From: Eledone cirrhosa
Lineage: Eukaryota
Reading direction: 5' to 3'
Assembly: GCA_964016885.1 (NCBI GenBank)
Contig: OZ024740.1
Span: forward strand, 189,782,001 to 189,846,000
Length of the DNA: 64,000 nucleotides
The notes beneath the pieces are model-generated. The model was not told the origin of the DNA. It ran no database searches and saw nothing but the letters and a program-made list of their open reading frames with translations. Both the position numbers and the translations under genes were made by a program. Of this stretch, positions 1 to 64,000 are shown piece by piece. The first letter of the stretch is position 1. Each line of letters begins with the position of its first letter.

Positions 1-300
1 TGCATGCAGTTACAGGTTGGATTGATGACTCCACATTGACCATGGTAGAGTTTGATCTTGATAGGTTTAAATAGCTCTGGTAAACCATCTTTATCAGGCT
101 ACTCGACTGAAACGATGTCATCAACATCATCTGGTAATATCCCCTCCTTGCACCATATTAGTGAGTGATAGTGAGGAAGTCCTCTCTTCTGCCAATTAAT
201 AGTGGTCCTCCAGGCACTAAGTTCAGCAAAGAATCTTCCTTCTTTTAGAAATCAGAGGAGTTTTGTTTTCTTTTTACAATGTTCATGCTGTTCAACAACA
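1..300 (-). mobile_element. Decayed Helitron Rep fragment (runs off window start)
   Basis: Minus-strand translation of ~160-218 gives SAWRTTINWQKRGLPHYHSL (Helitron HUH motif E-[FW]-Q-K-R-G-L-P-H-x-H). It is followed by DDVDDIVSVE.PD...YHGQCGVINPTCNCM, typical of Helitron Rep. Stops are present. Confidence 0.8.
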
Positions 301-2105
301 ATTATGATTGCAACTTCATCAGTGACAAAAGCATTCGTATTCTGCGTCCATATTCTGAAGGCAGGCGTTTGTCTGTCCTGATGATGACTTTACTATCCCT
401 AGTGCTGTTCCTGTGCACCAGTGAATATTTAAATATACTGACTTACATGTGATGTTAGTTAAGCATTTTTTGTAACGTCATTACTATGTAGAATTGCAAC
501 CCACCATGGATATTGATATATCTCTGTCGTGCCGCCTGATTCATTTCCACCCAAATAATAAACCTGAACAAATTTGGCAAGCTTTTTTGGAAGTGCCAAA
601 AGGTTGCCCAATACCTGAAATATTGCTTCTTTATATATAAATACATACGGAAATATCTATAATTGAATCTAAATAGATTCTTTGCTTCGTAAATCAAAGA
701 TATTGTTACCATTACTTGTCCGAATAGGGAATATATATATGTAATTCTTTGGGTGTTCATACGCTAGTTTTCAGGGTTTAGGCAGACACACAAAATCAAA
801 AACTTTCATTTTTATATATAATGCAAACCATACAATAATGTCACCAGTTTTCACTTACATTTTTCGAATAGAATGTTAACTATGATTTTCCGTGCGTTTT
901 AAAGGTAAGTTATATTACGGTACGGAATCGTTGATGCAGACATATTAATGGCCTCAGTGAATAGTTATTTGGTGGTAACGGACTAGTAGTTATTCATATA
1001 AAATTGAGGGAAGATAGTATTGTTTCTATTACAGATTGTTTAAGACAGCTTGAGTGGCAATCCACAATGCTACAGGTGAGAAATATTTTATTATAATCCA
1101 CCTGTAACTGTCTCTATCATATACTCCTATATAGTGTGCACTCTGAGATATAGTTTCCATGTTTCCATGTTTTGTCTCATTTAGTGGGTATTGGAACGGC
1201 TGCCGCTATATGCATCTTTATTCCACTGACCACATTAACAAATTTATATAATTATATGCATGCTGTTTTACTGGTAACATTTTTGGTTGTTTGGTTTTAT
1301 TAGGCTGGCTTTCTTTGACAGTAAATCGTATAGTATTTTAAGTTTAATTATGCATCTGTAGGTATGAGTGGTTCCGATCTATCGTTGATTTCAATGTTAA
1401 TTTCAGGGTATGTCAGACATAACCCCCTCTCCTCTATTTCGCAATAATATTTTTCTTATAATTTTATTCGTGAGTTGGCCTGTGCACTCATAATTACAGA
1501 TAATAATGCTAGTTAAGTTTATAACAAATGTCGGCTGAACTTGTTTGGAAATTCTATATCATTACATCGAAATGAATTAAGCATGTACTTACGTGTAGCA
1601 TCATGTATGAAGTTACTTAAAATAATTAAACGTGTGGAAGGTAAGATAGTAAGACGTTGAATATTCCAGTTTGTCAATGTTTCAGCTACAACTGTCAGTT
1701 ATATTGGTATCAACGGGAAAATACGACATCAATCCCTAATTTCCATTTATGTGTAATAAAGGCACGGCATATAGCTCTATGTATTTGTGCTACATTTTCT
1801 AGGAAGATATATAGAAAGCGGAGTAATGTATTGTTGTGCATTCCTTTCTCGATATATATTCATGTAAGCCATTGTATTCCGGAAAAACAAATCATTCTAG
1901 ATATATGTACATAAAAAGAACAAACCTAACTGAAACCTACAATGGTTTAAAGAGAAAAAAACATTTTATCAAAAACCCACTCGAAGTAAATAACTGTATA
2001 ATACATGGAAAGATTTCAAACGACAGTAAAATGGATGGAAACATAAGGAAAAAAGAAAAATGAAGTAAAATCAAACACCAAAACGTTTCTGTAATTAAGG
2101 AATAA

Positions 2106-2121
2106 CTCTCTCTCTCTCTCT

Positions 2122-2213
<92 letters not shown>

Positions 2214-2282
2214 ACACACGCACACACACATACACACACACATGTGCGCCCACGCACGCACACACTCACACACACACGCACA

Positions 2283-2317
<35 letters not shown>
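2106..2317. repeat. Compound (CT)n(CA)n(TA)n microsatellite
   Basis: Direct inspection. Representative of dozens of such tracts in the window. Confidence 0.95.
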
Positions 2318-2326
<9 letters not shown>

Positions 2327-4369
2327 ACTTCCAAATATATCCGGAAATTAAAATGAAACGAAATGGAAGTATTTCTCAACACATTATTATGTTCACTGAA
2401 ACATTTCCTATGCATTGCAAAAGGACAGGAGGCTCAATATGTATTGCATTTAGACACTTAATATATCTACATGGAAAGCAGAAACGATTGACTTCATGAA
2501 ATATCCAACAAACAAAAGCAATCAAACTTCAATGTATTTGATGATGTTACAAATTTACTACTGTGTTGAATGTATTGAATGTTTCTTATATTCCTTTATG
2601 CTTTGCGATGTTGTAGGGCTTCCATAATGCACTTACATAATGTGTACTTTGCTTCAATAGCAGCCTTTCACTGAGGATCTTTTAGTTTATGATTAATACA
2701 AACATATTATCCAACCAATCCAGCTTCACTACATTACTTATTGCCACCTATATTAATATGGTGAGGAATAGATATCTGATTAAGAAAATAATATTCATGA
2801 TGCTTAGCGAAGAACGCTCAGTGATTAATACTAATTTAGGCTGGTCGACGACTCCTCTCAAATTTCTATCATATTAGATCGTCTCATTTTACCCGTCAAA
2901 TTAATGGTACGAGAATCAGTATATTGAGAGAAAATTATATTAGTGTGATAGCATTAAACTTTAGTGTAATGAGAGAGGGAATTTAGTTACAGAAATAGGT
3001 CAAACAAAAGTAATAATATATCTAGTCTCATCATATTTATACAGGGAAGGACGGAGACAAATATGATTCTCTGAGAATATTTAACGATATGGAAACATGT
3101 CTGGAGTTGTTGCGTGAACTTGCCAACATTGATTAAATTCATATTACTCATTGTCATAAACTTTTCGCCGCACCACATAATATTTATTCACAAATTAGGA
3201 TTTTTTGGCTCATTAGATTAAGTATGACGGTCTAAATACGACTGTTAATTTTTATAAAGATGACATTCTCATAATTTCCCTCAGTCAGTGTTAGTCAGTT
3301 AAATATAATGATTCAGTTCTTTGGATGTGATACGAATATAGGTTGCAAATAGCAATTGCTTATGTTTCCTATATTACTATGATACTATACAGAGTATCGT
3401 TGATCACATTTTTTGATGACGTGTGCCGTGTAAAACTCAACATAACTTCAATGAGATTAATGAAAATAATGTATAATTCCAGGAATTACTGAATAAAGCA
3501 TCAACTTATTTTCGTTTGGTAATAAAGGAAAAATGATTAAAAATCATTTAAATGTTATAAACTCATATATATGGTATTGAAACTACGGTACAATATTAAG
3601 TTCTTAAACTGAAATACACAACAGGAAAACAATATGTAACCAATGATATGATATACTTTTCAATGTTCTAAATATTATCACCTATAAAAAATTCTTACGT
3701 TATTCTCGAAGAGGAACAAGACAACTATACAACATAGCAAGTGATATAATTATAGCGATCTGTATGACGCTGATATCAAATATTTCCAAACGCATTAAGA
3801 TCTAAGTGAAACATCACTAACACCCCTATAAAAAACGACAAGACGTCCAATACATTTTTCGAAACTCACCATTTTAATACTTATACATATATAAATGACG
3901 CTGTTTGCATTATTGCAAACGAATCGAATATTTTTATCAATATTCGAAAAACTCAGATTACATTTATTGTCCTCAGCCATGTAGAGCGAAAATCTGTTTT
4001 TTTTGTTGTTTTATGAATATGGCAAAGCTGGCCATTTATCGCTCGTATACAGGAGACTGACTAGCCAGCCTTCTAATATGCAAATCTGGCTGATCAGTGG
4101 CTCTGCTAATATGCCGGATCTGCCTGATCACCCAGTCTGCTAATAGGCAAATCAGGATGATCAGTCACTGTATATTTTAAAAAATATCATATATTTTCAC
4201 TAGCTCTGACAGTTGACAGGTGAACAGTGACCTGTACTGATGAAGGGTAATGACCAGAAACATTAGTGTCTGCAGTTCTGTTTACATGCCAATACATGAT
4301 CAAGAATGAGTGGCTCATTCTACTGCAAACAAATCGAATATAATTATTAATATTCGAAATACTCAGATT

Positions 4370-4522
<153 letters not shown>

Positions 4523-4590
4523 AGAATTGGTGCTCTGAAATAGCTATATATATATGAATGTATATATAGTGTATTTTGCAATACACTGTA

Positions 4591-4660
4591 TGCTTAATTA
4601 AAAGCATTTCGAAGACCTTATGCTATAGCATAAGGGCTTCGAAATGCTTTTAATTAAGTA
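4591..4660. repeat. 70-bp near-perfect palindrome next to a (TA)n tract
   Basis: tgcttaattaaaagcatttcgaagaccttatgcta|tagcataagggcttcgaaatgcttttaattaagta. Confidence 0.9.
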
Positions 4661-4713
4661 AAGAATCGCTGCTTTCACACTTAACGGTATCTTCTGAAAC
4701 TATATCCTTATCT

Positions 4714-5178
4714 TGTTTAGACAAATCACAGAGGCAATAAACATAAATGAACTCCAACCAAAATTAAATAGAAAACATGAATGGAATAGCAACATCACAA
4801 CTTACAATTAAGGACAAAATGAAAAAACACACATACATAGAACAAACAACCAACCAGTAACATGTAAATAAACAAATAAATAAATAAATAAAACACAACA
4901 TAGACACACGGATGTAATGCATGCGCAAACTAAGCACACAACACACACGAAAACAAGATGGCGTAGGACAGAACAAAGGAGAGGCACAAGACAAAGAAAA
5001 TAATCCCGTCACTGAAGAGGTCACATAATGTGTGACGAAAGAATTTGACAATATACGAACAACCGTCCGGTTGTGGAACCAACCAACCAAACGTTGTTAT
5101 TTATAATAAATTGGAGTGAAAGCAACTGGTGCGTGTGTTTCTTATTGGCAACATGACCCTCCCAAAGTATAACAATAT
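4714..5178 (+). mobile_element. 5'-truncated PLE copy (ORF C-terminal tail + 3' pLTR), same family as 54928-57047
   Basis: Closely matches 56553-57047 (tgtttagacaaatcacagaggcaataaacataaatgaactccaacc ... catgaccctcccaaag(t/c)ataacaatat). Confidence 0.9.
5008..5049 (+). ncRNA. Minimal type I hammerhead ribozyme in PLE 3' repeat
   Basis: gtca CTGAAGA g gtcaca-taatg-tgtgac GAAA gaatt tgac. Stem I gtca/tgac, stem II gtcaca/tgtgac, minimal stem III. Confidence 0.75.
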
Positions 5179-5232
5179 CAGTTTCAACACACGTTTTCAT
5201 ATAAAGTATCTTGCTAAACAAATTCAGAAATG

Positions 5233-5286
<54 letters not shown>

Positions 5287-8169
5287 ATGTGTGTGTGTGT
5301 GTGTGTGTAAGTATATATAAATATGTATGTATGTTGAACATAAGATCTAGGGGTTTAATCTCCTATTGTTATAACAAAGTTAACCCACTTGCGTATTAAG
5401 AACGTAGAGCAACATAACTAAGTTATCGACAGACGTGTATCGTATTTCACTGTTAAATATTCACCTCGGAGTGATTCGTTCTCAACACGTAATTGGGCAT
5501 ACCTAATTCTCCATAGCCATATACTATTTGATACACTTTTGTAATGATGAAGGAATAATAATAGTAATAAAAAATTATCATAATATTAAGATCTAATGCG
5601 AAATACCAGCTGAACAATATATGGAGAAAATAAGAATTCTTATGTTGGAAAAATCTTTTTCCCTTCTATAGCCACTAAATTGTAGAAAACTTTGTTAGAA
5701 ATTTCGTTTCAGAGTCACCTATTGTAGGTCTTCAATCTCCAAATCAGCGTCAATCCACAAAATTAAGTTTAGCTACAAAATTTATTGAATGCGTTGACCT
5801 AAATTATTATTATTTTTTATTTTACTTAATACAATTGGAGGTTGTGGTTTTGTTCGTCAGTAAATACTTGGAACTGGGTCTTCTTCTAGAATTCTTTTAC
5901 GTTGCAAAGCCATTCATAAATTTCTATAGAGTCAGTGTAAAGTATTTATCAATGTCTGACAGAACTGATAAGCTTATTAACTCACATTGTTGAGATGAAT
6001 AAAGCTATGTTTATTTCTGATGGGAATCTAGTGGTTACCAATAGTGAAAATGGGCTTCGAATTTAAAATGACATGTGATGAAAAAATGTTTGAGATGTAT
6101 TTCGGAATATGTGTGCGTTATATTACTTAAAAACGCAAAGTCAAATAATTGGTTTTGTTCACAGACCTAAACGGAATGAAGAATCAAGTTATTGCCTTGT
6201 TCAATAGTTGAAAAGTAGTCTAGCTAGAAATATATTGAGCATCAATCTCTGGCGGAGAGACACCTATTTCTTAAACGGTTGGATGGCATTAAATGTATCG
6301 ATCATTTTTCATCCAGACATATGGAATACAAATTTAAGTTACGGCTTGTTTGGTTCTATTCAAGAAATTAAACATTAACATATATCAATTTTTTTTATTT
6401 AATCAGATAGCATATTAGATGTTTTTTGAGAATGACATTAACTTTGTTTAGATATAGGAGCAGTTAAGAAATAGTTGAATTCGACCCTAGTAAGAAGAAC
6501 AACTAGGTTCTTCACATTGGAAGGAAGGATGTGAAACATTTGATGCATGTAAGTTGTATGCATTGGTTAATTGTGTGCATTGGTTAATTGGGTGCTTTGG
6601 ATAATTGTAAACCCGTTCTAAAAGGAGACAGGGAATTCTAATAAGAAAAGAACCAATAGAGAGTATAGGATATATTTATTATTTAGCATAGATAAGCCTT
6701 GATTAAGGTGAACTATGATTAATGCTGTCCAAGCAATGGCTATTCTGTATTTGTATAAATCAAGCATTAACTTATTCAATATATCCGCCATTTCTAAAGA
6801 AAATAAGGTACACATTTGATCTGATTTTGTCGCTTTTTCTAGGTCTAGCGTTTACGTTGATGCTCTTTCGAGCGCTTTTAGGAATAGTTGTGCGCAAGCA
6901 GGGCGTTGTACTAGTAAGACCCTAGAATATTTAGTTGTTTATAGGAAACATGTGATTATAACTTCTTGGATCCAAACTTTATACTATTCCGCTCATAAAA
7001 AAACATAGGGTAGCGATAAGAAAGACGCATTTATTTAGTAAATCTGTTAAACATTCTATTAGATTTTCTTTCAGATCAACTCCTACACTCGATAAAATGG
7101 ATGTCAGTTCTGAATAACATAGTTTTAGGTATAATATTTCTGGCTCTAGATTTTTAGGGCATAGCTTTGCCCAATCAGGGCTGACCTTGAGGTAAATAAC
7201 ACCAAATAAAATTAAAATAATTATAGGGAGTAAATACTGCTTTTACTAGAACTGGATATCTGTTGCTGGTCTAGACGAAGCAAAGCTAAACTGTACAGTA
7301 CTTCACAGTATCAGCATCCCTAAATCGAAAGGACTTATGTTATTAAGAACAAATGTAGCAAACCCAAATAGCATTTATAAGTGTGTAGTATTACAGAGCT
7401 CTTCCACTTCTCAGATAAATATGCATTAGACAAGCCAGCGAAGGGGATCCTCCTCGATAACTTGATTTGCTAGAAACATCAGATAACTTTCCCTTGAAAG
7501 AGAACCTACCATCTTAGAGAATAATTATATCTAAACCATGATTATTATAGAGTGTAAAATTCATAAAGAAAAACGGTATGATAATCATGGCTGGAACGCT
7601 ATCCGTTTGTCTATTCCGAATTAACGTACGAGCAATCTTAACTATAATAAAGAAAAGAGTGCGGGACTGCATCCAGAATATAATTGTTTATCCCATTTGT
7701 AAAATAAGTTGGATTACTTTGAATAAATAATTGTTTCTACTTTAGGCACAAGGCCAGCAATTACTGGTACTATAATGAATGAATATTACATAATTTATGA
7801 TCATAACACATGATCAAACATATATTAAAAACATTATTGCAAACTTCAAGATTCACTTCTTTTAAAAGATCCAAATTTCAATACTTCCGGTATATCTATA
7901 CTATATATATAGAGAGAGAGTGAAAGAGAAATATGAAGCGATTTTGACGTTTTTCAACACGCTGATGTGTATGTGTGTGCGTGTGCATGTGTGTATGTTG
8001 TTCTTGGATTTTATAAAATTGCTAGAGTAAGAATGAGAGATATTGTATGTGTGAGTATATATAGAGAGAGATACATATAGAGTGACTGTGACAGAGATAT
8101 ATATATATATATATATTGTTTTCATACGCTTTTTGCTGCTACCACTGTTGTTATGACTACCTCATACTA

Positions 8170-8331
<162 letters not shown>

Positions 8332-8446
8332 TATATGAAATAGCAAACGAATATAAATCGTTCTTTCATAACGTTTATAATATTCCGTCTCTCATTTATT
8401 TCAAACATACATTTATTTCAAAGATTTCTTTTTTCCGTGTAAGCTA

Positions 8447-8480
<34 letters not shown>

Positions 8481-8484
<4 letters not shown>

Positions 8485-8850
8485 AAGTTTTATTTAAATT
8501 GTTGGGTTACAACGAGTAAATATTTATAACTGATATAAAAGCACTCAACAAGTATTTGGAGTATATTCACGATATTAAATAAATGGAAACTATATTTATA
8601 AAACCATATTTATTTCATTATATATATTTCAGGGATATCATATTAAAAATATGGTATGCCTTCTTCAGACAAATCAACTTTTTAAACGGAAGTTGAAGTT
8701 GTAAGGTATGTCAAATCTATCTATTTATAAGACTGTTTATATTGTATTTTGTCTGAAGAAGGCATACCATATTTTTAATATGATATCCCTGAAATATATA
8801 TAATGAAATAAATATGGTTTTATAAATATAGTTTCCATTTATTTAATATC

Positions 8851-8852
<2 letters not shown>
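8481..8852. mobile_element. HHR-bearing non-coding module with ~105-bp inverted arms (8569-8673 / 8748-8852), between (TA)n tracts
   Basis: The arms are near-perfect reverse complements. Family members lie at 30130-30420 and 61433-61690. Confidence 0.85.
8745..8810 (+). ncRNA. Hammerhead ribozyme (mirror copy on minus strand ~8611-8673)
   Basis: tattttgt CTGAAGA aggcataccatatt-ttt-aatatgatatccct GAAA tatata TA atgaaata. Stem III is palindromic. Confidence 0.75.
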
Positions 8853-8932
<80 letters not shown>

Positions 8933-8959
8933 GCGTGCTCGTTGTTATAAATGGGATAC

Positions 8960-9436
8960 ATATGAATGAAATTTGAATAGAAGATAAGGCGTCCGTCATC
9001 AGTGATCTTCCAGCCGTCGTTGGTATTTCTTCCCATTAAAGATCATATACCCCTGGCTGGTGCGAACAATAACTAAAACAAAGTTATTGGGACACGTAGA
9101 ATAGGGTGAAGCGAGCGAGATATGTAAACAAACAGAGATGGTAATGCAACGGAAAGAGAGGAAGATGAGAAACAAGTCCTTGATATCTGTGAACTTAAGT
9201 TCGATTAAATGACGGACAAAACACACAGACGCGTCCGAAACATGTGAGATGTAAGCGAGAAAAGGAATTCACACAGGTCAGACGGGAGGAAGTGAGAGAG
9301 GCGGAGTAGTAGAGAGTAAGTGAGTGAAACTAGTTATTGCCAGGGGTATATGATCTTTAATGCGAAGAAATATCAACGACGGCTGGAAGACCACTGATGC
9401 CAGACACCTTATCTTCTATTCGAATTTTATTCATAT
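8960..9436. repeat. Inverted repeat module (arms 8960-9057 / 9339-9436) between (TA)n tracts
   Basis: ...ttccagccgtcgttggtatttcttcccattaaagatcatatacccctggc versus gccaggggtatatgatctttaatgcgaagaaatatcaacgacggctggaa... Confidence 0.85.
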
Positions 9437-9799
9437 ATATATAGAAAAATGTTCAGCCACCCACCACCATGAAAGATGTAATTATGTTTACAAGACATTT
9501 TGAACAATCCATTTGAGAACTACAATATTCCCATATATGGAATAACCCCTTGAAAAGTTCGGCTATTTATTACCACCATAAAAATCTAATTTAGTCCAGG
9601 AATAGCCGTCGAAACGGCTTGAGCTCTGCCATCGGAGTCTTGAACATTTTCCTATTACCACCTCTACTACCTTAAGTATTGAGTACTCTGGTGCTTTATG
9701 GTCCACCTGGTTCCTTACCACACTTCCTTCGTTATATATATGTATATGTATATATATATTTATATATATTTTTTTTGTTTTAACATATATTTATTTCTA

Positions 9800-12700
9800 A
9801 GATTCCACAGTAGAGATAACATATATTTATACATACATGACAGAGAGTGAACATGGGACGCAGAAAACATTTCTCATCTAAATCCCAACGCATGGCAGCA
9901 AACGCACAACGACAAAGAGAGATGAGGGCAAATAAATCAAACAATGATCGCTCTACAGCGCATCCCAACAAGTTTCTACAAATTTAAGTCAGTTAATACA
10001 CCAACAACAATTTGCAACAAATACACCAAACGTTCAGAGAGGAAGGAACATGTCAATTGAAGGTCTGGCAAAGAATCCTACAGATGATCCTTTCCAAGAG
10101 CAAACTGATCTTTCCATAATGCCACAACATAATGCCACAACATAATGCCACAACATAATGCCACAACATAATGCCACAACATAATGCCACAACATAATGT
10201 TTCTGTTTGTCCGCAATGCAAAGCTTATCGCTGGCCAAATGAACCCAAATCTCTGTGATGCTTCTAGGGAAAATTGAAACTCCCTAAACTTCCTGTAATA
10301 TTTCGATATCGTTCAAGCAGGAAATTCCTTTCTCCATAAGATACGGGCATATAGCAATGTGCTTCCATTAGCTTCAATTAGTTGCAAAGAGATTAAAGCA
10401 CCAGGATTTAGTCCCACATTTAAGATCCAAGGTAAGATTTGTCATATTATTGGATCACTACTTCCAAGTGATGCTTCACCCAAGTTTGCGCAGATTTACT
10501 TCTATGATACAGATCATGAGCTTCAGAATCGTTTGCATCATACTAATTTAGATGCTGCTGTCCTGCAGGACATGCAAGAAGACTTTCACTACTGTAACAC
10601 CTATATAAGAAGCTTCAAGGCAGTCATTGAAATGCCAGTCTCTGAACATGTAAATAATGTGAATATTGTCCTACATGGTGACAAAGTAAAAGTGATGTCC
10701 ATTGTCGCACATATAATCTTTCTATGGCATCTGAGATTGCTGTAATTCAACCTGAATCACCATTAGGTCTTTTGGATGTCATCATTCATAAAAAAAGATG
10801 GTGGTCTTCAGAGGATTCATCAGTTCTTATGATCCTCTGCATTATGTGCTACTGTTTCCCTGGGGAATGATACGTTTCAGGCTGGTGTGAAAAGGATTGA
10901 CAGCAACCACACACTCACACCCACTGATTTCTACTGTTATCGGTTTCAGGTTAGACAAGGGGATTGTAACACTATCATGAAGAGCAGGTGGCTGATGTAG
11001 CAATATGCGGTAGATGCCCATCAAAAATAGAATATTGTCGCCTCAAATGGGCCCGCAACACTCAAACCATGATACGAGTTGAAAAGTATGATGGTTTGTA
11101 TGATGCTGTGACTGAATGAGATTCAGTAAATGCAGGCCGGAGAATTGTTCTTCCTCATTCAATCTATGGTTCCCCTCGTTTCTACAGTGAGTGCTTTCAG
11201 AATTTGATGACTGTAGTTCGATACATGGGAAAGCCATCTTATTTCATCACAGTAACAAATAACCGTAACTGGGATGAAATAAACAATATGGTGAAGAAAG
11301 ACCTACCTTATATTTGTGCAAGAGTCTTCAAGATCAAGTATGACATACTGAAAAATAATGTCCTCGGAAAGGTTGACACATTCTGCTACAACAGAGTGCC
11401 AGAAATGAGGCCTCACTCATGCTAATATTCTGCTGATAATGGCTGAAGATAGCAAGCCGAAAACAGATGATTCCATTGAACATGTAATGTACTGTGAGAA
11501 TTTTGATAAAGAGATCAATCCAATGTTGCATAAGATCATCACATCCTGCAACACTAATGACCCATGTGGACAAGCTAATATGATGTGCTCATGTATGGAA
11601 GCGCTAGGACAACAACGCCATTCCTCAAAAAGTTATCCGAAGACATTCAGACAAACCACATTTGTTGCCGAAAATTACTTTCCCGAGTATAGAAGAAGGG
11701 ATAGACAGCATGGTCGTCACACCCATACAATCCAACTTAAAGGTCAAGAATTTACTGTTGATAATCGTTGGATTGTTCCATGCAACCCTTTCCTCTGATT
11801 GAGATATCACTGCCACACCAATTGTGAGGTTGTCCACAGTGTCAAGGCTGTTAAGTACTTATATAAGTACATCACAAAAGGATCAGACAAGAACACTTTC
11901 ACTATTAAGGATGATCAAGGAAAGTGTGTCCATACCCAAACTGTGATTGAGACGGATTCTGGAGAATCTATAAATCTCCATTACCACATTGAAAACCGCC
12001 AGTTGAAAAGTTGCCTTGCCATTTATCTGGGGAGCAAATGGTCGTGTATTAGCGAGGGCAGGAGGAAAGGGTTGTTTCTAGGGAGCAGCCAATGACAAAC
12101 TTGACGGAATATTTTCAACTGAATATTAGAGACCCACTGGTACAAAACATATTGTATATTGATATTCCTAAATATTTGACTTGGACAGACAAAAAGTGGC
12201 AAAGAAGAAAAAAGTGAAACTGGATGGTGATCAACAATTTATGTGTGAATGTCTTGGATGCATTCCAACAGTATCTCTCAGTAGACATCAATCTGAATTA
12301 TATTACCTCAGGATGATCCTGCATCACAAGGCTAGGTCAACTTCATACAAATATTTAGAGACAATTGAAGGAGTTGAATTTCCAGCATTCCAAGAAGCAT
12401 GCAGGAAACTTGGATGAAGATGGAGAAAAAGACAAAGCTATGGAAGAGGCCTCATCCATTATGCTAGGACCTCAGCTGCGAGAGACCTTCTGCACCATTG
12501 TATTGTACTTCATGCCAAATGACCCTCTGCAGTTCTGGGATAAATAGAAGAATTTTCTTGCAGAGGATATCATACATGAGCGTCATGAGCAGGTCCTGTC
12601 CATGCCAACCGTGCAAATTGTTCTACGAAAGATCCAACCAAGACTCTTCAACATGTGGCTTGGACATTCATGACGACTATGGACTTCCTCAGCCATACCC

Positions 12701-14634
12701 AACTATTGTTGCCATACCAGAAATCAACAGTGTTCTTAGGCAGAAACTGATTTCAATACACACCAACTGCAAGCAAACATAAATGAACTTCTGCCAACAT
12801 TGAATCCTGAGCAACTGGTTATTTTTCACAAAGTAATCACCTCTGTAAATAAAAATGAAGGCAGAATTTTCTGCTTGAATGTAAGTGCAGGCACAGGAAA
12901 ACCTATGTCATAAACATCCTATTGGATTACCTCCGATCTAAACAATAATTGCACTTGCTACTTCCATATCTGCAATAGCAGCCACTTTGCTTCGCAAAGG
13001 TAGAACTCTTCATTCCAAGTGCAAGATTCCTCTCAATGTGACTGCTGAATCAACTTGCTTCTTCACAAAGAGGGATGTCACAGATAAACTTATGCAGCAA
13101 GCTGAGCTGCTAATCTTTGATGACATATGTATGGGACATAAGAATATCTTTGAATGCCTTGACAGGTGCTTCAAAGATGTTCGAGATTGCAAAAAGCCAT
13201 TTGGTGATCTAACTGTATTACTATCTGGTGACTGGAAGCAAATTATTCCAGTTGTACCTCATGGTGCTAGACCAAAAACAGTTGAAGACACCATAAAATG
13301 ATCCTATCTCTGGGACTATGTGGGAACCATGTAGATGACAACCAATCAACGGTTAATTAATGCAGAGGATTCTGATGAAAGACACTTTGCAAACTACTTT
13401 CTTGATGGTAACATTCCAACTGTTCCAACATTCCAACTGTTCCAACTGTAGGTGCATTCATAATTCTTCTGCCAAATGAACTTTGTCTGGAATATGGTAA
13501 TATGTCTGGACTGTGAGATTGTGTGGATACAAATCTTCCAGGAAACTACACAAACCCACTATGGCTTGCAAATAGAGCCATTATCACTCCAACACATGAT
13601 GCAGCAAGATTAGTGAATGGGTTCATGGTCAACAAGTTCCCTGGTTATGAAATTAATCTACAGAAGTTCTGATACCGTAGATAATGAATTGCAATATCCA
13701 ATTGAGTTCATCAACAAACGAACCCCATCAGGCTTCCAAACACACATATTTAAACTGAAGAAAGGCAGTTGCATCTTGCTTCTGAGAAATCCGGATCCTT
13801 TAAACGGACATTGCAATGGTACACGCTACATCATCATCCGTTTACATAATCATGTAATTGAAGCTGAAGTGGCATTGGGTCCCAATGCTGGAACAAGGTT
13901 GCTAATCCCAAGGATACCACATGGATCTCAAGAGCTTGAGTTCCCTTTCACGTTTACTCGCAAGCAATTTCCTGTCAAACCAGCCTTACATGCAACAAGG
14001 CACAAAGGCAGACATTTGAAAAGATAGGAGTACATCTACCAACACAATTCTTCTCACATGGTCAGATGCATGTTGTATTATCAGGAGTTAAAAAAAAAAG
14101 AAAATATTAAAATATTAAATGAAAGGGGTCTGTTTGCTGGCAACTGTGACTACAAAGAAATTCTACAGTGATGTGAAAGTTATAACTCTCCTTTAGTTGA
14201 AACGCATTTCAGTTTCCTTTTAATTGCTAGAAAAGAGACAAAACTTTAAGAAGTCTATATGTGAATAGAGCAAAACAACAATATAGTGAAGGTCAAATCT
14301 TCATATTGGTAAATGTAATTAATTCATTCATATCAGCAGCATATATTTTCAAATTCACTGCTTGAAGCTTCCGATCGACATTCCCAAATGAAGATTCATA
14401 AATATTTTCCGTCAACAGTTTCATCGCTTTTCCATCTCCATTATTGCCTATTTTTTAAATCTATCATGTATTACTTTACTCATTACAGAAGTAAGTGTAA
14501 CACAGTCTTTGTTCAGTTTATGTGCATATTGTCAATTTACGTATCATATCCATGTGCATATATATTTGCCTTTATCAATATGCACACTATATATACTAGC
14601 AGAAAACCGCCCGAAAGGGCGGTTCTTCTGCTAG
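9800..14634 (+). mobile_element. Decayed autonomous-type Helitron (Rep + PIF1-like helicase pseudogene); 5' end approximate
   Basis: Frameshifted ORF pieces include FKIQGKICHIIGSLLP..FAQIYFYD, Rep motif 1 GKPSYFITVT..NWDEI, decayed motif 2 ECQK*GLTHA and motif 3 VKYLYKYITKGSD. Helicase motifs are AGTGKT, LIFDDICM, GDWKQIIPV and LLRNPDPLNGHCNGTR. There is a 3' hairpin plus CTAG followed by T. Confidence 0.92.
10115..10199 (+). repeat. 13-bp minisatellite (cataatgccacaa) x6.5 inside the Helitron
   Basis: Direct inspection. Confidence 0.95.
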
Positions 14635-14635
14635 T
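14595..14635 (+). other. Helitron 3' terminal hairpin and CTAG end
   Basis: actagcagaaaaccgccc-gaaa-gggcggttcttctgCTAG|t. Confidence 0.85.
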
Positions 14636-17600
14636 GACAGTAATAGCTGTTCTATTCACTGACCCAAACATCTAGTGTCAGACAAAATCCATGGAGCATT
14701 TCCATAAAAGGAAAACAATTTACTTAAAAGTATCACTGTTTGAGGAAGTTTTAAGCACCCAAAACAAATATATTATATAATTTCATTCCGTAAATTTAAT
14801 GAAACACATGTATGAATAATTTATAATATTTTATTGTTATTTATAATTTCTTTTTCATACATTGTAGATTGTAGATATTTCAATTATTTCATTAAATCTA
14901 AAAGGCATTATTATTTATTTATCCATGTGGTAAAATATATGAATCGTTTGCGCTTCTTCCTCTCATTCACTCTCTTTATACACATAGAAATACATTTAAA
15001 CACACACACTCACACATATATATATATATATATGGCTTCGGGTACCCATGTAAATGCATTTTACAATAGCAATACAACATCACAAAGGCAATAAGACTAG
15101 ATTTTCTTGGTGTGCTACATTTTCAGAGGATGGATGATTCACTTAAATACATACATAAATGCATACGCACAAACACACACATACACACGAACACAGCCAA
15201 ACACACACATATATATATCCGCGCGAGGGTGTTTGTTTTGCTATACTTGTATTATAAAATTAGGGTATTATTCACGAGTTGAGTTTGTTCTGTGAAAGGA
15301 TAATAATATGGAAAAAAATCCCTAATGTAATATTGATAAAGATTCAGACTTAGCAATATGGTTAATGATTACACACGGGTTCTCAGAAAATTGATATTGC
15401 GCATTGCCCTTCATTTATTTATGTAATCCAGTCATCTGTCGATTAAAATGCTGTTATGCCAGAGCAATGCATGATAACAAACTTGACAGTAAGGACACAA
15501 AGAATGCAGTGCTCTAAATATAGACCTCTATATTTCAAATACATTATGCATGCCGCATTACATAAATTACATGAAAAGAATATAAATATGAACATTTAAT
15601 TCATAGATATTGTTTTTGTATATTATTTAAAGTCTAATTGATTAGTAACCAAATTTGTTCTATGTTTCCCGTAGACAATACTAATCTGTTAGGATGTTCA
15701 GTAAAATCAGTAAAGCGTCGGAGAAAATAACCTGCACTATTTAGTGTGTTAACTTTATTCTGAGTTTGAACTCCTACTATGATTTAGAATGGATGCTATT
15801 TCATTGGCTATAAACTTACCTCCAAATATGTGACTTTGTATCTGTGTTACAAATCAATATATATTAGGATTAGCTACCTCTATACCTAAAATAGAATTTT
15901 CTCTTTCTGGTTCTTCATTTAAAATGTGGGTGTCTAATTGTTCGTGAACTCCCACAATGTTTATATTTAAATGAATTTTCAGAACTAAATTCGGCATTAT
16001 ATTTTTGGTTGCTTTTTGTATTTTACTCTAATTCTGTTAGTTTAGGCAGCAATTATGATACATTTTCTATTACGTGCTCAATTGTTTCAGCATAATGTTT
16101 GCTATTTGATAAATTTCAAGATAATGCAGCATGTTAATCGAAAGCCTCTATGTAACCCTTTCCCACAAAGTATCAACCCTTTATGATTGACAATTTAGTT
16201 AACCCAAAGCAAAATTATTGGACTTTCATCAATTGTTCTGATTGTTGTTAAATAGCTAATCCAAATTCCATATTTTCTTGGCTGATTTGAAGATTATTTC
16301 TGAATATCTTCAATTTATGTTCAAATAATATTATATTTATTTCACTGAATATAATATCATATTCATCTCTGTAGTAAATTTTGTTTTAGATATTACAGTG
16401 TCTGAGGTATACGTAATAGTCTCTGCAATTTGATTACATACAATAAATAATATCAGTTAATTTACTGTTCTCACTTACTGGATATTATTACAACTCAACT
16501 AGGTATTATTGAATTTATTTCTGATAATATAATTGATATTGTCCAATTAAAATGATTTACTCAGAGGAAAAAAAGCGCTGACTCTTCCTTGTGTATGCAC
16601 TCATATATAACTAAAGTTGTCACAGATAATGTTCGATTTGAATATTTGTAGCTGAATACCTGCAGGAAGTTACGTATGCATAGAGATGATTACACAAAAG
16701 ATGTGGATCTGGGAATACGTGGAGATTGATCTATTTTGATGCATGGTTTGTAGACAGAAATGCCTGCCGTTACTGGAAAAAGATGATGAGAATCTATATA
16801 AACAGTAACAAAATACAGTTTCAACATGTTTGTGAGCTTGATATTGTCAGAAGCAAATGGCATATAGTCTAAACTACTTGTTTTCAAAGAACGTGTTTCG
16901 TTCAAGATACATAGGCAGTTAAATTGTATTTATATTTTTAAATCTTGTCTGTGGACGAAAACGCATATATGAAGACACGCCGAGGGACCATTAAACATTG
17001 ATTCTGCAGAATGTGTTCACTGAAACACCTTGCTTTATGAACTGAATAAATTTGTATTCACACCGATAAATGGGTCAGGTTGTCATGTCTATATTTATGT
17101 GATTGGCCAGTTCATAAAAACCCTACGAGCCTCTAGATGATCTTAGTTATACGGCAATGGTGTGCGGAGTGTAACTAGGAGTGAAACACTATTATTTTAT
17201 GTGAGTGTGTGGTGGCATGTGTATGTTATTAAAAATGACAAAGAAATATTATAAATGTTTAGAGTAACATGTATAGCAATGACTCACAAAAGAAAACTTT
17301 TGTAATTACGCAGATATTACTGTGAGCATTTGTACAACTGTTAGCAACTGATCCAGACGGTACGTATCTAGAGAAGTATCCAGAAGTTATTTTCATTCCA
17401 CCCGATAATGGTCGTACTGATGGCAAGAGCAAAATTACTGCCTTGAAAAAAGTGATAAAAATCTACTCAGTAGAAAAATAGGAGAGCAGATGTTCGATAG
17501 ATATAGCTCTACTATATTCATAAAACATAATAGAGTTTAATAGATATTTACTCGTATTTATCTGTATCACATTTCAAGTAATGCTTAGCTGTCACATATG

Positions 17601-18983
17601 TGTCACAATTCACGCACATTTCTGGCCACGTAGGAACTGATGGAACTGAAATAGCATAAACAACTTTAAGTACCAGATGGTTTGTGCGTGGTAAGAGGTG
17701 TCTGATTAGTGTTTTTGTGGAAAATTAATTAGGTGATACAATATGAAGAAAGAACTTTAATTGGCACAATGGGCTCAAGAGAAAATCAAAATATTTGAAC
17801 AATATACAACATCACCAGGTGTACCTTTGAATTATTCATGTGATTTACATTTACTATAACACCAAGGATTTCAGAATTATTATTTATTATGCAGGGATAC
17901 ACAATGTTCGTGGCCAATATAATTATCAAGGAATTTTAGAGTCACTACTTGTTACATTTCTGAAAGGTAACAAAGAAGGACGGGTATTATTTCTCGTTTT
18001 ATAAAAAATCACTCTCAATCTTTAATACTATTTTTTAATTAATTTTACCGATTGCTTGCATAATTTAATTTTTCTTTGGCTCATCACAAAAGTTCTGATG
18101 TCATGTCACGTTCACACATCTGTTATAGATATAAACGTTTGCTTTCGTATGAGTATGGGGGAATTTGGGACTATAAATGTAAATAAATATAATTGCCATG
18201 GATAGGGGAAATTGCAAAGCTATATATTTCCATATTTGTTAGTTGTTTATCATATTAAGGTTATATCAATTTAAATTGATTTGTTTTCTTCTCCTGCAGG
18301 TTTATAGATTACATAAACAGATTATCATTATAAATTTAGCGATATTAAAACATAACATGTGTGAGAATATTTTTGAATATAACTCATTCAATGTTGTGTT
18401 TCGTGGGAAATACATGGTAAAAAAAAAAGATGCAAAGTGACATAAATATTTTGATATCATCCTTATATATGCTGTGTTTTGTCATGAAAATTTTTATTTG
18501 AAAGGAATAGTCGAGTGTGATGCAAAACCATGTGTGGAATAAATAAATAATAGTTGACATTTTCGCTTCAGAAAATATACACTATTTTGAAAACAATGAT
18601 GATGACAATAAGGAGAAAGGAATTTGTGATAGTAGAATAGGGACAGATAATCGATGGAACATAGAACGACTCATATGTAGAAGAGAATGTTCAGTTATCT
18701 TGAGTGCATATTGTCAGAGATTTGAGAAGATTATATATCACTGCCGAAAATACTTACATCCATTATAATTATTTTATTTCCCCTTAGCTCCAGGAACCTT
18801 TGATGGTACTGATGTAGATTTTAGTGAAACGAAGATGTTTCTGATTAAAATAATGTTTAGGTTGTTTATTGGGATGAACTACATACATTATGGCCGTCCT
18901 AGGATCTGCACGTCCCAAATGTATTTTGCCATTTTCATATATTTGCATACACTGATATATACTTTATGAAACACACATACACG

Positions 18984-19021
<38 letters not shown>

Positions 19022-19050
19022 ATATATATATATATATACATACACAAACG

Positions 19051-19128
<78 letters not shown>

Positions 19129-19354
19129 TTCATATAACTGTTCTGTAAATCATCTGATGTTTTTACATTGAGCTACTTAACTTACTGGTAATAAGGGAGT
19201 AATATATTACTGCCTACCACTATTTAGGGTTTGTATAAAAATATATATAACTGCAAAAGGTTTTTGTATTTACATAACCATAAATAGTATAATTAATACT
19301 ATATATATATATATATATACACATATATATATATATATATATATATGTATACAC

Positions 19355-19422
<68 letters not shown>

Positions 19423-19423
<1 letters not shown>

Positions 19424-20143
19424 TAAGGGTGTCATGTCAGAGAGACATGCGAAATATCAACTGTAGACTATGCTCCAAGATTCCAATGAATAGATCCGAG
19501 CATTTTATATCAACTAGAAATTGATTGACATATATATATATATATATGTAAAATAAACATATGAAACAATCACAAGGAATAATTTGTAAAAGTGTGTAAG
19601 CACACATAGCCAGTTAGGTAACTAATTAAAGTTTAACTAGAACTTTAAAAATAGATACTTTATAAATTGATTAATCTTCCTTGCATATAGTTCATTAAAT
19701 ATATATATATTTCACCATTAATCGATCGGTAAACCACAGTAGCCAAATCACGAATTTTCAACATGGGAGAAGATCTAACTATCTGTGTTTATACAGCAAA
19801 TTCAAATCTGTAAATGACTAGCATTACGTGTTGCATCTTTCAAAATTACACACATCGTACCAGCTCGATTAATGGTGAAATATATTTCTTTAATGAAATA
19901 TATACAAGGAAGATTAATCAATTTATAAAGTTCTAGTTAAACTTTAATTAGTTATCTACTTGGCTATGTGTGTTTACACACTTTTAAAAATTATTCCCTG
20001 TGATTGTTTGACATGTTTATTTTAGAGATATATATATGTCAATCAATTTCTAGTTGATATACAATGCTCGGATCTATTTATTGGAATCTGGGCGCATATC
20101 CTACAGTGGATATGCCGCATGTCTCTCTGACATGACATCTTAA
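19423..20143. repeat. Long inverted repeat (~290-bp arms 19423-19725 / 19865-20143) between (TA)n tracts
   Basis: gtcatgtcagagagacatgc...ttcaccattaatcga versus tcgattaatggtgaaa...gcatgtctctctgacatgac. Arms are moderately diverged. Confidence 0.9.
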
Positions 20144-21125
20144 TTTAATTTTGGATATATATATATATATATATATATACAATGAGGCCTTTGACAACAC
20201 CCCCCAGAACATCTCTGTGTTGAAAAAGGATTATAAAATGAACCAAATACTACGAACACACGATATCATAAAGAGCAAAAGACAATCTAAGTCAATGAAA
20301 AACATCCTAACACATGCCAAAGTACTGCCAACCACAACAACGAAACCCACAGTAAACAAATACGATAGACCCAACTGTGGCATTTGCCTCAACCTAATAG
20401 AGGGTTCGGAATTCTATTTCAATGAAGGACAACGTTTTATAGTAAAACACAATTTCACATGTGCATCGGAAAATCTAATATATGTATTAACTTGCTCAGG
20501 TTGTCGAGAACAATACATAGGCCAGACCAAAAGCAGCCTCCGCCAACGCATGACTGTCCATAGATCCCAAATTAAAATACGGGAATACAGGAAAATACCA
20601 CTGAGTGAACACATTGATACCTGTGTCGCCCAAAATCAACCCAACTTCAGAATCTTTCCCCTCTACAAATTTATAGATAATGCCACCCACACCCAGCGCA
20701 TCAGCAAGGAATCTTACTTTATTAACAAATACGGACCCCGTCTAAACACTTCTCCCTAAGACGAACCGAAAACATACACACGTCAACAGAAATACCTACA
20801 TAAGCACACATATCTACCCACATATAAACACAATGACATACGTAAACACACATGTTCTATGGAGCAACACAAATATATATATATATATAGTGAATATATG
20901 TATATATATATAGTGAATATCATTTAACACCTTTTATTGTTAAGGTTTTTGATGTTCTATTGAGATAATCGATTTTACTGAAAATATCGAATAATGTACA
21001 CCATTTTACCAGGGAAAAAAAATTCTGATCCACCCACACACACACACATATATACACACACATACACACGCGTACATTAACACACAAAAGAGACTTATAC
21101 AAACACACACACACACACACACACA

Positions 21126-21236
21126 CTTTTCCGTATAAGACAAGAGCTGAAAATATCTTTTAACATGTTAAAATATCCCTCACTCACTTACAGACACATT
21201 CCTACTGACCATCCCTCTACCACGAATTACTCTGCT

Positions 21237-21270
<34 letters not shown>

Positions 21271-21365
21271 CTCCGTATAAGACAAGAGCTGAAAAATATC
21301 TTTTAACATGTTAAAATATCCCCACTCACTTACAGACACATTCCTACTGACCATCCCTCTACCAC
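21126..21365 (+). repeat. Tandem duplication of ~140 bp, each unit preceded by (CA)n
   Basis: ccgtataagacaagagctgaaaatatcttttaacatgttaaaatatcccc...ccatccctctaccac occurs twice. Confidence 0.9.
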
Positions 21366-21563
21366 AAATCACAATTTTTTACATTCACATGACCTCTACC
21401 GACCAATCAAAATTGTTTTGACCACAAGAATTTTTGCAACACGAATTGGCGCAAAAAACAATTTTAATTGCGCTGGAGCCTCTTTTTTTAACATAAAAAC
21501 AGGTAGAATTCCCAAAACTAATCAGATCAGAGCAAACATCACGGACGCTCTATCTCAAAATTA

Positions 21564-21600
21564 TTTTTGAAAAGCATTTAGAAATGCGCAACCGGTAGAA
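21564..21600 (+). ncRNA. Decayed hammerhead with U3-A8 variant core
   Basis: TTGAAAA gcattt-ag-aaatgc G(C)AA ccgg TA. It lies downstream of the GIY-YIG ORF where a PLE HHR is expected. GAAA is mutated to GCAA. Confidence 0.55.
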
Positions 21601-21711
21601 CTTGAAACCAAAACTGAATATTAACCAATACAATTACTAATTCTCATTTATTCCTAATTAAACTATTTTCCACTGTGAACAATTTGTCAGCATTTTCTAT
21701 TCCGTTTACCA

Positions 21712-21780
<69 letters not shown>

Positions 21781-21781
<1 letters not shown>

Positions 21782-24690
21782 GTTCAAAACAATCAAAACT
21801 TCGTTCAATATATTTTATTGCTGACAATCGTTTCTTCCAAACAGCCGTTTAGAGTAATCAGAGCATTGCCAAAGTTTAAACATATAATAATCCTCCTATT
21901 CTACAGAACAATCATAAAGATATGTTGATATTATTGTTGCTATCAACAGTGTCATATTTGATATTAATACGTACTACATCTCTATTTCTCATATCCTATT
22001 AAACAAGGCATGCATAATGGCTATGAATAATAGTGACCTGACTAATCCCAAATGGATGTCATTCGTCGGCCCGTAAAACCATAATTGTACTTGAAGATCG
22101 ATTATGGACCCGCAAGTATACACCTAACAACTTTGACATAACTATGGGATCTAGTTAATCGCCGCATGTTACATATTTGGTGGGTCTATACCTCTTAAAT
22201 GAGATTTATAATAATTTACCCTACCTCAATGGTGGTTTATACCGCGATGATGCACTACTACTTAATGACTATAAAAATGTAATATAGTAAGAACTAGAAA
22301 ACAATTGCATAATCTATTTAAAAACTTCAACTTAAATATTACCTTAGATAGACACACTAAAAACGTTAACTTCCTTGATGGGACCATTTACCTGGACTTT
22401 AAAATATATACACCCTTTCATAAACCAAATGAAAAACTACTTTTTGTGAATACCAACGCTAACCTCCCTAAATCTATATTAAACTCGATTACTAAAGGAG
22501 AATCTAATAGAATAACCTCTTTATCTCATAATGAATCTATATTTAACAGAAATTCCCAATACAATAATGAAGCTTTAGCTCGCTCAGGCCATAAAGATAA
22601 AATTAAATTTTTACCTAAAAAAATTATCTAGTTATAACATTATTTCACACAATATAGCCATGAATCAAATTAAAAGTAATAACAGTACTGACCACTCTAA
22701 TTCTAATATTAGGGGTAATAACAAAGTTAACTAGCACCAAAATAATAATAATAATAAAAATAGAAATATAAACAATACTACAGCTAACCATACAAACAAT
22801 AATCACAAAAAATAGAAGAACTAATACATTTTTCAATCCCCCTTTCAATTTAAACATTTCCACCAACTTGCCTAAAGCATTCTTCTCAATTTTAGAAAAA
22901 AACTTCCCAGTCGGCCATAGATACTATAATCTCATCAATAAAAATACTATTAAAATTTCTTATTCTACTACACCCGACATTGCGAACCATATAGCTAATA
23001 GTAATAAAAGGAAGATTAATAATTATTTCCAAATGATTAAATCACAACATGAGGGGAACTTTCATAGCAACGTAATACCGGAGAATTCTATTAGCAATAA
23101 TAATATTAGTAACAGCACTAATGAAATTAATACCAATAAGAATAATAATCGTCATTATCCTAATACTCTCCCTAACAACCATACACCTATACAACCTATT
23201 AACCGACAAGTAAACAACCAAAATAACTGTAATTGTAGAACAAATAGAACTTGCCCCTTGAGAAAAAAAACTGCTTAATCAAAGACATTATATACTCTTG
23301 TACAGTCAATACAAATAACACCTCGAAAACATATATTGGTTCTACCTCGAATTGATTCAAGACGAGATATATCTCGCATCTTCACACTTTAAAAAATCAT
23401 AACCTAGTTAACTCCACTTCTTTATCTAACTACATACACTCTTTGAAGACTAGGAATAGACAATACATACTACAATGGGAAGTTGTAGATAGGGCCACTT
23501 CTTACAAACCACCGAATAGATGCTGTAACCTCTGTCTTTTAGAGTCTCGCACTATAGTCTATTCTAAGCTACACCTTTTAAATAGAAAATCTGAAATGTA
23601 TTCAGTCAACACTACCACCGAACTCTTTCCACAATTTCAAACCTAGATGATAATATATAACAATGTCAGATATAGTTTCCTCACCACCGTTAACACTTTA
23701 CCTTTAGGTTTTATCAGCATGAAATAGCCATCCAACATCACATTTTTGTATCAACTCATTCTTTCATTTATCTCATTTTCATCTCAGTCTATACTCAATA
23801 ATATCTATAGTGAATAAACACTTAATATAACTATAATATCTTCCTTACTAATATTTATTCATTTAATTAATATATAGGTAGGTAAAGGTCAATTGAGACC
23901 TTTAAATATTAAATATTATATAAAAAACTGATTATATATTAAATAGAAATAAAGATAAATAGCATTATATAAGGGTTCACTTGTAGTATAATATATTGTA
24001 TATTAACACATGGAATTTAACTAATAGGATTTATAAGCAACTAACACCAGATTATATATTTTTCTGCTATACATAAATAAATAAATCTTCAATTACCTCC
24101 CCTTTCCCATTAACTCCCTTTAGTAAAGATCTCCCATACATTCCTTGAATTTTAATCGATAGACATAACCACACCAACTCGAAAAAATTAACATCTGACT
24201 AAAAAGAGATCACTCCAGAACAACTCTAACCCTTTATCTGATTATAATAAGGGCAATATACAATCTATAACTGTATCTATTTAAATATTATTTTAAAACA
24301 TTTCTTAAATAACCAATGACATGGAAAGGGAAACCTCAATATTAATACTCACAACACATCTACATTTAAACATTACCATAACATTTATCACATTACATCC
24401 ACCATAAGCTCACATAGTAACTGTTTTAAATATAATTATCTCGCTAAAGATACATATCTTTAGGCTTGTTCTGTAGAATAGGACGTTAATTTTATGTTTA
24501 AACTTTGCCAATGCTCCGATGACACCAAACGGTTGTTTGGAAGAAACGATTGTCAGTAATAATATGTATTCCTGCCCTGTAAGGCATCTGAGGTATTTAC
24601 ATTGAGTTATTTTTCATACTGGTAATAAGGTGGTAAAAAATACAAAAAAATACTGACCTTTAGTGTTTATAACTATATATAGTTTATTTA
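21781..24690 (+). mobile_element. Decayed PLE (RT, Asn-rich linker, GIY-YIG) with inverted 5' partial pLTR
   Basis: RT pieces NFDITMGS, GGLYRDDAL and VNFLDGTIYLD; linker FFNPPFNLNISTN..NTIKISYS; EN CNCR..CPL..CL..IIYSCTV..YIGSTS..FKTR..WEVV..CNLCLLE. 21807-21911 is the reverse complement of 24466-24570. Confidence 0.88.
24512..24558 (+). ncRNA. Hammerhead ribozyme in pLTR (mirror at 21819-21865, minus)
   Basis: The consensus of the two copies is tgct CTGATGA ..ccaaac-ggyt-gtttggaa GAAA cgattg TC agca. Each copy has one different core mutation (CCGATGA and CTGATTA). Confidence 0.7.
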
Positions 24691-25648
24691 TAAGTATAAA
24701 TAATATTTTATTATTATATACATATACATGTGTGTGTGTGTGTGTGCGTGTGTGTGTATGTAAATATATATGTGTGTATGTTTGTGTGTATCTATATATG
24801 TAAATATATATATATATGTATATATATATGTATATATAAATTAATAAAATAATGAATAAACAAAGAAACAGTTCCTTATATTAAAAAAATTCATCATTTT
24901 ACGATCGTTTCTAGGATATGTATGTGTTAGAGTTGGTATGCATATTCTATAGATCTATGTACAATATTTATACAAACTATCAGAGGGAATATACATACCT
25001 ACACATATATATGCTGTCTTCAGAAATAATGATATTTGTTTATTGAAAAAAAACAAAGATTCAATACAATAGGTCTGTTTGGGAACAGGTTTTGAATTGA
25101 CCAATAGAGAGATAGTGAGGGTCAAGATAGTAATATAGTAGTAGAAGAACCTTAAATTACGGTTAGAGGAAGGTAGATTTCAGTTTTGGATGGAAAAGAA
25201 TATTATGAATGAAGGATTATTTTAGGGAAGAAATAGGTCTTATGCTGACCTCAGAAATAATTTTATTTGCTCATTGAATAAAACCAACAAAGATCTAATA
25301 TATTCTGTCTGTTTGGTAAGAGGTTTAGAATTAACCAATAGAAAGTTAGTAATTGGCCAAATGGTAAAATAGTAGTAATTGAAGCTTATTTTAGGGGTGA
25401 AAATAGGTCAGGTGGTCAGTAAAAGGTATACAAGCAGCTGCTGTTATAAAATAGTAATGCCAATACAAATATCTAAGGTGACTAAAGTTTTACGATAAGA
25501 ATTTTAGTGAAAAAAATACATCTATGAAAAGAATATAAATTGATTTAATTGATGGGTATATTTATATTGATAAAATTATACTAATACATATATATATAAC
25601 AGCAACTGCTTGTATACCTTTTACCGTAAACTTTTGGTAGATTTATCT

Positions 25649-25717
<69 letters not shown>

Positions 25718-25921
25718 GGGAGGGTCATATTTGCGTAATATTGCCAGAATTAATAACAGAACACACTCACTGTTTGGTTGGTTTTCGCTTCTCGCTGTCT
25801 TTTATATATATATATATCTGCGATCTAACTTACTCGGTCCTCAATGTTGCCATTGACTGACCGGTGGTCAAAAATAAAATAATACAGATACAATATAGAC
25901 AAACACATATATATATAGTTT

Positions 25922-25962
25922 ACATAAATCTTTCGTTGCACATCTGCAACATCGTCAGTGGT
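25922..25962 (-). ncRNA. Minimal hammerhead ribozyme in PLE 3' region
   Basis: Minus strand: ca CTGACGA t gttgca-gatg-tgcaac GAAA gatt TA tg. Confidence 0.75.
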
Positions 25963-26215
25963 GTTATATTCATTGTTCCTCCTGTTGTGTTGTATGTCTA
26001 CGCCATTTTTTTTTGTTCAGTCCGTCTATATATTTATTTATTTGTTTGCTTGTTTGTTTATCTTATTTTATTTTGTCTTCTTTGCGCATGCGTTTGCGTG
26101 TGTGATGTGTGACTAGTGTGTATAGTGTTGTGTCTGCTGGGTGACTAGTGTGTGTTTATGTGCTTGTGTATGTATTTATTTATCTTATTTTATTTAATTT
26201 AATTTACTTATTTAT

Positions 26216-28009
26216 TTATACTTCTCTTAGGTCAGTGTTGTTTGTTTGGGTGTTGTTGTTGTTCCACTCATTCTTTCTGTTTAGCTTTGGTCTTCTAATT
26301 TCTATTTCACTGGCCTCTCTGATTTGCCTATCTGCTGGGTCATTCCTATGTTTAGATATTATTCTAATTTCTATGTTGTCTATGTTACCGTCATGATGTT
26401 GTCTAGCATGTTCGTATAGTACTGACCCGTTTTTTCGTCCTTTTAGTTCCCCCCAGTGTTGGTCTATCCTTTCACCTATGCTACGAGCTGTCTCACCTAT
26501 GTATGTTGTTGTCGTGTTTCTACAAGTACCCTCTGTACATCTTATGCTATAGACTACGTTTCTAGTTTTACAGTTTATCCGGGGGTTCACCTTACATATG
26601 ATACATTTCCTATTGGTACAGTGGGTTTTCTTAAAAGGGTAGGTTTTGCTGATCAGGGATTTTATGGTGGTTCCTGGCTTTTCTACCACCTTTATTTTTA
26701 AGTGGGTCTTTCTCAGGGCCTTTCTACACTGGTTAGCTAATTTCCCTCCAGGGGTGGCGTCCACAAACATGACACTCTGATATCTCTGGTTGTCGTACCA
26801 TGATGTGGCCTTCCCTATCTTATGTCTAGCCCTATCTAAGCTATTCCATGATTTGCTCCTGTATAGTGGGCAAATTCCTTTCATGTCCAGTTCTATGAGG
26901 GTCTTATACTTTTCCATGGCTCCTTCGTATACTCTGACTCTGTCTCTTTGGTTGTAGCCAGAGAACTGCATGCGGTTGATGAAGTGTTGGATGTGTCCTT
27001 CCATTTCTGTTGGGTCGCACATGCTGGACACATTCTTCATCACTCGTACCAAATCTGCGATCAGAATATTAAACTTAGCACTACTGGACATTGCTGAGTT
27101 TTTGAGTATCAGGTATTTGGAGGCCATGGGTTTAGCATAGTGTGAGTGGAGAATTTGGGCTCTCTCGTCTATAGTGTTAATCCAGAGTTCTGTGTCTAAT
27201 ACAGGTAGTCTATTGTTAGGGTGTTTGGAAGGGAAGTCTATAGTTACAGTTATACTCTGGTGTATGGAATTAGCTATCTGCTGGATGCTTTCCATCGTGC
27301 TACGTTCTAAATCAAACTTGTTAGTGCTCTCTAGTGGGGGTGTTCTTATAACTATATTGATATCGTCTACATAACGAGAGTACATGATGAGGTCTATGGA
27401 GCTTTCATTAAGGAGATCTTTAAGTCTCCTTTCCCACCATACCATGAAAAGGTTGGCAACATCGCCAGCTATGCTGACGCCGATGGCTGCTCCCTCATTT
27501 TGGGTGTAGATTTTCTCATTGAACTTAAATATGTGGCCCTTTAGGGTAGTTTTGATACTAGCCCCTATTGCATGTGCGACCATTTTTCTTACCTGATCAG
27601 TGTTTTGGGGGGTCCGTATAGCTTTGGTCCACCCAATCCACCTTCCTATGGGAGTCTTTTTAGCCATTGAGGTTATGGTGGGGGGTCTACCTCTTATAGG
27701 TCTACTAGGGCAGAAACATCTAAGGTCATGGCTGTCTAGGTAGTCAGTGTCGTAGGTAAGTCTAAGTAGGAGGCCCAGTTCGTCTGTGTCGACGTCGCAG
27801 AACTCCACCTCACTCTCAATGATCATCTCCACACATCTTTTCACAGCAAAATCAATGTTAATGGATGGGTACAGTGACACCACATCCATGCTGCCTATTA
27901 TGCAGTTGGATAGGCTCCTGTTTTTGTTGCACTCACTGATTCTGCTGAGGAGGTCCTCTGTACTTTCACATACATCTGGGGACATCTTGATTATGGGGCG
28001 TATAACCAT
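26216..28009 (-). CDS. PLE polyprotein: reverse transcriptase + C-terminal GIY-YIG endonuclease (597 aa, N-truncated; frame stays open to ~28100)
   Basis: SMDVVSLYPSI, YTQNEGAAIG, YSRYVDD, LPVLDTEL, Cys-rich linker C..C..C..CKTRNVVYSIRC, YIGETARS..ER..H, RQIREA..I..P.LN. Confidence 0.93.
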   Translation of the reverse strand: MVIRPIIKMSPDVCESTEDLLSRISECNKNRSLSNCIIGSMDVVSLYPSINIDFAVKRCVEMIIESEVEFCDVDTDELGLLLRLTYDTDYLDSHDLRCFCPSRPIRGRPPTITSMAKKTPIGRWIGWTKAIRTPQNTDQVRKMVAHAIGASIKTTLKGHIFKFNEKIYTQNEGAAIGVSIAGDVANLFMVWWERRLKDLLNESSIDLIMYSRYVDDINIVIRTPPLESTNKFDLERSTMESIQQIANSIHQSITVTIDFPSKHPNNRLPVLDTELWINTIDERAQILHSHYAKPMASKYLILKNSAMSSSAKFNILIADLVRVMKNVSSMCDPTEMEGHIQHFINRMQFSGYNQRDRVRVYEGAMEKYKTLIELDMKGICPLYRSKSWNSLDRARHKIGKATSWYDNQRYQSVMFVDATPGGKLANQCRKALRKTHLKIKVVEKPGTTIKSLISKTYPFKKTHCTNRKCIICKVNPRINCKTRNVVYSIRCTEGTCRNTTTTYIGETARSIGERIDQHWGELKGRKNGSVLYEHARQHHDGNIDNIEIRIISKHRNDPADRQIREASEIEIRRPKLNRKNEWNNNNTQTNNTDLREV

Positions 28010-28096
28010 TGAGAGGAAGTAGGAGATCCTGTAGTTGCTAGCTATATTAGCTCCGCATACAGGTCTTGTTGGTGGTCCTGTTGTCGGGTCGTCGAC

Positions 28097-28542
<446 letters not shown>

Positions 28543-28560
28543 CATATATATATATATGTA

Positions 28561-29030
28561 TAAGAGTGGGAAATGAAATTTCGTTTCATTATTTCCGTTT
28601 ATCGTTTTCGGTGCACCCGGCCGATTAACCCACTCGATATGCAAATTGGGCTACTCAGCCGTTAATATACATAAGGTAAGTATATACGTTCAATAATATG
28701 GCAGGAAGGTATACGTTGCTGACGATAGCTAATAAGCTTGAAACTAGAACAGCGTTTCTTTGTCAGTGTTGAACAAACGAGCAACGGTGGTTGCTAGACA
28801 CTACGGCTTAATACAGGATGTTTGTTTACAAACACACCGAGCATTATAATATATGTTCGGTGAATCTATACGCACATATATATATGCGTGCATGTATGTA
28901 TATATATATATATATATATACATACTACTGTGCGTCTGTATACATATATGTATGTACGTGTACATACTTATATTTAAGTAACAGCCGTACTAAGAGTGGG
29001 AAATGAAATTTCGTTTCATTTTTTTCCGTT

Positions 29031-29033
<3 letters not shown>
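28561..29033 (+). mobile_element. Retrozyme-like module: 430-bp unit plus ~42-bp repeat of its start, flanked by (TA)n
   Basis: taagagtgggaaatgaaatttcgtttcatt.tttccgttta occurs at 28561 and 28991. There is an internal HHR and a second family copy at 52541-53189 (minus). Confidence 0.8.
28714..28754 (+). ncRNA. Hammerhead ribozyme (U16.1 mutated)
   Basis: cgttg CTGACGA t agct-aata-agct t GAAA ctag aA cagcg. Confidence 0.65.
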
Positions 29034-29126
<93 letters not shown>

Positions 29127-30129
29127 CACAACCATGCATACACACACATATCTATAAAAAATATATCTGCGTTAGTTTTCCAGCATCGTTATGCATATAT
29201 ACAGACATATATACGAACATAAATAAACTCTATAAACCTTTTATATGCATGTTAATACACACAAATGGCCTTTGTATAGAGATAATCAAATATCAATATA
29301 TTAATACAGAAATATCAAAGCATTAAATATCTTTAACACACTATAGAGTATCTCAAGTTAAAATAATATGTTTTATATATTTATTATAGAAATCTATCCT
29401 ACCTATATCTCAAACAAGATATTGCAAGGGATGAACGGTAATCATATATATAAGGACATGAATATTAATCGTATTTTTATGTATATATACTGTAAAATTT
29501 TTATAACACAAGAAATGTATAGATGTGATCAAGTGAAATCATTTGTATGTCTATATTATTGACTGGAGTAGACATACTTTTCTCTTTTTTTAGAACGTAC
29601 ATATGCGTGTATATATATATACATATGTGTATCCGTATTTTTAAAAAGAGGGTATTTTCTGAAGGTTTTAACTCAGATTTTGGTATATTAACCTAAAGGT
29701 TTTAAACTAAACATATGGTCATTATTGAACAATGTTATTTTCTCATTTTATATATCTATGTCTCATTCATGAATATTGATATTTACATTTTTATTATTCA
29801 TTTCATATGAATTGTTAATTCAACTTAATATGACATGACGTAAAGTTGTCACTATGTCCTCCTCTCTCTATATAGTACTTCCTCTCTCTTGAGTTTCTCT
29901 ATCTGTATGATGAATTATTATATCTCTGTTGCTTTCTTTTCTCTTTCTTATTTCTTTCTTTTTTCTTTCTTTTTCATTTCCTCCTATCTATTTATATATA
30001 TCTTTCTTTTCTGCATACATTCCTTTTCTCTCTCACCTTCTTTTTCTCTCTCCTTCTCTCACTCTCCGTTTTTGCTTTCTCTCCGTCTTTGTTCTAACTG
30101 TGCTTAACACTATAACTAATAAAATAAGT

Positions 30130-31228
<1,099 letters not shown>

Positions 31229-31738
31229 CGTGTGAGTGTATAATTCTATGACAAGCCGTCACTTTCAAAACGTCAAGGTCACAGTTATTCTATATTTCCG
31301 AAATAAGATTATACATATGTATGTATAAATCTGTATCAATCGCAAGGCTAGAATGTTCAAAATAGAATACAATGTTCAGCAACTTTACAAATACCTTTCT
31401 TAAATTACTGCAACACATATATATTTCAATCACTTCAATTGATTGTGACTACATCTTACTATTCTCGTCATCATTCATTTCAACAACTCATGTTTTCACA
31501 AATATTGTTAGCAACGTAGAGATCAGGTCGCTTCTTTCTCTTTATGAGACTAATGCAAATAATACCAGTGGTATTTAAATAGCGTGCGACTGAGTGAGAA
31601 TCAACAAGCAAAGCACAGCTACACATTGCTTGCAATAAATACAATTTCGCAATACTTATCTTTGTCATTGACATCTTTCAGTGTGTATTTCATTCGTTCG
31701 TCTCACTCATTTTTGAGGGAAATTGAAATTGAATGATA

Positions 31739-31817
<79 letters not shown>

Positions 31818-31862
31818 GACGTAAAATATTAAAATTATAAAAATTAACTTACTAAAATTTCA

Positions 31863-31946
31863 CGCCAACTAATTAGTTTCTGAAAGGGAATCAACATGGT
31901 TTCCGAAGGGACCAACATGGAGAAAATCCTTTCGTCATCAGGGAGT
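31863..31946 (-). ncRNA. Hammerhead ribozyme with extended stem II, in a ~375-bp module (31813-32188) between (TA)n tracts
   Basis: Minus strand: ctcc CTGATGA cgaaagg...cctttca GAAA ctaattag TT ggcg. Stem III is palindromic. Confidence 0.7.
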
Positions 31947-32186
31947 CTATTCTCAGCTAAATTCCCAGGCAATGCCTGGACACAGGGAGCTTATACAAAA
32001 ATAATTCAGTCGATGGAAAAAAGCAAGCGAGGAGTAAATTCCAGGACATTGAAAAAATCACTGCCTACTTGGTCGGTGGCAAATTCAAAAGAATCAATCA
32101 CGTGACATTGAGGTCAATCAGTGAGGAGTGGGGTGCAAATAAGACAGTAGCCTGACTATTACTATGAACCATAGTAGTAGTTTTGG

Positions 32187-32234
<48 letters not shown>

Positions 32235-32493
32235 ATCTTTATATATATGCATCTATGTATATATATATATATATGTATCGTTATATATACACACAGACAC
32301 ATATAAATATGCATCTTTATATATATATACACACACACATATATATATGCGTATATACATATATATACATACATATATATATATACATACACGTACATAC
32401 TCATTTCAATCAATTTATTGACATATTCATATATATATTTATGCATGCAGACACATATATACGCACACACACGCACACACACACGCACACACA

Positions 32494-32602
<109 letters not shown>

Positions 32603-33544
32603 GTATTCTTTATTATGACTGAGGCATAATGTGATTTAGTCATGTTAAAACTGGGGTTTCACACATGATCATTATTGAATTTTTCCTTTTGATACGCACA
32701 CAAACGATCCGATTATATCAATTGTATGCCGAAAAGGTTGCTCGTTATTCACTCTATCATATGATCATTAAAATTTATTGGAATATAGAAGAAATTTCAA
32801 TAAAATTGTGTAACCGACAAACCCGAAGACGGAATTCTATTAATATTGCAAATCCGTGTATCTCTATAATTCTTGTTTTGTTAACAAGGTAACAGTGGTG
32901 TGTCCCAAGTGTTTTCACCTATAAATGGCTGTATAATATAAATTCACATATATACATAATTATCTACCGATTTCCATTCCTACTTACCTACCGAACGACC
33001 GACCTAGGAAAGTACACACATACGAACTGATATACATATTCACAAACATAAATGTGTAAAGACTCTTATTCGCACCCCCTCCCCCCCACACACACATATA
33101 TATACCCCCCCCCCTATATATATGTAAAATATGGATTGAGAGGAGGGGCTGTGTAGTTACTCATAACAGGCGTTAGAAGTTAGCAGACACAATAAAGAGA
33201 TGGATAGTCTCCCTTCGTCAGTATTTTACTACGGGTTGCGGATGGTTCTGCGTATTTTAATCTCTATCTCTATCCGTAGTGCTCCCAAAGCCGCTTATCT
33301 ATCAAAAGGCCATGAGGGAGAGAAATAAAAGAAGAGAGACGAAAAAAGATAAAAAGGTAAAAAAAAAGGAAAGAAAGGAAATGTAAAGCAAAAACGTGAA
33401 CATACCGATAGAAGGGGGAATACGGGGCAATGGTACATGTAAACAAGTAACCGAGAGAATGGAGATCAAGTTTTAAAAAAGCCGTTGGGTTTAAGCACAG
33501 ATACTCATATATATTTACACGTAAATATATAACTTTATATACGG

Positions 33545-34215
33545 AAGGAATCAGCAAAGCTTGGCGTTCAGGTGAGCTGGGCTATGATGAAGCCGATGCA
33601 AGTTGTCACTGGCCCGGAACCTCCCCCATTTCATATTGGCGTCGACGTCCTAGAGTTTGTCAACTACTTGATTTACCTGGACTCAACCGTCAACAATGGA
33701 GACCTGGCCACGGAGACGAAACGCCGGTGTGATTTGGCCACCGGATCATGCATTGCCACGCCAACACCCTGAAAACGACGATCAACGGCTTTGATAGAGA
33801 GAGCCCTGAGGACCACCGAGAACATCAGATGTTACAACCACGTTTACAACAAAGAGTTCTGTGCAGGTACGCATCAGCCCGCACCCTCCTGCCTCACATC
33901 TATCCGCCGCATGCGCTGGTACGGAGACGTTCTCCACCACCGACCAGAACATCCTGCCAAGGCTTTACTTTTAATCGATGCAGCAGCTATAAGCAGGGAG
34001 AGATCCCGCCGCAGATTCCGCACCAGAGGGCTGGATCTGATTAAAGTAGATCTCCTGAGGCTCAAAATTCATCGTAGAGAATGTCGAGGGGCTGGCAGGG
34101 TGTTCTGATGGGTGGGGAATGAAATCTTCATAATAACGTATGCAGCGGATGGCTATGAGGAGAGAGGCTGCGGGCTGATGTACGGGCACACCGGCACGCA
34201 ACTCTTTGTTGGATG
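33545..34215 (+). mobile_element. Decayed RTE-like LINE 3' fragment
   Basis: GC-richer island translating to LEFVNYLIYLDSTVNNGDLATETKRR and IRRMRWYGDVLHHRPEHPAK..RSRRRFRTR, typical of RTE-clade post-RT regions. Confidence 0.7.
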
Positions 34216-37200
34216 AATAGTTCAGCTACAAAATCCGTGTAATTCAGACTTGTTGTCAATCACGCCAAAATCATACTTTGAAAGTTTAAAAATGTCCCGC
34301 ATTTTTAGTATTTGTTTCTTGTATACTGTCTATTCTATTTATTATTATAATTATTTATGATATATAGCAGACTTGTTATATATTTGATGGGTTACATATG
34401 GCCGAACATCCACTATCTCTGTTGAATATTCAATTTTACAACAAAAATAATTCACATATTTGCTGAGACACAGGTGTGTATAATTATACTATTCTGTTTG
34501 TCGTATATAAAATTAAGTATTCTTTTTTTGTGTGAAATTTATACTTACTCCAATTAGAATATCGATAAAATGTCTCATACATATACCTGTTAATCTGTAA
34601 TGTGTAGTTATGTTAGTATTCAAATAGCACCAATGTCGAGCTCCTTTGAAGACTAAACATAACTATACATTACAGACTAAAAGGCATATATTAACGTTGC
34701 ATATGATAGGGCTTCTTTGAATTATCTCTATATTTGCAACATCCGTCAACAACACCTTGAGCTATGTGGCATAACAGATGCAACATTGCCGAAAATCATT
34801 CATAGTATCCCCGGTTTACGGTACTGTAATCTCGGCAACTATATTCACATTATCTGAAATATATGAACGATAAATATCATTGCCTATATATAGTTGTCCT
34901 TATAAATATATACACATTTGAAAAATAATTACGTGTTATTTATCTCCTTTCTAATATCACTACTTTGTATCAACTCAGTATAGTAATGCCATTAAATAGT
35001 AACTATTTGAAAAGAATATTAGTGAAATTGTATAATATGACGAGGAACAAATCATCGTATGAAATAAATATATAATCAAATCGAAATATCTCGTTATATA
35101 TTCAGGCTTTGAGTATTTATAATGAAATAATTTCATTACAATGACGCTAGATACAACGTTTATATCAACATATTCTGCATTCTTTTTCTTTTAACTGGAA
35201 TATTTAAGGGAGAAAAAAGCAGCATGATTTAAAGTGCAAACGTTTTGTGAATAAAAAACTGAACATTTAATAAATTGTTATCTGATAGGGAAAAGAAAAT
35301 TTAGAAAATTATAAACTTTAAATTTTGTATTGTTGGCTTAAAGCGTAAGCAACGGAACGACACCTATCCGTTTACTTTGATGAAAGATAACGTTAATATT
35401 CTTAATTATATTAAAAAACCTTCCTTCGAAATAGATAATTTTATTATGGCCATGGTTGTGTCTCACTTAAACTTTACAAGCTCATAAATAACTATGCTGT
35501 AAAGAGATATATTGGCTGTAGTTCCGTATACGTTGTTAATGTGACCTTGAGAATTTAGTTTATGACCAAAGGGAATATTACGTAAATAGTTAAACAATTG
35601 TAGCTGTAAAAACTATTGCAGCAGTTGCGTATAGGATGATAATTATGTATTGAAAATTAAATTAAGTGAATGATATATTTTCCTGCGCTAAATATCTCCT
35701 GATCTCTTATCATGAATATTCAGAGAAATCATCATCAATGGAAACACTACTCCCATCTTCTCTCGTCTCTTCTAAATTACTCGCATCATTTCAGTTACTT
35801 ACAACATCTAAGTAAATGTATGAACAGCAACATCTCCGCAAATATATATAATCTCCACTTGGGTTTCGAAATTAAACAACGTATAGCAGTTAAAAAAACT
35901 AAAGCAATACGAGAAATATGGGAATAGTAGGAAATTTAAACCTAGAAGAAAATATACGATTACTATAATGTAAATTCTCACCTCAAGAAACACAATTTAA
36001 AACAAATAGAAATGTTATCCATTTTATTAACACGTTTAGATGGACATCTATATAAACTGTATATAAACAACACTATCAGTAAATTGTTGCATATACAAAT
36101 CGTGGTGCTAAAATACTGGTTTCTCCTAAATTATCTTTAAATTCTAGCAAATGTATTATTGCAAAAGTGGACATACCACAGACAGAAATCCAATTTGAAA
36201 GAAAGAAATAGACGAAACATAGTTAATATACATTGCATCGTATCGTTTCATATCATCTCACATATCATATTGTAATTGGAATTTAAGGCACACATTAAAT
36301 ATACTTCGGCAAATTTCATTTTATTAAAATGTTTTCTTACAGAAGAATTTCCTTATATGAGCTCGGTGATATCGTTGCACATTTAGATCGCTAAATTTGA
36401 AAGTCGATGTCTTATTCATTAATACATTCTGATGTTTTAATCAAAAATATCTAAGAAATCTAGCGAAATGGAAGTTATTACTATCGCAACCGTGACTGTT
36501 TCTAACGAATATATTTGAAAAATTGTTGTCTTGTTTATTTCATATGTTGCGTTGATAATTGAACCAGGACCAGTCATTTATAAAATTATATTTTGACACA
36601 ATGAAGCACAATAAACTTTAGAACTATTGAACTGATGCCACCATATAATAATTACAACTTTGAACGCAATTCCGTGGCGACAGACACTCCTCAGAAATTG
36701 TCAGATTGTACTTCGAACCTGTTGAATAGAATTGTGTACGCCCATTGAGCTGAAGCAAAAAACATGAACACATTTGAAACACATGACTGTGGCATAATTG
36801 TCTGTCCTTAGATAATTAAACAATTACACAGCACTTGTTAGATAACACTCAATACGAGTTCAATACATGTCAGCAATAATAGAGAATAATAATTTGCTAC
36901 CCAAATATTTAGTATTTGGCGTACGTATTAAAACAAAGTTGAGTACAACGTTATGTAATATATTTTAACAGATAATATAACTCGAGAAAATGACGCTGGT
37001 ATAAACAGTTTATTCAACTGATCTCCATAGAAATTCCGCTGATGTTTTTATTAAAGTAATTTCCGATAAATGGGACATATTTAACATATTTGAATTAACT
37101 GTTCGATTCTATACACTTTTGAATTTAGCTAATCAGTTTAAGAAAAGGGAAAAATATATATAATATGTTTAAGAATATTATCGGAACCAATTCGTCATTA

Positions 37201-37736
37201 CCGTATGGACAGGTAATTATAAAGTTTGAGTTCTCTCTCATCTAAAATAGAAGATATTTGTACTTATTTAACACAAGCAAATATTTACGAATAGTTACTG
37301 ATATCCGTTGTACCCCGGTTAGATTTCGATTAAAAAGGAACGTTCACTACACTCTTTTACAAACACCATTGTCAATTTCTCCTTTTATATAGGATAAAAA
37401 TGAATCTAGCACTAAATGTTTGGTGCATGTGTTCGTATGAATTTTATTGCACAAATACATATTTGATAAAACGTCGTTTGAGGTGGACACATTAGTGAAT
37501 ATTTACGTCAACATATAAAAGCAAATTGAATATCAATTTTTGTCTGTTTACTAGTATTTGATAAAAGAAATATACTCTCTGTGATAGAATGCAAAACTAT
37601 ATAGGGAAACATATGTACTATACTCATACACGAACTTAGACGCGCATCGCAAAATGAAACGCTGAAAAATAGAAATAAATGTACACACTTAAACATTGAA
37701 TTATATATTACCCCCATCTCTCTCTCTCTCTGTCTT

Positions 37737-37768
<32 letters not shown>

Positions 37769-40210
37769 TTCGCAGTAGAACAAATATAGAAAAAAAAGAC
37801 ATTATTTTAAGAAAAATTTGTACAGTTTTCGTTTACGTTGACAAAGGAAATGTAATATAATTCTTTTATAGCTAACTGAAGATTTGGATTGAAAATAAGT
37901 ATATAAAAATGCTTCTTGCTTTCGCAAAATTTAAGTTAGTCAGGCGTATATATTCAATTAAAATAAATTAAGGAAATATACCGAAATTAATGTAAAATTG
38001 AAAAAAGAAATGCAGGGAATGAAATGTTTTTATATAATCGTAATGAAAAGTAATATAATTGTAAACTATTATAAATTTAAATTGGATTTCTTGTCAGATG
38101 CCCCAACTCTTTCCCCCCAAAAAAACAACGAAAAGAAAAAAATGTTGATGTAATTATAGAATAAAATTAATATCTAGAAAAAATATTGCATCCGAAAGAC
38201 ATTTATACTTATTTAAATAATTCATTTGAGAATTGATAAAACACACTTCACTCTAATATTTTAGAAATGTTCATGTTGACCTCCGCAACACAATAGTAAA
38301 TTTCAAGTTCCAATTCTGCAATCCGATTTCTATTATGCATTACTGAAATAACACGGATGATATTGGAAAATATATAAACATACACCTTTAACATTACTCT
38401 TATTTATCATAATATATGTTATATTTATTTTTACACAAAAAACACGCTATTTTGATTAGTTCCTTTAACATATAGACCAACACTTCTTACGTCACCTAAT
38501 ATCATGACGTATGTAAATTTTAAGGCCGCCTCAGAACGTCGGGTAGAGTGGTATTAGTTTCGTCTCTCTCACCTTCCAGAAAAAAAATTCCGCCGGTGTC
38601 GACTTTGGCTTTTATCTATTTGAGATCAATAAAATGAGTACCATCTAATATTTGGGTCGATCTTTATGTATATCTCTTTCTCATATCCACTTACTCAAAC
38701 TCTATTCTTCTCTGGAGGGGGATCTATTGTATTCAGACCCGGAGAAGGGATGAGCTAAGCCAAGTTTAACAATGCCCTTGAAACAACATACGTCGCCTCT
38801 ACGTATCCCCCATGAATTACTGGACTATGCGTGCATATTAAATTTATGTCTTTATAGGTTCCGCAGGATGAGATCCAATTTTCTTTATGTCTTAAACAGT
38901 GAAGCGTTAGAAGCAATCATGAGACTTTTCAGAGGTTGCTGTGTGTATGAGAGTATGATAGCGATTCCTTAAACTACTAGAAACTTAGTCTGAATACTTA
39001 TAACAAGAATAGAATCAGTTAAACCCATGTCAGAATATTATATGAAACGGGGTGATGGTTTACATATCTCACTACTAGAACAACAGACAGGAACAAATAC
39101 ATAAAGTTGTCAACAAATAAACACACTACCAATATATTTGATAAGTAATAGATGTCTCTAAATGAAAAGCTATATAACGTTTGAATTTTTCTCGGAGTTT
39201 TACCATACTTGGAGCATTTTTCTAATTATACTTGGCAATGCCATCTAGCAACGTCTTTACCGAAGTTACATGAAACTTGGCTGTCTTGAAGATTTGCACG
39301 GGACACAGCACATACAACTCATTGATGATTCTTTAAAACTTCCAAGAAGAAATCAGGCAGAAGTAAATAATGAAAAATATATTGAGAGTCGATCGATAAC
39401 TTTTATTATCCGAAATACTGAAATGGTTTTCTTGGCGCATTCATTACGTTTTTATGAAGAGTCTGCAAATTTAATGGCGTCAGCTGTATGTCTAAATGTC
39501 TCATAATAGTAAATAGAATTAGCTTGGAGAATCCAATTTTGCAAGGTAAAGAGAACTGAATTACCCAATAGACTTTTCTGTTTCAAGAATTCTGTATTAA
39601 GTCATGGTCGATATATTTCTAGATTTTGTACGGTTTTGTCTTGTCAGTTGGCTAGATGTTTCTATCAACGTTGGCCACTATCGCAAAACGGACCATTTGC
39701 AGTTACGGCTATGCGCAGTAAAATATTCAATGTCATGTCTGTCAATGAAAGGAGACTGTAAGTTTGAAGTTGTGTTCAGTAATATTTGATGCCCTGACCT
39801 TCTTATCAATCAATAAGAAGTGCAACGAAAATCCGTTTACTATTAATATCTTTCCAAGCTGTCAACCTCGAGTTACGGCGCTGACTTTTGACAAAGATAA
39901 TACAAAATAATATCATATGCCTAAGTACAAATATTTGTATGCATTTACACACACACACGCATAGATACACATGAAAGCTCAAATGTATAAATACAGGTCT
40001 GTAATTATATATGTGCAGACAAGAACACATTTTCATACACACTTATTTGCATATATATACACACACACACACACACAAACACATATCTATAGATGTATGT
40101 AAATATATGTATCTATCTTGCTATATCCCTCCCCTCTCTCTCTCTCTCTCTCTCTCTCCACACACACATACACATACACACACACACATACACATACACA
40201 CACATACACA

Positions 40211-40338
<128 letters not shown>

Positions 40339-41363
40339 CATACATACATAAAAGAGAAGACACGGCAGAACAATAAATTGATGATATATATTAGGTCGAC
40401 GCTTGATCTATCTAATCATGGTATGAATTATAACATTTTCGAACTTGCTTTAATGCGAATATCTTGTCGAAACAAAGTGAAGACTGCACTATGGAAAGGT
40501 GAAAACCTCGTGCATGCAATTATCTGTTATAAAATTAAACAATGAGATGTGTAATGATGAACAAGAAAACATAAGTTCAAAACGATTAGAAGTAGTTAAT
40601 TAATCATTTGATTTATGATCGTTTCAGAGATGAAAATTATCGATGTACAGTTAGCTCCTGCACAGTTATTGACATCATTAATGTGAGTCTCAAAATGCAG
40701 TGCCATTCTGTGTCTGATCTCAGGAACTATATGCACATATGTATATAAACCAACAACGGTTTGCTTCAATAGTAATTGTATAAACAGTGCCGCCGACCAT
40801 GTGGCTGGAGCTACTGTCAATGTCAATAATAGTGTACACACTACATATAATGTATCTCTGTTAATAAAAGGAGAACTAATATTGGTATAATCCACTTTTA
40901 GCACTGAAACAAAGGTGCATCTGTCCACTTAAGGTTTCTTAATTATCAGAAATCATGTTATACCTACCGATATTGAGTGGGCTACGGCGTTAATTGCATT
41001 ATAAGGTGGCTCCTACCGGAACAACATTAGCAAACATAGGAAATCCCGGAACAACATTAGTAAATTACCAGGTAAGGTGACACTACTGTTAGATCCGAAA
41101 TACATTCTCAGAACCCAGCTTTATAGTTAGCACGAAGCTAAAATAAGCCGTATCTAAAACCAGCCTATACAATTACGAAATTGGCGACAGGTATGAATGA
41201 GACCTCCAACATTTGCAGTATGATCAGATGCAAAGAGATTCCAGAAAGGAGATACATTGAAAACTAGTCTACTAGACTACAACTTCGTAGATAAGGAGCA
41301 TGAACGAGTGGAACCTATGTTACTGGGTACATATAACCGGTGTTTCCGCAACAACATAATTCC

Positions 41364-41438
<75 letters not shown>

Positions 41439-41636
41439 TATATATATATATATATATATATAAGGGAGAACAAGTTATAGTTATAGGTAATCCAGTTAGA
41501 GGTTGTGAATACTCCGTATTGTGGATAGGTTTAGCGTACCGCGTTGTTTGACTCAACAAGAGGTTCTTTAGGTAGCGAGTATATGAGTTCTCGTGAGTTC
41601 TGATGTAAGTTAATCTTGGAGTAATAATAGTGGAAG

Positions 41637-41935
41637 AGTAAAGAATAACATGGTCAACAGTACAAAAAGGCTTTTATTTACAGTATTAACAATTGTTACA
41701 TTGGTTAAGTTGTCTTAAAATTGTTAATCACTTGAAGTTGTGTCACTCAGTTTTAAATACGATGTATGCTTAACCAAATCATCAGTTATTGGTTAAGCAT
41801 ACATCGTATTCAAAACTGAGTGACAGTGACACAACTTATAGTGATTAACAATTTTAAGACAACTTAACCAATGAAACAATTGTTAATACTGTAAATAAAA
41901 CCCTGTTTGCACTGTTAACCATGTTATTCTTCACT
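41637..41935. repeat. Inverted repeat (~140-bp arms, 11-bp spacer) built from a hammerhead-like sequence
   Basis: Arms are 41637-41777 / 41789-41935. The minus strand reads CTGATGA tttggttaag...cttaaccaat G(T)AA caattg TT. The right arm keeps an intact GAAA caattg TT. Confidence 0.85.
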
Positions 41936-42033
<98 letters not shown>

Positions 42034-42430
42034 CATAGATTGAGTTAGAAACTCAAAATAGTCTTTTACAATTAAATAGCTCAAGTTAGCTAGGTTGAAA
42101 AAATACTAATTTAAAACAATATGGTTTGCCTGTCTCGATTTAAAGTAATAAATAAAATAAAATAACAAACCTATATTGGGCAAATGCCTTTGATACCCGG
42201 ACAGATATAAAATCTGTTTTGCAAGAATTATTAAGTGAAACCCACCATTCCTGTGCTCTTCTGCAGGCATCCAGGTAATTCGTACCTTCCACTACAAAAG
42301 AACTAAGAAGACTGAACAATCTGATGATATAAAAACACATGTTGCAGCGCCTAGCGCAGCTCATACTCATGACGTTAAAAATAGCATTTGCAATTCGAGC
42401 ATATGTATACTTGTATCGGTGTTCACCCCT

Positions 42431-42486
<56 letters not shown>

Positions 42487-42543
42487 ATGTCCCAAGGCTC
42501 TGATACCATCAACACTATAAACACAGAGCTGGCATATCTAAGT

Positions 42544-42607
42544 ACTGACTAACAGCCTGATGATGCCATAGCCATTCAATGGCTATTATAGAAATATATA
42601 TATCAGT
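42544..42607 (+). ncRNA. Hammerhead ribozyme in a ~260-bp module between (TA)n tracts
   Basis: actga..CTGATGA tgcc atagccatt-c-aatggctat tata GAAA tatata TA tcagt. Confidence 0.65.
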
Positions 42608-42750
42608 AAATAAAGGATTATGAGTTCATGAAATTGACTTATGCTTCGTCACTATTATAACTCCGGAACATATATCTTCGTTGAGTGGTCCCTATCCGTA
42701 TACTGAAGTAGTGGATTTTACCAACACTTACTTTCTTGCTTATATGTATA

Positions 42751-42830
<80 letters not shown>

Positions 42831-42837
<7 letters not shown>

Positions 42838-42979
42838 ATACTTGGGGAGGGTCACTTTTGTGTAATATTGCCAGAATTAATAACAGAACACACTCACTGT
42901 TTGGTTGGTTTTCGCTCTGTGTCTTTTATATCGGTAATCTAATTTATTTAAAAAACCTCGCAAAACCAATTCATCGCCG

Positions 42980-42980
<1 letters not shown>
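42831..42980 (-). mobile_element. Solo 3' terminus of the 25715-28100 PLE family
   Basis: ggggagggtca...taatattgccagaattaataacagaacacactcactgtttggttggttttcgct matches 25717-25789. Confidence 0.85.
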
Positions 42981-43073
<93 letters not shown>

Positions 43074-43732
43074 TGTTTATTTAGTACACTTTTGTTTAGT
43101 TTTGTTTACTTTTATGTACTAAGTAAAGAAAATATATATGCACCAGTAACTATCAAATAAATCTTTTAATAACAATAGGCAATTAATCTCTTATAATACA
43201 ATACACTATACTTATAACTGCAATCATCATACTATTAAAATACACCCGTAAAATACATTCAATAGTATATATAAATATAAGCTATCTTTCACATATTAAA
43301 TTAATAGTTCTCACTTTAATACATTAATTTATAGTTCTCAATTTAATACTTCCAAATTATATAATTAAATAAATAAAAATAAATATAATTATTTCATTCT
43401 TTCTATACCCATGTAGATATGTTCGGGCGTATATATGCATATTTCTATAAATATTCTGAAAGTAGCTTTAAATATTTTTTTCTTAACATTTTTTATTCAA
43501 TTTTTTTTAAATCAATTTTAATAGCTAACCTGACTTTTCTTTCCTTTTAAACAATAATTGTGATAATTATTTAAATATACCTAGCTTCTAAATATACATA
43601 ACGGTCCTTTTGAGTTTTAACGTTATCCTCATTATCATATTCAACCCGAGTTTTGAAGATTTATTCACTATCTACATTGAACTCGTAACATTAAGCTCAT
43701 ATGTCAATATTTCATCATCTGCAAACCATTTA

Positions 43733-43793
<61 letters not shown>

Positions 43794-43840
43794 TGTAATA
43801 TATATATATATATACACACATATATATATATATATACAAA

Positions 43841-43892
<52 letters not shown>

Positions 43893-45077
43893 TATATATA
43901 TTTATATATACATATATGTGTGTGTGTGTGTGTGTGTTTGTGTGTATGTGTGTGAGCTGTATGTGTGTTTAACTGTGTCCATCACTTGAAATATGATATG
44001 TGAAAATACATTTATATTAAAACAAAGTCAACTGCTGATTCACACATACGTAAACTATTCACCTATATATGACACCATTCACTAGAATCTGACGGACACG
44101 CAGGTCCTTCTGAAATATGAAACCATCCCCCTGGCCCCAAAAATATAGATAATAATTTGCACTAATAGGTTCCTATTATTTAATTGGACTGACGTAACGT
44201 AGCTGAAACTATGTTATCACTCATCTATTTATTCGAAATATTTAACCCCAAAACGAGTCGACAACCCCAGTAATGAAAGAAGGGAATCCATATGCCCAAC
44301 CAATATGTAACCGACTAAATACGATTATAACCAGCATAAACAATACAAAGCAACCAAGCATGAACACAAATTGGAAAATTCATAACAGCGAAAATGCTAA
44401 CATGAGCTTGCCCGTTATACGTACTGGCTTTAATCTACATCAGTGACTTTCGATAAGGTAGCCTACTTATAAATTAGCTTCAATAATTCCAATTTGAAGA
44501 ATGTTCTTACTTTTAGTCTCTTTTTATTTATATATTTTCTTCCGTATATCATATTTTATCTTTGAAAATTATAATTACTTATATTCTTCATTTTCCCATC
44601 TGAATTACTTAGTTAACCAAAACTCTAATGCAGAACCTTTTAAATCAACGTTAACTCAAGTTCGTAATAACATACCTTGGCTAAAATCGCAATAATGTAC
44701 TTGATATGGTTATGAGATCAAATGAATGACATACAATATAAGAGTAATTTAGAAAATATTCGAAGGAAAAATCCACCAGCCTTCACAACAATTGTATGTA
44801 TTTCATCTATTTCACTTGGTGCAATGATTCGACGATATTTTAAGACTTTGGTTGGCGTAATTATTATTTTGAGGTATCCCGTCCAAGAAAAAAATACTAT
44901 GAAAAAATAATATAAATAAAGACGAAAAATGTAGTTTCTAAAGATGCAATTTTCAATGGCATCCATAATTTAGAGTGTCCTATAGAATGCATTAAAATAA
45001 TGTAAAAATAAACCTTAATGGTATGCTTAAATCTTAATTAATAGCCTACTGTAACATGGCGTAAACTATTCAAGATT

Positions 45078-45870
45078 ATAATAATGGTTTCTACTTTTGG
45101 CACAAGGCCAGCAATTATCCCAATGTATTACTAGTACTTTATTTTATCGACCCCGTAAGGATGAAAGGCAAAGTTAACCTCGGCTATTCAAGATGATAAT
45201 AATTGTTTCTACTTTTGGCACAAGGCCAACAATTACCCAGTGTATTACTAGTACTTTATTTTATTGACCCCGTAAGGATGAAAGGCAAAGTTAACCTCGG
45301 CGTGATTTGAACTCAGAATGGCAAGATATATGCGTCAAAGCATGGCGTCCGAGCCTCTACTGATACTGCCAATCCACCTGGTAATAATTGTTTCTAAATT
45401 AGGCACATGGCCAGCAATTACCCAGTGCATTACTGGTTCTTTATTGTATCGACCCCGTAAGGATGAAAGGCAAAGTCAACCTCGGCGGGATTTGAACTGA
45501 GATCGTAAAGGGACGTAACTATGCTGGAAAGCATGGCGTCCGACCATCCACCGATACTGCCAATCCAGCTGATAATAATGGTTTCTGATTAGGCAGAAGG
45601 CCAACGCTTTTGGGGGAGGAGAGAGTCGATAAAGTCAACCCCCTGCATTACTGGTGCTTTATGTTATAGACCACATAAGGATTAAATACATTGCTAACCT
45701 CTGCGGGATTTGAACTCAGACAATAAAGAGACATAACTATGCAGCAAAGTATATGGTTCGATTCTTTACCAACAATGCCAATCCAACATCCTAATAATAA
45801 TGAAAATAATTGTTTCTACTTTAGGCACAAGGCCAGAAATTAACCAGTACATTACTGGTACTTTATTTTA
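45078..45870 (-). mobile_element. Tandem cluster of about five full or partial tRNA-derived SINE copies
   Basis: Repeated ataattgtttctacttttggcacaaggccagcaatt...tcgaccccgtaaggatgaaaggcaaagttaacctcggc.ggatttgaactcag. The reverse strand has a B-box-like gagttcaaatcc. Confidence 0.85.
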
Positions 45871-46255
45871 ATGAAAATAATAATAATAGTATACATATTG
45901 TAAAATGTAAACAAATATTTACCGTGTTTTTGGGGTGTTTTCGAAAGTATGAATGTGTTGAGATAATTGTTCATATAATGATTGATTTTGATATGTTCGA
46001 ATGGGGATGAAACATTTGTAAATAGAAATTGAATGTGAACTTGTATTTGGTAATATGTTTTAATGAATAATCTGCTTCAGACATAATTATTTAACATAAA
46101 AGAAATTCGTACACATGTTTATTTGGAAAAGAAAATTAAGGAAGTATGATACGTAGTTTTATGAACAGTTTTTTATAATAAATTACCATATTTTGAGCTG
46201 ATATAAATTCTCCGCCTTTCCAACTTTTATATTTGTAAACAAAGTTCTTCATACA

Positions 46256-46287
<32 letters not shown>

Positions 46288-46612
46288 ATATATATATATA
46301 TATAACATTATAATATGATATATAATATTACATAATATAATTACATTATATTATATTGCTGACGTACCCAGGTTCTCCTGGGTAAACAGATGATAAGAGA
46401 AGACAGGTAAAAGAGAAAATGGCTATTGAATGTTTATCTGGCTTACAGTATGAGGCGAGTTGATTCCCAACCTGCTAGATATAGCAGTCAGGTTGGTTAG
46501 CATACCAGGGATGTTTGTCTTCTTTGATGTTAAACAGTTAGTGTCAATATACCTTCCTTCCTGCACTTTCCTATTATATTATTTTATATTATTATATTAT
46601 TATTGTTTTATA

Positions 46613-46805
46613 GTGCGCTGAATTGGCAGTATCGGTAGAGGGTCGGACGTCATGCTTTGACGTATAGATTTACGGCCCTTGCCATTCTGCGTACAAACCC
46701 CGCCGTGGTTAACTTTGTTTTCCTACCTTACGAGTTCGATGAAATAAAGTACCAGTAATGCACTGGGTAATTGCTGGCCTTGTGCCAAAAGTAGAAACAA
46801 TTATT
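46613..46805 (+). mobile_element. SINE copy
   Basis: gctgaattggcagtatcggtagagggtcggac...aagtaccagtaatgcactgggtaattgctggccttgtgccaaaagtagaaacaatt. Confidence 0.85.
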
Positions 46806-46829
46806 TTATATTATTATATATGCTGTCAT

Positions 46830-49150
46830 GGTTTATTATTTGTTAGTACGTCAACTTGCAAAATAAATTTAGGAACGAAATGAATCCTGCTCTCAAATAA
46901 ATCTACTTCAGACAGCTTCAAATATCCCTTTCCAAATTTCAGCTGTTGACCAGACCCAAGTTTTTGGTGAGGATATTCGTTAGTTAGACATATATTAACG
47001 AGACATGATACGGCAAACCTAATTGAGTGTTTTCTCTTGATTAGTATTGTTTTCATCTCTTCAAGTCTGAGTTATTTGTTTTGTTGGATTAAAGAGAACT
47101 GTGTAGATTCGCTTATCTAAGATAAGTGGAAGATCAGTACGGGTGTGTGTTGGATGAGAAGATGTAAAAATAAAATATTGTTGGGAATCAGTGGTTTGAT
47201 ATATATGGCAGCCTCTAGCTTTCTGTTTTGATTTGTTATTAGTATGTCTAAGAAAGGAAGGTTTTTTTATTTTGATTTGTTATTAGTATATCTCAAAAAA
47301 TGATTTTTTCGCTGCTGATTGGTTGTCAGAGTTCATATTATTCATGAGGCTTTGGCATTTCTTTAGTTCGTTAAGCTTTCCAATCGTCAAAGACATCCGG
47401 AACTTCATACGAGATGATCTAGTCATACACACCCATCTACTAAATGGAGTAAACCAAAACACTTACATTGCCTGCTGTGACCTTATATAAGAAAATTCCA
47501 CACGTCTACGGAATTGAGGGATTAAATACTGCCTGGATTCATTCCCCGATGAGCTACCCTATATGATTTATGTCTTGGAGATATTTTGCTATGAGCTACT
47601 TCATGTGATTTGTTGCTCTTGGTTTTATATATGTAAACGCCTTTCTATTCCATTGTTGATAATGCTAAATTGAAGGGTCTTTGCGTGAGTATATTTTTTG
47701 AGTTAATCCAGTCTTAACGCTTCGTCCGGGCTGATCCTATTTTGCAAATCATTTTTGCTAGGTTAAACGGAATATTCAATTACGTATGCATTGGGTTATT
47801 TCATGTAAAAAGAAGAAACGTTTTGAAGTCAGTGGTTTCATAGAAAGGTTTTGTTTCGCTTCCTCCGTGTGCGTTTGAACAATTCAGCTAGCCTGACCTT
47901 CCGAAAAATACTATCATGTTTTTCATTTCGTTTTTTTTTAATATCTTTGTGGACAGGCCGCAACACCCAGCCCCTTACGTAATATATCTATTTAGGTTCT
48001 TTGTCAACAACTTCTTTGACGACTAGCGTGTGATCTGGCATTTCTGTACTTATGCAAAAATAAAATTGATATTTTGCATGCTGCTGTTGTTTGCTGTTTA
48101 TCTGTTTATTTGTGGGTCTGTGGGATACATTTTTATTGACATTAATATAATGTAGGGAGCGGTATCTTTCACAGTCGTCCTTGTGTAGGGCTTGCGTTGG
48201 AATTTCATGTGGTCTCGATGGATCTCTTCGGAAATTCGTTAGGTTTATAATATGGTGTTGTACTTTGTTGTGATGGTGATTGGTTCTTTGGGAGATTTTC
48301 TGTTGCAGCTGTTTGTAGGTTCAGGTGAATTACGTGTGTGGCTTGTGTGTGTTTGGTTTTGTGATGGTTTGACTGTCTGTGAAAAGGTTCTTTATTATTA
48401 TTTTCTATGAAAGAGCTGTCTGTCTGTCTGGTATATTTTCGGAAATTCATCTTCATATTTAAGAACAAATGTTCACTCTTTTACCATTCTTGCAGTAATA
48501 TATGTTCAGCTTTCTTTACACTTCCATTTCATGTTCAATATTTTCCTATTTTTGTTTATTTGCAGTGGCTCTTAATTTTAAGAATTCTATTTCAATCTAC
48601 ATCCCGTAGCTCTTAGTTTTGTTGTTCTGCTTCATTAGATACCGGTTTATTTGTAATATTTTTGCTAAGATCAGTAGGTAACGTTTTTTATTGCTCGTCG
48701 CTGCCAGGTTTGTTTGTATTTTTTATAATGTTAAAACATGTGAATTTTCTTGGTTTTAAGTGATTTTTGCTGATGGTTTCTTTTTCCATTGTGTGGAATA
48801 AATGTTGGATGTTGAGATTGAAATAAAGAAAACCGAGTGCCAAAGCAAGATGGGCAGAGCCTAGCCCAGCCAAAGGACGCAGATAACAAATAGTTGGTGC
48901 TTGGGCAAGCAAGGCAGAGCCTAGCGGAGCCGGAGAAAGAAAGGTCGGTGCCAATTCAAACGAGACAGAGCCTAGAGCAGCCAAACAACGCATATAAATA
49001 ACGGTCGGAGGAAAGACACTGAAGCAGAGCGCAAGCTAGCTAAAGCATGAGGGTCGTAACTGAGACAAGCGAAGAAGAGAATAACAAAGCCGAATGACAC
49101 AGATAACGAATGATCGGTACGAAGGCAAGCGGGACAAAGCTAGCACAGAG
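46830..49150 (-). mobile_element. Highly decayed PLE RT region; boundaries approximate
   Basis: The minus strand near 47150-47260 gives LPFLDILITNQNRKLEAAIYIKP, then frameshifted TDSQQYF..SSHP.HT, a PLE RT thumb-region motif. Many stops. Confidence 0.6.
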
Positions 49151-49416
49151 AATATTGTTTTCATTTTGGGGATCGAACACTTTGTACACTGTGGTGTTTA
49201 AAGTTTAAAGTTATGTAATCGACAATTATACCACTTAACCACCTATATACATTTATTCTTGAAACTCGTTTCGAAACTTATATTGCAAATATATATATAT
49301 ATTTTTTTTTGTGTGTACCGATTTGCTTAAATATATATTTGTATACCGAGTTCGGTTATTCTATCAATTATAAAAGATTAATTTTACTATTATCTATATA
49401 TTCATATTTTGTTCTT

Positions 49417-50361
<945 letters not shown>

Positions 50362-50388
50362 ATATATATATATATATATATGTATATG

Positions 50389-50421
<33 letters not shown>

Positions 50422-50456
50422 ATGGATGATATATATATATATATAAATATATATAT

Positions 50457-50953
50457 ATAAACGTTTGAATATGTATAATAAAGCCAAGACAATGCAGGTA
50501 TGGACATAGAAAAACGAATGCAATTGCAAAAGATATTGTTGACAAATCGTCTTTATCTTAGATTTATTTAAATGTCCTTAATTGTCGAGATAATATCTCT
50601 TCTTCAGAGGGAAATAAAGGTCTTAAACCAGCGTTCTAAATATCTTGCCAAGCCATGCTGACAGCAAATAGTATAGAGTAGAACAGATACTCTATACTAT
50701 TTCCTGTCATCATGGCTTGGCAAGATATTTAGAACGCTGGTTTGAGACCTTTATTTCCCTCTGAAGAAGAGATATTATCTCGAAAATTAAGGACATTTAA
50801 ATAAATCTAAGGTAAATGATAATTTGTCAACAATAAATTTTGCAATTGCATTCTTTATTCTATGTCCATACCTGCATTGTCTTGGCTTTATTATACATAT
50901 TCAAACGTTTATACCTCATTACACAATGCTTCAAGTGAACTATAACCTCCTCC
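50457..50953. mobile_element. Hairpin module: 225-bp inverted arms (50457-50680 / 50688-50913), 7-bp spacer, HHR at 50757-50793
   Basis: cct CTGAAGA a gagata-t-tatctc GAAA at TA agg. A mirror copy lies at ~50575-50611. Flanked by (TA)n. Confidence 0.88.
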
Positions 50954-51128
50954 ATATATATATATATAAAATTGTCCGGGAAAGACTGCCCTAACGCCGG
51001 ACAGAGTTACCTCCCTTGACCTTCTGCAAAATCAAAACAAGCTATTTTTGCGAGCAATGAACCTTGAACGTGGATTTAACACCAAAAACTCTTTCCGAGC
51101 AATGTAAGGAACACTTTTGATTATTTAT

Positions 51129-51167
51129 GCCCTTGAGAAGCCCAACTGGGCGAAACGTACGTAGGTA
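51129..51167 (+). ncRNA. Hammerhead ribozyme, U3-A8 variant core, in a ~415-bp module (50968-51384)
   Basis: cc TTGAGAA gccca-ac-tgggc GAAA cgtacg TA gg. Confidence 0.75.
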
Positions 51168-51381
51168 CTGTTTTAAATAAACATATTTAACGGTCTATTC
51201 TCCGATTTCTTACTTTCCCACGTGCTTACGCTCTGCTAACTCTCTAGCCCACTAAATATTAACACTTCGAATATTTAATAATGCCGGCACTAGTATCGAC
51301 CACCTTTGGCATACGCTACTTGGCAAATAACTATATGTATCACCTATCCTCCCCTTTTTTCTCTCTCTCGATACGTAATTA

Positions 51382-51416
<35 letters not shown>

Positions 51417-51419
<3 letters not shown>

Positions 51420-51640
51420 ATGAAAGGCAAAGTTAACCTCGGCAGGATTTGAAATCAGAATGGCAACGGCCGTAACTCTATACGCCAAATCATGGCGTCA
51501 GACCCTCTACCGATACTGCTAATCCACCGCCCTTGTAATATTGTAATATATATATATATATTACATTCTGAATCCAAATCCTGCCGAGGTTAACTTTGCC
51601 TTTCATCCTTACGGGGTTGATAAAATGAAGTACCAGTAAT
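51417..51640. mobile_element. Two partial SINE copies in opposite orientation
   Basis: 51417-51532 (minus, 5' part) and 51565-51640 (plus, 3' part). Confidence 0.8.
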
Positions 51641-51684
51641 ACACCTGTAATACACCCCCCCCCCACACACACACAGACACACAC

Positions 51685-51739
<55 letters not shown>

Positions 51740-52018
51740 TATGTGTGTGAACTGCTATTTCTAATAGCCATCTTTTCACCCCTTGATAATGTGTGTGTGA
51801 GACACGTTGGCAGAGTAATTCTGACGGGAACTAAAAGATTGATACTTTTTAGCTTCCCGTCGCCACGTAATATTTGTAAATCAGTGGCTAGTTGAGAGAT
51901 AGCGTTCTATCGGTTGCCAGTTGCTAATCGCTTTACCGTGTCGGTTGTCACAAACAGTCATGACCGGCATGGGCCAGTGTTTGGATTCTGTCGATCGATT
52001 GGTTATTGATTAGGCCAT

Positions 52019-52125
52019 GCCCGCTGATGAAGCCGCATGAGCCGATGTGCATTTTTGCATTATGCAGACAGATGATGCAGTGTACCTTACTGCTGCATTA
52101 GTGCGGCAGAAACTCGAGTCCGAGT
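52019..52125 (+). ncRNA. Hammerhead ribozyme with GUC cleavage triplet and long stem II insertion
   Basis: gcccg CTGATGA a gccgca...(~65 nt)...tgcggc a GAAA ctcgag TC cgagt. Confidence 0.8.
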
Positions 52126-52255
52126 ACCTTATGGGCACCCGTTTTACGTGTGTTGTGTTGAAGCAATTAACTATGTTTATACTCTGGTAATGTATCTTAC
52201 ATTGCTCATATATATATATAATTTATATATATATACATATATATATATTTTACAA

Positions 52256-52447
52256 GGGCGGTGGATTGGTAGTATCGGTAGAGGGTCGGACGCCATGCCT
52301 TGACGTATAGAGTTACGGCCTTTGCCATTCTGATTTCAAATCCTTCCGAGGTTAACTTTGCCTTTTATCCTTACGGGGTTGATAAAATGAAGTACCATTA
52401 ATACACTGGGTAATTGCTGGCCTTGTGCCAAAAGTAGAAACAATTAT
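52256..52447 (+). mobile_element. Full-length SINE copy
   Basis: ggcggtggattggtagtatcggtagag...ttcaaatcc...ttgctggccttgtgccaaaagtagaaacaatt(ta)n. Confidence 0.85.
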
Positions 52448-52467
52448 ATATATATATATACACGATA

Positions 52468-52516
<49 letters not shown>

Positions 52517-52540
52517 GATAATACAATATAATATACATAT

Positions 52541-53062
52541 ATAAATGGAAAAAATGAAATTTCATTTTTCACTCTTAGTGCGGCTGATACTTAAATATAA
52601 GTATGTATACGTACATACATATATGTATACAGACATACAGTAGTAGTTATATATACACACATGCATACATATATATATACGTATGGGTTTACCGAACATT
52701 TATTATAATGCTCCGTTTGTTTGTAAACAAACAGCCCGAATTACGCCGTACAGTGTTCATCAACCATCGTTGTCCATTTGTTCAACACTGACAAAGGAAC
52801 GATGAAGTAGTTTCTAGCTTATTAGCTGTCATCATCACCGTTTACGTTCCTGTCAGCCGATTGGACGTTTGAAAGTATATACTTTCCTTAAGCATATTAA
52901 CAGCTGAGCAGCCTAATTTGCATATCAAGTGAGTTAGTCGGTCGGGTGTACCGAAAACGATAAATGGAAAAAAAGGAATTTCATTTCTCACTCTTAGTAC
53001 GGCTGTTACTTAAATATAAGTATGTATACGTACATACATATATGTATACAGATATACAGTAG

Positions 53063-53118
<56 letters not shown>

Positions 53119-53189
53119 CATGCACACGTATATATATGTACGTTTGTGTTAACCGAACATTTATTATAATGCTCGGTTTGTTTGTAAAC
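52541..53189 (-). mobile_element. Retrozyme-like module, ~1.5 tandem units (unit ~419 bp); decayed HHR at 52800-52840
   Basis: Unit boundaries at 52541 and 52960 (ataaatggaaaaaa..aatttcattt.tcactcttagt.cggctg). It is the reverse-complement homolog of 28561-29033. Confidence 0.82.
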
Positions 53190-53379
53190 TCGCGCACCCA
53201 CACACCCACACACAAGTGCACACACACACACATACACACAAATATACATATATATATTATATATATATATATATAAATTGATAATACAAAAGTAAGTCAT
53301 TCAGATATCGAAAGCTCAGATGCGATTTTTTCAATATCCAGATATTTATGAAACTTGTTGATGAATTCCATACGTTTAA

Positions 53380-53543
<164 letters not shown>

Positions 53544-54438
53544 AAGAGACATAAAGACATACATATTCTACATATTTATATATATATATATATTTATGCA
53601 AAACATATAGAATATATAGATGTATAAATATAAGATAAGTCCCTTAACACACATTCACACACGCACATACAACCCACCCCCCAACATACACACACACTTA
53701 CAACCACACACGCATATATATATATATATGCGTGTGTGTGAATATATTTGTAGCATGCGTAGGATTTAATTTTCGTTTTAAATATCATATTTTCTGAAAT
53801 AAATTATAAGAAGGTTGTGCATATTCATTTTTATCTCGTATTCTGACATAATTTACGTTTTATCTCTGAATACGTATCCAATATTAAGGGAATGGAATAA
53901 CTTATCGTAACATTGTAAATAAAATTTCAGTAAAGTGCAGATTGGCAACATAGAAAAGCTTCTGGTTGATTAACATATATTTAAAATGGTTATGAGTATA
54001 GCGATTTATTTTTAGTTCGTTGATGTTGAAGTAGCTGTATCTATATGGTTAACATGAACAACAACACCTGAACACACATAAAGGTACACGCACACCCACG
54101 CATATATATGGAAATGTGTATATATTTGTATGTAAATATTTTTACATGTATATTCAGATATCATATATCGAGCTGCTGAAATGGTAGGAGCTCAGCCGTT
54201 GGGGTTCCGAATCTTTCATATTACCCACTCTGGTGGTGACTAATAGTCTAACTTTATGGCTTCGATTCTGATTAGATAGATATATAGATATATAGATACA
54301 CACCCAGACACACCGACACACACACATAGATACACACATACACACACGCACACACGCACACACGCACACCCACACATATATATATATATTAATATTAACA
54401 ATAGTAATAAATTGAAAATATCACTAGAGCATCATGTT

Positions 54439-54498
54439 TATTTTATTATACATATTTCGAGGATACTAAATGATAGTACGCTTTCATGAGATAAAATA
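54439..54498 (-). ncRNA. Decayed hammerhead (G5 to C)
   Basis: Minus strand: tattttat CT(C)ATGA aagcgtacta-tcatt-tagtatcctc GAAA tatgta TA ataaaata. Confidence 0.6.
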
Positions 54499-54812
54499 CA
54501 ATATTTGAAGTACAAGATAGTGACCTCGACGGTCAACTTCCATTGGGTATATATATATTGAGTGAGTGTGAAAGACCAAAGGTCATTAATGAAAGTATCT
54601 GGATTTCGCAATATACATAATATTATTTATTGGAGAAGGTAAGATATTTTTCCGCAAAAATTTGATTGCACTGTTTTGCTTCCAGTTGTGTCTTTTTCGA
54701 AAATGTTATTTATTCATTATAAAAAGTAAACGATTGCATTCTATATGTAGGTGCGTCCCCTTCATCTCCTGGCAACCAATAAGTTTAGACTCTGTCCAAC
54801 GTTGTATGTATG

Positions 54813-57047
<2,235 letters not shown>

Positions 57048-57110
57048 ATATATATATATACTTATATATGTCTGTGTGTGTATGTGTGTGTGTGTGTGCG
57101 TGTGAGATAT

Positions 57111-57205
<95 letters not shown>

Positions 57206-57814
57206 GTGTGTGTTTGCATGCATGTTGGTATGTGTGTATGTCTTTTTGCGATTGCGAACATGTGGGTGTGTGGGTGTTCAATAGCGATGTATCTGTATCA
57301 TTATACATACGTTTGGGTGAGTGTATGTTATACTGACAGGTAAATACGTAATTACATCGATAGCAATATATTTTTCTCTATTACAACTGCTGCTATTATC
57401 TCACTGATTTACATGATTTACTTAATACATTCATATATGCACATAAATACACATATATATATATATATTTTCACATATATACTCACACACACATTTATTT
57501 ATATGTATATATATCAGCACAAACACGTAACGGAACACCCACACGCATAGGCATATCAACGAAACTTGACAGATCTCCCAGATATATATATAAAATAATA
57601 AATATGCACATTTATCAGTTGAAAATGTAGGGATTTATCTGAAGGGAAACTGAGAACTACGCAAAATTTTCCTTCAAATTAAATTAATTCATAATATATA
57701 TGTGCCTAATTGTTTTTAACAACTTAATAAATTCTAAACGTATCGGTTGAGTGAAAAGTAAGTATACGACATCATGATTATCATCAACATCATCGTCATT
57801 ATTGATTTTACGTC

Positions 57815-58780
57815 CGTTCTTCTATGCTCGTATGGGTTGGAAGGGCCCTTCTCAGCAATGCATCTCTCCACTCACCACGTTTCTTCGTCATCCTCTCGGT
57901 GAGTCTGTGCGATTTGATGTCAGCTTTAACCACCTTTAGCCTGGTTTTTCTTGGCCTACTACTACTGCGTTCTCCTTACACTGGCATTTCCTGGCAGTTT
58001 TCAACATATCGGTCATCATCCAGGTGCATTACATATCTGAAATACGCAGCTTTCTCCATGCACACCACCATAGGATTCTCTTAAAGCCAGTTTCTCCCTC
58101 TGTTCATCCAATCTCTGCCTTTTTCTTACATTTAAATTACACATCTATAGGAATATGGCTGCTTAATATGGCTCCAGTCTACACTTGTCTTTTGAAGTCA
58201 CTACCGATGTTTCACTACCATGCAGCATGACATGTCATAAACACGCGTGGTAAAGCCGTTCTTTGTACGTAGGGAGAAACCTTTTATTGTCAACAGTAAG
58301 TGTAGCTCCCTAAATGTCTCCTATCGTACACTCATTCTAGCTATTGTTGTCTCAAAACACCCTCTTCTCTTGCTAATTACGTTACCGAGATAGCACAAGC
58401 TATCAACCAATTCTGTGACTTGAAGCAGTTTATATCACTGACAGTTTTCTCCTCGATTACACTAGAGCGACTTCTCTATACAAAGTCTTTCTTTCCTGTT
58501 AGTCTTCTCGTTATCCTACTATATCTCTTGTGTACCAAATAGTTACCTTGTGAAAACCGTAAGGAGTTTATACCTACTCCTTTTCTTCATACTGAGCAGG
58601 TGCACTTGCCTAAACGGATCAGGATTCTATCTTCTCTCCTACTCACTAGCACTTTACATTCGCTAAGTTTAATATCAGACCCTTTGATTCCAATATTTGT
58701 TTCCTGAGGAAGAACCTATTCTATAGTTCTTTTTTGGATCCATCTATAAAGACCAAATTATCTGCATACAGAAAACAAGT
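57815..58780 (-). mobile_element. Decayed RTE-clade LINE 3' fragment
   Basis: Minus strand gives FLYADNLVFI..LESKGLILNL (YADD region) and a C-terminal SRPRKTRLKVVKADI...GEWRDA. A short-repeat tail lies near 57770-57800. Confidence 0.75.
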
Positions 58781-60625
58781 TAAGAGATGTCAGCCGGGAT
58801 CAAGTAGACTTACAATTAAGGGCATAACAAACATGAACCTCCGGGGATATGTATTCGCCCTCCTGTCAACCGACACCAAGAGACAGAGGGTAAGTTAGTT
58901 GGTGGTTGAGGATAGTCGTTCAAACATCACACTTATAAACACATACTCAACAATTTACAAACTCCAACGTGTTAGTCAATTTAAATGTAAACATTATAAA
59001 ATCCATCTAATGGAGTGTTATGTTACACGCATCTTGTTAATGACGACGGTGTGTTAATTATGTTACGAGTATGACAGGAGATGGGGCCCTTTGAAGTAAC
59101 GGAATAGAGGATTTGTGATTAGGCAAGGGCAAAATGGAAGTATGGATTGGTATCTGAGATTGAGATTGAAAGGATAAAGAAAAAGGATAAGCCAGGAGAG
59201 TAAGAAGGATATAGTAGCTCAGCATGTTGGAGATTCAAATAGAGAAGGGAGTATGGAAAACGATGGGACCCAACAGGAAGATAAGGAACTTAATATTCGA
59301 GATGATTACGGAGGTGACATTAACATTGATGAACTGAGGGATATATCAGAAAAAGATAGACAGATAACTGATGGTATATCGGAGATCTCTAAATCAGGAG
59401 GCGATAATGCAAATAATTATTTTAAAAATACAAACCAATGTCAACTGAAATAAATAACTAACAAAGTAAACATCTCCCTTGACAAGGTGTCAAATAGAAC
59501 CATCACAGAAACCAATAATCTAAGCTGTGCCGAAAGTATATACATTGCTAAAGAGTTGGGTCTGAAATATATTACACACAAGCAGATCAAGGAAACATGG
59601 TGGAAAAGGATGATTGACGGTGACATCATAATCCTTAGGAAAGGTATTGATGTTCTGGAAAGAGAAAGACAATGGGAATTTAAAACATGGAGAACTACAA
59701 TATCAGGAGAAAGAAGATTTTCTATGGTAACTGAGGAGCTAAAATAAAAGGTACTTGCTAAAGCTGCAAAGATTAATAAATATGAACAACGGACCACGCA
59801 GTATAAACAGAATATACGTTTCCAACAAAATCAGAAGAAACTCTATCATGATTTAAATTGCATGGCTAGGAATGATGTAATTCCTGATGCGGATAAAAGT
59901 AAGAATTTAGCAAGTGATATCTGGAGTGTAAGAAAATAGCATAATATGAATATGAAGTGGCTGACTAACAACGAAAATGACATTTGGGATAATCAACAGA
60001 GGGAATTGGAGGGAACAACTGATATTGTAACTATCCAATGTAGAAGGATACCAAACTGGAAGGCTCCTTGGAGAGACAGTGTTCAAGGATTCTGGTGTGC
60101 AAGTTAAGTGGGTTGTTGCAGTGCTAAGGAATATCACTTGTGTGATAGAGTGGAAATGTGATTAATTAAAAGAAGAGATTGATAGTAGAGTTAAGAAGCA
60201 TAAAGGTCCAAAACAGTAAACGGAAAGGTTGTATATAAACAAGACAGACGGATTGACACTTTGATTAGATGAAAAGCAATTGTAGGGTCCATTCTTACAT
60301 GAAATGCCTGACAGTTGACACTGGAATGCAAGAAAAAGAAATGGCGCATATTAATCAGTGCCAGAATATTAAGTGGAAATTGAGAAGGATGTGGGAATGT
60401 CATGAGATCAAGGGCATCCATTTTGTCATAGGAGAAATAGGTACTATCTCAAAGAGTTTTCAAGTCTGGCTAAATATCATGCACCTCCTGGGAACAGCAA
60501 CGACTACTGATACGACCTAAATAACTGAGTCAGTGTGTATCGGCTTGATGTTCAGTTGGGCATATTTTTCAGTGAAATAATACCCCTGGATGAGATATCA
60601 AATTGCTAATAATAATAATAATAAT
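58781..60625 (+). mobile_element. Decayed, internally deleted R4/Dong-like non-LTR retrotransposon
   Basis: [54 protein letters not shown](G).DSVQGFW, and REL-endonuclease-like LRRMW..FVIGEIGTISK. Ends in (TAA)n. Confidence 0.75.
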
Positions 60626-60925
60626 TAGAAGAAGAAGAAGAAGAATCTATAATAATTTCTAACCCTTCAACATTTAATCTTCAAATTTATCACACCAAAG
60701 CACTCTTATCCCACGAGATTTCTTATCCGTGACATCCTACCAACGATCAATATAAACCTTACCACCTTAGATCTACTGATAACAAATACCAACAGCTGCT
60801 TCTGATGTAAATTTTTCCAATATTGGCCAATAGAAAAAGAAAACGAAAATAAATTTCTAGTTGAAAACATTACCTCCACACACACATACACACACACGCA
60901 CACGGACACACACCCACACACGCTT

Positions 60926-60958
<33 letters not shown>

Positions 60959-61041
60959 CACATACAGACGCACATACACGCGCGCACATATTCACACACA
61001 CACGCACGCACATATACACACACAGGCACAGATGTGTATAT

Positions 61042-61097
<56 letters not shown>

Positions 61098-61101
<4 letters not shown>

Positions 61102-61413
61102 CTCCAGTTCCCCAGTGAATTAACAACCCAACAAGGAACTGGGCATATCAGAGTATTGACAATATCATACACCAAAACAACATATGTACTTGTCTATACC
61201 ATACTAATTCAAACTGCCTGAAGAGGTCACAGCCAAAGATGGCTGTCACTGAAATATATATAGCAGTAATAAACGAAGCTAAATTTTAATCATTTGACTT
61301 TTATTTAACTTTATTTTACACTACTCCGGAGTAACCAAACCAACCTGCGCACTTTGTCGAGTGCTCCAGCCTGCATACTGAGGTGTTGGTATACAACCAA
61401 CATAAACTCAAAA
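61098..61413 (+). mobile_element. ~316-bp HHR module between (TA)n tracts (co-linear form)
   Basis: High similarity to 28128-28446. Confidence 0.88.
61213..61267 (+). ncRNA. Hammerhead ribozyme, apparently intact
   Basis: actgc CTGAAGA ggtcacagcca-aaga-tggctgtcact GAAA tatata TA gcagt. Stem I is 5 bp, stem II ~10 bp, stem III palindromic. Confidence 0.87.
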
Positions 61414-61432
61414 TCTATATATATATATATAT

Positions 61433-61685
61433 ACGATATTAACAAATGAAAACTATATTTATAAAACCATATTTATTTCATTATACATATTTCAAGGACA
61501 CCAAGTTAAATTATGGTGTGCTTTCATCAGACAAAATATAATATAGATCAGTTTTATAAATAAATATTGACATACCCTTAAAAAATGCAACCATTACTGT
61601 TGGAAGCTGCAAATACTTATTGAGTGCTTTATATCAGCTATAAAAATATATGCTTGTTGTATCTCAACAATTTAAATAGAACTTG

Positions 61686-61690
<5 letters not shown>
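61433..61690. mobile_element. HHR module of the 8.5/30.2-kb family; HHR segment inverted (HHR 61474-61538, minus) relative to the plus-strand 3' tail
   Basis: 61433-61609 matches 30148-30326 in reverse, and 61610-61690 matches 30338-30418 directly. Confidence 0.82.
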
Positions 61691-61751
<61 letters not shown>

Positions 61752-62188
61752 ACATTCAACCGTAGCGGTAGATTCAACTTCTGTAAGGGAGGCAAATTGT
61801 CATGAGCTGCCATATTTCGTAATAGATATTACGTTTCTGTGCCCACTTTCAATTTGGTGGTAGTAGCTGAATTCCTAGAGTGTTTGACAGATCCTTGAGA
61901 TATCGTTTCCACCATAAGGAAATGGAAAAGATAGTAATGGAAAAGAAGAATGAGATAAAAATGAAATGAAGCAACGAAAGAAGAGAGCGGATGAGAGTAA
62001 CAGTCTATACACCAGTCTCAATAGTATGCGTCGGCTGACATCCGCGGCCGAAATTGTGAACGATCTTGATCATTTCAAATGAATGAAACAGTTCTAGTAA
62101 TATAGAAGCTTTTTCTAAATTAAATATTCGTTGTTCTCACTCTACTTACGTATTGAATACCGTATTTACTCTGATTCTACTCAGGGTC

Positions 62189-62247
<59 letters not shown>

Positions 62248-62254
62248 AGACACA

Positions 62255-62340
<86 letters not shown>

Positions 62341-62426
62341 CACACTAGCCTGTTGAAACGGAAATCCTTTAATCAAAAGAGTCTTGTGGTTCAACATTTA
62401 GACCAAAACAAGAATTAGTAGTGTTA

Positions 62427-62545
62427 AGATAATTGTTTCTACTTTTGGCACACGGCCACCAATTAACCAGTACATTACTGGTATTTTATTTTATCGACCC
62501 CGTAAGGATTAAAGGCAAAGTTAACCTCGGCAGGATTTGAACTCA
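62427..62545 (-). mobile_element. Partial SINE copy bracketed by a 16-bp direct repeat (agtagtgttaagataa), a probable target-site duplication
   Basis: agtagtgttaagataa occurs at ~62417 and ~62545. Confidence 0.8.
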
Positions 62546-63413
62546 GTAGTGTTAAGATAATGGGACTATAACAGGAGAGGAAATTCCTGTACACTGAGCT
62601 GATCGCTGGCTGTTGGTATAATTTAAGACAATGCAGTGCATAAGATCTAGGTCTATGACCTTACTTGGTGAAAGCAGGGGATATGTTTCAATCATATTAG
62701 GCCATTTTCCACTGTGTTCATTGTCTCAGCAAACTGGTTGATTGCTACATTCAAATAGATAAAGTGAGTAGACAGAATATATGCGTTCATTTCGTGTGAA
62801 CAAATGTTAAATCGAAAATGCCTAAATGGAGCTCTTTGAGTGAAATGTATACTTTCAAATAAAATCTTGCTGAAAACATCTTCATATGTGTATTCGTTTG
62901 TATAAACGGTTTAACTCATATCTGCATTACTAAAATATCTCCTCTAATGGGGAACGCACTTCGAATCATATTAAGGTTTGGTTTGGAATCAGATTAATTA
63001 TAGAAATAAATAAATATGAATTCTACGCAACATGTAGTTTTACGTGTGTACAGAAGCACGAAGATGTCTTTTACCGTTGTGGAATTGGGGTTATTTAAAA
63101 AAATAACATAGCACCAAAACTCGACACAATAAACGTCGATTAAATGCAGATCGGTCTAAGGTAATGGATGGGCTGAATATAATTAGATAAGAACTTGAAA
63201 TGTCATGTGTAAGGTTGACTTTAGTGACAAAATAAAATAAATAAATATATCAATAATAAAAAAAATAGGCACACGCATCCATTCATACATTCATACATAC
63301 ATACATATAAATATATATCGGTAAAGAGGGAGACAAAGTGATGGTGATGTTGAAAGAAACAAATATATAAGAATAAACGGACACATACATACACATTCAC
63401 TTACACAAAATCA

Positions 63414-63456
<43 letters not shown>

Positions 63457-63700
63457 ATAATAATAAATTTGAAGACTAAAATCCAAAGAGGGTTCGATAA
63501 GGATAAATATATATCAAATATATAAGAACCGTAGAGTGAATATTTATTAAAATAACAGATTAACGTTTAAGCAAGGAATCGCTGCTTTCACCCTTAACGG
63601 GAACTTCTGAAACTAACAAAGTCAATCTGTGAACGCAGAAGTGAATATTTCAAACAAACGTTGCAACCGGAGGAAGACACGAAGACGATACCTTTGTTCG

Positions 63701-63958
63701 TGGAAACGTTCCCTGGCAAAGAACGGGAAAAACGAATATAATACGTCATTATTTGGATCGGTGAAAAACAATTACACGCAGAGACGAAACCACGTTTATG
63801 GTATAAAAGAGGTCGGAGTCTATTATTCTATTAGGTGGTGCATAGAGACGTTCTCTGGCAATGAACGGAAAAAACGAAGAAAATACGTCATATCTGGGGC
63901 GGGGAGAACAATTGCGCACAAAGACAAAACAACGTAAATGGTATAACTGAAGTCGTAG
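63701..63958 (+). repeat. Diverged ~140-bp tandem direct repeat
   Basis: gaaacgttccctggcaaagaacgggaaaaacgaa..tacgtcat versus gagacgttctctggcaatgaacggaaaaaacgaa..tacgtcat. Confidence 0.75.
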
Positions 63959-64000
63959 ACAAGAATTCTAACTAGGAAACCGAATGATTCTCGGCTTCAG

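Follow-up and report, generated by a model that had tools for sequence, protein, structure and literature searches.

A non-LTR retrozyme family of Eledone cirrhosa with two fixed 3' ends, one-tailed head-to-head insertions and probable mobilisation by a PLE

The DNA surveyed in this study (the window) is a stretch of 64,000 nucleotides from Eledone cirrhosa (assembly GCA_964016885.1, contig OZ024740.1, positions 189,782,001 to 189,846,000 of the forward strand). It carries two copies of a tandemly repeated element bearing a hammerhead ribozyme, here called copies A and B, together with a truncated PLE. The relevant features, in window positions, are:

25715..28099, minus strand: 5'-truncated PLE, a candidate helper, with a 627-aa frame (26216-28099) holding RT and C-terminal CxxC/GIY-YIG motifs
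28446..28560: (TA)n target flank, 5' of copy A
28561..29033, plus strand: retrozyme copy A, 473 bp, 1.10 units, period 430, subfamily A, ending at site 2
28698..28767, plus strand: extended stem I around the hammerhead, with compensatory changes between subfamilies
28714..28754, plus strand: type I hammerhead of copy A, C3 at 28719, cut after 28749, GAA replacing GTA
28899..28920, plus strand: internal (TA)11 tract of copy A, in a long TA/TG hairpin
28969..29030, plus strand: PLE-type tail of copy A, between site 1 (CATACT, then TATAT) and site 2 (CCGTT, then TAT)
29031..29122: (TA)n target flank, 3' of copy A
52445..52543: degenerate (TA)n flank, 3' of copy B
52541..53189, minus strand: retrozyme copy B, 649 bp, about 1.5 units, period 419, older subfamily B, ending at site 2
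52800..52840, minus strand: damaged hammerhead of copy B, C3 position at 52835, C3>A, G16.2>C, cut site after 52805

Hammerhead residues (C3, G16.2, 10.1-11.1) are numbered by the usual convention. In self-comparison, bases 1-42 of copy A recur at 431-473 with 95% identity; bases 1-230 of copy B recur at 462-649, the period of 419 being taken from alignments of the two copies, which are about 80% identical. The lengths of 1.1 and roughly 1.5 units given in the initial annotation are borne out by these measured periods, and the (TA)n-like tract that it placed inside the unit is the (TA)11 run listed above. The shared 3' terminus that it described, ...TTTTCC(G/A)TTTAT followed by a TA run, is likewise present in both copies, but proved to be just one of two ends used by the family. 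The single hammerhead per unit of the annotation was also found, and is of type I, but both cores are damaged. Since each copy holds only this one damaged ribozyme, no monomer could be released from either.

The hammerhead of copy A comprises stem I (CGTTG/CAGCG), the core CTGACGA, stem II AGCT, GAAA and a palindromic CTAG helix III; its cut triplet is GAA, against GUA in the family. In the common haplotypes the core, stems I-III and the NUH are intact, with a helix III of 2 bp and the G10.1-C11.1 pair replaced by U.U or C.A. An intact family copy scored 19.2 bits (E 0.009) against Rfam HH9, for which the gathering threshold is 52, and an Rfam search of the whole window gave 117 matches with no hammerhead, only microsatellite-driven miRNA matches. 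With its short helix III, core substitution and score below gathering, the family ribozyme looks weak on paper. Dimer cleavage has been described for hammerheads with a helix III of 1-2 bp and a palindromic loop (available text of PMC4209133), and eight of nine Xenopus retrozyme dimers were reported without cleavage (available text of 10.64898/2026.07.22.740005).

Across an alignment of eight common haplotypes with copies A and B, 97.7% of stem cells are paired and two double-sided changes occur, related sequences being able to pass the shuffle control used for stem-pair retention. None of 11 core columns varies among subfamilies, compared with 56 of 306 elsewhere, a difference that is not significant alone (P ~0.11). 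Changes acquired after insertion number 4/612 in the core against 138/14,285 in subfamily A, and 4/243 against 198/9,029 in subfamily B; slower core mutation after insertion was set aside as evidence because the signal is weak and the motif finder biases it. The predicted circular fold has a z-score of -9.1 against 60 shuffles, which the self-complementary TA/TG tracts inflate.

In the whole 3.0-Gb assembly, the exact 31-nt ribozyme pattern was matched 25,525 times, a lower bound on the hammerhead motifs of the family, and its reversed version not once; a looser pattern gave 27,265 matches, again with none for its reversed control. Four subfamilies were recognised, with natural units of 424, 429, 430 and 466 nt (about 500 with longer TA tracts), 86-95% identity and a GC content of 0.36-0.38. 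The longest ATG frames (60-112 aa) are largely low-complexity and differ from subfamily to subfamily, so that no ORF is conserved in the units of the four, as the initial annotation had held for the unit. In total, 166 arms were mapped in 114 merged regions, and nine pieces of a rearranged array (L063) were dropped. Of the remaining 157, 79 were chosen by position, within the first 22 Mb of contig C1, and the other 78 belong to top-hit loci. The ends of mapped arms are not terminal repeats. Arrays of two or more units, which had been proposed as something to look for, are common enough: 18 of the 79 position-chosen arms hold at least two hammerheads, and arrays of 13 and at least 33 units occur. 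The largest (L063-L064, G000:C12:20419000-20438999) has 33 cut sites in 16.6 kb, with internal deletions and higher-order repeats, and 33 is a minimum as the array extends beyond the fetched stretch.

Tandem hammerhead units without a conserved ORF or terminal repeats agree with the proposed non-LTR retrozyme identity, and the element is a new member of that ordinary class. Metazoan non-LTR retrozymes are described with units of 150-450 nt and GC below 45% (PMC7229834; 10.64898/2026.07.22.740005, each available in part), and circles have been shown in coral, mussel and axolotl, with PLEs named as candidate helpers (available text of PMC7229834). The Eledone family resembles them in its tandem non-coding units, single type I hammerhead, GC of 36-38% and lack of LTRs, as well as in its thousands of copies, stable self-paired predicted circular fold and co-occurrence with PLEs. 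It differs in a unit of 424-500 nt, at or above the described range, and in that no pLTR homologue was found among the PLE loci sampled. A microsatellite target, two fixed ends and a one-tail rule are not mentioned for non-LTR retrozymes in the portions of these papers at hand, and the word 'microsatellite' does not occur in the available text of PMC7229834. In openly accessible sources, with subscription journals and Repbase outside the scope, we found no literature that deals with this family or describes a retrozyme tail; the family may already carry a repeat-library name.

With unit position 1 set at the base right after the ribozyme cut, the 3' ends of the 79 position-chosen arms fall at site 1 (~213) in 38 cases, at site 2 (~274) in 32 and elsewhere in nine; for the 78 top-hit arms the corresponding numbers are 28, 36 and 14. 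The site pairs of the four subfamilies are 213/274, 215/271, 243/307 and 212/272, i.e., two 3' ends lying 56-64 nt apart and 212-307 nt past the cut. Each site lies directly 3' of a long predicted hairpin, and both abut 3-5 nt of TA. TA follows 64 of the 70 canonical 3' ends of the position-chosen arms, which upholds the view of (TA)n as the target, and TA runs of at least 10 bp occur at the 3' end of 58 of the 79 arms against 9 at the 5' end. Target-site duplications, which in non-LTR retrozymes exceed 4 bp when they occur, are unreadable in such flanks. The 5' ends of the 157 arms, by comparison, are scattered over all unit positions. Fixed 3' ends, scattered 5' ends and TA polarity together indicate reverse-transcribed insertions with internal priming.

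The same observations make it hardly credible that the element is a minisatellite spread between TA tracts by DNA duplication or recombination with no RNA step. Such an origin would suit the higher-order repeats, the spread of a variant along one arm (L128, L101, L063) and the duplication of a whole insertion at L132, but it does not account for the fixed and scattered ends, the TA polarity, the retroelement-like one-tail rule or the dispersal of copies over many contigs. DNA-level duplication explains only the later growth of arrays. The further suggestion that the element seeds microsatellites was partly sustained: the internal TA tract reaches at least 30 bp in 13 of 79 arms, but its median is 14 bp. 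One other repeat was observed inserted in this tract at L023 and L070 (L015).

Many insertions are paired head to head. Among 61 such pairs, both ends are canonical in 41, and in 38 of these one arm ends at each site, so that one arm has the tail and the other lacks it. The exceptions are two pairs with both arms at site 2 and one with both at site 1; among them, the L040 pair joins two subfamilies and is probably two separate insertions. When the duplicated L132 insertion is counted once the rule holds in 37 of 40 pairs (P ~1e-8). It was replicated in loci fetched later, where 15 of 35 pairs have both ends canonical and 14 of the 15 are mixed (12 of 13 without doubles, P ~0.002). In nine of the 38 mixed pairs neither arm is contained in the other, which indicates that both arms were templated by RNA and that simple fold-back does not account for all inverted arms. 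In 33 pairs (two with different rulers being left out), the two arms of an insertion disagree at 24 of 296 subfamily sites, compared with 4,009 of 11,629 for random arms, and thus come mostly from a common template or source. Some inverted junctions are symmetric at hairpins (L010, L101, L114). At L132, the entire head-to-head insertion occurs twice, flanks included, and in one arm the sequence passes from one sub-subfamily to another between positions 255 and 408.

As to mechanism, the second 3' end together with the one-tail rule provides the best evidence. The scattered 5' ends, the inverted arms and the simple repeats flanking the 3' end are also LINE-like, as would suit a SINE-like sequence mobilised by a LINE, its inversions being due to L1-type twin priming. 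In twin priming of that type, the second arm begins at variable internal positions and does not overlap the first, whereas the second arm of the retrozyme has a fixed end and overlaps its partner, and this origin is accordingly judged most improbable.

A PLE is a better match for these ends. The truncated window PLE has its own hammerhead near 25958 and ends at its site 1 in the (TA)n at 25653-25714. An intact copy elsewhere in the genome (L311) is a 4,130-bp unit with a 1210-aa ORF (554-4186), which contains RT and C-terminal CX4CxxC/GIY-YIG motifs and a long Asn-rich insert. A first look gave 36,082 candidates, and each of the 150 genomic matches that were scored shows full identity over 150 aa; this PLE is thus very young and abundant. 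Its linker points to the Neptune/Nematis type, PLEs with a C-terminal GIY-YIG and a CX2-5CxxC linker, as delimited in the available text of PMC8557442. In 30 loci examined, it ends 211 nt past its hammerhead in 16 and 270 nt past it in eight; in three loci the end falls 14 nt short of site 2, and three others continue in tandem. Nearly all of these ends run into TA, the tail is 59 nt, and in seven of seven head-to-head pairs one arm carries it and the other does not. In addition, PLE head-to-head arms were seen with equal open-frame lengths (797/797, 701/701, 627/627, 553/553, 489/489, 255/255 and 187/187; e.g., C1:121124528/121128811, C1:271516844/271520313 and C2:30597414/30600639), which suggests symmetric junctions.

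No homology links the two elements: a global comparison of the retrozyme with the 1210-aa PLE scored no higher than 300 shuffles, and blastn gave no match at E<0.5. A pLTR homologue was found neither in the 4.1-kb PLE nor among the matches listed at 60 other GIY-YIG loci, where the top matches listed are whole retrozyme copies at locus edges. Related window PLEs have shorter distances from hammerhead to end, other TA-targeting PLE families exist, and the agreement of 211 with 213 nt may be chance. For these reasons, the 1210-aa PLE is treated as a candidate helper. A 784-aa GIY-YIG family was also considered for that role and rejected, as similarity was not seen and its 3' region is CA-rich.

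These comparisons also bear on the idea that the unit represents a pseudo-LTR, the copies being 5'-truncated ends of an autonomous PLE. The tail, the inversions and the TA target are all as in PLEs, and Xenopus retrozymes are reported to resemble pLTRs (available text of 10.64898/2026.07.22.740005). Upstream of the hammerhead, however, lies another unit and never an ORF. The initial annotation had named extension of longer copies into a PLE ORF as one of the observations that would count against its reading, and this was seen in none of 157 arms; a piece of PLE ORF lies within 700 bp of nine of them, and in none is it 5' and in sense. As homology to the 4.1-kb unit was not found either, this possibility is largely refuted and is regarded as very improbable.

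Similarities to Neptune/Nematis-type PLEs, as characterised in the available sections of PMC8557442, extend to partial tandems, an inverted 5'-truncated partner, a tail often at one end only, a (TA)n bias and a hammerhead upstream of the 3' end. The retrozyme differs in having no ORF and in a tail of ~60 bp instead of 30-40 bp, a length that does match the 59-bp tail of the resident PLE. In vitro, two internal start sites delimit the PLE tail (PMC11167929, available in part). The retrozyme resembles PAc Poseidon of Anolis, the subject of that study, in its two start sites past the hammerhead and read-through of an uncut ribozyme. The sites of PAc are described in the same text as having no target homology and no strand difference in vitro, whereas those of the retrozyme abut TA and are used one per end.

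Judged from genomic copies, the retrozyme has very probably been mobilised by a PLE, and its ends with the one-tail rule are unusually clear evidence, at the genome level, for such mobilisation through internal priming at two sites. The earlier case for PLE helpers rested on co-occurrence and pLTR similarity (PMC7229834 and 10.64898/2026.07.22.740005, as far as their text was available). Here, a footprint of PLE priming is found in tens of thousands of retrozyme copies, beside a young intact PLE with a matching footprint.

Whether the template is a circle, as the initial annotation proposed, is a separate matter. Exact copies of the first 25 nt after the cut number 8,498; in 18 both preceding bases are non-native, and 12 of these are true starts. 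A control site 12 nt further gave 24 non-native cases and 15 true starts, its denominator not being counted. TA-preceded variants at the cut number 181 (preceded by ATATA in nine), and none of the 30 checked is a start. This genome-wide count replaced a test for 5' pile-up at the cut in the 157 arms (three against 4.1 expected), which is blind to monomer run-off copies. As starts are not in excess at the cut, the template had no free end there and was either ligated or uncut.

Of 900 subfamily sites compared between units of the same arm, 866 are concordant, against 7,620 of 11,629 for random pairs, and rare variants are common to the units of an arm ten times oftener than in random arms. One insertion of 13 units and an inverted arm (L061) has zero scored differences. 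Elsewhere, a variant is present in six of seven segments of one arm alone (L101), two diverged units alternate as A-B-A-B-A (L128), and L120 has a dimer pattern; each of these three patterns would fit turnover of the DNA itself or templates of dimer length. Arrays are also made homogeneous by amplification at the DNA level (L101, L120, L128, L063), and such visible turnover rules out long arrays as proof of rolling synthesis. Two clear chimeric arms were found (L132, L067), none with a clear crossover at the cut, and they are uninformative as a sign of ligation. A joint that 'goes back 430' in contigs of four sequencing runs is the tandem junction only.

The circular template of the initial annotation is therefore consistent with the missing run-off at the cut and with one haplotype per arm, but an uncut multimer fits these too. 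A copy longer than one unit is in itself not diagnostic of a circle, since PLEs begin reverse transcription at internal positions of their RNA and can use RNA that has not been cut (PMC11167929, available in part), and the resident PLE is tandem too. Copying of more than a unit from a circle had already been proposed (available text of PMC4209133), and the idea of a retrozyme circle is also in print in PMC7229834, of which part was available. An alternative that we hold to be a real possibility, though short of even chances, is two-site PLE priming on uncut linear multimers transcribed from homogeneous arrays, in which the ribozyme seldom cuts and DNA duplication regenerates the arrays. Uncut RNA was the main substrate of the one PLE assayed in vitro, and mutation of the hammerhead does not impair insertion (PMC11167929, in its available part). 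The arms with at least two hammerheads, and arrays of 13 to at least 33 units, are possible sources; DNA turnover is seen, and run-off at the cut would be absent if the RNA stayed uncut. This alternative requires every source array to be homogeneous, however: in subfamily C, the units of an arm disagree at 0 of 20 polymorphic sites, and no ordered discordance is clearly found again at a second locus. It also leaves the kept ribozyme fold unexplained in an ORF-less element, unless the fold is a protein-binding site. Given mobilisation by a PLE, a circular RNA template is thus modestly favoured from the pattern of copies.

The mechanism that we propose, copying of the retrozyme into (TA)n by a PLE-type protein, probably from circular monomer RNA, is put at about an even chance as a whole. 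Tandem transcripts would cleave themselves, probably in dimers formed via the CUAG palindrome, and the monomers would be ligated into circles. The PLE protein would then cut TA DNA and prime both broken ends on RNA, one per start site, aided by 3-5 nt of UA pairing. Each reverse transcriptase would pass the ribozyme and drop off at random, and the two cDNAs might join at their far ends via unit hairpins or microhomology, the loss of one leaving a solitary arm. The arrays would be reshaped later at the DNA level. A stricter version, which seems rather unlikely, is that a PLE RT-endonuclease dimer cuts the TA repeat and primes both ends on one circular RNA, each at its own fixed site on either side of the 60-nt tail, and that both enzymes roll past the ribozyme junction. 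If it were true, the PLE tail, the head-to-head insertions and the copies longer than a unit would be explained in one step, and the intact 1210-aa PLE would be the first helper to be identified for an animal retrozyme. These data bear on how animal retrozymes insert and on whether circles made by hammerheads template PLEs. Circle and uncut multimer are directly testable against each other with one protein, a 424-nt RNA and (TA)n as the target, and the strict rule of one site per end constrains models of PLE integration in general.

Other elements were also observed in the window. At least five other hammerhead-like families occur (4229, 5004, 28235, 30221, 42549, 56845, 61210 and 61538), most with a TA run within ~250 bp downstream, and from the hammerheads at 5004 and 56845 the sequence continues into the beginning of a PLE ORF with kinship to the 1210-aa element. 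A broken RT/GIY-YIG relative of that element lies at 54751-56650 (plus strand). The GIY-YIG domain at 20136-20759 (plus strand) belongs to another young PLE, the 784-aa ORF family with a long CA-rich 3' region, for which 18,365 candidates were counted; five tandem units of this family at C2:359.52-359.53 Mb have one common 363-aa open frame. Fragments at 10299-14027 (plus strand), including a Pif1 2B domain at 13617-14027, are probably a decayed Helitron-like element. Finally, a SINE-like repeat, which may resemble octopus SINEs, is present at 45066-45301 (with a 117-bp tandem at 45066) and at 52260-52430.
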